Shown: positions 1 to 19,320 of the stretch, in pieces
Position numbering within the stretch: position 1 is the first letter of the stretch
How the letters are laid out: the number at the start of each line of letters is the position of its first letter
Virus record (IMG/VR): IMGVR_UViG_3300045988_032762
Span: 1 to 19,320 of that record
Direction: 5' to 3' (one strand)
Length of the DNA: 19,320 bases
Source: a virus
The notes under the pieces: generated by a model
What the model was told of the DNA's origin: nothing
The model's input: the letters and a program-made list of their open reading frames with translations, nothing else
Database searches by the model: none
Made by a program: the position numbers and the translations under genes

Positions 1-22
1 ATTGTTAATCATTTTATTTTTT
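1..22. repeat. Terminal 22-mer, an inverted copy of 184..205 (mirrored at 19299..19320 and 19116..19137)
   Basis: ATTGTTAATCATTTTATTTTTT at 1..22 is the exact reverse complement of AAAAAATAAAATGATTAACAAT at 184..205. That segment is the A-rich leader plus the first four codons of the ITR gene. Confidence 0.9.
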
Positions 23-66
23 TTTGTTCTGTGGCGTCTTTGTCGCTTTGTTGTGTTTCTTGTCTT

Positions 67-95
67 ATTATATTTTTTTCGCGCCAGTTTGTCAA
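67..95 (-). promoter_or_regulatory. Outward-facing consensus sigma-70/sigma-A promoter in the left ITR
   Basis: On the minus strand: TTGACA (90..95), a 17-nt spacer, then TATAAT (67..72). It points towards position 1, so the transcript would run off the end after about 60 nt. Confidence 0.6.
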
Positions 96-126
96 GTTTT
101 TTTATTTCCGGCGTGTCGTTTGTTTT

Positions 127-158
127 CGGGCGTGTCGTGTTTTTGTTTGTGTTATAGT
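127..158 (+). promoter_or_regulatory. ITR promoter P1 (extended -10 TGtTATAGT) for the 66-aa gene; mirror at 19163..19194 (-)
   Basis: TGTTATAGT at 150..158. The CGGGCGTGTCGT motif puts GCGTGT at the -35 position with a 17-nt spacer. Downstream come the RBS CAAGGGAAAGG and the ATG at 194. Confidence 0.55.
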
Positions 159-193
159 GTAGTTATCAGCTTCAAGGGAAAGGAAAAAATAAA

Positions 194-394
194 ATGATTA
201 ACAATAGCATCATCAAGGATTACGTCGAAGATTACATCATGAACAGCGGTCAGCAGCTCGACGATTTTGACCTTGACATGATTGTTGAGAATCTGCATCA
301 TGTGGCTGTGGTCAATAATATGACCATTGAGGATTATAACGATTGTGATTCGTTTCCGAATGATGATTTTATTGAAGCGTTCGAGAATGCGTGA
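194..394 (+). CDS. Hyper-acidic 66-aa protein encoded in the ITR (left copy); function unknown, candidate DNA mimic
   Basis: The ORF has an RBS, its own promoter and its own terminator. It has 11 Asp and 5 Glu against 1 Lys and 0 Arg. An identical copy lies at 18927..19127. Confidence 0.8.
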   Translation: MINNSIIKDYVEDYIMNSGQQLDDFDLDMIVENLHHVAVVNNMTIEDYNDCDSFPNDDFIEAFENA

Positions 395-407
395 TAGGTA
401 ATAGTAG

Positions 408-440
408 AAGCCTCTCGGTTAATAACTGGGAGGCTTTTTT
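408..440 (+). terminator. Intrinsic terminator after the ITR gene; mirror at 18881..18913 (-)
   Basis: AAGCCTC (408..414) pairs with GAGGCTT (430..436) and is followed by TTTT. Confidence 0.7.
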
Positions 441-454
441 ATGTTGTTTTGTTT

Positions 455-487
455 TCGGGCGTGTCGTTGTTTTGTTTATGCTATAAT
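455..487 (+). promoter_or_regulatory. ITR promoter P2 (extended -10 TGcTATAAT); mirror at 18834..18866 (-)
   Basis: TGCTATAAT at 479..487. The CGGGCGTGTCGT motif again puts GCGTGT 17 nt upstream. Next come the RBS CAAGGGAGG and the ATG at 520, where the ITR ends. Confidence 0.6.
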
Positions 488-519
488 GAAAAATATCGAC
501 TACAAGGGAGGTAAATAAA

Positions 520-762
520 ATGATGATTTCAAATATGACTTTCAAGGAAAAGAACGAACTGCTGACCACTTTGTGGGACGACCCGTCCGTGACGCTTCAT
601 GGCGTCAAGGACGGTGTTACGAGTTCGATTGATCGTGATCAGGTTGTTGGTGATTATGTCGTGGCTCTGTATGATTCGTATCAGTTTATATTGCCCTATG
701 AAACAGAAGATGTGCTTCTGTTTTCCGCTGAAGATATGGAGGCGTTCGCTCGGACGTGGTAA
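520..762 (+). CDS. Acidic 80-aa protein of unknown function, specific to the left arm and driven by ITR promoter P2
   Basis: The ORF uses the RBS and ATG supplied by the ITR. It has about 15 acidic and 5 basic residues. A strong hairpin terminator follows. Confidence 0.7.
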   Translation: MMISNMTFKEKNELLTTLWDDPSVTLHGVKDGVTSSIDRDQVVGDYVVALYDSYQFILPYETEDVLLFSAEDMEAFARTW

Positions 763-766
763 TAAT

Positions 767-800
767 AAAGCCCCTAGGTGAGTAACCTAGGGGCTTATTT
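767..800. terminator. Bidirectional intrinsic terminator between convergent genes
   Basis: AAAGCCCCTAGG (767..778) pairs with CCTAGGGGCTT (786..796). T/A runs flank it on both strands. It sits between the 520..762 (+) gene and the endolysin (-). Confidence 0.75.
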
Positions 801-812
801 TATGCCGTCAAT

Positions 813-1490
813 TTAGGCGAATACGAGATACCATGTTGATTTGTCTGCGGGTGCGAGTGCGACGTATCGGGTTGCGCCTGAGCCACCGGTGTAGTGTGCC
901 CAAATGTATCCGTCTGCGATTATGCCACCTTCGGCGAGATTGACGGTTTGTCCGTAGTGATACTGGGCTACTACCTGTGCTGAGGTGGACGGTGCCGATC
1001 GTACGTTGAGCACATCGACGTTGACCTTGTAGGTGCGTGGGATAATGGTTACAGTATTGTTGCTCGGCGCTGGTGCCGGTGTGCTTGCCGTGCGTGGGTG
1101 GAAGTATCCGATGATTCCGGCCTTGCTGATTGTGACGTATCCGGCTTTATCCGGGTTTTGGCTCATGGTGTTGAGCGTGCCGTTGCCGTTGTCTTTAAGT
1201 ACGATGGCAACGTGGTTCATGCCCGCGCCGTTCCAAAATGCTACGTCACCATATGTGGGGGTGTAGTTGCTTGTTTCGCGGGTGAAGGCGTTTTGCAATG
1301 CTGGGGAGCGATCGTATCGTGTAGTGTAGACGCTTGCCGCGTATCCGTCTACCGTGTTGGTGTCGGCGGCTGGAATGTTGTATACGTTTCGGGCGTAGCT
1401 GCTCCAAAGGTCCCAGCATTGACCGCCGTATGCGCCGTCCATGTCGATAATTTTACCGTTAACCGTGTTTATCCATGTGCGAATATCCAT
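813..1490 (-). CDS. Endolysin: N-terminal CHAP peptidase/amidase plus C-terminal SH3b cell-wall-binding domain
   Basis: CHAP signature DMDGAYGGQCWDLW...GDVAFW...HVAIV...QNPD. The C-terminal VLNVRSAPSTSAQVV...YIWAHY is SH3_3-like. It lies directly downstream of the holin, with an AAGGAG RBS. Confidence 0.85.
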   Translation of the reverse strand: MDIRTWINTVNGKIIDMDGAYGGQCWDLWSSYARNVYNIPAADTNTVDGYAASVYTTRYDRSPALQNAFTRETSNYTPTYGDVAFWNGAGMNHVAIVLKDNGNGTLNTMSQNPDKAGYVTISKAGIIGYFHPRTASTPAPAPSNNTVTIIPRTYKVNVDVLNVRSAPSTSAQVVAQYHYGQTVNLAEGGIIADGYIWAHYTGGSGATRYVALAPADKSTWYLVFA

Positions 1491-1491
1491 G

Positions 1492-1863
1492 TCAGTTCTC
1501 CTTCTTATGTTTGGGGGTGTTGTTTTGTGCGAATATGCTCATGAATGGTGCGTCCGCCAACTCTGGATTAATGGCGGTGATGTTTTCGAGGATTGAGGTG
1601 AGTTCGATAAGACTAATGCCGCCTACGGTGCATACAAATACGCTGACCGGAAGTCCGAGGTCAACGTGGAGGTTAATCATGTCCACGAAATATGCTACGA
1701 TGGTGAGCATGAGGTAGGCGAACTTGTGCCATAAGCCTTCTCGCATTTTTTGTGAGCTGACCGTGTCGTTGAGTATGGCTTTTGCAAGTCCGGTAACGTA
1801 GTCTACGATGCTAAAAAAGACTACCGCGAACACGCACCATACGTCCGTTGTGGTCATTGTCAT
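1492..1863 (-). CDS. Holin (phage_holin_4_1-like, multi-TM)
   Basis: 123 aa with several hydrophobic helices and a charged C-terminus (PKHKKEN). It sits immediately upstream of the endolysin and has an AGGAGG RBS. Confidence 0.75.
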   Translation of the reverse strand: MTMTTTDVWCVFAVVFFSIVDYVTGLAKAILNDTVSSQKMREGLWHKFAYLMLTIVAYFVDMINLHVDLGLPVSVFVCTVGGISLIELTSILENITAINPELADAPFMSIFAQNNTPKHKKEN

Positions 1864-1875
1864 TACTATTGCCTC

Positions 1876-2943
1876 CTATTTTCCTAACAGTTCGCCGATA
1901 ATCAACCCAAAATCGGCCTTGACTTGTGAATCATCGAATCTTATTTTACCAAGTCGATAGCCGGTGGTGAGTCTTCGTATGATATCATCTGATTTTTTGA
2001 CGTACCATGTTTTTTCGTTAACATGATTGGGGTCTAGCGTATAGATGGGGCGAGTGTTGTCTTTGGGAATGCGACGTGAAACATATTGTGAAACGTGTCC
2101 GTCGCGTTCGGACACGCTTACCCATATGCCGAAACGTGCGTAGTCGGTAGTGTCTAGGATGTAGGATAGTTCGCCGTCTGCGGGGATGGGGGCTAGCAGC
2201 GTGTCGGATTCGTCGCGGAATTTGTTACGTATGGCATAGTCGGCATAGTCGCTGTCGTATTGCTCTAAAAATCTGCCGAATTTTGACTTGGCAACTTTGG
2301 CGGAGAATCCGCCGTAATCAGCTAATTCGAGACACACGAACCCTCCGCAATACAACTTGTATTGTTGCTGATTCGCTTGCTGAGCACCAATATCCAGCCG
2401 ATATTTCGCAAAATAAGGATTAGCTTTTTGTACTGCGTTGGACAAAAACAGCACTTTTACTCTGTCCTGCCAACGGTCAACAGTGTTATAAAACTCGCTG
2501 AAACTGTTTACCTCATTGCTCAAAAATCTGAGATTGTCGGGAAATATTTCATCGAAAATAATTAGATGTACTTTTGGATATGCGACTGATTTGAGTCCGC
2601 CCGCTTGTGAGAGCGCTACGAAATAGCAGCATGTGCGCCAATCCTTCTCATCCCATGACGTCTTATGCACCTGCCCCTTCTCTCCGTCCACCCGAAACTC
2701 GTAGGATGGGAAGAATTCTTGAATGTCTTTGAAAAACGTTTCCTTACGGTGCTGTTCCACGTCCGTGCGGCGCAAGTAAATGAACTCGTGACCGTGCTTG
2801 ACATACTCTTTGATGCCGTATCGTTTTGCGGCAAAAGTCTTGCCAAGTCCACGTGCGCCGATCACGAAATTCCATGGCGCGTTACGGGTGAGCAGATTAT
2901 GCAGATCGTAGTAATCATCTTCGGCCAATGTCTGTAACGTCAT
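1876..2943 (-). CDS. DNA encapsidation (packaging) ATPase, phi29 gp16-like
   Basis: Walker A GARGLGKT near the N-terminus and Walker B-like HLIIFDE. Size (355 aa) and sequence pattern match the gp16 family. Confidence 0.85.
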   Translation of the reverse strand: MTLQTLAEDDYYDLHNLLTRNAPWNFVIGARGLGKTFAAKRYGIKEYVKHGHEFIYLRRTDVEQHRKETFFKDIQEFFPSYEFRVDGEKGQVHKTSWDEKDWRTCCYFVALSQAGGLKSVAYPKVHLIIFDEIFPDNLRFLSNEVNSFSEFYNTVDRWQDRVKVLFLSNAVQKANPYFAKYRLDIGAQQANQQQYKLYCGGFVCLELADYGGFSAKVAKSKFGRFLEQYDSDYADYAIRNKFRDESDTLLAPIPADGELSYILDTTDYARFGIWVSVSERDGHVSQYVSRRIPKDNTRPIYTLDPNHVNEKTWYVKKSDDIIRRLTTGYRLGKIRFDDSQVKADFGLIIGELLGK

Positions 2944-2968
2944 GCCTGCTCACCCCCTGAAGAATAAT

Positions 2969-3002
2969 GGGAGCGTAACGTCATGACCACCGTTACGCTC
3001 CC
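2969..3002 (-). terminator. 12-bp GC-rich hairpin upstream of the ATPase gene; possible leaky terminator or attenuator
   Basis: GGGAGCGTAACG (2969..2980) pairs with CGTTACGCTCCC (2991..3002). On the minus strand it is followed by AUUAUUCUU. Confidence 0.4.
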
Positions 3003-3067
3003 CGTGTAGTTACGGTCGGCTCAAGGGAAGTTATCACATGCCGACATTTATTATTATATCACACACT

Positions 3068-4282
3068 TTAGAATGCGGGTGGATTCGATTTACCGTCCCA
3101 CACAGTCAGCAGCGAGTATGCCTGATTGTATCGATTTGTGTATGGATGGAATGGATACGTGCCCAAAATATTGGTTTTGAGCTGCGCAAGATTCGATGCT
3201 TTCGGCACCTTGAGCGCATTGGCTGGTGACTGGTGGTATGCGGTAACCCACAAGATTTGCATTTTATCATCATCGTATTCCTGCGGGTAGCCCACGTAAT
3301 CCTCGGCAAACTGCTTGCGCTGACCCTCATGCGACTCGCTACGTGCCGCCCACATTTGGAATGCCGCTGCTTCCGTCGAGGTCAGCGGTCGGGTAAAATC
3401 ACCCCCCAATTCCATGAGTCCCGCGATCTCAGGAGCCGCACTTTTAAATGCGGCGTAGCCGGTTGGGTCAGCCTCACGCATTTTATTGAGCACTTGCAAG
3501 CGCCGTCCGAAGCTCCACTGCGCAATGCCGATACCTTGGAGATTGGCGGCTTCCACCGCGTCCCACCGTAGATTGGACTCTACCGTGCCGACAACGTAGA
3601 GCGCATACGGATTTTTGGCGTTGGTTGAGCTGGACGGGTGCCCTTGTCCTTGCGAGTCGGACGGTTGCCCCTGCGACGCTTTTTCCGAGAAATTATTGGC
3701 TATTGTTTTGTAAAAAATACGGGTGCGCGCCCCGCTGTTATCCGTCTCATGCAAGTATAGGTTGTCGCCCTGCCAGTGTATCCACGCTCCCCCTCGCGCG
3801 GTGTCGGGGTGCCCTTGGTTGTTGTCTCCGGTGGGATTGTCCACGTCCGGCCTAGACATGGTACGGGGGTGTAAGTAGCCTAACAGTCCGTCGATTGGGT
3901 ACCATTTGAGGGCGCTTGCGTCCGGGTTTTGTGTGATGACGTAGATTCTGCCATCTTTTACCCCATCATTGCCGGCGACTATGGCAACATGCGTATAGGG
4001 GGTGTACGTGCCGTATCCCCATATTGCCACGTCCCCAGCCACCGGCGTGTATCCGCTTGCGGTAATACGCTCGTACACTTGTTCGCACCGTGCGGATACG
4101 GGGTATGAGGTGTACAATCCCCCAGCATAGCCGGTAGGGGTGATACAGTCCTGAATGCTCATGCCGTACATGTCCATGCTGTATTTTGCCCATAAGTCCC
4201 AGCATTGCGCGCCATACGCGCCGTCCATGTCCCAAAAACGGTTTTTGGTCTGGTCAATCCATTGATTAAAAGTAATAGCCAT
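3068..4282 (-). CDS. Tail-associated peptidoglycan hydrolase (gp13 analogue): N-terminal CHAP plus C-terminal lysozyme/transglycosylase-like domain
   Basis: The N-terminus (DMDGAYGAQCWDLW...GDVAIW...HVAIV...QNPD...GYLHPRT) is paralogous to the endolysin CHAP domain. The linker is low-complexity and rich in Gly, Gln and Ser. The C-terminal part contains VESNLRWD...GIGIAQWS. It sits between the fibre and ATPase genes. Confidence 0.75.
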   Translation of the reverse strand: MAITFNQWIDQTKNRFWDMDGAYGAQCWDLWAKYSMDMYGMSIQDCITPTGYAGGLYTSYPVSARCEQVYERITASGYTPVAGDVAIWGYGTYTPYTHVAIVAGNDGVKDGRIYVITQNPDASALKWYPIDGLLGYLHPRTMSRPDVDNPTGDNNQGHPDTARGGAWIHWQGDNLYLHETDNSGARTRIFYKTIANNFSEKASQGQPSDSQGQGHPSSSTNAKNPYALYVVGTVESNLRWDAVEAANLQGIGIAQWSFGRRLQVLNKMREADPTGYAAFKSAAPEIAGLMELGGDFTRPLTSTEAAAFQMWAARSESHEGQRKQFAEDYVGYPQEYDDDKMQILWVTAYHQSPANALKVPKASNLAQLKTNILGTYPFHPYTNRYNQAYSLLTVWDGKSNPPAF

Positions 4283-4308
4283 ACTCTTATTATAAGAGTA
4301 TGGCTATT
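4274..4308. repeat. Perfect 35-nt palindrome (17-bp arms) covering the start codon of the tail hydrolase gene
   Basis: AATAGCCATACTCTTAT (4274..4290), a central t, then ATAAGAGTATGGCTATT (4292..4308). The ATG of the gene (4282..4280) lies inside one arm. Confidence 0.9.
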
Positions 4309-4315
4309 GTTTGAC

Positions 4316-5761
4316 TTAGTGGAAGCAGTTCATGGAGAAATCAAAATCAAGATATCCCGCACTACCGTCGCCTTGCAGCATGTCAATGATGCTGAACGAC
4401 CGGCCGTTAAACTTGATTTTAACGTATCCTTCATTGGACTCTTTGACCCCAAATAGTGGTATCCAATTACCGAACACGTTAGCCTCGTTGACCGTGGCGA
4501 AAACGTCCGTATTCCAAGTGGTTTTGTTGCCACGGAAATAAAAATGGACATCCAGCCCGTCAACGAACACCTTCAGGAAGCCATCTGCAATACCGGACAA
4601 CGTGACGTTGGAATACTCTTCGACTCGTTTCGCCACACCGGTTTTAATGCCTTTTGCGACATACTGCGCATAAATATCCGAGCCTTGAGTATTGGGGTGG
4701 ATATCAGTCATACCGGACTTCCAAAACAGACCCCACGATGGTGCATCGTACACGATCTTAACGACGGCACGACGTCCACCCTCGACCATGGCACCGTATT
4801 TTTGAGCCTCGTTGAAGGTTGGCCACGTATTGTCCCACATCATTGGAATCTGTACGATCTCCGCGTCGGGAAACAATGTTTTCGCAGTGGTAAGCGTGTT
4901 GTAGACAATGTCTCCCGTCACCATTGACGGCGAATCGTTGCGGCCACCGCCGATCACCACGTATCTCACATTGGCCTTGCTTGCACCCAGTTCCGCCGAT
5001 GCTTGCTGGAGTTGCTGTTTAAACGTTTTACCCTTTGTGCCGCCAATCGTATAACCTGAACCGCCGACCGCATAATTGCGGCATTCCAGCCCCAAGAGTC
5101 CTGCCGCCTTGACAATCATACTGTCCGTGGCTGGATTGTCGGTACGAAAACCTTCGAAGTACGAGTCGCCAATGCCCACGAGTAGATTCTGTTCGACCGG
5201 TTTGAGCGCATATTTGCCGTCCGATTCCAACTTGGTGTACGTGTTGTCCCAACGGGCTTTTTTGGCGGTCGCATTTTTTACATTGTCCGCGCCAAGTGCG
5301 GTGAGAATCGCACTGTTTGAGTCAGCTTTACTGTTGGCAGTGTCCGCCTTGCTGATTGCGGACGTGGCGTCCGTTCCGGCCTTATCCCACTTGGTTTTAT
5401 TTGCTGTGGCGTGTGCGGTGGTGTCCGCGCCCAGTGCGGTGAGGATAGCCGTATTGCCATTGGCCTTGCTTACGGCGCTTGCTGCGTCCGCCATTGCTTC
5501 AACGGCGTCCGTGCCGGCCTTATCCCACTTGGCTTTCGCTGCGGTGGCGTTATCCACCGTATTGTCCACAAGCAGTGCCTTCATCACTGCTTCGTCATGG
5601 GTTTCTCGCGCTTCCACGCCTTCGATGCGATTCAGGTGCGTTTCCAAAGTTGTATCAATGGTGTGCATGGAGCCGTTGTAGCCGTCTCGCAGATCGGCGG
5701 GGTCGTTATCGCCATAGAGATTGAGGCCGTAATTATCGGTTTTTGTATATACGGTAGCCAT
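4316..5761 (-). CDS. Tail fibre/appendage (receptor-binding) protein: N-terminal adaptor motif, 46-aa repeats, SGNH/GDSL esterase domain and C-terminal beta-rich domain
   Basis: SGNH blocks GIGDSYFEG, GGSGY, GGGRND and DIHPN. Tandem repeats contain KWDKAGTDA...AILTALGAD. The position corresponds to phi29 gene 12. Confidence 0.75.
   Translation of the reverse strand: MATVYTKTDNYGLNLYGDNDPADLRDGYNGSMHTIDTTLETHLNRIEGVEARETHDEAVMKALLVDNTVDNATAAKAKWDKAGTDAVEAMADAASAVSKANGNTAILTALGADTTAHATANKTKWDKAGTDATSAISKADTANSKADSNSAILTALGADNVKNATAKKARWDNTYTKLESDGKYALKPVEQNLLVGIGDSYFEGFRTDNPATDSMIVKAAGLLGLECRNYAVGGSGYTIGGTKGKTFKQQLQQASAELGASKANVRYVVIGGGRNDSPSMVTGDIVYNTLTTAKTLFPDAEIVQIPMMWDNTWPTFNEAQKYGAMVEGGRRAVVKIVYDAPSWGLFWKSGMTDIHPNTQGSDIYAQYVAKGIKTGVAKRVEEYSNVTLSGIADGFLKVFVDGLDVHFYFRGNKTTWNTDVFATVNEANVFGNWIPLFGVKESNEGYVKIKFNGRSFSIIDMLQGDGSAGYLDFDFSMNCFH
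5246..5554. repeat. Tandem 138-bp (46-aa) repeats, about 2.3 copies, inside the fibre gene
   Basis: CCGGCCTTATCCCACTTGG occurs at 5376..5394 and 5514..5532. GTCCGC... occurs at 5285 and 5423. The period is 138 bp. Confidence 0.85.
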
Positions 5762-5765
5762 TTGT

Positions 5766-5948
5766 TTAGTCCTTTTCGCGGATTTTCGTTTCGAGTTGGG
5801 TGAGGATCTGGTCGATCATGCGCATTGCATGATTGTATCCGTCGCGCATGTCCATTGGGGTTGCATCATTGTAGAGGGGCAACCCCCAATGACGTGTCGC
5901 ATCATATGCGGCAACGTCAACGGGGGTTGCTTGCGGTTGATCTGCCAT
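5766..5948 (-). CDS. 60-aa protein made essentially of the fibre N-terminal adaptor motif
   Basis: HWGLPLYNDATPMDMRDGYNHAMRMIDQIL is paralogous to residues 10-40 of the 481-aa fibre. Its stop codon overlaps the RBS of the fibre gene. Confidence 0.6.
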   Translation of the reverse strand: MADQPQATPVDVAAYDATRHWGLPLYNDATPMDMRDGYNHAMRMIDQILTQLETKIREKD

Positions 5949-5954
5949 GGTCTA

Positions 5955-6308
5955 TCAGATCCCCGAAGGGGTGGTGGACACGAACGGCAATCCCTCGGCG
6001 GTAACCTTGGTATCGGTAAGGTTCTTGGTCGTATACTGTCCGCCACCGGTTGCCGGAACGCGGTTGAGAAGATGATTAAGGGCTGTGCCAAGTGCATTAG
6101 CGTTCGCTGAGCTCAATCCGAGTGCGGTGGCAAACGCTTTCAGCCCTTCCGGCAAAGATTCCGGCGTTGGGATTGCATCAATCCTATCCGACTGCGTTTT
6201 AAGCGTCGTGTCGAGGATATCCATTGAACGATTGTATTGGCCTTCGAGGTTTGGCGCGTCGGTTGCGTCATATTTTTCAAGATTATAATTAGTGGTTTTC
6301 TGGGTCAT
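5955..6308 (-). CDS. 117-aa short tail-fibre-like protein with the same N-terminal adaptor motif
   Basis: NYNLEKYDATDAPNLEGQYNRSMDILDTTL matches the adaptor motif. It has a strong AGGAGG RBS. Confidence 0.7.
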   Translation of the reverse strand: MTQKTTNYNLEKYDATDAPNLEGQYNRSMDILDTTLKTQSDRIDAIPTPESLPEGLKAFATALGLSSANANALGTALNHLLNRVPATGGGQYTTKNLTDTKVTAEGLPFVSTTPSGI

Positions 6309-6330
6309 TTTTCCTCCTATTTATTGTTTA

Positions 6331-6930
6331 TTATTTATGGGTTTTCATGTAATTGTTTTCCACAATGCCGTTGGCGAGATTTTCGACCGTCAACGCCGTG
6401 ACCGGCTCGCCGTCATCCACGTGCACGTCACGGGGGGTGATGCGCGGCTCCTTATTGTGGAAAATGGTTTTGTTGCCGAGCACGGCAAACTCAAGACAGG
6501 TGTGCGCTGCTGCCATAGGTACGGACAATTGCGCCATCTGGTTAACTCGCGCACCAAATACGGCCAATTCGCGGTACATGTCTCGATTCGTATTTTTTGA
6601 ATCCTCGTATTTGCCTCGTGTCGGATTATACGTCAAGTCCGAGTCTTCGTACTGGCCTACCTGCTTCTCTAGATCGTCCAAGGTTTTATTGATGCGCTCG
6701 AACTGCTCGCCGAAACCGGCGACAAGCTGTTTGATCGCTTCAATGTCGGCGTTTTCGTCCTTGGCGAGATTATCGAGCTGCTCTCTGAGCTCGTCTAAAT
6801 GCTCGGCCACCTCCTGCACATACCCGAGCACGGTCAGCGTATCACGGTAGCTAAACGGCTGAACCGTCGTAAAATATCGTTGCCTTGGGTCGATATCCAA
6901 GGGGGCGGCGCACATGTTGATTCCGTCCAT
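6331..6930 (-). CDS. Structural-module protein of unknown function (199 aa, central coiled-coil-like segment)
   Basis: The ORF track starts at a TTG (6942). The ATG at 6930 has a GGAGG RBS (6936..6940) 5 nt upstream. It lies between the lower collar and fibre genes. Confidence 0.65.
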   Translation of the reverse strand: MDGINMCAAPLDIDPRQRYFTTVQPFSYRDTLTVLGYVQEVAEHLDELREQLDNLAKDENADIEAIKQLVAGFGEQFERINKTLDDLEKQVGQYEDSDLTYNPTRGKYEDSKNTNRDMYRELAVFGARVNQMAQLSVPMAAAHTCLEFAVLGNKTIFHNKEPRITPRDVHVDDGEPVTALTVENLANGIVENNYMKTHK

Positions 6931-6964
6931 GTAATCCTCCAATCTGTCTTAAATCAAGTATACT

Positions 6965-7777
6965 CTAGTGGCCGAAATTGTAGGCGAGTGACGTGGAATA
7001 CAATTGTGGCACGTTGGTCATGTTGTCGCCACTCCCCCACATCCCCATAAACAGGTCTTCCAGCGAGTTGATTACCATCATGTCGATGTTGAGCATGGTG
7101 TTACGCCAGTCGAGCAGCAATTGTGATTGCGACCCGCTGGTGCCGAGCGTATGCGACATGCTATTACCCTTATCGGAGGAATGCGCATAGTCGGTATTGC
7201 TGGTGCTGGTTGCGGTGGCCGAGCTGTCCTGCTGCGTGCTGGTATGCGTATTGCCGAGCGAGTCAGTCTGGGATGCGCTTGTGGCAAATTTTTTGAAATC
7301 GTCAATACGGGTCTGTGGGAATTCCGAATTAAAGGTCATGGACGAATTGTCCGCCTTAGTGTCGGACGTGCTGTTCGCAGTGGATTCGTTGGATTGCGTG
7401 CCCGAAGATTTGCCAGAAGATTCGTTAATGCTGGTCGAGTCCATCTCCTGCCGAATGTCGGACGTGATGAAAGGGTCGAACTTGCGTTGCGCAGATAAAT
7501 ATAATTGGTTGTAATAGTCCATTTGTTCGCGCATGGTACGCCCCAAATAAAAGACGAACATTTGTGGCGTTTCACTGCCGATTTCGCGTAATGCGTAGTG
7601 TGCTACGATTTTCTCATTCAATTTAATGCGATAGTTTTCGTCGAAAATCGGATAATAAGCGGAACTTAAATGCAGTTTTTCGTCCGTATCGAACCCACGG
7701 TCAATCAGATTACCCAAGGTCAACGTATAGTCCGCCATACTGTCCTTGATGGCGTACATACTCAAGTCCTGTACCAT
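6965..7777 (-). CDS. Lower collar protein (phi29 gp11 analogue)
   Basis: It lies immediately downstream of the connector gene and is coupled to it by a TAATG overlap. It is 270 aa with a Ser/Thr-rich central region. The call rests mainly on position. Confidence 0.55.
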   Translation of the reverse strand: MVQDLSMYAIKDSMADYTLTLGNLIDRGFDTDEKLHLSSAYYPIFDENYRIKLNEKIVAHYALREIGSETPQMFVFYLGRTMREQMDYYNQLYLSAQRKFDPFITSDIRQEMDSTSINESSGKSSGTQSNESTANSTSDTKADNSSMTFNSEFPQTRIDDFKKFATSASQTDSLGNTHTSTQQDSSATATSTSNTDYAHSSDKGNSMSHTLGTSGSQSQLLLDWRNTMLNIDMMVINSLEDLFMGMWGSGDNMTNVPQLYSTSLAYNFGH

Positions 7778-8721
7778 TATTCCTCCTCTTTGTCGCCGTC
7801 AACGTCCAGCAGACCGCCGGACGTGGTGTCGTTCCATTCGATACTGATTGGGTATCCGGAATCGGCCATTTGCGGCCATAATCGGTTAATCGTATCGCAC
7901 GCCTGCTGGCGTGCCTTAAGATAGCTCAGTCGGAACACGTTCGTACGGCTATTGCCTGCCGTCACTTCGCTTTCGAGCAATCGTTCTTTTTTTTCGGTGG
8001 TGCTATTATCGATGCCTAAATAGTTGACTAATTCATTCCATATCTGTGTCTTGGTGGTGATGATCTTATCAGCCAAAAAGGGGGTGACGTTGGGGAATGT
8101 CTGGAACATGCCGGTAATGTCCGCCGAGTCGTACGTGTAAATATAGGGGTCACCGTCTTCCCTTGCCTTCATCAAATTTTGGGCGGTGAGTTTGTTGGTT
8201 TCGGACGTGGCGATGATCAGCGGAACGGAAATGTTATCAAGATTTACATCCAGCGCGCGGTCTGCGATGGCGAGTCGTGTCGCATAATTCCACATGACAT
8301 CAATCATCGTGCACCTGAGCTGGTTATCCCAAATGGGTACGCATTCCTTGCTGCCGATCTGCGGATGCGAATAGCTGGTAGCAACCGGCTGGAACGATGT
8401 CGGATTATTATAATTGTTTACCCCCCCGATATTGCCCGAAGTGACCATAAAACGGTTCACACCCTTGCGCTTGTCGGGGAAAAAGAGGGCGAGACCGTTT
8501 TCAAAAAGCGTCAATTCCAAATATCTTTCGTCAATATACGGGGGGAGGTTAATCCATTTAAAGCGACTTACGGCCAGCATTTCGATCAATTTCATATACT
8601 GGCTGATGCGTAATGATTGCCGCATTTCGGGGAGGTTAAGATTGCCCCACATGCTGCCGAGCACGCTCTGATTATCCCAGTGCGCGGCCTTGCGCGCATT
8701 ATTGCGTTTACCCATAATCAC
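7777..8721 (-). CDS. Upper collar / head-tail connector (portal), phi29 gp10-like
   Basis: RFKWINLPPYIDERYLELTLFENG and TEKKERLLESEV resemble gp10 LFEWENLPPTINPSFLEK and LEKKERMVTDEV. The track start is a GTG; the ATG at 8715 with an AGGA RBS is a likely alternative start. Confidence 0.88.
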   Translation of the reverse strand: MIMGKRNNARKAAHWDNQSVLGSMWGNLNLPEMRQSLRISQYMKLIEMLAVSRFKWINLPPYIDERYLELTLFENGLALFFPDKRKGVNRFMVTSGNIGGVNNYNNPTSFQPVATSYSHPQIGSKECVPIWDNQLRCTMIDVMWNYATRLAIADRALDVNLDNISVPLIIATSETNKLTAQNLMKAREDGDPYIYTYDSADITGMFQTFPNVTPFLADKIITTKTQIWNELVNYLGIDNSTTEKKERLLESEVTAGNSRTNVFRLSYLKARQQACDTINRLWPQMADSGYPISIEWNDTTSGGLLDVDGDKEEE

Positions 8722-8727
8722 CGTCCT

Positions 8728-8767
8728 AAAAAATAATGGAGAGAGTCTAATATGCTCTCTCCATTAT
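8728..8767 (-). terminator. Intrinsic terminator after the tail knob gene
   Basis: A 13-bp stem (ATAATGGAGAGAG at 8733..8745 with CTCTCTCCATTAT at 8755..8767) is followed by a U-run on the minus strand (plus-strand A-run at 8728..8733). Confidence 0.65.
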
Positions 8768-8772
8768 ACCCT

Positions 8773-11004
8773 TTAGTATGCGATGCCAGCTAGTGGCGCA
8801 TTGTCCGCATAGTCGGTGACACCGATCTTGTCGGGGTCGGTCCATACGGTCACGCCGGACTCAAAAATACCCTTGACGGTCAATCGGTATTCTTCGGGAC
8901 ATGTGCTCGAACGTACGTACAACTCATGGAGCTTCCAATATGTGAAATTACTCATGGCCATCAAATTTTCGGGCAGTTTCATAAACCGCTGGACGTAATA
9001 CCCGTACCTTAACCATACCTCACCGATGGCCTGCATGGCGGCTGGGGGTATCTGCCGGAAACGCACCATGACACCAATCAACCCGTTAGCCAAATTGAAT
9101 GCATCACCGCCCAACGCGCCCGACGTGGTAGGGGGTACCGTCTGTGTCTGCTGCACTTGGGCGTTGATACCGGCGATGGTGTTTTCGTAATCGCCTTGCG
9201 CGGTGGCCTGCGCCAACTGTCTGTTCGTGTCGGCTAGCTGCATGGTCTGCTGATTGGACAAATTTGTTTGCGCGAGCGAGTATGCATTGGCTTGTGAGGT
9301 TGTTGCGGCGTTGGTGGTAAAAGTGTTGGAGAGTGCTTGTGAGTTGCTGGACACGCTGTTATCGTATGATTGTTGGTTTGCCCATGCGCCGATGGCTGTT
9401 CCTGCGATAGCGCCTACCGCGCCTCCCACATTGCCGGTTGCGAGAGACCCGATGGCGTTGGCGGCACCTGACCCTACCGTGTTGATCTGATTCATACGAT
9501 TGTTAAAACTCAGGTTTTTCAAGGTCAGGTCGGAAGACATTTGAGCACTTTGATTGTTGATCGCCATCATTGCATTACGGTTCGCGGTGCCGAGCTTGTT
9601 TTGTTCGTTTGCGTACTGTGTGCCGATCTGTGCCTGAGCGTACGCGTTGTTGATGCCCATCTGGGTTTTCTGATACCCCCAATCGGCGCTCTGCTGCGCA
9701 TAGGCACGTGTGTAGGCACTGTTCGCGAGAGCCAAGGCAGACCCGTTATTGACGGCCATAAAGGTTGGAAAATTGGTGATGCCAAATGATGCGTTCAGCA
9801 TTTCGCCAGTATCGATCGGCAATCCTTTGCCGTCCGGCAACGGTTGACGGTCACCGAGATTGCCCGCATGATATCCGCGCGCGTAAAAATTCAAACGTGG
9901 AGAGGGGGGCGCATAATTCCACGTCTCCCTGATGATCAGATCGACAGATGGTATCTGCTCCGGCTCGTATGTGATGACCGTACCATTGAGACACGAGCAT
10001 TCGATATACGCGTAGGGGGCAGTAAGGAATTTCTTCAGATACTGGTATCGTTCCGGTAGCTGGAACATGTCGCGGAAATTTTTGAGGTTGATAATATCAT
10101 CATACCTGTCCTGACTGTCTGTAGCACTGGCTCCCATTTCCCAGCAATTGCCGATAAAATGCACGTCCTTACCGAAAAGTTTCGTGACTTTTGCACCCCA
10201 GTGTGTGAGTCTGTCAGGCAGTGACGGTACCGCGAAAATTCCGCAAATGCCCTGTGTGACCCATGGTGAGGTTGCTCCACCGTCAAAAAACCTGCCAATG
10301 TCTAGTGGATTGTCGAGGTAGTAGACTTCCGTTCCGTTTGCCTGTGATTCGAAAAAGCTGCCGCTAGCAGACTGGATAGTGGGGTTGTCTTTGGTGCCGG
10401 AGTCCACAGATAGGGAGGTGGTCGAAAGTATGATGATACCAAATTTCAAATTATGACCGTCCACTACGCCCATAAGCGGCTTCCAGTATTCGTTGGTGAG
10501 TACGGTGCATTTGCCCGTGTCGAGTCCTTCGGGCAAATCCAAATAGGTTTTGCCCCAGTCTTTCCATGCGTTTTCGTTGGCAACCCCAACATGCCCTCTT
10601 TCGACGTAGGCGTTGCCGAGCTGGATATCATGTTGGAAACTCTGCCACACATCCAATTGGATGTTGAGTTGCGTTGTGTTGGCGTTAATATAGTCGCATG
10701 TCTGGACGAAATAATACCAACTGCGTGGCGTGTCGAAATCATAATCGTTCGTGGCGATCAAATAATTATATTGGCTTGCTTGCGCGAACGGTACCGGCAA
10801 TCGTACCGGCAACCCGTATTTGGCCATGGTGCAGTCGGTAAATTCGATGCCATCCAAACGGTCGAAATACTCTTTTTGAGACTGCTTATCCCATTTGACA
10901 ATATCCCTGTACCCCATATCCCAAGGTACGTTACATAGTTTAAATCTTGTGTTTGGCGTCCACTTGGCGTACGAAAAGTTGATTGGCAAGTCGTTTGCGC
11001 TCAT
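8773..11004 (-). CDS. Tail knob protein, phi29 gp9-like, with a Gln/Asn-rich insert and a Gly/Ala-rich hydrophobic loop
   Basis: N-terminal WYYFVQTCDYINANTTQLNIQLDVWQSF resembles gp9 [29 protein letters not shown]. Size and position fit. It has an AGGAGG RBS. Confidence 0.8.
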   Translation of the reverse strand: MSANDLPINFSYAKWTPNTRFKLCNVPWDMGYRDIVKWDKQSQKEYFDRLDGIEFTDCTMAKYGLPVRLPVPFAQASQYNYLIATNDYDFDTPRSWYYFVQTCDYINANTTQLNIQLDVWQSFQHDIQLGNAYVERGHVGVANENAWKDWGKTYLDLPEGLDTGKCTVLTNEYWKPLMGVVDGHNLKFGIIILSTTSLSVDSGTKDNPTIQSASGSFFESQANGTEVYYLDNPLDIGRFFDGGATSPWVTQGICGIFAVPSLPDRLTHWGAKVTKLFGKDVHFIGNCWEMGASATDSQDRYDDIINLKNFRDMFQLPERYQYLKKFLTAPYAYIECSCLNGTVITYEPEQIPSVDLIIRETWNYAPPSPRLNFYARGYHAGNLGDRQPLPDGKGLPIDTGEMLNASFGITNFPTFMAVNNGSALALANSAYTRAYAQQSADWGYQKTQMGINNAYAQAQIGTQYANEQNKLGTANRNAMMAINNQSAQMSSDLTLKNLSFNNRMNQINTVGSGAANAIGSLATGNVGGAVGAIAGTAIGAWANQQSYDNSVSSNSQALSNTFTTNAATTSQANAYSLAQTNLSNQQTMQLADTNRQLAQATAQGDYENTIAGINAQVQQTQTVPPTTSGALGGDAFNLANGLIGVMVRFRQIPPAAMQAIGEVWLRYGYYVQRFMKLPENLMAMSNFTYWKLHELYVRSSTCPEEYRLTVKGIFESGVTVWTDPDKIGVTDYADNAPLAGIAY

Positions 11005-11015
11005 AAAATCCTCCT

Positions 11016-11055
11016 AAAAAATAATAGGTGTGGATAAAGTCTATCCACACCTATT
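11016..11055 (-). terminator. Intrinsic terminator after the major capsid gene
   Basis: A 14-bp stem (AATAGGTGTGGATA at 11023..11036 with TATCCACACCTATT at 11042..11055) is followed by a U-run on the minus strand (plus-strand A-run at 11016..11021). Confidence 0.7.
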
Positions 11056-11069
11056 CTATCGACTATCGC

Positions 11070-12794
11070 TTAACCTTTGGCAGCAATGATGACTTGAGTA
11101 CCACCTTGCGCTCCCGCAAACTTTGCGACAACGTTAACAGTACTTGCCACCTTACCGGTCAGCACACCGTTAGGGGTGATAGTCGCGTTACTGCCGCCAA
11201 CAATCCATAGTGCGAGATTGGTTACGTCGGCTTCATTGCCGTCCGTCTTGGTGGCAATGGCCTTAAGTGCCGTAGACTCATCGACTTTGATATTTTTATT
11301 ACCCCGAATCTCAATGGACTTGATGGCTCCCGTCTTCCAGCCGCCGAGCCATTCGCCGACAACCGGCACGGACAATGCTGCGGAAACCGTCTGGTCGATC
11401 TCGGGGTGGGCGGGGTCGATATAGGTTGCCTGAGCGGTGACCTTGAGGATTTCGGCGGTTTCGTCGAGACCGCAGCGCAGAATACCCCCGTTGTCGATCG
11501 AGGTGGACTGTGAAGTCGCACCCTCGACGGCATACTTTATGCCGATCGGCTGGAAGCTTGCAGCATCCTTATTGGCGCTGGTGATCTCAGACTCAACCTG
11601 CACCAAGTCACCGCGCGACACGTTCTCGGGGGTAACCGATGGCTGACCATATTTCATCACACGCAAGGTGAACTTTGGCGTGGATGTGGTGAGCGTATCC
11701 GGCAATGTCACGGACTCAGAGGAGCCTTCGCCCGTCCAAAACAGGACGGCATTCGCAAACGGATTAGGGGTAATGCTGCCCCTATGCTTGTAGAAAATGT
11801 TCCTCGTGCCGTCAATCGGATTCACGGGGGAATTCGTGGTTTCCAACATTTCGTCCCAACAAAAGAAGAAGTCTTCGGTGGTCAGCACGGCCTGAACCTT
11901 GCCACCGGCACCGCCGATACCAAACATGTCCTCGGGAATCGGAATGATACGATACGGCACGTTGACCTTATCGATATTAAAGGCTGCGGCCAATGCTTCC
12001 ACGTTGAGCGCTGCGATCACCTGCGGGGTCGCGAACAGAATCGCTTCGGAATCACGCCATGGGGTAACCCACGACATGGCATTATAGCGCGGCATGGCCG
12101 ACATTGGGGATGCCTTAAGTTCGTTCGCGGTCTGCTGAATCAAGCGCAAAAGATTTTTCGCATCCGCTTCGGTGGAGTCAGCGGCACCTACGTCCTTGGT
12201 GTGGACTCGGTAGAATCCACCCTTACGAGCATACTCGGCGAAACACTGTGTCTTCATCAGGTACATATCATTACGGTCCGAGAGAATCGGGGCGTTCATG
12301 ATTTCCGCAATGTAATCTGCCATTCCCGACTCGCCGTCGAAAGCGGTCAGCAGCGCGTCTTCAGGGATGGTGACGGGGTAGTAGTGGTCGAAAGTAAGGG
12401 GGTGGAATACGCTTGCGGTCGGCAGCGAATAACGCCCGTAAACATCGTCTCCAAGATATTCCTTGTTAAAGTTACGGGTGCGTGCCTTGACAAGGCCAAC
12501 CGCGGCCTGTTCATAAGTGCTTCCGTAACGCTTCAGAGTACGTGGGGAGCCGATCAGCTTGAGCGGGTCATCCCAATCAGCGTGCTGGATGTACAAGCCG
12601 ATCAAGCGCTGAATCAATACCCCCGTGAATTCGTCGCGTAAGTAAGGAAAATTGCGCATGGTATCCACCGCATTACGGATATTGCCCTGTGTCGCAGACG
12701 GAATACGCACCTGGAACTGCGGGGAAGTGGCGTTGCGGACGGCGTTGAAGATTTCAACGTCACCCTTACCAGCCAACGGTCGAATATTGGTCAT
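11070..12794 (-). CDS. Major capsid protein with C-terminal Big_2 (bacterial Ig-like) domain, phi29 gp8-like architecture
   Basis: 574 aa, directly downstream of the scaffold gene. The C-terminal ~80 aa (IEIRGNKNIKVDESTALKAIATKTDGNEADVT...VVAKFAG) is a typical Big_2 sequence. A terminator follows. Confidence 0.8.
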   Translation of the reverse strand: MTNIRPLAGKGDVEIFNAVRNATSPQFQVRIPSATQGNIRNAVDTMRNFPYLRDEFTGVLIQRLIGLYIQHADWDDPLKLIGSPRTLKRYGSTYEQAAVGLVKARTRNFNKEYLGDDVYGRYSLPTASVFHPLTFDHYYPVTIPEDALLTAFDGESGMADYIAEIMNAPILSDRNDMYLMKTQCFAEYARKGGFYRVHTKDVGAADSTEADAKNLLRLIQQTANELKASPMSAMPRYNAMSWVTPWRDSEAILFATPQVIAALNVEALAAAFNIDKVNVPYRIIPIPEDMFGIGGAGGKVQAVLTTEDFFFCWDEMLETTNSPVNPIDGTRNIFYKHRGSITPNPFANAVLFWTGEGSSESVTLPDTLTTSTPKFTLRVMKYGQPSVTPENVSRGDLVQVESEITSANKDAASFQPIGIKYAVEGATSQSTSIDNGGILRCGLDETAEILKVTAQATYIDPAHPEIDQTVSAALSVPVVGEWLGGWKTGAIKSIEIRGNKNIKVDESTALKAIATKTDGNEADVTNLALWIVGGSNATITPNGVLTGKVASTVNVVAKFAGAQGGTQVIIAAKG

Positions 12795-12810
12795 TGTTTA
12801 TTCCTTTCTT

Positions 12811-13092
12811 TTAGTCGAATAGATCTTCGATGGACTCTTGGGTTTCGTCGCCGTCACCGTCATTGTCGGTTGGGGCGGGTTCGGTGTATCCGAGCGTGTC
12901 CATCATGGCCTTGAGCGCGGCCAATTCCTTCTCGATCGAATCAAGTCGCGCGCTCACGTCCGGTTCGGACGGTTCCGGTTCCTGCTCAGGTCCTTTCGGC
13001 TTGATTTCATCATCGACGGTTTCGGTTCGCTTCTCTTCTTCGGTGGGCGGCGGGGTGGTGTTTTCGTCGCTCTCATTGTTTGGGTCTGCCAT
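12811..13092 (-). CDS. Scaffolding protein (gp7 analogue)
   Basis: 93 aa, very acidic, helical or low-complexity, immediately upstream of the capsid gene. It has an AGGAG RBS. Confidence 0.6.
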   Translation of the reverse strand: MADPNNESDENTTPPPTEEEKRTETVDDEIKPKGPEQEPEPSEPDVSARLDSIEKELAALKAMMDTLGYTEPAPTDNDGDGDETQESIEDLFD

Positions 13093-13127
13093 GCAAGCTC
13101 CTATCTATCGGCAATGTTTCCATCAAA

Positions 13128-13136
13128 ATTATATCA
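13128..13136 (-). promoter_or_regulatory. Candidate structural-gene (late) promoter, extended -10 TGaTATAAT
   Basis: On the minus strand GCATGATATAATTTTG lies just downstream of the terminator at 13146..13177 and about 35 nt upstream of the scaffold ATG. There is no recognisable -35. Confidence 0.5.
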
Positions 13137-13145
13137 TGCGGCGGG

Positions 13146-13177
13146 AAAATAAAATGACCCTCCAATCACGGAGGGTC
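13146..13177 (-). terminator. Intrinsic terminator downstream of the DNA polymerase gene
   Basis: GACCCTCC (13156..13163) pairs with GGAGGGTC (13170..13177). On the minus strand it is followed by AUUUUAUUUU. Confidence 0.75.
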
Positions 13178-13312
13178 TGAATCGTCCTATGTGAGCGCGA
13201 GTCGAAAATCGTAGGGCACTACCGCCACAGTAGCAAATCATGGTTGGCGGCGTTTTCAGCCGAGGCAATCCAACCTATGTCTATCCCAGTCGAAAGTCAA
13301 CGCTCGAAAGAC
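13146..13312 (-). ncRNA. Candidate structured non-coding RNA of about 165 nt (possible packaging RNA, pRNA)
   Basis: The unit is bounded by the extended -10 TGCTATGAT (13319..13327, overlapping the polymerase stop codon) and the terminator at 13146..13177. It has no ORF with an RBS. It contains GC-rich complementary segments: GGTTGG/CCAACC, CCGCCA/TGGCGG and GAAAACG/CGaTTTTC. Confidence 0.3.
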
Positions 13313-13319
13313 AAACATA

Positions 13320-14771
13320 TCATAGCATAACCAATGTACCGTAATCGTCCATGACTTGCACGCCATGCCGGAATTGCTCATACGGGATAGGTTGGGAGAA
13401 CATGCTTCCAGCCATGCAAACGTCAACTTCACCGTCATCCCTCCATCCTTGATATCGGTTCATGCCCAATATCGTGAGCTTTTCGTACTGTGCGGCGATT
13501 TTCCATTTGCCTAGCTCGGTAGGGTGGATTTCGCATGACTTCACCGGCTCCCAGCCTGACAATATGCACCCGTCCGTATTGGCATAAAGCAGTCGATCAG
13601 AGTTGGCATGGCAGACGCCCATAAGCTTACGACGCGCGTAGGCGTTGACCCATACGGGCACGGGCAGATAGTCGGTTTTCAGATTCGATTCCCCTCTCTG
13701 TGCGATATCCCAGTTCAAGGTGATACCGTCTTTTGACATGGGAAGCATGACGGCCCCTTTGGGCAGACTTGCCATTTTGCCTACGAGCGCGTTCATGATC
13801 AGTTTCGCCATTTGCCGTTTCTCGCCTGTCTCGCGTTGTTTCAGTTCCCCCCATTCGTCGATGAACGAGCGGAAAAACCCCTTGCTTTTCCGGAACCGCC
13901 ACCCCCGCACATACTTGTAAACGCTCACTTCGTAATTGTCATATAAAAGTTGCTGGTCAATATCGGTGAGCACTCTTGTAATATATCCCCTAGTGCTGGT
14001 AAGTCGATTGAGTTCATACACGCTACGATTGTCTAATAGAAAGGGGTATCCGTTTGGTTTGAGTTCGGCGCGGAACGTGAGTTCGTCGCAATGCAATGGC
14101 ATGTCATCATCCTGCTCATACTTGCCGTCATATGATTCAGGTAGCCCCCATGGGAGCCATTCATCCCGCAATATGCTCGGATACATGCTATTGCAGTCAA
14201 CGTCGATGGCCTTACCGTATGCCCCCTCTCTTGCAACCATAAATCCGCCGATATAGGCGTCATGCAGTGACTTTTTATCTTCGGGCTGCAATTGTGGGAA
14301 TTTGTCGTAAAGCCACTTCCACTCGCCGGATGCGAACGCTTCCATGCTCGCTCCACCGGCTGTGATCTTGCACAAGCCGCGCCGATCGTACTCGCGCAAA
14401 ATGTTGAGCAGTTGAGTATCGGTCATGGTGAGCTTGCAGTTTTCCCGCAAAAGATTCGAAATATCGAAAAACCGCGCGGAATTTTCGCGGTCGATACGCA
14501 CGGTAAAACTAAAAAATTTGCCCTTTTTGGACACTATCGCGTCCCAGCTCAGGTTGGCGTTATGCTCATTATGGGGGAGAGAGTGCACGACATGTGCGAT
14601 AAACGGGTCTAAAATATCGGGGTTGCTCACGTAGACGGTGAGTCTGCCGCCCGTCATGATGGACGCCAAAAGACGATTAGGCGCGGCAACGTCACGTAAT
14701 ACGGTGCCGTCCGTAAAACGGATAACGTTATCCATACACCATAATCCAACTCTATTATCACTCACCACCAT
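13320..14771 (-). CDS. Protein-primed family-B DNA polymerase (phi29 gp2-like), compact at 483 aa
   Basis: Long collinear similarity to phi29 DNA polymerase. Examples: ITAGGASMEAF vs MTAGSDSLKGF; DVDCNSMYP vs DVNSLYP; KLIMNALVGK vs KLMLNSLYGK; LYANTDG vs IYCDTDS; LGKWK vs LGYWA. Confidence 0.92.
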   Translation of the reverse strand: MVVSDNRVGLWCMDNVIRFTDGTVLRDVAAPNRLLASIMTGGRLTVYVSNPDILDPFIAHVVHSLPHNEHNANLSWDAIVSKKGKFFSFTVRIDRENSARFFDISNLLRENCKLTMTDTQLLNILREYDRRGLCKITAGGASMEAFASGEWKWLYDKFPQLQPEDKKSLHDAYIGGFMVAREGAYGKAIDVDCNSMYPSILRDEWLPWGLPESYDGKYEQDDDMPLHCDELTFRAELKPNGYPFLLDNRSVYELNRLTSTRGYITRVLTDIDQQLLYDNYEVSVYKYVRGWRFRKSKGFFRSFIDEWGELKQRETGEKRQMAKLIMNALVGKMASLPKGAVMLPMSKDGITLNWDIAQRGESNLKTDYLPVPVWVNAYARRKLMGVCHANSDRLLYANTDGCILSGWEPVKSCEIHPTELGKWKIAAQYEKLTILGMNRYQGWRDDGEVDVCMAGSMFSQPIPYEQFRHGVQVMDDYGTLVML

Positions 14772-14789
14772 AGTATATAACTTCCCTTG

Positions 14790-15860
14790 TTATTGACCGC
14801 TACTTTCCAACGCGCCCGCTTCCGCTATCCACCGGTCGAACTGCCTTCGTGAACGCTGATAGCCCTCACTGTTGCCTCGGAAAACTGAGGCGAAACCGTG
14901 CCGAACGGGGTCATACACCGTCCAGTCGAACACAATACGGGGGGCGTCTGTCTGTTCGATAAACGCTCTCTTTTGCGCTGCGGATAGGCTGCGGAATCGT
15001 TTCAATCGTTTCGAACCTAGTGAGGTGGCCAAGATTTTTTCAAAAACCTCATAACGCCGGCGACTCATGTAGGACGGCCACTCGTGCTCACCGTACAGGT
15101 CTGTACTCTTTTTGCCCGTCCCCTGTCTTTTGGACGTTTTGCGTTTCTGTTCGGTGCGCAATCCCAAGATTTCGGCTGCGTCATGCATCTGCTCAAGCAG
15201 TTCCTTACGGTGACCGCTCTCCAATTGCGATCTTACAAAAGCTTCGTCACTCAGGACGTTTGCCATTTGCAGAAAATCAGTGAGTTTCGATGGGATGATC
15301 TGAGTGCGTCCGAAACCCTCGCCGGTAGTTCCGGTGATTTCGGCCATACGCTGATCGTACACGCTACGCTGTGGCATGGCCTGTTCGCGGTTCCATTCGT
15401 TGATTTTTCGCCGTGCCGCGTTGATTTTACGCTGCTGCTGCCGTAACAGTTTGCGCCGTTTCGCGACGGGTTCCGCCTGAATCTGCGCGTCCGATATGGG
15501 CGTGCGTTGGGCAAACATAATGTCTTTTTTCGTCGGCTTTTCCACGGCGGTGGCATGATATGTGGTTGCTTTCGCTTCCGCTATGGCCTGTTTCTTCTGC
15601 CGTTCCCATTCTTTGCCCAATGTTTTCGCGATATTGACCAATTGCTTGTCGGCGGTTTTGGCGAGATTCGAGTGAGAATACGAGCCGAGTTTGCTAATGT
15701 TACGGGCGGCGCGTGCTTCCGCTGCCTGTCTTGCCTTGACGTGCTTGCGTGCCTTGCTGTCCGCCTTGATGGCTACCGTGCCGATGCCGGTATTGTGGGC
15801 GCGAGTGGTGTAGTGCTGACTTGCGACTGCTCGGGGTGATTTTCTTTGCTTGCGTGACAT
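14790..15860 (-). CDS. Candidate terminal (priming) protein
   Basis: It lies immediately upstream of the polymerase gene, as phi29 gene 3 does. It is 356 aa and strongly basic (rich in K, R, Q and A). I could see no direct similarity to phi29 TP; the call is positional. Confidence 0.5.
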   Translation of the reverse strand: MSRKQRKSPRAVASQHYTTRAHNTGIGTVAIKADSKARKHVKARQAAEARAARNISKLGSYSHSNLAKTADKQLVNIAKTLGKEWERQKKQAIAEAKATTYHATAVEKPTKKDIMFAQRTPISDAQIQAEPVAKRRKLLRQQQRKINAARRKINEWNREQAMPQRSVYDQRMAEITGTTGEGFGRTQIIPSKLTDFLQMANVLSDEAFVRSQLESGHRKELLEQMHDAAEILGLRTEQKRKTSKRQGTGKKSTDLYGEHEWPSYMSRRRYEVFEKILATSLGSKRLKRFRSLSAAQKRAFIEQTDAPRIVFDWTVYDPVRHGFASVFRGNSEGYQRSRRQFDRWIAEAGALESSGQ

Positions 15861-15927
15861 GTGCAGTCCTTAAGATGGCAAGAGCACCCAAGATTGGGTG
15901 CTCTCTATGAACGAACGCTACTTAACG

Positions 15928-15936
15928 ATTATAGCA
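15928..15936 (-). promoter_or_regulatory. Candidate promoter for the TP-polymerase genes, extended -10 TGcTATAAT
   Basis: On the minus strand CTTGCTATAATCG lies just after the SSB stop codon. A 10-bp hairpin follows (15881..15904), then the RBS AAGGA and the ATG at 15860. Confidence 0.45.
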
Positions 15937-15939
15937 AGA

Positions 15940-16374
15940 TCACTTGCTCTCTTCGTCCACCGGCTCAATGCTGAAAAACTTGAAGCCACGGCGGGAACGA
16001 CGTTCCACAACCTTGATGGCAAGCGGTGCTTCCCAAGTATTTGGTGTACCGAAGATTCCGAACATTGTATTCAATCCAGCCGCCAAAGTGGGGGAGGTGG
16101 CCGCATACGCCTTGTTGTCATCGGTAACGATGACGACACGCACGGTATTAGAGATTTCGCCCGTCTGATCGTCCGTCACCTGTACGGCCTGAGCGACGGC
16201 ATTCACCATGTTCAGTGTTTCGTTCAAATGTTCATCAAGCTTTTCAGCATTCTGCAATGCCGAGTAGAGCTTGATCTTGCCTTCGCGGGTGGAAGTGTCG
16301 ATGAAGTGCTGGACGGTGCCGAGTTCGGTGCTTTCGGTGTTGAATGCGACAAGTGCGGTGTTGGTGTTTTCCAT
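15940..16374 (-). CDS. Single-stranded DNA-binding protein, phi29 p5-like
   Basis: Starts MENTN as I recall phi29 p5 does. C-terminal KAYAATSPTLAAGL...IKVVERRSRRGFKFFSIEP resembles p5 SLYSAISKTVAEAA...VKVVQGTSSKGNVFFSLQL. It sits upstream of the TP and polymerase genes. Confidence 0.6.
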   Translation of the reverse strand: MENTNTALVAFNTESTELGTVQHFIDTSTREGKIKLYSALQNAEKLDEHLNETLNMVNAVAQAVQVTDDQTGEISNTVRVVIVTDDNKAYAATSPTLAAGLNTMFGIFGTPNTWEAPLAIKVVERRSRRGFKFFSIEPVDEESK

Positions 16375-16434
16375 GATATTACCTTCCCTTATATATTGTT
16401 GTTATTTTATTTTTCAGGCTTATGCCTAAAATCT

Positions 16435-16443
16435 TTTATATCA
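16435..16443 (-). promoter_or_regulatory. Possible promoter for the SSB gene, extended -10-like TGaTATAAA
   Basis: On the minus strand CATGTGATATAAAAG overlaps the stop codon of the upstream gene. The RBS AAGGGAAGG precedes the SSB ATG. Confidence 0.3.
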
Positions 16444-16755
16444 CATGCCATCATTATTTTCAATTTCGGCGTGTCGTTTTGTATGTTCTTCGGGGGTCCA
16501 TTCTTGCGGCTCACCGAAAGTCGCATACTTGTAAAAAGTTTCCTCATTCATGGAGACTTTTTGCGAAAAAATATTGATGGAGCGTGGAATGAAGTTAGGA
16601 AACAGTTTCTTCGCACGAATCGAATACGCGCGCTCGTCCTTAAGTCGCCCGTCGATAACATGCTCGGCTTCCATAAAATCGCCGTCAACAAGCTCCATAC
16701 CCTTGAGCACGGCATACACGCGCGTTCGAAAAATATCGGTTTTGGTTCTAGCCAA
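16441..16755 (-). CDS. Candidate dsDNA-binding, histone-like protein (phi29 p6 analogue), TTG start
   Basis: 104 aa, the length I recall for p6. It has a basic N-terminus, VDGD (p6 has VDGE) and an acidic C-terminal tail. It lies directly upstream of the SSB gene, as gene 6 precedes gene 5 in phi29. A strong GGGGAGGT RBS precedes the TTG. Confidence 0.4.
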   Translation of the reverse strand: MARTKTDIFRTRVYAVLKGMELVDGDFMEAEHVIDGRLKDERAYSIRAKKLFPNFIPRSINIFSQKVSMNEETFYKYATFGEPQEWTPEEHTKRHAEIENNDGM

Positions 16756-16757
16756 CT

Positions 16758-17276
16758 TTACCTCCCCTGTAGTAAGATTTTTTGCAATTCAACATCATTA
16801 TAACGTGTCGTATCCAGTCTGTCAAAATTTTTAAACACAGCGATAATCAGATTTTGAGCTTGTGGACTGTTAAAGACCGTGCAGCAATCATATGACGTGC
16901 ATCCTTTGACGGCGCAGACGGCGCACCATGCAATCAGATTAGGCGGGTTGATAGTACCGTCCAAATATTCCACATCATACGTGCTGGACAGGGCGGCGGA
17001 AAAACCGTCTGATATGGTCATGCTCCCGCAAATCTGCGATACGACAATTATTGCTTGCGTAAACCATGTGCTAACCCCGTCGCGCCACAATTCACACAAC
17101 ATAGCGACTGCACGGCAGCATGTCTCAAAATCACCATACCCCTTATCATACCGTTTCAAATTCAGGTCACGTTTCCGGCCTTCCGTAGCCTTGACAATAC
17201 GTGGCGATTCCATGATCGCATCATCAAACCGGCGCATACGATAAATTGGCATCCTATCATTGCCGCGGTTAAACAT
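16758..17276 (-). CDS. Cys-rich protein of unknown function (172 aa from the revised start)
   Basis: The track start (17318) has no RBS. The ATG at 17276 has GAAAGG 7 nt upstream and overlaps the stop of the upstream 58-aa ORF (ATGTTTAA). Confidence 0.65.
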   Translation of the reverse strand: MFNRGNDRMPIYRMRRFDDAIMESPRIVKATEGRKRDLNLKRYDKGYGDFETCCRAVAMLCELWRDGVSTWFTQAIIVVSQICGSMTISDGFSAALSSTYDVEYLDGTINPPNLIAWCAVCAVKGCTSYDCCTVFNSPQAQNLIIAVFKNFDRLDTTRYNDVELQKILLQGR

Positions 17277-17445
17277 AATAGCGCCTTTCGACCCTAAAAT
17301 ATGCAATATTACGTACATGTGTGGGTACAGCCGCCCACTTGCGAATCAGCTCAGCGGCCTTATCGTATGACATGGCATACCCCACTTCAATAGGGGGTTT
17401 ATCGCCATGCCTCAAATATGCAAGTGCAACAAAAGTCTCATACAT
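17269..17445 (-). CDS. Small early ORF (58 aa), below the ORF-track cutoff
   Basis: Hand translation: MYETFVALAYLRHGDKPPIEVGYAMSYDKAAELIRKWAAVPTHVRNIAYFRVERRYYV. It fills the gap between neighbouring genes with coupled stop/start junctions. Confidence 0.5.
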   Translation of the reverse strand: MYETFVALAYLRHGDKPPIEVGYAMSYDKAAELIRKWAAVPTHVRNIAYFRVERRYYV

Positions 17446-17447
17446 GA

Positions 17448-17651
17448 TTAAAATTCCAGTCCCTCACTATCAGACTCGGCACCGAGCCACCACATGTCAA
17501 ACCACAAGTCCGTACTCGGACACCGTTTCGGCGGTGTAAAAGCGTCACCCTTACGTTTCGCTCCCGCCCAAAACACACGCAAACGCCAATACACATCCGC
17601 ATAAGCGCAGTCCTTGCAAATCCACGAATGCATAAACCCACGAAAATACAT
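17448..17651 (-). CDS. Trp-rich 67-aa early protein with a CxxC motif, function unknown
   Basis: The ORF is packed tightly against its neighbours. This frame is preferred over the overlapping 17438..17641 frame because its junctions fit. Confidence 0.55.
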   Translation of the reverse strand: MYFRGFMHSWICKDCAYADVYWRLRVFWAGAKRKGDAFTPPKRCPSTDLWFDMWWLGAESDSEGLEF

Positions 17652-17653
17652 GA

Positions 17654-17899
17654 CTAATCCCTATCCAATAATGGCGTACGTGCGATATCGATAGCGTCCA
17701 ACATAAGATCAACCACCTGACTACCATCACCCGCATCATACGCACACAATGCAGTCGCATTGCAAAACCCGGCTGAAGTGCGGAATCGGACGGCATACCT
17801 CAACTCATACCGTTGACCGTGAGGACAATACCACAATCCCACATTACCCCCCACAAACTGCGAGGAAAACGTAGCAACCTTCATATCATGCTCAGCCAT
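17654..17899 (-). CDS. 81-aa early protein, function unknown
   Basis: ORF with a GAAAGG RBS, tightly packed against its neighbours. Confidence 0.6.
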   Translation of the reverse strand: MAEHDMKVATFSSQFVGGNVGLWYCPHGQRYELRYAVRFRTSAGFCNATALCAYDAGDGSQVVDLMLDAIDIARTPLLDRD

Positions 17900-17900
17900 T

Positions 17901-18068
17901 TCAAAAACCTTTCACGACAAAAACCAAAACCATAGCCACACTTACCGCAAGCATGACCAAAAAACAAAACGTGTCACGCCAATCACGCGGCAACTCGCAA
18001 AACACCGCAGCAGCCATCGTAAGAAACAGTACGGAAAGTATGCAGACGGCAACAATCATGCCCACCAT
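17901..18068 (-). CDS. Small two-TM membrane protein (55 aa), below the ORF-track cutoff
   Basis: Hand translation: MVGMIVAVCILSVLFLTMAAAVFCELPRDWRDTFCFLVMLAVSVAMVLVFVVKGF. Its ATG overlaps the upstream stop (TAATG). Two hydrophobic helices flank a charged loop. Confidence 0.6.
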   Translation of the reverse strand: MVGMIVAVCILSVLFLTMAAAVFCELPRDWRDTFCFLVMLAVSVAMVLVFVVKGF

Positions 18069-18298
18069 TATACCAACACCACCTTAACCACGCCAACCAT
18101 AGTACTATCCATGTCAAACGTGGCATTATCAATATCCACATCTACCTCCACTCCGACGTGCATATTCCTGATATAAGACAGCACCCCGTCTAACGAGGAT
18201 TTCAGAGACGCCGTGAAGAACATACCACTCGGCTTTACACAATCAGGCAGAATCTCGAAAACCTGAAAACCATCATCAGTGATAATAAAATACCACAT
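18068..18298 (-). CDS. 76-aa early protein, function unknown
   Basis: ORF with a GGAGGT RBS (18305..18310). Confidence 0.65.
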   Translation of the reverse strand: MWYFIITDDGFQVFEILPDCVKPSGMFFTASLKSSLDGVLSYIRNMHVGVEVDVDIDNATFDMDSTMVGVVKVVLV

Positions 18299-18312
18299 TT
18301 ACTTACCTCCAA

Positions 18313-18543
18313 TCAGCTCTCAACACGATTAGAGCGGTAATAGTCAATACCATTAGTAGACCGCTCAAACCTCATACGAGAAATCGTGACGCCATAATAT
18401 TTGAACAGTATGCGACGAACACGAGCTTTCGCCTCACTCAAGGTAGCGACCTCACCAAGACTGAACGTATAAACATTCTCAATATCAGTAAAAGCAACCA
18501 CAACCCAATCACGCGCCCAATCAATAGCGATAATAGTATTCAT
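18313..18543 (-). CDS. 76-aa early protein, function unknown (start revised to ATG)
   Basis: The track start is a TTG at 18558. The ATG at 18543 has a GGAGGT RBS (18551..18556) 7 nt upstream. Confidence 0.6.
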   Translation of the reverse strand: MNTIIAIDWARDWVVVAFTDIENVYTFSLGEVATLSEAKARVRRILFKYYGVTISRMRFERSTNGIDYYRSNRVES

Positions 18544-18558
18544 TTTGTCTACCTCCAA

Positions 18559-18801
18559 TCAGTGAATCAAGGCGTCGGATACCGCTTCCGCGATAGTATC
18601 CCCAGTTCCCAAGACAACGGCAGGGCTGCAATAATCAGCGTAAACGGCATAAAACACATCAACCGCGTCCACCTTACATCCATCTTCGGTAGTGCGATAG
18701 TATGGCATCTCAACCCTCTTGACGCAAGCGCGCGCCATCAATTCCCGCACACTCTCGATACTAACGACAGCTTCCTTTGCGATTTGCTTATAATTTTCCA
18801 T
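18559..18801 (-). CDS. 80-aa first gene of the right-arm early operon; its promoter, RBS and ATG come from the ITR
   Basis: The ATG at 18801..18799 is the last triplet of the right ITR. C-terminal GTGDTIAEAVSDAL loosely resembles small alpha/beta HicB-like folds. Confidence 0.7.
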   Translation of the reverse strand: MENYKQIAKEAVVSIESVRELMARACVKRVEMPYYRTTEDGCKVDAVDVFYAVYADYCSPAVVLGTGDTIAEAVSDALIH

Positions 18802-18926
18802 TTTATTTACCTCCCTTGTAGTCGATATTTTTCATTATAGCATAAACAAAACAACGACACGCCCGAAAACAAAACAACATAAAAAAGCCTCCCAGTTATT
18901 AACCGAGAGGCTTCTACTATTACCTA

Positions 18927-19127
18927 TCACGCATTCTCGAACGCTTCAATAAAATCATCATTCGGAAACGAATCACAATCGTTATAATCCTCAATGGTCA
19001 TATTATTGACCACAGCCACATGATGCAGATTCTCAACAATCATGTCAAGGTCAAAATCGTCGAGCTGCTGACCGCTGTTCATGATGTAATCTTCGACGTA
19101 ATCCTTGATGATGCTATTGTTAATCAT
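18927..19127 (-). CDS. Hyper-acidic 66-aa ITR protein (right copy, identical to 194..394)
   Basis: The translation in the ORF track is identical, and it lies inside the perfect ITR. Confidence 0.8.
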   Translation of the reverse strand: MINNSIIKDYVEDYIMNSGQQLDDFDLDMIVENLHHVAVVNNMTIEDYNDCDSFPNDDFIEAFENA

Positions 19128-19225
19128 TTTATTTTTTCCTTTCCCTTGAAGCTGATAACTACACTATAACACAAACAAAAACACGACACGCCCGAAAACA
19201 AACGACACGCCGGAAATAAAAAAAC

Positions 19226-19254
19226 TTGACAAACTGGCGCGAAAAAAATATAAT
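19226..19254 (+). promoter_or_regulatory. Outward-facing consensus promoter in the right ITR (mirror of 67..95)
   Basis: TTGACA at 19226..19231, a 17-nt spacer, TATAAT at 19249..19254. It points towards the right terminus. Confidence 0.6.
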
Positions 19255-19320
19255 AAGACAAGAAACACAACAAAGCGACAAAGACGCCACAGAACAAAAA
19301 AAAATAAAATGATTAACAAT

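Follow-up and report, generated by a model that had tools for sequence, protein, structure and literature searches.

A long terminal inverted repeat that ends at a shared start codon in a phi29-like Bifidobacterium phage, and its probable inward growth by exchange between genome ends

The window studied here, by which we mean the whole stretch of 19,320 nucleotides of DNA that was analysed, represents, judged by its gene content, the whole genome of a phi29-like, protein-primed Bifidobacterium podophage. Its nearest deposited genome is that of the Bifidobacterium phage BP1 (85.6% identity over 79%), with BD811P1-3 next, and almost all of its genes are carried by the minus strand between positions 813 and 18801. 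A family-B protein-primed DNA polymerase is encoded at 13320-14771 (minus strand; PF03175, E = 2.4e-26; phrog_1907), and directly upstream of its gene, in the same placement as in Av-1, lies a 356-aa ORF (14790-15860, minus strand) for which no family match was obtained. Pfam and PHROGs also identified a holin/endolysin pair and a phi29-type packaging and morphogenesis set (Gp16 ATPase, connector, capsid, tail knob and lower collar), the matches for this set and for a phi29-type SSB being PF05894, PF05352, PF25622, PF20934, phrog_3225 and PF17427. An earlier reading of the bare sequence, hereafter the first-pass annotation, had taken this DNA for a phi29-type phage with a terminal repeat, which is borne out both by this gene set and by the relationship to BP1.

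The two ends of the window are 100% complementary, with positions 1-522 on the left mirrored by an identical right arm at 18799-19320 (minus strand). The left arm proper spans 14-522 (plus strand), which is the portion homologous to the repeats of relatives; this homology covers at least 509 of the 522 nt, and a perfect repeat of this length cannot have arisen by chance. The last base shared by the arms is the G of an ATG at 520-522, the next base, 523, being A in the left copy and G in the right, so that identity stops with the start codon itself and not, as had been claimed, one base after it. Beyond this ATG the left copy runs on as ATGATTTCA... into p80L, an acidic 80-aa gene (520-762, plus strand) which is the first gene inside the left boundary, while the right copy runs on as GAAAATTAT... 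into p80E (MENYKQ..., 80 aa; 18559-18801, minus strand), the first gene of the leftward early operon, whose ATG comes from the right arm; the two flanks just inside the 522|523 junction read ATGATTTCAAAT and GAAAATTATAAG. That a single promoter, RBS and ATG would serve p80L at one end and the early operon at the other was already proposed in the first-pass annotation and is supported in silico. We considered p80L and p80E as paralogs and rejected this, the two 80-aa products being without similarity; p80E gives a weak sigma-70 region 4-like match (E = 0.03).

Read inwards from its outer end, the repeat contains an outward promoter, a promoter P1, a 66-aa gene, a terminator, a second promoter P2, an RBS and the ATG, all of which are found in the order first described, the promoters as predictions. 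The predicted outward promoter (67-95, minus strand) has a -35 TTGACA at 95->90 and a -10 TATAAT at 72->67 and was a 12/12 match to the sigma-70 consensus TTGACA-17-TATAAT in a consensus scan. Across 28 contigs, TTGACA was present in 37/44 matches and TATAAT in 35/44, with the first half of the spacer occurring in at least 17 forms; hexamers that are kept while the spacer varies are, for this predicted promoter, the signature of a functional one. P1 consists of a predicted extended -10, TGTTATAGT (150-158, plus strand), followed by an RBS, AAGGGAAAGG, at 174-183, and the predicted P2 module (479-522, plus strand) of an extended -10, TGCTATAAT, at 479-487, an RBS, AAGGGAGG, at 504-511 and the ATG at 520-522. 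The two modules are 88% identical over 41 nt, neither has a recognisable -35 or was detected by the consensus scan, and the inner bases of the extended -10 vary in relatives with TGnTAnnnT being kept. From these sequence motifs we infer that P1, P2 and the outward promoter would all be active.

A GC-rich box, TTYSGGCGTGTCG, occurs seven times in the window against 0.2 occurrences expected. Two copies lie at 106-118 and 125-137 (plus strand), the second ending 15 nt before the -10 of P1, and a third at 454-466 (plus strand) ends 15 nt before the -10 of P2, making the box a candidate regulator site placed over the -35 position. A fourth copy at 16464-16476 (plus strand) was considered as part of another promoter of the P1/P2 type and rejected, there being no -10 at the 15-nt spacing. 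The consensus scan also found an intrinsic terminator 3' of the 66-aa gene (406-438, plus strand), which is identical in L091, and another at 768-796, bidirectional, which separates p80L from the converging endolysin gene; such bidirectional terminators are a shared module in relatives.

The gene enclosed by the repeat, p66 (194-394, plus strand, with a copy in both arms), codes for an acidic, helical protein of 66 aa (pI 4.05; 16 D/E vs 1 K/R). Full-length 66-aa homologs exist in seven related loci, the mean dN/dS across these loci and the window (eight sequences) is about 0.2, a large protein collection holds 194 homologs, and 27 columns are invariant in an alignment of 41 sequences; by these sequence comparisons p66 is a real gene. 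Its AlphaFold2 model consists of four helices (pLDDT 75). No Pfam or PHROG family was found for the protein and no Foldseek match in the PDB with E < 5 for its fold, and to see in it a DNA mimic or an anti-defence protein would be a guess from charge alone. In every case p66 is the first gene after the terminal module, but the end at which it is found varies: it is present at the lysis end only in three genomes (L024, L046, L065), at the early end only in one (L068), and at both ends in L034, L016, L062 and the window, with its 3' end lying in both arms in L019, L016 and L062. The fact that different genomes have p66 on the left only, on the right only or on both sides indicates that cassettes move between the ends.

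How general the inner boundary is can be seen from related genomes, a comparison of repeat length and boundary which the first-pass annotation had proposed. A tail-protein scan returned 80 related genomes, and the set compared comprised 43 genomes, namely the 41 of these 80 with terminal inverted repeats of at least 50 nt, BD811P2 and the window. In 25/43 of these phylogenetically non-independent genomes, the last exactly identical base lies no more than 12 nt from an ATG at either end, and the genes that follow differ between the two ends. By class, the boundary falls within 4 nt of the ATG in 19/43, with one further genome showing the same after a single mismatch; in the A-run between RBS and ATG in 9/43, where it results from a length difference of 1-2 nt; inside the promoter in 6/43, mostly just after the GC box (L059, L029, L004); in or next to the p66 terminator in 4/43; and in coding or other sequence in the remaining 4/43. 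Boundaries at terminators were seen in L019, L016 and L062 and just past the p66 stop codon in L034, and repeats ending within coding sequence in L015, L026, L032 and L071. The flanking gene pairs are diverse, with at least five families on one side and about eight on the other. Judged from these genomes, the coincidence of the boundary with a start codon is not random and holds across the family. Many of the relatives' repeats are exactly 77, 99, 119 or 141 nt long, which we interpret as assembler k-mer sizes and hence as truncated repeats. Those that were apparently fully assembled measure 181-439 nt, among them a 401-nt repeat assembled with p66 at both ends (L034), and the 522 nt of the window are the longest of the 43.

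A further aspect of these repeats is that the two ends of a genome resemble one another more than they resemble the ends of other genomes. In the 48 nt that precede the ATG, the 29 genomes whose repeat reaches the promoter-RBS module show 98.5% identity between the ends of one genome vs 85.2% between genomes, and 24 distinct versions of this stretch occur; in the 48 nt that follow the ATG, identity falls to a background level of 54%. Since identity within genomes so exceeds that between them, the ends are homogenised and not merely conserved. Concerted evolution of the two ends, with a step at the ATG, is thus shown in these alignments.

The best explanation, and in our view the probable one, is that the window carries the outer-truncated inverted terminal repeat of a phi29-like podophage which grew inward by recombination or template switching between the ends at shared modules. 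The basic state is seen in BP1 and L036, where the left repeat has P1 leading into p80L and the right end has P1 leading into a small gene and a terminator, followed by P2 and the early operon. In L019, the p66 3' end and the terminator lie in both arms and are followed by a P1-like promoter before p80L and by P2 before MENYKQ. The closest relative of the left end, L091 (p66 97% identical), has the terminator and the GC box of the window but a P1-type promoter before p80L. In 17 relatives the P2-type module is located at the end with the early operon, and the window alone has one at the opposite end as well; this distribution shows, as far as sequence comparison goes, P2 to be native to the right (early-operon) end and to have been copied to the left.

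In a first step, the p66 cassette would have come to occupy both arms, a state common to L019, L016, L062 and L034. In a second, the P2 module of the right end would have overwritten the P1-type promoter before p80L, in a tract of about 50 nt that begins directly behind the box and reaches to the ATG. This could have been achieved by one crossover between the ends of two molecules, or by one template switch of the strand-displacing polymerase, at ...ATAAAATG; recombination or template switching is what we infer as the cause, and sequence alone cannot separate the two. The event would resolve at the end of homology (...ATAAAATG) because the coding sequences beyond it are unrelated, and the terminator and GC-box boundaries of other genomes fit the same logic because both are other sequences shared by the two ends. 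The homology at the inferred crossover is short, about 10-20 nt, and the positions at which boundaries are observed could in part reflect selection for intact promoter-gene fusions. Exact-protein look-ups place the exact genome on record in one sample only, those for the exact p80L, polymerase and capsid products having given no record, and the second step, the overwriting of the left promoter by P2, therefore rests on one short-read assembly; a search of the viral and JGI metagenome contig collections gave no second instance of the junction of P2 with p80L.

The first-pass annotation had instead suggested that panhandle or gene-conversion repair keeps the repeat homogeneous up to a functional limit. 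The panhandle version of this, in which the ends of the displaced strand pair, repair copies one arm to the other and copying stops where the genes must differ, strikes us as unlikely. Panhandle and homology-restoring models for repair between ends have been proposed for the protein-primed adenovirus and PRD1 (PMC11886824); the repeats of Cp-1 and Av-1 are perfect in their outer part and have mismatches only in the inner part; and the two ends of the genomes compared here do evolve in concert, which also fits gene conversion. A panhandle, however, has its 3' end at the outer tip and would therefore rebuild lost outer sequence but could not copy unique sequence inward, the boundaries found in terminators and just after the GC box are edges of homology and not functional limits, and some repeats end inside coding sequence (the four genomes named above). 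The concerted evolution of the ends thus agrees with the earlier suggestion, and a functional limit is not supported. The boundary is more aptly seen as the point at which the homology of a promoter/RBS module common to both ends runs out; other relatives stop at terminators and at the upstream GC box. Like the window, adenovirus and PRD1 have linear, protein-primed genomes in which the two ends stay similar, but their repeats amount to about 100 bp of gene-free origin, and a panhandle rebuilds outer sequence whereas the repeat of the window would have moved inward.

Inward growth at shared modules may be part of a broader pattern, which we put forward tentatively and consider doubtful as a general rule: the terminal repeats of this clade could be self-homogenising expression platforms, in which portable modules recombine or switch template and the repeat slides inward cassette by cassette. 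If this were true, the adjoining small immediate-early gene (here p66) would be duplicated, present in double dose and expressed no matter which end enters the cell, the process would have left the start-codon boundary as its footprint, and p66 might possibly be an anti-defence protein.

The outer end of the repeat raises a separate question. Positions 1-22 of the window are the exact reverse complement of 184-205, that is, of the RBS and the start of p66, and a T-rich microhomology of 9 nt (14-22, TTATTTTTT) is shared at the fold-back junction, leaving at 1-13 an apparently foreign segment which is an inverted copy of 193-205 and in whose place relatives have a terminal sequence of their own. 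More than 12 relatives have a conserved terminal sequence, ...GGGAGGGGTGTGGGTTTGTGTGAAGATTTTCCCTTGTGGTTTTTTTTATTTGTGTATTATTTTTTTTTGTTCTGTG, and the alignment of the window begins only at about position 14 (TTATTTTTTTTTGTTCTGTGG); a conserved terminal stretch of the relatives, GGGAGGGGTGTGGGTTTGTGTGAAGATTTTCCCTTGTGG..., is absent from it. From the outward -10 to the contig end there are 102-119 nt in full-length relatives vs 66 nt in the window. In the GenBank record of BP1, the adapter end (which we take to be an Illumina adapter) of 291 nt of junk abuts GTGGGAGGTGCATGG (GTGGGAGG...), implying a physical end at that point. Positions 1-13 are probably a fold-back chimera joined through the 9-nt microhomology, about 55 nt of the true terminus are probably missing from the window, and the real repeat would probably be near 565 bp. 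The earlier statement that the repeat starts at base 1 thus reflects contig assembly, since relatives align only from about 14. As regards a terminal base reiteration for sliding-back, the inverted repeat is present and the true terminal bases are missing from the contig. Outward of position 14, the true end would be expected to run on into ...TTTGTGTATTA and a GGGAGG-type terminus.

One could instead take the 22-nt terminal inverted copy for real biology, such as a snap-back or hairpin end or a rearranged origin, with base 1 as the true terminus. An exact match of 22 nt is far beyond chance, the inverted copy is present both in the 19,320-bp contig and in a 522-bp scaffold held at ENA, and template switching in vivo is possible for strand-displacing polymerases. 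Nevertheless, we regard this as quite unlikely: both assemblies derive from one sample; BP1, L004 and more than 12 others with this end type keep the conserved terminus that the window lacks; the junction lies in a T-rich microhomology of 9 nt, as is common for chimeric reads; and the adapter in BP1 directly abuts GTGGGAGG..., a physical end there.

The 522-bp scaffold leads us to a caveat about the repeat as a whole. It was found via an exact look-up of the p66 protein, belongs to the ENA assembly ERZ28598296 (sample SAMEA3951769, study code LIJI17-1) and is base-for-base identical to window positions 1-522. The same assembly holds an 18,276-bp scaffold whose ends match window positions 523 and 18798 and which carries the packaging ATPase, the endolysin and an early gene. 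The lengths add up exactly (522+18276+522 = 19320, the window length), and JGI also records a 19,320-bp version. Evidently, the short-read assembler merged both copies of the repeat into one sequence. Since block and core are separate scaffolds, the copies were not independently assembled and the 100% identity of the arms does not count as a separate measurement, which weakens the claim of perfect identity and not the existence of the repeat. The "522-bp perfect ITR" of the first-pass annotation is in this sense partly right: the arms are 100% complementary at the coordinates given above, but their identity was not independently measured and the outer end is incomplete. Many other p66 contigs of 500-700 bp exist, and two of them (L092, L093) are consistent with stand-alone repeat scaffolds, the 50-72 nt past the conserved terminus in these two having no match among the other sequences compared. 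Two more were considered as such scaffolds and rejected, as both hold a partial second gene; of these, L095 is a fragment of very low coverage and L096 a short contig made by MEGAHIT (k127).

A more radical view of the same scaffolds would be that the 522-bp block comes from one end only, or from a mixture of strains, and was pasted to both ends. The separate block and core with their exactly summing lengths, the restriction of the genome to a single sample and the already artefactual outer 13 nt are what one would then expect. Even so, we find this explanation highly improbable. The core scaffold breaks off precisely at the module boundary on either side, and p80E is left without ATG or RBS unless the block is added; homologs of p80L in relatives have the extra ATG and the upstream module; more than 40 relatives, the isolates BP1 and BadAztec1 included, have terminal repeats of this design; L034 has p66 at both ends, and L019, L016 and L062 have its 3' end at both ends; and, since the 522-nt scaffold is unbranched and borders the core at both ends, there would be no divergence within the block. 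The existence of the repeat is well supported despite the collapsed copies. That there is no homogenisation at all, and that selection holds every early promoter and RBS to one consensus, is scarcely credible and already contradicted, for although modules are 85% alike across genomes and P1 and P2 agree as closely as stated above, the 24 versions in 29 genomes coexist with near-identity within each genome, and identity in the window spans a whole gene including its synonymous sites.

Some of these features have precedents. The length of the repeat is 6 bp in phi29 (PMC4974454) and 236 bp in the Streptococcus phage Cp-1, so the lengths given in the first-pass annotation were right. Cp-1 is like the window in being phi29-like and protein-primed and in having a long repeat; an outward -35/-10 is annotated inside it, the counterpart of the one predicted in the window. 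Its 236 perfect nt are followed by imperfect repetition up to 352 nt (116 nt more, with 8 mismatches), which carries the early promoters and ends at their mapped start sites, these being PE1 and PE2 (PE1 at 351) at one end and PE4 at 18993, i.e. 351 nt from the right end, serving different genes. In Cp-1, however, the repeat goes no further than the transcription start and so leaves out the RBS, it holds neither gene nor terminator and its inner part is imperfect, whereas that of the window runs through a whole gene, a terminator, a second promoter, an RBS and a start codon. Closer parallels are found in Bifidobacterium phages. BP1, BD811P2, BadAztec1 and about 40 uncultivated genomes share with the window an origin end, a predicted outward promoter, a promoter-RBS module and a boundary at an ATG that opens two different genes; BadAztec1 belongs to a second genus (polymerase 33% identical), and its 259-nt perfect repeat ends ...GGAAATGA, ...ATGA, with different genes beyond. 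Unlike the window, most Bifidobacterium phi29-like relatives have one module and no gene in the repeat, which measures about 230-440 nt in those with full assembly. The presence of p66 in the repeat is common to the window and L034, L019, L016 and L062, and P2 at both ends is a feature of the window alone.

Whole genes in two copies are also held by the terminal inverted repeats of poxviruses and of Streptomyces linear replicons, whose boundary shifts by recombination between the ends. These repeats measure kilobases to hundreds of kilobases and belong to replicons with a different replication chemistry (e.g., the hairpin ends of poxviruses), and we know of no boundaries at start codons among them. 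The window, for its part, has a complete p66 in both arms, and the position of the boundary differs among close relatives within the 43 genomes. The terminal repeats of phage T5 hold its pre-early genes, and in T5, as would be the case in the window, the genes that enter and are expressed first sit in a terminal repeat; those of T5, however, are direct repeats of about 10 kb, and entry begins at one end only. Long promoter-bearing repeats (Cp-1) and gene-bearing repeats with shifting borders (poxviruses, Streptomyces replicons) are thus already known. In the searchable literature we found no description of a start-codon boundary as a clade-wide rule, of the modular route by which a repeat may grow, or of a phi29-like phage repeat with a complete gene, a terminator and a second promoter, and in the accessible literature none of the terminal repeats of Bifidobacterium phi29-like phages.

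The terminal repeats of protein-primed phages are commonly regarded as nothing more than origins of replication. Those of this clade would also carry shared expression signals and can take in whole genes, with their inner edge at a start codon in most of the 43 genomes and in a second genus of Bifidobacterium phages. This offers a testable picture of how the ends of linear genomes stay alike and of how small early genes could move and be duplicated between them, and the existence of cultured members (BP1, BD811P1-3) makes it experimentally tractable. It also carries a warning, as short-read assemblies collapse or trim such repeats, lose the true termini and may add fold-back junk; "perfect" repeats and exact virus ends in catalogues are therefore not to be trusted at face value.

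A further observation concerns a possible packaging RNA (pRNA). Neither a pRNA nor another credible RNA family emerged when the full length of the window was scanned against Rfam at E <= 1. The outward promoter was considered as a source of such an RNA and rejected, its run-off transcript of about 104 nt (in the full-length relative L041) being CA-rich and unstructured (z = -0.64). A conserved structured element at 13319->13153, with 18 compensatory pairs, is a candidate for the pRNA.

The GC-rich box TTYSGGCGTGTCG occurs seven times in the window, where 0.2 occurrences would be expected, and sequence matching places it on the plus strand at 106-118, 125-137, 454-466 and 16464-16476 and, as mirror copies on the minus strand, at 18855-18867, 19184-19196 and 19203-19215. 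The box ends exactly 15 nt upstream of the -10 of both P1 and P2, the predicted inward extended -10 promoters of the inverted terminal repeat (-10 regions at 150-158 and 479-487), and thus covers the -35 position in each case. We propose that it may be the operator of a phage regulator. A single isolated copy lies within an early gene of 104 aa that is encoded on the other strand. Closer to the ends, each arm of the repeat carries a perfect consensus promoter that faces the terminus (67-95 on the minus strand; mirror at 19226-19254 on the plus strand), and in 28 related contigs its hexamers are kept while its spacers vary. An annotated counterpart is found in the record of the Streptococcus phage Cp-1, and the run-off RNA predicted from this promoter would be about 100 nt long, CA-rich and without structure.

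Among the related catalogue genomes (L004-L083), many end in inverted repeats whose length is exactly 77, 99, 119 or 141 nt. We take these values to be assembler k-mer lengths, so that the lengths recorded for these repeats are artefacts of truncation. The deposited ends of the closest phage, BP1 (L001, PQ571273.1), are also affected: positions 1-291 at the start of the record are spurious, holding a degraded version of 663-890 and then, at 259-291, an Illumina P5/TruSeq adapter, and about 88 nt of the repeat are missing from the right end. In reality the BP1 repeat probably spans 292-527 and measures 236 nt. L092 and L093, two contigs from other samples that consist of the repeat by itself, have 50-72 nt of extra sequence (L092 1-72, L093 1-50) outside the conserved GGGAGG-type terminus. 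This extra sequence matched none of the other sequences of the analysis; it could be another chimera, or the end may truly be longer.

The DNA polymerase (13320-14771, minus strand) has 483 aa, whereas that of Cp-1 has 568 aa (CDS 2040-3746), and only positions 177-447 of the 468 in profile PF03175 are matched; possibly the exonuclease region at its N terminus has shrunk or diverged. The 483-aa product is found again in the related contig L094, and the full protein shares 76-88% identity with MT836241 and the Bifidobacterium phages BD811P1-3. Directly upstream, a 356-aa ORF (14790-15860, minus strand) has no family match; judged by its position, as with the terminal protein gene of Av-1, it likely encodes the terminal protein.

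Directly 3' of the polymerase stop codon lies a conserved structured non-coding element (13153-13319, minus strand), in which about 140 nt of nested helices are followed by an intrinsic terminator. It recurs in 82 loci at 72-97% identity, and compensatory changes support 18 of its 41 pairs (RNAalifold, 24 relatives); Rfam returned no match. The element is a candidate packaging RNA, albeit unusually positioned: it does not lie at a genome end but has the polymerase on one side and the late genes on the other.

Finally, a 481-aa gene for a putative tail fibre or receptor-binding protein (4316-5761, minus strand) contains three imperfect direct copies at 138-nt spacing (5278-5550), which corresponds to a 46-aa repeat in the protein; BP1 and the window differ in this region.

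Follow-up and report, generated by a model that had tools for sequence, protein, structure and literature searches.

A conserved small acidic protein gene in the inverted terminal repeat of a phi29-like Bifidobacterium phage: a swappable accessory early gene and possible inhibitor of a host protein

Introduction

A short open reading frame of 66 codons is found close to each end of a viral contig (IMG/VR record IMGVR_UViG_3300045988_032762), whose 19,320 nucleotides are the window analysed here. The window represents a phi29-like gut Bifidobacterium podophage, with BP1 as nearest cultured relative. What does the encoded acidic protein do, and how did its gene come to be present at both ends? 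An earlier note, made from the sequence, proposed a DNA mimic that counters host defences. Well-documented examples exist of small acidic phage proteins that mimic DNA toward DNA-binding proteins of the host (PMC9836394, PMC8892312, PMC7064336). It should be noted that small acidic phage proteins of unrelated function are also common, and that acidity alone is weak evidence.

Results

The inverted terminal repeat and the genome ends

The placement of the phage in the phi29 group is borne out by matches to DNA_pol_B_2, Podovirus_Gp16 and Phi29_Phage_SSB. The inverted terminal repeat (ITR) is 522 nt long with 100% complementarity between its two copies (Table 1), and has a GC content of 36%, compared with 51% in the unique region. 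Bifidobacterial genomes are of high GC content. The boundaries of the ITR coincide with gene boundaries, and shift to take in a gene.

The outermost 22 nt are an exact fold-back copy of a section around the ribosome binding site (RBS) and start codon of the 66-aa gene, and fail to align with relatives, whose termini reach further outward. At least 52-61 nt of additional terminal sequence are present in the relatives and in BP1 in place of window positions 1-22, and the physical end of BP1, marked by a ligated sequencing adapter, lies 236 nt upstream of the first ATG. Misassembly is the probable source of the outermost 16-22 nt of the window, and about 61 nt of true terminal sequence appear to be missing from the contig ends, which the fold-back artefact caps. 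The gene had been placed about 200 bp from each terminus; this holds for the contig, but in the real genome the distance is about 240 nt, since relatives and BP1 extend further and the BP1 adapter lies at 236 nt.

Table 1. Positions of features at the two ends of the 19,320-nt window
Feature	Position	Strand	Basis or remark
Left ITR	1..522	.	inner edge exactly at ATG of next gene
Fold-back copy of RBS/ATG region	1..22	.	exact reverse complement of 184-205
Two GGCGTGTCG boxes, upstream element of terminal promoters	104..138	+	third box at 452-467
Promoter-like block P1	119..159	+	extended -10 TGTTATAGT at 150-158; 88% identical to 448-488
RBS AAGGGAAAGGA	174..184	+	9 nt before ATG; read from sequence
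66-aa acidic protein gene, left copy	194..394	+	ORF list, translation, purifying selection, homologues, model
Intrinsic terminator 3′ of 66-aa gene	406..438	+	15-pair stem (6 G-C), 3-nt loop, T-run
Promoter-like block P2 and RBS	448..519	+	extended -10 TGCTATAAT at 479-487
80-aa acidic neighbour, BP1 gp1 homologue	520..762	+	alpha/beta model, pLDDT 85.8
Bidirectional terminator, end of short left-end unit	768..796	.	12-pair stem, both strands
80-aa first unique right-arm (replication-side) gene	18559..18801	-	starts at ITR boundary
Right ITR	18799..19320	.	100% complementary to left ITR
P2 copy, right ITR	18833..18873	-	repeat pairs and perfect ITR
Terminator copy, right ITR	18883..18915	-	mirror of 406-438
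66-aa acidic protein gene, right copy	18927..19127	-	identical translation
P1 copy, right ITR	19162..19202	-	repeat search

Signals that flank the 66-aa gene

The gene was described earlier as having its own promoter. It is preceded by a 41-nt promoter-like block, P1, that recurs as P2 after the gene, and the extended -10 motif TGTTATAGT of P1 lies 36 nt before the ATG. Seven relatives show no variation in the -10 columns and have the block conserved. The GGCGTGTCG box is matched six times in the window, always within the ITRs, against 0.27 matches expected, and its core columns are invariant across relatives. A two-hexamer sigma-70 consensus scan of the plus strand upstream of position 194 gave no -35/-10 pair. 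Thus the promoter is supported by an extended -10 within a repeated and conserved block, but a recognisable -35 element is absent. The RBS-ATG context AAATAAAATGAT is identical at positions 187-198 and 513-524.

The terminator ascribed to the gene is present and strong, with a 15-pair stem followed by a T-run, and five terminator-like sites are found in the region where 1.1 are expected from shuffles. In one relative (L009) no terminator separates the 66-aa gene from the next early gene, whose RBS comes directly after the 66-aa gene.

P2 would drive the next gene at each end. The right-arm copy of P2 heads a leftward string of genes that includes those for SSB, a putative terminal protein and the DNA polymerase. 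P1 appears to be an early-type promoter, early timing being suggested by promoter similarity and position. With its promoter-proximal position and the similarity between P1 and P2, the 66-aa gene would be transcribed first, and it may be among the first DNA to enter.

The neighbouring left-arm protein (520..762) is likewise acidic, as had been remarked, with 15 Asp/Glu and 5 Lys/Arg residues and a net charge of -10. It has 187 homologues; library scans were empty and its model gave no fold match in the PDB, in agreement with the earlier failure to recognise a family. Short DNA repeats, a likeness of the C-termini and a chimeric gene in relative L109 had pointed to paralogy of the 66-aa protein and this neighbour. 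Paralogy was rejected, as BLASTP gives no alignment of the two proteins and the neighbour is predicted to have a different, alpha/beta fold. The protein encoded at 18559..18801 on the right arm shows a weak helix-turn-helix signal (Sigma70_r4, E 0.031, below the curated cutoff); in a homologue the same domain reaches E 6.5e-4, with 19.6 bits against a cutoff of 24.1.

A constrained and highly acidic protein

The translated sequence is MINNSIIKDYVEDYIMNSGQQLDDFDLDMIVENLHHVAVVNNMTIEDYNDCDSFPNDDFIEAFENA. Recomputed from the ORF at 194..394, its composition (11 Asp, 5 Glu, 1 Lys, no Arg, 2 His; net charge -15, pI about 4.05) agrees with the earlier description of a hyper-acidic protein with a single Lys and no Arg. 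The two copies reported for the gene are also found, at 194..394 on the plus strand and 18927..19127 on the minus strand, inside the perfect ITR. The protein ranks second in the genome for acidity per residue, and is the most extreme among the early genes. The most acidic protein of the genome is encoded at 12811..13092, in a scaffold-like position.

Homologues of the 66-aa protein form 194 clusters at 90% identity; a profile search of 1.84 billion representatives gave no more than 20 clusters at 50% identity, most of them made up of truncated or frameshifted forms. The reading frame is open across all 66 codons in more than 100 variants. In the family, the alignment columns variable at codon positions 1, 2 and 3 number 24, 19 and 54, and dN/dS is about 0.13 (mean 0.12, median 0.14, 133 pairs). 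From this codon-position pattern and the low dN/dS it follows that the ORF is a real and strongly constrained protein gene. It is absent from 185,579 species-representative bacterial genomes (GTDB); the gene is phage-only.

Acidity is a property of the family. Across 125 full-length homologues the net charge lies between -13 and -20, with a median of -15, and the protein is small and strongly acidic throughout the family. Small size and strong acidity, here with a pI below 5, are traits of the DNA-mimic class. Twelve acidic residues, D9, E12, D13, D28, E32, E46, D50, D52, D57, D58, E61 and E64, show conservation of 96% or more across these 125 sequences. Positions 21, 23, 47 and 49 are hypervariable, with 7-11 residue types each, and adjoin the invariant motif Y48-x-D50-C51-D52.

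An exchangeable cassette in a hypervariable first slot

The gene, its terminator and the second promoter copy constitute a cassette that is a 329-nt insertion relative to BP1, and 329 nt is also the spacing from P1 to P2. BP1 has no 66-aa gene, and a single promoter of this type is found directly before gp1. At the replication-side end, at least 13 unrelated small-gene families occupy the first slot in 49 related loci, from phages whose polymerases are 64-92% identical. Several other occupants are strongly acidic as well (118 aa, net -19; 84 aa, net -11; 77 aa, net -13). The 66-aa gene is missing from BP1 and from most related contigs, and phages with 85-92% identical polymerases lack it.

Where the gene is present, its copy number differs. 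In contigs 016630 and 002598 it is found at one end, with the ITR stopping at its ATG, and in six independent contigs it is found at both ends, with the ITR stopping at its stop codon or beyond. Two copies are thus not fixed in the gene family, and the state varies among relatives. Because relatives have the gene either in single copy beside the ITR or duplicated inside it, the two-copy state of the window looks like an expansion of the ITR over the cassette. The 66-aa gene is a conserved, swappable accessory early gene in a hypervariable slot.

A probable homologue in cultured phages

A tblastn search with the 66-aa protein against cultured phages gave no match, and the probable homologue in the cultured B. 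dentium phages BD811P1-3 was found only through inspection of the syntenic gene. BD811P2 gp1 (WAX06311.1, a hypothetical protein) is 61 aa long with a net charge of -14, has counterparts in BD811P1 and BD811P3, and its gene comes first after the ITR at the replication-side end. Compared with the 66-aa protein it gives a BLASTP E value of 2e-5 and an hhalign E value of 2e-4 over 54 columns. An N-terminal DY(I/V)xDY(L/I)MxSG motif and a C-terminal (F/V)PxDxF motif are common to both. However, identity is only about 35%; the invariant DCDS motif is absent from BD811P2 gp1, as are about 8 residues in the region of helices 2-3. The perfect ITR prefix of BD811P2 is 55 nt and ends 1-2 nt past the start codon, so that the gene lies outside the ITR. 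With an HMM score of only 13 bits, the homology rests partly on synteny, and gp1 of these phages is probably a distant homologue. Close relatives of it are absent from IMG/VR. Its presence would make the lineage older and wider than that of a purely sporadic accessory gene, and would be compatible with a phage-internal role as well.

Predicted structure and family searches

The AlphaFold model of the 66-aa protein (pLDDT 94.9, pTM 0.80) is all-alpha, with four helices (residues 4-17, 27-40, 48-53 and 56-64) and one beta-bridge. The twelve near-invariant Asp and Glu residues are distributed over helices 1, 2, 3 and 4 and the loops.

Scans of Pfam, PHROGs and PADLOC gave nothing near threshold, and Pfam gave no match at E values up to 10. 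Among PDB chains, phmmer and profile searches at E up to 10 returned only an unrelated portal protein (E 1.1). Foldseek with the model gave best E values of 3.6 in the PDB and 1.7 in BFVD, with TM scores of at most 0.53 and no known inhibitor. A broadened profile search gave 294 matches, and among the 120 listed none is annotated or bears a Pfam domain. Nor was an account of these small proteins found in the literature. The earlier statement that no family is recognised thus stands for Pfam, PHROGs, PADLOC, the PDB and Foldseek searches of PDB and BFVD.

The suggested kinship with p56, Ugi, Ocr or ArdA finds no support in these searches; structures of p56, Ugi, SAUGI, Ocr and ArdA are presumably all in the PDB. 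The p56 family of uracil-DNA glycosylase (UDG) inhibitors was rejected because there is no sequence match and p56 is a small dimeric beta-sheet plus helix, in contrast to the all-alpha model. In Ugi and SAUGI the fold is alpha/beta, and its antiparallel sheet fits into the groove of UDG; the model is all-alpha, and Foldseek finds no match to them. Ocr (T7 gp0.3) gave no Pfam match at E up to 10 and no Foldseek match in PDB or BFVD. ArdA matches in neither Pfam nor Foldseek, and 66 aa are too few for its three-domain fold. From the blank sequence and fold searches it follows that the protein is outside the p56, Ugi, Ocr, ArdA and Im7/Im9 families.

Discussion

An inhibitor of a host nucleic-acid-binding protein

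The explanation that we tentatively prefer, and hold to be possible rather than established, is that the 66-aa protein is an accessory early gene product that acts as a stoichiometric inhibitor of a host nucleic-acid-binding protein. Host RNA polymerase would start at the extended -10 promoter P1, and the 66-aa protein would be the first phage product whichever end enters first, made at double gene dosage. The predicted compact four-helix domain, with its polyanionic surface, would then occupy the nucleic-acid-binding surface of the host protein. The most probable target would be a defence nuclease or complex, of a restriction-modification or CRISPR-Cas system, two kinds of system often found in Bifidobacterium; the alternative target would be a protein of DNA repair, of the nucleoid or of transcription. 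Such an action may be likened to that of p56, Ocr, T7 gp5.9 and SPO1 Gp46, with the 66-aa protein outside their families.

A role as anti-defence or host-takeover inhibitor is therefore plausible. The anti-defence idea of the earlier note is supported as far as the conserved acidity, the first position behind a terminal promoter and the hypervariable slot are concerned; on the other hand, the protein belongs to no known anti-defence family. Genes for host interaction or anti-defence are expected to lie in just such a genomic setting, a hypervariable slot with small acidic orphans.

A wider proposal, which we consider rather unlikely, is that the protein represents a new polyanionic anti-defence fold family, the first for Bifidobacterium phages, and that the first slot is a terminal site at which anti-defence cassettes are exchanged. 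If this were so, ITR expansion could copy the occupants of the slot to both ends, and the 118/105-aa, 84-aa, 77-aa and gp1-like acidic proteins would take its place as inhibitors of other host defences.

Alternative roles

A takeover of the host apart from defence, directed at RNA polymerase or a sigma factor, at a nucleoid protein (HU, Lsr2-like) or at a protein of replication or division, is unlikely in our estimate. T4 AsiA, T7 Gp2 and SPO1 Gp44/Gp46 are host-takeover factors that redirect the cell, and the SPO1 and T7 precedents would suit a small, acidic protein, predicted to be folded, from a gene that appears to be transcribed first. In addition, the AT-rich ends (36% GC) in a high-GC host would be natural targets of xenogeneic silencers. 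However, a phage lineage usually has functions directed against conserved host machinery as part of its core, and the present gene occupies a hypervariable slot and is missing in close relatives. Foldseek searches of the PDB also gave no fold similarity to AsiA, Gp2, Gp44 or Gp46.

That the protein mimics B-DNA in the strict sense and blocks one particular enzyme, as a p56-like UDG inhibitor or an anti-restriction protein of the Ocr/ArdA type, is a narrower form of the inhibitor explanation and appears quite unlikely. The phage belongs to the same group as phi29, the size, charge and early position resemble those of p56, and the acidic residues are conserved. Set against this are the all-alpha model without PDB match and the lack of Pfam and PDB sequence matches. 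Moreover, one would expect a UDG inhibitor that protects replication to be present in every close relative, but the gene is missing from BP1 and from most related contigs.

That the protein serves the phage itself, as an acidic chaperone or partner of the basic putative terminal protein or in replication initiation at the ends, is improbable: phages with closely similar polymerases lack the gene, unrelated genes fill the slot in relatives, and both the end that carries the gene and the number of ends that do so vary. This improbable reading is nevertheless in keeping with the extremely basic putative terminal protein (356 aa, net +34, pI 10.5), with the physical tie of the gene to the replication origins in the ITR, and with the syntenic probable homologue in the more distant BD811P phages.

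Resemblance to the colicin-type DNase immunity proteins Im7/Im9, which would make the protein a nuclease inhibitor of that type, is seen in the segment NSIIKDYVEDY, similar to HSISDYTEAEF of Im9, and in a similar four-helix layout and helix spacing. This is very improbable as homology and is effectively refuted: hhalign gives a probability of 0.2% over 9 aligned columns only (Im profile of Im9, checked against PDB 1e0h, and of Im7, Im2 and Im8), Foldseek finds no Im7/Im9 chain though the PDB has many, and Pfam gives no match.

Least probable of all is that the ORF encodes no functional protein and arose incidentally from the conserved DNA of the ITR or from an RNA, for example a packaging pRNA, a reading for which the phi29 pRNA gene at a similar left-end position (PMC11476376) and the conservation of the ITR required for replication could be cited; it is refuted by the dominance of third-codon-position substitutions, with the low dN/dS, the intact frame and the confident predicted fold, and an Rfam scan of the ITR gave no match at gathering scores, only sub-threshold chance matches.

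Comparison with known systems

With phi29 p56, T7 Ocr, T7 gp5.9, SPO1 Gp46/Gp44 and PBS Ugi the 66-aa protein has in common that it is small (50-120 aa), strongly acidic and, in the present case presumably, early, and with p56 it also has the phi29-like phage group in common. No sequence or fold relationship to any of these was found. The p56 and Ugi folds contain beta-sheet and the Ocr fold is elongated; the predicted fold of the 66-aa protein differs from all three.

Pre-early or host-takeover genes are encoded by terminal repeats in the first-step-transfer region of T5 and the terminal redundancy module of SPO1. Such genes are diploid, are the first to enter and be transcribed, and encode small host-directed proteins. 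The 66-aa gene is similar in that it is diploid because it lies wholly inside the terminal repeat. Unlike T5 and SPO1, the repeat here is inverted and 522 bp long, in a protein-primed genome, and carries a single gene whose copy state is variable. Lactococcus phage asccphi28 has an ITR of comparable length (577 bp), with an inward-facing promoter annotated at each inner edge. However, no protein gene is annotated in it, whereas the ITR described here is a complete promoter-gene-terminator-promoter unit.

There is also a likeness to acr-aca loci, as a small acidic orphan heads an early unit and is followed on the right arm by a protein with a helix-turn-helix-like N-terminus. Differences are that the helix-turn-helix signal is under the Pfam threshold, that a terminator and a separate promoter are present between the genes, and that the downstream gene of the left arm encodes a different, acidic alpha/beta protein.

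Significance for Bifidobacterium phages

Bifidobacteria are key gut commensals and probiotics, and genetic work with them is hindered in practice by their restriction and CRISPR barriers. Virulent Bifidobacterium phages have been isolated only recently; a 2025 paper counts three cultured podophages plus BP1 (PMC12694917). Literature and database searches gave no described counter-defence protein of virulent Bifidobacterium phages. New here are the promoter-flanked cassette, the hypervariable first slot, the reading of the two copies as ITR expansion, and the probable distant homologue in BD811P1-3. The 66-aa protein is a small candidate inhibitor, well folded by prediction and easily synthesised, and a defined genomic slot gathers such candidate inhibitor genes. 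Experiments are possible because the probable homologue is present in the cultured phages BD811P1-3. In addition, the moving boundaries of the ITR may provide a simple model of early-gene duplication in protein-primed genomes.

Genome context and the acidic gene

The window is a linear genome, essentially complete except for its outermost terminal sequence, with a perfect ITR of 522 nt (1-522 / 18799-19320). Its gene content places the phage among the phi29-like, protein-primed podophages: DNA_pol_B_2 is matched by the polymerase (E 2.4e-26), Podovirus_Gp16 by the packaging ATPase (E 1.6e-45) and Phi29_Phage_SSB by the SSB. A 356-aa protein of pI 10.5 lies upstream of the polymerase, in the position of a terminal protein. 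Among cultured phages the nearest is Bifidobacterium pseudocatenulatum phage BP1, with 85.6% identity across 79% of the window; the B. dentium phages BD811P1-3 come next. From the right end nearly all genes read leftward, the exceptions being two small rightward genes at the left end.

Several other features should be noted. A phi29-type Gp16 packaging ATPase is present, yet no Rfam family, pRNA included, matched the window or the acidic-gene region; the packaging RNA, if any, is unrecognisable to current models. Among the proteins of this genome, the highest acidity belongs to a 93-aa ORF at 12811-13092(-) (30 Asp/Glu, net -23), in a scaffold-like position between the polymerase and major capsid genes and with no Pfam match. 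A 31-nt inverted repeat of 77% complementarity (5198-5228 / 17782-17812), between the tail-gene region and the early region, is probably due to chance.

Translation of the 66-aa gene confirmed the strong acidity proposed for its product: 11 Asp, 5 Glu, 1 Lys, 0 Arg and 2 His, net charge -15, pI ~4.05. A search of 5.8 billion proteins found homologues in 194 clusters, nearly all of exactly 66 aa, on phage contigs of 16-19 kb. The family is narrow, with 20 clusters at 50% identity among 1.84 billion representatives and zero copies in 185,579 species-representative bacterial genomes. Across 17 gene sequences the variable columns at codon positions 1/2/3 number 24/19/54, and dN/dS has a mean of 0.12 and a median of 0.14, with mean dS near 1. 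On this comparative evidence the ORF is a genuine gene. Among 125 full-length homologues the net charge ranges from -13 to -20, and D9, E12, D13, D28, E32, E46, D50, D52, D57, D58, E61 and E64 are at least 96% conserved, as are the single Lys8 and Cys51. Positions 21, 23, 47 and 49 each accept 7-11 different residues.

Features of the acidic-gene region and acidic first genes of cultured relatives
Feature	Position	Strand	Remark
66-aa acidic protein gene, left copy	194..394	+	ORF list, translation
66-aa acidic protein gene, right copy, identical	18927..19127	-	ORF list
Extended -10, TGTTATAGT	150-158	+	36 nt before ATG of 66-aa gene
RBS of 66-aa gene, AAGGGAAAGGA	174-184	+	good RBS, read from the sequence
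Intrinsic terminator after acidic gene	406-438	+	15-pair stem and T-run
GGCGTGTCG boxes	104-138, 452-467 and mirror copies		two to three per end; just upstream of extended -10 elements
Acidic first genes in BD811P2	51-236, 17460-17777
Acidic first genes in BD811P1	17470-17619, 54-317

Promoter and terminator

The earlier note had given the gene its own promoter and terminator. The terminator is a strong intrinsic one; the promoter stands in part. A two-hexamer scan of the plus strand upstream of the gene found no promoter, whereas an extended -10 element lies there in a repeated and conserved block. An 88% identical copy of this 41-nt block (119-159) lies at 448-488, ahead of the next gene, where the -10 is TGCTATAAT; the core of the block is invariant in 7 relatives. 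The GGCGTGTCG boxes are confined to the ITRs (6 matches versus 0.27 expected); their role may be that of an operator, of an activator site or of an atypical -35 replacement.

True ends of the genome

Positions 1-22 of the window are the exact reverse complement of 184-205, which spans the RBS and the start of the acidic gene. The same 22-nt fold-back sequence is also found at 19299-19320. Alignment with relatives begins only at about position 17 and the relatives extend at least 52 nt further outward. The fold-back is probably an assembly artefact at both ends; the contig is then not end-complete, because the artefact stands in for terminal sequence.

The BP1 record (GenBank PQ571273) shows a junction between an Illumina adapter and the genome at 292, with the first ATG 236 nt further in. 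The adapter occupies 228-291 (…ACACTCTTTCCCTACACGACGCTCTTCCGATCT), and the 3′ end of gp1 is repeated at 8-112. Thus positions 1-291 are not the phage terminus; the record is mis-trimmed and the adapter junction marks the physical end. By homology, about 61 nt would be absent from the window end, and the acidic gene would start some 240 nt inside the true end. The proposed distance of about 200 bp was therefore not upheld, since contig ends are not physical ends.

A cassette in a hypervariable slot

BP1 has one terminal promoter, directly before gp1 (homologue of 520..762), whereas the window has one more unit, made up of the gene, its terminator and a second copy of the promoter, with a promoter spacing of 329 nt. 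The acidic gene is therefore a cassette between direct repeats of the early promoter.

Two copies are present in the window, but this is not a family trait, since relatives vary. Two related IMG/VR contigs (016630 and 002598) have the same terminal sequence at both ends, in an ITR of 355-360 nt that ends at the ATG; past it, the lysis-side end has the 66-aa gene and the replication-side end another gene. Three further contigs likewise have the gene at one end; the window and six other IMG/VR contigs have it at both, with the ITR ending at the acidic-gene stop codon (three contigs) or further in. With one-end and both-end placements and a shifting ITR boundary, the two-copy state looks like ITR expansion across the first cassette. 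The acidic gene is accessory and can move from one end to the other.

Forty-nine replication-side ends of close relatives (polymerase 64-92% identical) that reach the terminal promoter were surveyed for the gene in the first slot behind it. At least 13 unrelated families occupy the slot, with no Pfam or PHROG assignment for any. Very acidic occupants include proteins of 118 aa (net -19), 84 aa (net -11) and 77 aa (net -13), and a gp1-like protein (net -9). In contig IMGVR_UViG_3300045988_012604 the first gene (129-308) is chimeric: 52 gp1-like N-terminal residues are followed by 'DFIEAFED', the C-terminus of the acidic protein, which suggests recombination, or mis-assembly, between cassettes. 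In some members of the 66-aa family the C-terminus is extended by 'SGDRYELVEA', similar to the C-terminal region of the 118-aa protein.

Neighboring genes and cultured relatives

The adjacent 520..762 product (80 aa) is also acidic, as had been noted (net -10). Its predicted fold is alpha/beta (pLDDT 85.8) with no PDB fold match, it gave no BLASTP alignment with the 66-aa protein, and the two are unrelated. The first unique replication-side gene, 18559-18801(-), encodes a helix-turn-helix-like segment at its N-terminus, with a below-threshold Sigma70_r4 match (E 0.031 in the window, 6.5e-4 in a homologue). It fills the first slot itself in several relatives, and its product may be an early regulator.

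The syntenic gene of BD811P2 encodes a 61-aa protein (net -14) that has DY(I/V)xDY(L/I)MxSG and (F/V)PxDxF in common with the 66-aa protein. Similarity to the acidic family was found by BLASTP (2e-5) and hhalign (E 2e-4, 54 columns, 35% identity), with an HMM score of just 13 bits. BD811P1 and BD811P3 also have the counterpart, at the very end of their records, which stop inside the gene. With synteny in support, the 61-aa protein is a probable distant homologue. The cultured B. dentium phages have two strongly acidic first genes, one per end; the second encodes 105 aa (net -19), and by eye its C-terminal region looks like the corresponding part of the 118-aa slot protein of metagenomic contigs.

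Fold and family

AlphaFold2 modeling with a 27-sequence alignment gave the 66-aa protein helices at 4-17, 27-40, 48-53 and 56-64 and a single beta-bridge (pLDDT 94.9, pTM 0.80). Thus the protein is conserved, polyanionic and, by prediction, folded. Pfam, PHROGs, PADLOC and PDB sequences gave no match to the single sequence or profile, in agreement with the view that it has no recognized family. Foldseek against PDB, where structures of p56, Ugi, SAUGI, Ocr, ArdA, Arn, Gam, gp5.9 and Im7/Im9 are expected, and BFVD gave zero matches with E below 1. These empty searches exclude kinship with p56, Ugi, Ocr and ArdA, which had been named as models. The Im7/Im9 colicin immunity proteins, alike in N-terminus and helix layout, were rejected (hhalign probability 0.2%). 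The protein is a new orphan family within a known class of phage gene.

Possible function

The acidic gene is the first behind the terminal promoter, which is of the type found at the head of the leftward string with the replication genes. Its protein would be the earliest product on infection, and ITR duplication would give first expression whichever end enters first, with doubled dosage. T5 and SPO1 carry diploid pre-early genes in terminal repeats, an architecture that the ITR-borne gene recalls. The phi29-like asccphi28 has a similarly long, promoter-bearing ITR, but without an annotated gene.

That the protein inhibits a host DNA-binding protein, as proposed, is a tentative reading, somewhat short of probable. 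It could act stoichiometrically, offering its conserved carboxylate surface to the basic, nucleic-acid-binding site of the host protein, with specificity tuned by the variable positions beside the invariant Y-x-DCD motif. Within this reading a defence target, e.g., restriction-modification or CRISPR-Cas, is favoured because the hypervariable slot is filled with acidic orphans; taken by itself, it is rather unlikely. Narrower still, strict mimicry of B-DNA in the manner of p56, Ocr or ArdA is a candidate of low probability. In function the protein resembles p56, Ocr, gp5.9 and Gp46, all small acidic inhibitors made early, but it failed every membership test run against p56, Ocr and their kin. 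Host takeover is a possible alternative, with RNA polymerase or a nucleoid protein as target, and either role, anti-defence or takeover, fits the genomic context. It is also possible that the partner is internal to the phage, namely the very basic terminal protein.

The BP1 description assigns no function to these small proteins (PMC12694917). The acidic gene offers a tractable candidate for a counter-defence protein, which would be the first from a Bifidobacterium phage, and the window illustrates what looks like the capture of a gene by an expanding ITR.

Follow-up and report, generated by a model that had tools for sequence, protein, structure and literature searches.

What does the phage make, if anything, from the gap that separates its replication genes from its head genes? 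Flanking this gap (13093-13319) are the polymerase ORF (13320-14771) and a 93-aa ORF (12811-13092), presumed to be the scaffold gene, which precedes the capsid gene. The window, by which we mean the entire 19,320-nt stretch of DNA analysed, is a complete phi29-like Bifidobacterium podophage with ITRs of 522 bp and all its genes on the minus strand; its relatives include BP1, grown on B. pseudocatenulatum U19, and BD811P1-3, grown on B. dentium DA811, and in all relatives, these among them, the gap is unannotated. A first-pass annotation of the DNA had proposed a packaging RNA as a candidate product. We find that the unit at 13146-13327, minus strand, is probably the gene for the phage's prohead (packaging) RNA, or pRNA: expression signals, absence of coding potential, conservation, a covarying phi29-like fold, a kissing complementarity and the motor genes of the phage all support this identification, and it is from these that we infer a role in packaging.

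The unit is non-coding and is delimited by its own promoter and terminator, beyond which comes a promoter for the head genes, as the first-pass annotation had recognised; Table 1 gives the positions. The RNA promoter, conserved in 80 relatives, has the 9-mer TTATGCTAT in common with two ITR promoters (3 matches against 0.11 expected), which upholds the earlier remark that a 9-mer is shared with an ITR promoter by a box that overlaps the polymerase stop. The window holds 7 copies of the underlying motif, TGNTATRAT, where 1.44 are expected; 0 of 200 shuffles have as many, and all 7 boxes are intergenic and correctly oriented. The clean intrinsic terminator claimed at the other end is likewise genuine: read on the minus strand from 13177 to 13156, it has a stem of 9 bp, including 6 G-C pairs, with the tail AUUUUAUUUU, and so combines a GC-rich hairpin with a U tract directly after it on the transcribed strand. 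Its stem covaries in relatives (3 pairs with changes on both sides) and its loop, GUGAUUG, is invariant. Taken together, promoter and terminator signals predict an RNA of ~160-167 nt; phi29-type pRNAs measure ~120-174 nt. The unit contains no conserved ORF, in agreement with the earlier note; the length of the longest one varies from 5 to 39 aa among relatives, on which ground a small-protein reading was rejected.

Table 1. Features of the RNA unit and its surroundings, in window coordinates.
Feature	Position	Strand	Remark
Extended -10 promoter of the RNA gene, TGCTATGAT	13319..13327	-	TGA in the box is the polymerase stop codon (13320-13322)
Domain I, nt 1-129	13184..13312	-	MFE fold is the covariation-supported fold
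A helix, 5' strand, nt 1-28	13285..13312	-	pairs with nt 97-129; covariation
C helix, 5' strand, nt 34-43, CAU-A-GGUUGG with 1-nt bulge	13270..13279	-	covariation
CE bulge AUUGCCU, nt 44-50	13263..13269	-	G47 C48 C49 complementary to D loop
E hairpin, nt 51-65, 4-bp stem CGGC/GCCG, 7-nt loop UGAAAAC	13248..13262	-	covariation
C helix, 3' strand, nt 66-74, CCAACC-AUG	13239..13247	-	covariation
D hairpin, nt 78-96, 7-bp stem	13217..13235	-	7/7 stem pairs changed on both sides
D loop GUGGC, 5 nt	13224-13228	-	YGUGGYG kept in three clades
A helix, 3' strand, nt 97-129	13184..13216	-	holds invariant CCCUAC
3' hairpin and U tract, intrinsic terminator	13146..13177	-	stem 13156-13177, U tract 13146-13155
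Second extended -10 promoter, head-gene operon, TGATATAAT	13128..13136	-	nearly invariant in 80 relatives
RBS AGGAG of the 93-aa ORF	13098..13102	-	start ATG 13090-13092

The unit is as well conserved as the genes beside it (81.7% identity; the flanking genes have 80-83%). The covariance analysis across relatives that had been suggested as a check was run on two alignments, A3 and then A7, of 80 and 55 distinct sequences, and revealed one conserved fold in more than 100 relatives. In A3 the fold pairs 96.0% of cells, where slid registers pair 34-46%, and 19 pairs have changed on both sides; in A7 the corresponding figures are 98.4% of cells and 28 of 43 pairs, with every helix supported. Over both sets slid registers pair 33-47% of cells, and 0 of 500 shuffles attained the observed covariation values. 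RNAalifold and the single-sequence MFE fold agree with the structure that covariation supports, and our own covariance model, R1, scores domain I at 137.5 bits. Covariation thus shows the architecture of nt 1-129: a bulged A helix opens into a three-way junction, with a C-E arm on one side and a D hairpin on the other.

It might be thought that the gap is a DNA-level element, composed of sites for transcription or replication proteins, or else an unconstrained spacer whose structure is due to chance. The regulators p4 and p6 of phi29 act between promoters, which is where this unit is located, and the folding z-score of domain I alone, -1.1, is unremarkable. For the unit as a whole, however, z is -4.0, and pairing is strand-specific (97.4% in the sense strand against 89.9% in the opposite one, with 9% of cells G.U); moreover, the fold persists in L081, whose polymerase is only 64% identical, with its helices rewritten. 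Together with the compensatory changes and the shuffled and slid controls above, this effectively refutes the DNA-element or spacer reading, which we regard as very improbable.

The first nucleotide of the structure coincides with the predicted start of transcription from its own promoter: G13312, 6-7 nt past the -10 box, is nt 1 (nt n of the RNA is window position 13313-n). Changes on both sides are seen in all segments of the A helix (1-5/125-129, 8-13/115-120, 15-16/108-109, 20-22/102-104 and 26-28/97-99) and in 7 of the 9 pairs of the C helix, while the E stem occurs among relatives as CACC/GGUG, CAGC/GCUG and CGAC/GUCG. The three helices first proposed for this RNA fared unequally. One, GGTTGG/CCAACC, is the inner C helix and covaries. 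CCGCCA/TGGCGG is indeed complementary but shows no covariation, as does GAAAACG/CGaTTTTC, which is broken at two positions in 22-24 of 80 sequences; both conflict with supported helices and were rejected. The GUAG/CUAC match, noted earlier as a bulge/loop complementarity, in fact belongs to the stem of the D hairpin and makes no loop-loop contact.

A real kissing pair does exist elsewhere, between GCC(A) of the bulge and (U)GGC of the D loop. In the pooled set of 115 unique sequences used for these counts, the pair 47-89 is G-C in 95, G.U in 10, A-U in 10 and A.C in 0; A47 arose independently in 6 clades, each time with U89, a base present in only 17% of sequences. Complementarity of the form (G/A)CC x GG(C/U) extends to the BadAztec and L096 clades (ACC/GGU). 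Position 50 is A in most relatives, lengthening the match. Complementarity between CE bulge and D loop falls within the 2-5 bp seen in pRNAs; in the window itself the helix has 3 bp only, owing to a U50.U86 mismatch. Kissing helices of 2-5 bp are normal among Bacillus phage pRNAs (PMC4201828). G85-C89 could alternatively close the D loop within the molecule, and the bulge/D-loop contact may alternatively be a pseudoknot within a single RNA.

How closely does this RNA resemble a known pRNA? Its elements were compared one by one with those of phi29 under the Rfam consensus and with the folds of GA-1 and Nf. The pRNA of phi29 (RF00044; phages phi29 and PZA) comes from the same phage type, with the same motor proteins, and the candidate has all the elements of its secondary structure: the 5' and 3' ends pair as an A helix that leads to a three-way junction, from which extend a C-E arm, bulged on its 5' strand, and a D hairpin. 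In length, phi29 pRNA has 174 nt and the candidate ~165 (the others compared have 171 and 161). In both, the ends form a bulged A helix whose first paired base is ~7 nt past the -10 box; the C helix has 9 bp and, on its 5' strand, a 1-nt bulge (5+1+4 in phi29, 3+1+6 here); the larger bulge is on the 5' strand only (9 nt and 7 nt); the E helix has 4 bp, with a loop of 6 nt in phi29 and 7 nt here; the C-D and D-A junctions are of 3 and 0 nt; and the D helix, of 6 bp in phi29 and 7 bp here, carries a 5-nt loop. The complementarity of 3-4 bp also falls in matching places, nt 47-50/86-89 of the candidate and nt 45-48/82-85 of phi29. Both RNAs end in a 3' hairpin domain, which looks dispensable in the candidate as well; by analogy, the hairpin at 13146..13177 would be the counterpart of pRNA domain II. 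Differences are found too. The A-C junction has 5 nt, against 1 nt in phi29 and 1-3 nt in known pRNAs generally, and the E loop exceeds by one the 6 nt of known pRNAs; unlike phi29 pRNA, the candidate is GC-rich (53%) and has an actinobacterial host; its gene is internal, at the polymerase/scaffold boundary and on the same strand as the other genes, whereas that of phi29 is at the left end; and there is no detectable similarity to phi29 pRNA in sequence or by covariance model.

The proteins with which a pRNA would work are encoded in the same genome, as the first-pass annotation had stated, alongside a polymerase of the protein-primed type. The gp10-type connector matches PHROG upper collar at 8e-55 and is 27% identical to phi29 gp10 (E 1e-33); the packaging ATPase, small (355 aa), of gp16 type and without a nuclease domain, matches terminase phrog_2150 at 2e-60 and aligns with B103 gp16 over 95% of its length at 29% identity. 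The connector has a basic N-terminus, MGKRNNARK, which resembles the RKR through which phi29 gp10 binds pRNA.

Scanning the window against Rfam, both at the gathering score and with E allowed to reach 5-10, returned no relevant family and no RF00044 match, either in the unit or at any different locus. This negative is uninformative, because RF00044 finds phi29 (145 bits) but misses three established pRNAs as well, those of B103, GA-1 and Nf. R1, in turn, gave no matches when searched against phi29, Av-1 and BadAztec1, being fitted too narrowly to its own clade to detect remote relatives. A descriptor derived from known pRNAs yields, on its own, ~5-8 spurious sites per genome; when combined with a criterion of A-helix energy it ranked the true pRNAs and the candidate first in their own genomes. 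It gives at least one match in 20 of 100 shuffled genomes, picks up spurious sites in GC-rich genomes and misses the GA-1 and L081 RNAs, so that its ranking lends the candidate weak support.

Since similarity to known pRNAs in sequence or by covariance model is lacking, convergence stays as an alternative to homology. The unit could on that account be a stand-alone structured sRNA with some other role in trans, such as early-to-late timing, protein titration or counter-defence, whose resemblance to pRNA is convergent. A promoter, a terminator, covariation and conserved loops show a functional RNA without specifying which function; the site is the boundary of the replication and structural modules; and the invariant elements (the E hairpin, GUGAUUG of the 3' hairpin, GACUGGGA and CCCUAC) could bind any protein. 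Yet it would then be coincidence that topology and helix lengths match those of pRNA element by element, that covarying complementarity is found at the kissing positions of pRNA, and that size, gene layout and motor proteins of the pRNA-requiring kind match as well, and no Rfam family was matched that would point to such a role. This makes another trans-acting function unlikely; the RNA is most likely a pRNA of a new sequence family.

The pRNAs of GA-1, Nf/M2 and B103 keep the phi29 fold with nearly no sequence in common, and the gene of GA-1 is laid out as here: internal, with a promoter overlapping the upstream ORF, a terminator, and the next promoter directly after it. These RNAs differ from the candidate in being AT-rich, in their Bacillus hosts, and in that multimerisation and/or support of packaging was demonstrated for them by experiment, whereas its role is deduced from sequence. 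A 2024 review holds that pRNA is confined to phi29 and the Bacillus phages related to it (PMC11476376). Putative pRNAs outside that group, like the candidate, have been proposed for the Actinomyces phage Av-1, whose GenBank record has a misc_RNA feature 'packaging RNA', and for the Streptococcus phage Cp-1 (PMC6266182); both are single-sequence predictions without covariation, in contrast to the more than 100 sequences behind the candidate. The stretch annotated in Av-1 overlaps opposite-strand ORFs and, folding no better than shuffled sequence (z = +0.53), does not look structured.

A syntenic RNA is found in the Bifidobacterium phages BadAztec/BadAargau and in the L096 gut-phage clade, with an extended -10 box overlapping the polymerase stop, a long 5'/3' helix with compensatory changes and, provisionally for the BadAztec type, the C helix, 5'-strand bulge and 4-bp E hairpin of the candidate; its D loop is YGUGGYG, and ACC of the bulge is complementary to GGU of the loop. 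The bulge ends in AACC in BadAztec and L096, like that of phi29, and L096 has the 3'-hairpin loop CGUGAUUG in common with the candidate. With the 6-8 sequences available for the BadAztec type, RNAalifold prefers an alternative hairpin. The polymerase of BadAztec, used alone to find related loci, retrieved BadAztec1 itself only, and in a search of genome contigs with the 16-mer core of the E hairpin, for which ~1,000 chance matches are expected, the RNA was absent from all 80 matches listed.

The BadAztec/L096 RNA ends in a GC hairpin with no U tract, is followed by no second promoter, and has the scaffold start codon ~25 nt further on; for want of U tract and second promoter it looks like a 5' leader of the head operon, and may be cut out of the late-operon leader or act within it. 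This brings in a role in cis, in which the unit would be part of an mRNA, as 3' UTR or terminator of the replication operon and/or as a structured leader of the head genes (attenuator, antiterminator or stabiliser), controlling read-through or translation. The physical position of the BadAztec/L096 homologue favours it, as does the placing of the terminator between two promoters in the window. In the window's own clade, though, the RNA is equally conserved while the terminator has a nearly invariant promoter after it; this allows late mRNA to begin beyond the RNA, in which case it would escape any control in cis. Besides, a simple terminator or leader needs no 129-nt three-way-junction fold with covarying loop-loop complementarity, the structure begins precisely where its own promoter would start transcription, and no riboswitch or leader family was matched. 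A cis-acting element is accordingly a poor prospect.

The signals of the unit and their conservation suggest that host RNA polymerase would start at about G13312 from the extended -10 promoter and stop at the U-tailed hairpin at 13177-13146, releasing an RNA of the predicted length. On the analogy of phi29, G47 C48 C49 (with A50 in most relatives) would pair with U86 G87 G88 C89 of the next molecule, and five or six copies would form a closed ring on the empty prohead, about the basic N-termini of the connector. The gp16-type ATPase, which lacks a nuclease domain and presumably could not hold the connector alone, would then dock on the protruding A helices and drive the genome, capped with terminal protein, into the head; the RNA would leave before tail attachment.

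To our knowledge, no natural RNA other than pRNA builds a functional ring out of identical copies; pRNA is also a workhorse of RNA nanotechnology. A pRNA at this locus would make the RNA-dependent motor a general property of phi29-like phages, reaching beyond one phylum (here into Actinomycetota), would inform the debate on the origin of pRNA, as a relic of ancient times or as a latecomer that took the place of a lost protein domain, and would offer a three-way-junction scaffold that is new, GC-rich and available in natural sequence variants. Tentatively, and with less than even confidence, we suggest a broader reading: prohead RNA may be an ancestral and widespread part of phi29-type motors and not a Bacillus peculiarity, overlooked because its sequence drifts past covariance models; it would be present in at least three divergent clades of Bifidobacterium podophages, and in some of these be released from the 5' leader of head-gene mRNA, tying supply of the motor RNA to expression of prohead proteins. 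Identification of the RNA as pRNA would also supply an annotation where the records of BP1 and BD811P1-3, and over 100 gut-virome contigs, have a blank, and, as BP1 and BD811P1-3 are cultured isolates with the same RNA, the candidate is directly testable.

Between the polymerase and head genes of this phage lies a non-coding, strongly conserved RNA with its own signals, a fold proven by covariation and covarying loop-loop complementarity. The phage itself is a complete phi29-like podophage of Bifidobacterium, as its PHROG gene set, its inverted terminal repeats (ITRs) and its closest records establish. All long ORFs are on the minus strand; besides the genes in the table, profiles recognise a tail protein, the lower collar and an endolysin. 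The connector shares 27% identity with phi29 gp10 (E 1e-33), and the 355-aa packaging ATPase about 29% with B103 gp16. Perfect 522-bp ITRs, as against 6 bp in phi29, occupy the ends (1-522 and 18799-19320), and the nearest records belong to phages of Bifidobacterium: BP1 at 85.6% identity, BD811P1-3 at about 75%.

Each ITR holds a 41-nt direct repeat (copies 119-159 and 448-488, 88% identical) whose copies end in -10-like boxes, TGTTATAGTG and TGCTATAATG, and so carries two related outward-to-inward promoters with a common upstream element, TTTGTTTTCGGGCGTGTCG. The polymerase is short (483 aa vs 575 in phi29) and matches phrog_1907 only over profile positions 189-580 of 629, its first ~120 residues being without a match. 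Upstream of it, a 356-aa ORF (14790-15860) with no PHROG match is presumably, by position, the terminal protein. The acidic 93-aa ORF (12811-13092), also without a PHROG match, was labelled the scaffold gene in the first-pass annotation; it is a putative one on three features only: it precedes the head gene, is close in length to phi29 gp7 (98 aa) and begins with a conserved MAD.

Features of the window and of the loci compared (nt n of the RNA, numbered from G13312, is window 13313-n)
Feature	Position	Strand	Remark
DNA polymerase, protein-primed type	13320-14771	(-)	PHROG profile
Major head protein	11070-12794	(-)	PHROG profile
Upper collar connector	7777-8721	(-)	PHROG profile
gp16-type packaging ATPase	1876-2943	(-)	PHROG profile
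Extended -10 box TGCTATGAT	13327-13319	(-)	includes polymerase stop codon
Terminator hairpin	13177-13156	(-)	then AUUUUAUUUU
Second extended -10 box TGATATAAT	13136-13128	(-)	
A helix	nt 1-5/125-129, 8-13/115-120, 15-16/108-109, 20-22/102-104, 26-28/97-99	(-)	
C helix	nt 34-36/72-74, 38-43/66-71	(-)	
Bulge	nt 44-50	(-)	
E hairpin	stem nt 51-54/62-65	(-)	
D hairpin	stem nt 78-84/90-96	(-)	
3' hairpin	nt 136-157	(-)	
Syntenic homologous RNA, BadAztec1 (L088)	12680-12857		
Syntenic homologous RNA, gut clade L096	2893-3090		
Syntenic homologous RNAs, L286 and L287			
Av-1 (L089), annotated 'packaging RNA'	16295-16402		
Av-1 (L089), gap after pol/ORF7	4471-4611		

The gap between the polymerase gene and the 93-aa ORF (13093-13319) is laid out as the first-pass annotation described it: a promoter box at the polymerase stop codon, a terminator, then a separate promoter; the 9-mer that it found in ITR promoter P2 as well is indeed shared with the ITR promoters. 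The motif TGNTATRAT occurs 7 times in the genome against 1.44 expected, a count reached in 0 of 200 shuffles, and because every copy is intergenic and oriented toward genes we regard these as regular phage promoters, one of which belongs to the RNA.

In BP1, BD811P1-3 and MT836241 the gap is unannotated and aligns at 80-82% identity. Scanning viral contigs with the polymerase yielded 80 related loci; blastn detected the element in all except the most distant, L081 (polymerase identity 64%), from which it was recovered at 89.6 bits by R1, a covariance model built on domain I (nt 1-129). Over 70 loci, identity to the window is 81.7% both for domain I and for the 93-aa ORF, 80.4% for the last 300 nt of polymerase and 83.1% for the head gene start. 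The longest ORF within the unit ranges from 5 to 39 aa among these relatives, which bears out the earlier view that it is non-coding.

The minimum free energy fold of the window's domain I is exactly the structure tabulated, at which RNAalifold arrives independently; the whole unit folds with a z-score of -4.0. In an 80-sequence alignment of relatives the fold pairs 96.0% of cells, a share that drops to 34-46% once partners are shifted by 1-3 columns, and 19 pairs show changes on both sides, values that none of 500 shuffles reached; in L081 the helices are rewritten through compensatory changes. R1 also matches the element in 60 of 70 metagenome-scan loci, always directly after the polymerase gene. 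In this second set, whose fitting to R1 biases it toward nested pairs, the fold pairs 98.4% of cells, with changes on both sides in 28 of 43 pairs, every helix being supported, including the E stem (CGGC/GCCG, CACC/GGUG, CAGC/GCUG). Two pairings suggested earlier fared less well: CCGCCA (nt 63-68) as partner of the D loop lacks covariation and clashes with the C and E helices, and the enclosing GAAAACG/CGaTTTTC helix is unsupported. Pairing is strand-specific, at 97.4% of cells on the transcribed strand and 89.9% on the opposite one, with 9% G.U cells; this points to an element acting as RNA and not as DNA. A DNA-level element, or chance, is very improbable.

Bulge residues G47 C48 C49 A50 are complementary to U86 G87 G88 C89 of the D loop, and since this pairing is not part of R1 its count is free of alignment-fit bias. 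Among 115 unique sequences, pair 47-89 is G-C in 95, G.U in 10, A-U in 10, with no case of A.C, and pair 48-88 does not vary. A neighbour-joining tree from which the contact columns were excluded shows six origins of A47 in separate clades, all in lineages with U89, a base that only 17% of sequences carry (about 0.17^6, or 3e-5, under independence). The window has U50, so its own contact would consist of three G-C pairs; known pRNAs have 2-5 kissing pairs (PMC4201828). The GUAG/CUAC bulge/loop complementarity noted earlier is in fact the D stem.

Compared with phi29 prohead RNA (pRNA), folded according to the Rfam consensus, the window RNA likewise has a bulged A helix, a 9-bp C helix (5 bp, 1-nt bulge and 4 bp in phi29; 3 + 1 + 6 here), a 4-bp E helix, a 3-nt C-D junction, a 5-nt D loop and no D-A spacer. 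The two differ in the A-C junction (1 nt in phi29, 5 here), 5'-strand bulge (9 and 7 nt), E loop (6 and 7 nt) and D helix (6 and 7 bp), and the kissing positions are nt 45-48/82-85 and 47-50/86-89, respectively. Its length, ~165 nt, compares with 174 (phi29), 171 (Nf) and 161 (GA-1); the first paired base lies ~7 nt past the -10 box in each phage compared, and the GA-1 pRNA gene has the same layout, with a dedicated promoter that overlaps the preceding ORF, a dedicated terminator and a following promoter. The RNA is probably the prohead RNA of this phage, which would form a ring on the connector and dock the packaging ATPase. What is new in such a pRNA-type RNA is its sequence family, host phylum and internal genome position. 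According to a 2024 review, pRNA is so far known only from phi29 and its relatives among Bacillus phages (PMC11476376); a proposed Cp-1 pRNA was not reliably found by a Bacillus-derived covariance model (PMC6266182), and neither the paper describing BP1 nor the Ayka paper mentions a pRNA.

The window contains no tRNA, and the Rfam search called for earlier found no Rfam family in it, hence no other locus matching the pRNA model. The silence of Rfam carries no weight, because RF00044 ('3WJ core of Phi29 pRNA', gathering score 100 bits) recognises phi29 and misses the established, experimentally studied pRNAs of B103, GA-1 and Nf; Rfam pRNA annotation is therefore blind outside the phi29/PZA group. 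A descriptor derived from known pRNAs, which also fixed its A-helix energy threshold, puts the true pRNA at the top in phi29, Nf and B103; in the window its best match is the RNA site, at -21.0 kcal/mol, ahead of one at -14.6. Shuffled genomes give 0.23 matches each, so a chance match in the pre-selected 227-nt gap has a probability of ~1e-3, on a loose test that misses the GA-1 and L081 RNAs.

Homologous RNAs occupy the same place in the Bifidobacterium asteroides phages BadAztec and BadAargau and in a gut clade (L096, L286, L287). Both clades have an extended -10 box that overlaps the stop codon of the polymerase, and their RNAs contain a covarying long 5'/3' helix, C helix, 4-bp E hairpin and D loop YGUGGYG; the last bases of the bulge are AACC, the tetranucleotide that makes the kissing contact in phi29, where it sits at the same place, and ACC is complementary to GGU. 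The 3'-hairpin loop CGUGAUUG, invariant in the window clade, is common to L096. Neither clade has a U tract at the 3' hairpin or a second promoter; there the RNA is physically the 5' leader of the scaffold/capsid operon, which suggests that it is processed from the late mRNA or has a cis role as well. This arrangement is the main argument for a cis-acting leader or UTR, a reading we consider improbable: late transcription in the window clade can begin past the RNA, and this favours a role in trans, whether as prohead RNA or, with a low though somewhat greater likelihood than the leader, in another trans-acting role.

In Actinomyces phage Av-1 the 'packaging RNA' of the GenBank annotation lies across ORFs B and C of the opposite strand and is no more stable than shuffled sequence (z = +0.53); the gap after pol/ORF7, syntenic with the window RNA, shows strong structure (z = -4.1), its last element being a 14-bp hairpin with a U tract just before ORF8.

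Within the E loop (nt 55-61, window 13252-13258) positions 58/61 co-vary, being A/C in 42 sequences, G/U in 86, rarely G/C (6) and never A/U. This is an isosteric wobble signature, though at i/i+3 in a 7-nt loop, and could reflect non-canonical pairing, a contact that is tertiary or between molecules, or linkage within haplotypes. The terminator loop (13162-13169), (C)GUGAUUG, does not vary within the window clade, although the stem below it co-varies, and it recurs in the distant L096 clade, again in the 3' hairpin (L096 3038-3068); conserved beyond what a plain terminator loop would be, it may bind a protein or serve as a functional 'domain II'.

Follow-up and report, generated by a model that had tools for sequence, protein, structure and literature searches.

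The window, a stretch of 19,320 nucleotides, is the complete linear genome (19.3 kb) of a phi29-like podophage of Bifidobacterium, 86% identical at the DNA level to the cultured Bifidobacterium phage BP1. It is bounded by inverted terminal repeats and encodes a capsid, connector, tail and packaging ATPase of phi29 type. [quoted passage not shown] Pfam and PHROGs scans of 26 of the larger ORFs, which include every ORF of at least 100 aa taken as a gene, found no second polymerase or nuclease, and the 483-aa protein is the only DNA polymerase found in the genome.

The 356-aa ORF is named as the putative terminal protein for its place directly upstream of the polymerase gene, where Actinomyces phage Av-1 has its annotated terminal protein. 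It shares 27% identity with the corresponding upstream ORF of BadAztec1 (E 5e-15). BLASTP against the Av-1 terminal protein gave no significant match (E 0.084), and no similarity to PDB entries was found by phmmer or by a four-sequence profile.

Table 1. Features of the 19,320-nucleotide window; residue numbers are those of the 483-aa polymerase.
Feature	Positions	Strand	Basis
Left inverted terminal repeat	1..522	.	arms 100% complementary
Polymerase ORF, 483 aa	13320..14771	minus	ORF list and translation
KxY motif, here NRY, residues 438-440	13452..13460	minus	alignments
Motif C, YANTDG, residues 396-401	13569..13586	minus	alignments
Motif B, KLIMNALVGKM, residues 323-333	13773..13805	minus	alignments
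Motif A, DVDCNSMYP, residues 190-198	14178..14204	minus	alignments
Vestigial exonuclease-fold domain, residues 1-126 (phi29: ~190 residues)	14394..14771	minus	alignments, domain model
LTMTD, residues 114-118, possible ExoIII (Y-x3-D) remnant, Tyr lost	14418..14432	minus	hhalign gap
SNPDILDPFI, residues 49-58, ExoII position (phi29 HNLKFDGAFI)	14598..14627	minus	hhalign
CMDNV, residues 12-16, loop after first beta-strand, only candidate ExoI remnant	14724..14738	minus	translation
Putative terminal protein (primer), 356 aa, directly upstream of polymerase gene	14790..15860	minus	position only
phi29-type single-stranded DNA-binding protein, 144 aa	15940..16374	minus	PF17427 Phi29_Phage_SSB E 2.7e-18; PHROG 6243
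Right inverted terminal repeat, 522 bp	18799..19320	.	100% complementary to 1-522

An earlier note, written from the letters of the sequence, had described the polymerase as collinear with that of phi29 but about 90 aa shorter, and had proposed a profile alignment, a structure prediction and a comparison with orthologues. The PF03175 profile (Pfam DNA_pol_B_2) matched the protein with 93.1 bits against a cut-off of 25.8, and PHROG 1907 ('DNA polymerase') matched it with an E-value of 1.7e-40. Collinearity was borne out by phmmer against phi29 polymerase (PDB 1xhx, E 7.9e-40), which placed residues 127-439 on phi29 179-499, and by profile-profile alignment in hhalign, which aligned residues 1-483 with phi29 1-567 at a probability of 100%. 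The AlphaFold (AF2) model had a pLDDT of 90.4, and Foldseek superposed the whole of it on the phi29 structures 1xhx/2pyj with a TMq of 0.83-0.85. The deficit relative to phi29 amounts to 92 aa, of which ~52 fall in the N-terminal domain, ~32 in the C-terminal palm/thumb region and ~8 between them; the statement that most of the missing residues lie in the exonuclease half was therefore roughly right (57%). The in-frame TAA that the note had placed seven codons upstream of the ATG is present and is also the stop codon of the preceding gene, with a Shine-Dalgarno-like AAGGGAAG located between the two.

Within the polymerase domain the alignment runs unbroken through phi29 TPR1 (about 261-358) and TPR2 (about 394-427), and the model has a beta-hairpin at residues 340-358. 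The catalytic D192 and D400, together with K323, N327, Y197, YxGG, R380, TPR1, TPR2 and the thumb, are all intact. These comparisons place the protein among the protein-primed family B polymerases and show its polymerase core to be intact.

Modelled alone, residues 1-126 reached a pLDDT of 89.5, and a Foldseek search of the PDB with this model returned phi29 polymerase as the sole match (E 4e-5, TMq 0.62). Its best matches in the BFVD were the N-terminal parts of protein-primed polymerases. The predicted fold still matches that of the phi29 exonuclease domain, and the TMq of the whole protein exceeds the 0.74 attainable by the polymerase domain alone. Together these results show that the N-terminal domain derives, in shortened form, from the 3'-5' exonuclease domain of phi29. 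No equivalents of D12/E14 (ExoI), D66 (ExoII), K143 or Y165/D169 (ExoIII) were found in it by alignment. In hhalign a 16-residue gap lies over phi29 beta-1/ExoI, and a deletion of ~35 residues covers phi29 ~137-171, the segment holding K143, Y148, Y165 and D169, of which K143 is the family B Kx2h lysine. The first strand (residues 6-11) was favoured by hhalign as the counterpart of beta-2, and the Foldseek domain alignments, mostly of 164 columns, are in keeping with this. As the earlier note had observed, there is no Glu in the first ~65 residues; the first in the translation is residue 69, so a D-x-E motif near the N-terminus is impossible and ExoI is absent, as had been claimed. The alignments show that no metal-binding carboxylate is matched by an acidic residue, and that the catalytic Tyr and Lys are gone.

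All of the motif strings quoted by the earlier note (CMDNV, SNPDILDPFI, LTMTD, KLIMNALVGKM, YANTDG and NRY) lie where it had put them. CMDNV has a single Asp (D14) and no Glu; D14 is kept in 111/112 close homologues but is not conserved across the clade of compact polymerases described below. At ExoII, degenerate as claimed, the residue opposite phi29 D66 is I53 (by hhalign) or L54, flanked by D52 and D55. These two are kept in 75/112 and 97/112 close homologues respectively, and the column is non-acidic in the wider clade. For ExoIII the loss of the Tyr stood, whilst the equivalence of LTMTD to the phi29 Y-x3-D is no more than plausible, since the profile alignment sets LTMTD beside the 35-residue deletion; at best, L114 takes the place of the Tyr and D118 that of the Asp. 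D118, which in the model caps the N-terminal end of helix 118-130, is kept in 111/112 close homologues, but not in the wider clade. In an alignment of 27 compact-clade sequences, the sole acidic column of the N-terminal 140 residues with at least 60% conservation was D21, in a beta-turn, and the ExoI D-x-E position was missing or non-acidic in 27/27. The clade thus conserves no acidic column fit to act as a metal ligand.

We sampled 150 relatives out of about 1,600 found. The loss of the exonuclease motifs is not a chance pattern. In an alignment of relatives, D12, E14, D66 and D169 were present in 51/52 metagenomic sequences of 540-691 aa (the exception being P0142), and phages Av-1 and Reje also carry all four; T15, H61, N62, F65, K143 and Y165 were retained in nearly all relatives of this length. 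In contrast, the canonical exonuclease residues were absent in every aligned compact relative (464-496 aa). The compact form makes up one monophyletic clade, with 19 clusters at 50% identity; the alignment of cluster representatives has 145 sequences, 126 of them other polymerases. The clade includes direct 'DNA polymerase' orthologues from the cultured Bifidobacterium phages BP1 (89% protein identity), BD811P1-3 (76-77%) and BadAztec/BadAargau (33%), which are equally compact (469-483 aa) and have likewise lost the exonuclease motifs; the BadAztec enzyme differs from the one studied here in having DTDS in motif C and R in KxY. Set beside these phages, the present one is simply another isolate or metagenomic genome. 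The papers that we found on these phages make no comment on the missing site. The claim of a compact phi29-family polymerase lacking a functional ExoI/II/III site is thus supported by the profile alignment, the clade alignment and the predicted fold.

The earlier note had also called the polymerase motifs atypical, and the protein does depart from the full consensus of motifs B (Kx3NSxYG), C (YxDTDS) and KxY. In motif A (consensus Dx2SLYP), D192 corresponds to the catalytic phi29 D249 and is invariant in another alignment as well as in all 145 representatives, and Y197 corresponds to the steric-gate residue Y254. The positions of D249, D458, K383, G391 and G228 are constant in 145/145, that of R438 in 142/145 and that of N387 in 139/145. 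Motif B keeps K323 (K383) and N327 (N387), with S388 replaced by A328 and Y390 by V330. The second of these changes is indeed unusual, as Tyr occupies the position in 107/126 other polymerases but in 0/19 compact representatives; the first is ordinary in this alignment, contrary to the note, as the other polymerases have S in 70, N in 29 and A in 15. Motif C has N398 in place of the first Asp (phi29 D456), keeps the catalytic second Asp (D458) as D400 and has Gly for Ser. The first position is Asp in 126/126 other polymerases and Asn in 9/19 compact representatives; DTD is kept in half of the compact clade. In KxY, N438 stands where phi29 has K498, and Y440 preserves Y500; the Lys is present in 126/126 other polymerases and 0/19 compact ones. 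Among 112 close homologues of 483 aa, N398, A328 and N438 were each found in 112/112 and V330 in 110/112. Judged from these alignments, three replacements are fixed and clade-specific: Asn for the first Asp of motif C, Val for Tyr390 and Asn for Lys498.

The dN/dS ratio was 0.074-0.11 for the N-terminal domain and 0.077 for the polymerase domain; the vestigial domain is under purifying selection despite its lost motifs. Considering sequence and predicted structure together, we think it likely that the protein is an active replicase without proofreading, which is overall the best explanation. The phage would then probably replicate without error correction, because its proofreading domain is a shell lacking catalytic residues. 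Viable cultured phages (BP1, BD811P1-3 and BadAztec) carry the compact polymerase. Initiation would take place on a terminal protein, probably the 356-aa upstream product, at the 522-bp terminal repeats, and the whole genome would be copied processively with strand displacement, assisted by the phi29-type SSB. Misincorporated nucleotides would not be excised by the compact enzyme, and fidelity would come from nucleotide selection alone, which may be tolerable for a 19-kb genome. Purifying selection may have preserved the vestigial domain for a structural role; the exonuclease domain of phi29 polymerase contributes to the wall of the template tunnel that serves strand displacement. The Tyr390 to Val, Lys498 to Asn and motif C Asp to Asn changes may be adaptations or relaxations of the polymerase site in a setting where no exonuclease site is left to share the primer terminus.

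A further step, which we put forward tentatively and hold to be rather doubtful, is that this clade of gut Bifidobacterium phages uses an intrinsically low-fidelity replicase, combining the lack of proofreading with the loss of the motif B Tyr, the KxY Lys and the first Asp of motif C. If this were true, the mutation rate per genome copy could lie tens to thousands of times above the norm for microbes with double-stranded DNA. In phi29 polymerase, the Y390S mutation lowers the discrimination factor against wrong nucleotides, to 3x10^2 (PMC1976434).

Alternatively, the N-terminal domain could be a working non-canonical exonuclease with reduced or shifted ligands (D14, D52/D55 and D118), perhaps using a different metal. 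In the closest relatives, at 75-92% identity, D14, D55 and D118 persist, and a hand alignment puts them no more than one residue from the former ExoI, ExoII and ExoIII positions, so weak or metal-dependent residual activity is conceivable, and the strong purifying selection on the domain would fit this too. However, not one of the three Asp positions is acidic throughout the compact clade, which is monophyletic, and in part of this clade (e.g. BadAztec1) the protein begins ~18 residues further on, with no first strand at all. Tyr165, Lys143, Thr15, Asn62 and Phe65 are lost or not conserved, and Foldseek with the domain model matched no other DEDD nuclease in the PDB (WRN exonuclease, E 1.7, TMq 0.25). 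In phi29 the substitution of any single one of the four carboxylates reportedly lowers exonuclease activity by orders of magnitude. We therefore regard a working exonuclease of this kind as unlikely.

Somewhat less probable again is proofreading in trans, by another phage protein or a host exonuclease, which would leave overall fidelity normal. A novel exonuclease of this sort could be encoded by the small early ORFs, as these have no detectable homology. A 186-aa ORF (16758-17318, minus strand) was considered as a candidate for its GDFET, SDGF and YND, which resemble ExoI, ExoII and ExoIII, and was rejected: all three are lost in the BadAztec1 homologue, and hhalign against the polymerase profile gave a probability of 0.2%. 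No exonuclease-family match was found among the scanned ORFs, nor any recorded exonuclease domain on the contigs of relatives, one of which (L008) has the same gene order. A processive polymerase that encloses its DNA also leaves an external nuclease little access.

It is very improbable that the protein is a catalytically dead relic and that the phage DNA is copied by the host replisome. The replacement of the first Asp of motif C, the motif B Tyr and the KxY Lys could be read in this way, and for archaeal PolB2, whose motif C is changed in a similar way, inactivity had long been predicted; however, archaeal Dpo2 proved active in vivo (PMC7390963). Both of the carboxylates named as catalytic in phi29, Asp249 and Asp458 (PMC4974454), are invariant here, and K383, N387, Y254, YxGG and R438 were also counted as such (with the few exceptions given above for N387 and R438). 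The low dN/dS of the polymerase domain and the retention of DTD by half of the compact clade likewise speak against a relic, as does the layout of a linear genome with terminal repeats and a phi29-type SSB, which needs a protein-primed polymerase. Finally, public start annotations do differ (471 aa for BP1, 445 aa for BD811P2), but the idea that a wrong start codon, frameshift or assembly error hides a normal exonuclease domain is barely credible given the TAA at the end of the upstream gene, more than 110 independent metagenomic homologues of exactly 483 aa, an architecture common to three cultured phage lineages, deletions that are internal as well as terminal, and residues 1-12 that are conserved at the protein level and form a strand in the model.

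The polymerase shares the DNA_pol_B_2 family with phi29 polymerase and the other characterised protein-primed phage enzymes (Nf, GA-1, Cp-1, PRD1 and Bam35). It resembles the phi29 type in fold, TPR1, TPR2, thumb and the catalytic Asp of motifs A and C, and the genome does so in the order of its SSB, putative terminal protein and polymerase genes, its linear form with terminal repeats, and its virion and packaging genes. It differs in being 92 aa shorter than phi29 polymerase, with a 126-residue exonuclease domain devoid of D12, E14, D66, Y165, D169 and K143, and in having NTDG in motif C, Val for Tyr390 in motif B and NRY as KxY; the terminal repeats are 522 bp here as against 6 bp in phi29. 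To our knowledge, and as far as we searched, all characterised protein-primed phage polymerases carry an active proofreading exonuclease. Our search of the open-access literature brought up no paper reporting that a phi29-like phage polymerase, of this clade or any other, has lost its exonuclease site.

Archaeal PolB2/Sulfolobus Dpo2 combines the two changes seen here, being a family B enzyme without a recognisable proofreading domain, with the first Asp of motif C substituted, and active in vivo (PMC7390963). Dpo2, however, belongs to another PolB branch, is RNA- or DNA-primed, and is induced by damage for translesion synthesis, alongside a replicase that does proofread, rather than being the sole genome replicase; it has also lost the exonuclease domain, whereas the compact phage enzyme keeps the shell. 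Comparable exonuclease or motif C losses in family B are seen in eukaryotic Pol alpha, Pol zeta and the PolB_SITDG group: Pol zeta keeps an exonuclease-fold domain without its catalytic residues, and PolB_SITDG has the first Asp of motif C replaced (PMC7544198). All of these are multi-subunit enzymes of cells that extend nucleic-acid primers, and within PolB they are not related to the protein-primed group. Closer in type is the engineered D12A/D66A phi29 polymerase used experimentally (PMC1976434), which also lacks proofreading but is a point mutant made in the laboratory, its domain being of full size. Compared with such engineered mutants, the natural compact enzyme has had evolutionary time to compensate. 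Exonuclease-minus phi29 mutants are said to lose part of their strand-displacement capacity.

As phi29 polymerase is the textbook small high-fidelity replicase, a natural monophyletic clade in which the exonuclease site appears dismantled, yet the domain is kept as a shell, bears on several questions. These are the fidelity that a double-stranded DNA genome of 19 kb demands, the structural part played by the exonuclease domain in strand displacement and terminal-protein binding, and which residues (Tyr390, Lys498 and the first Asp of motif C) are linked to the exchange of the primer end between sites. Engineered exonuclease-minus phi29 enzymes serve sequencing and amplification methods, and a compact natural enzyme adapted to an absent exonuclease site would be a candidate starting point for these. 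Mutation rates and enzyme properties are directly measurable, because phages BP1 and BD811P1-3 are in culture.

Alignments also indicate that the same motifs have been degraded independently in other phi29-like lineages, so giving up proofreading may, on the tentative reading above, be a course taken repeatedly by tailed phages of very small size. Over all lineages, Tyr390 was non-aromatic in 26/34 exonuclease-degenerate and 10/105 canonical sequences (Fisher p = 2e-13), a statistic inflated by shared ancestry since 19 of the sequences form one clade. Outside the compact clade the figures were about 7/15 degenerate against 10/105 canonical, which does no more than suggest an association between the loss of Tyr390 and that of the exonuclease motifs.

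The minus-strand polymerase of 483 aa gave a Pfam DNA_pol_B_2 (PF03175 family) match of 93.1 bits (cut-off 25.8) over residues 137–398 only. It also matched PHROG 1907 'DNA polymerase', and a PDB search returned phi29 polymerase (E = 7.9e-40), with residues 127–439 corresponding to phi29 179–499. The gene is already known from cultured phages, where it is simply annotated 'DNA polymerase'.

The polymerase and 21 compact relatives were aligned with those of Av-1 and Reje, a phi29 record (the engineered D12A variant) and 53 metagenomic phi29-like polymerases of 540–691 aa. D12 and E14 (ExoI), D66 (ExoII) and D169 (ExoIII), whose roles in the phi29 exonuclease are established together with that of Y165 (PMC4974454), were present in Av-1, Reje and 51/52 canonical-looking metagenomic polymerases, the exception being P0142, which is itself degenerate. 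T15, H61, N62, F65, K143 and Y165 were also kept in nearly all canonical polymerases of this alignment. Every one of these residues was missing from all polymerases of 464–496 aa (the window phage, BP1, BD811P2, BadAztec1 and the metagenomic P0121–P0127), and a second alignment, of 50%-identity cluster representatives from an exhaustive HMMER search, had the same outcome for 19 compact representatives. Profile-profile alignment of the compact and long clades (probability 100%) placed a 16-residue gap over phi29 beta-1, the site of ExoI, set I53 opposite D66, and left a gap of ~35 residues over phi29 137–171, which holds K143, Y148, Y165 and D169. The earlier note had described ExoI as absent, with no early Glu, and the ExoII Asp as shifted by one position; the loss of ExoI held, no Glu occurring before residue 69, and was common to the whole compact clade. 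D21, in a beta-turn, was the sole acidic column conserved at ≥60% in the first 140 residues of the clade, and BadAztec-type members start ~18 residues later, lacking the first strand altogether.

A non-canonical exonuclease might be built from D14, D55 and D118, but these were conserved only among the closest relatives, and we consider it unlikely. Proofreading supplied in trans is quite improbable: a 186-aa early ORF carries an ExoI-like 'GDFET', but conservation and profile comparison marked this as a chance match and the candidate was rejected.

An AlphaFold2 model of the polymerase (97-sequence alignment; pLDDT 90.4, pTM 0.87) matched phi29 polymerase in Foldseek with a TMq of 0.83–0.85, the next best matches being archaeal PolBs at ~0.4. 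As the polymerase domain comprises only 74% of residues, the N-terminal domain must therefore superpose on phi29 too. Modelled alone (pLDDT 89.5), residues 1–135 matched only phi29 polymerase in the PDB (E = 4e-5, TMq 0.62), with no other DEDD nuclease at significance, and their best matches in a viral structure library were the N-terminal parts of the protein-primed polymerases of GA-1, SOCP and BadAztec1. Against BP1, dN/dS was 0.074 for residues 1–126 and 0.077 for the rest (N-terminal value against BD811P2, 0.10). Model and substitution rates indicate that the N-terminal domain is a shell and not debris, which selection preserves, probably for a role other than catalysis.

In the polymerase site, D192, D400, K323, N327, Y197, Y173-x-G175-G176 and R380 corresponded to phi29 D249, D458, K383, N387, Y254, YxGG and R438, Asp249 and Asp458 being the catalytic carboxylates of phi29 (PMC4974454). 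D249, D458, K383, G228 and G391 were invariant in 145/145 aligned sequences, and other core positions nearly so. Three changes in this alignment were specific to the compact clade. Lys498 of KxY was kept in 126/126 other polymerases and 0/19 compact ones (Asn in the window); Asp456, the first Asp of motif C, was Asp in 126/126 others and Asn in 9/19 (Asn in the window); Tyr390 of motif B was Tyr in 107/126 and 0/19 (Val in the window). Among close homologues N398, A328 and N438 were fixed (112/112), as was V330 in 110/112. All three changes had been singled out earlier as atypical together with Ser388 to Ala, which has to be set aside, Ala being common there among ordinary relatives. Base discrimination drops to 3x10^2 in the phi29 Y390S mutant, which no longer discriminates against dA opposite 8-oxoG (PMC1976434). 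Archaeal PolB2/Dpo2 combines a substituted first motif C Asp with absence of proofreading, yet is active in vivo (PMC7390963), and polymerases of the PolB_SITDG group also carry another residue in place of this Asp (PMC7544198). That the window polymerase is dead is very improbable, as its catalytic residues are invariant, purifying selection is strong and the genome type argues against it.

The TAA stop of the upstream gene lies in frame seven codons 5' of the polymerase ATG, with AAGGGAAG between them; because of this stop the N-terminus cannot be extended upstream, in agreement with the earlier note. The deposited polymerases of BP1 (471 aa) and BD811P2 (445 aa) start at internal Met codons. 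Since translation from an upstream start (ATG or GTG) yields 483 aa in each of the three phages, with the sequence conserved, both public records probably truncate the N-terminus. An annotation or assembly artefact is scarcely credible, given three cultured lineages and the more than 110 independent homologues that share the same length.

The enzyme is most likely an active, protein-primed, processive replicase without proofreading, its vestigial N-terminal domain probably being retained as a structural part. The observation in the earlier note is confirmed and its interpretation as a proofreading-deficient replicase is supported, the loss of activity being predicted from sequence and model. 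The phi29 exonuclease domain contributes to the template tunnel on which strand displacement depends (PMC4974454), and by analogy the vestigial domain may do so here. At the phi29 insertion discrimination of 1e4–1e6 (PMC4974454), we estimate that ~0.02–2 errors would arise per copy of the 19.3-kb genome.

The 19 compact representatives grouped as one clade, to the exclusion of all others, in a neighbour-joining tree built from the polymerase domain; every cultured member infects Bifidobacterium. Exonuclease motifs were also degraded in several unrelated full-length (510–590 aa) phi29-like lineages, including the metagenomic polymerases P0142 (VDFNEN and HDLSFNGAF), P0314 (IDFQT and HDLKFFARF), P0272 (YFLTT), P0283, P0215, P0265, P0293 and others; this points to several losses of the proofreading site. 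The full D-E-D-D set was missing in 34/139 usable representatives. The degraded full-length polymerases lie on phi29-like contigs that carry no second polymerase; that of P0142 is 16.2 kb long, and P0126, of the compact clade, was likewise the sole polymerase on its phi29-like contig. We found no description of exonuclease-site loss in these polymerases in the open-access literature, and the clade-wide loss with co-varying polymerase-site changes appears undescribed so far.

The window comprises an entire linear phage genome, bounded by perfect inverted terminal repeats of 522 bp (6 bp in phi29). It shared 85.6% DNA identity over 79% of its length with BP1, a cultured podovirus of B. pseudocatenulatum, and ~76% with the B. 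dentium phages BD811P1-3. At one end, the public BP1 record is missing the corresponding ~45 outermost bases, and at the opposite end it has no repeat; its termini thus seem to be incomplete. A 66-aa ORF occurs twice because each repeat contains it. The 15-mer TTTCSGGCGTGTCGT occurs three times per repeat (six matches in the window, 0.01 expected), two copies in each having TATAGTG or TATAATG ~20 nt downstream; these sites may act as early promoters or be bound by an origin protein. A perfect inverted copy of the terminal 22 nt, ATTGTTAATCATTTTATTTTTT, lies 161 nt inward, and the extreme end showed no simple nucleotide reiteration like that used by phi29 for sliding-back. This arrangement could belong to a genuine origin; alternatively, it may indicate that the contig does not finish at the true terminus.

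Coordinates of the features discussed (in the window unless a contig is named)
Feature	Position	Strand	Description
DNA polymerase	13320-14771	minus	483 aa; ORF list and translation
Putative terminal protein	14790-15860	minus	356 aa; directly upstream of polymerase gene; assigned by synteny only
Early ORF	16758-17318	minus	186 aa
Lysin	813-1490	minus	225 aa
Lysin	3068-4282	minus	404 aa
Terminal repeats	1-522; 18799-19320		522 bp
Repeat ORF	194-394	plus	66 aa
Repeat ORF, mirrored	18927-19127	minus	66 aa
15-mer	105-119; 124-138; 453-467		mirror copies within 18854-19216
Terminal 22 nt and inverted copy	1-22; 184-205		mirror 19116-19137; 19299-19320
BP1 polymerase gene	L001 4849-6264		as deposited
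BD811P2 polymerase gene	L006 1615-2952		as deposited
P0142 polymerase gene	L009 4745-6376		metagenomic contig

Gene content was phi29-type by Pfam and PHROG, with a phi29-type SSB (PF17427), major head protein, tail protein, connector, lower collar, packaging ATPase, a holin and two lysins. The lysin genes are separate and their products have related N-terminal CHAP/amidase-type domains; the 404-aa lysin may be a virion-associated hydrolase, not a second endolysin. The putative terminal protein gene occupies the place of the annotated terminal protein in Actinomyces phage Av-1 and is conserved with its BadAztec1 counterpart (27% identity, E = 5e-15); sequence comparisons detected no similarity to the known terminal proteins of phi29 and Av-1. 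Lys, Arg and Gln are highly abundant in the putative terminal protein, and its orthologues are annotated as hypothetical proteins in public records. The 186-aa early ORF has a conserved cysteine pattern (C97, C135, C140 and C146) common to BP1 and BadAztec1.
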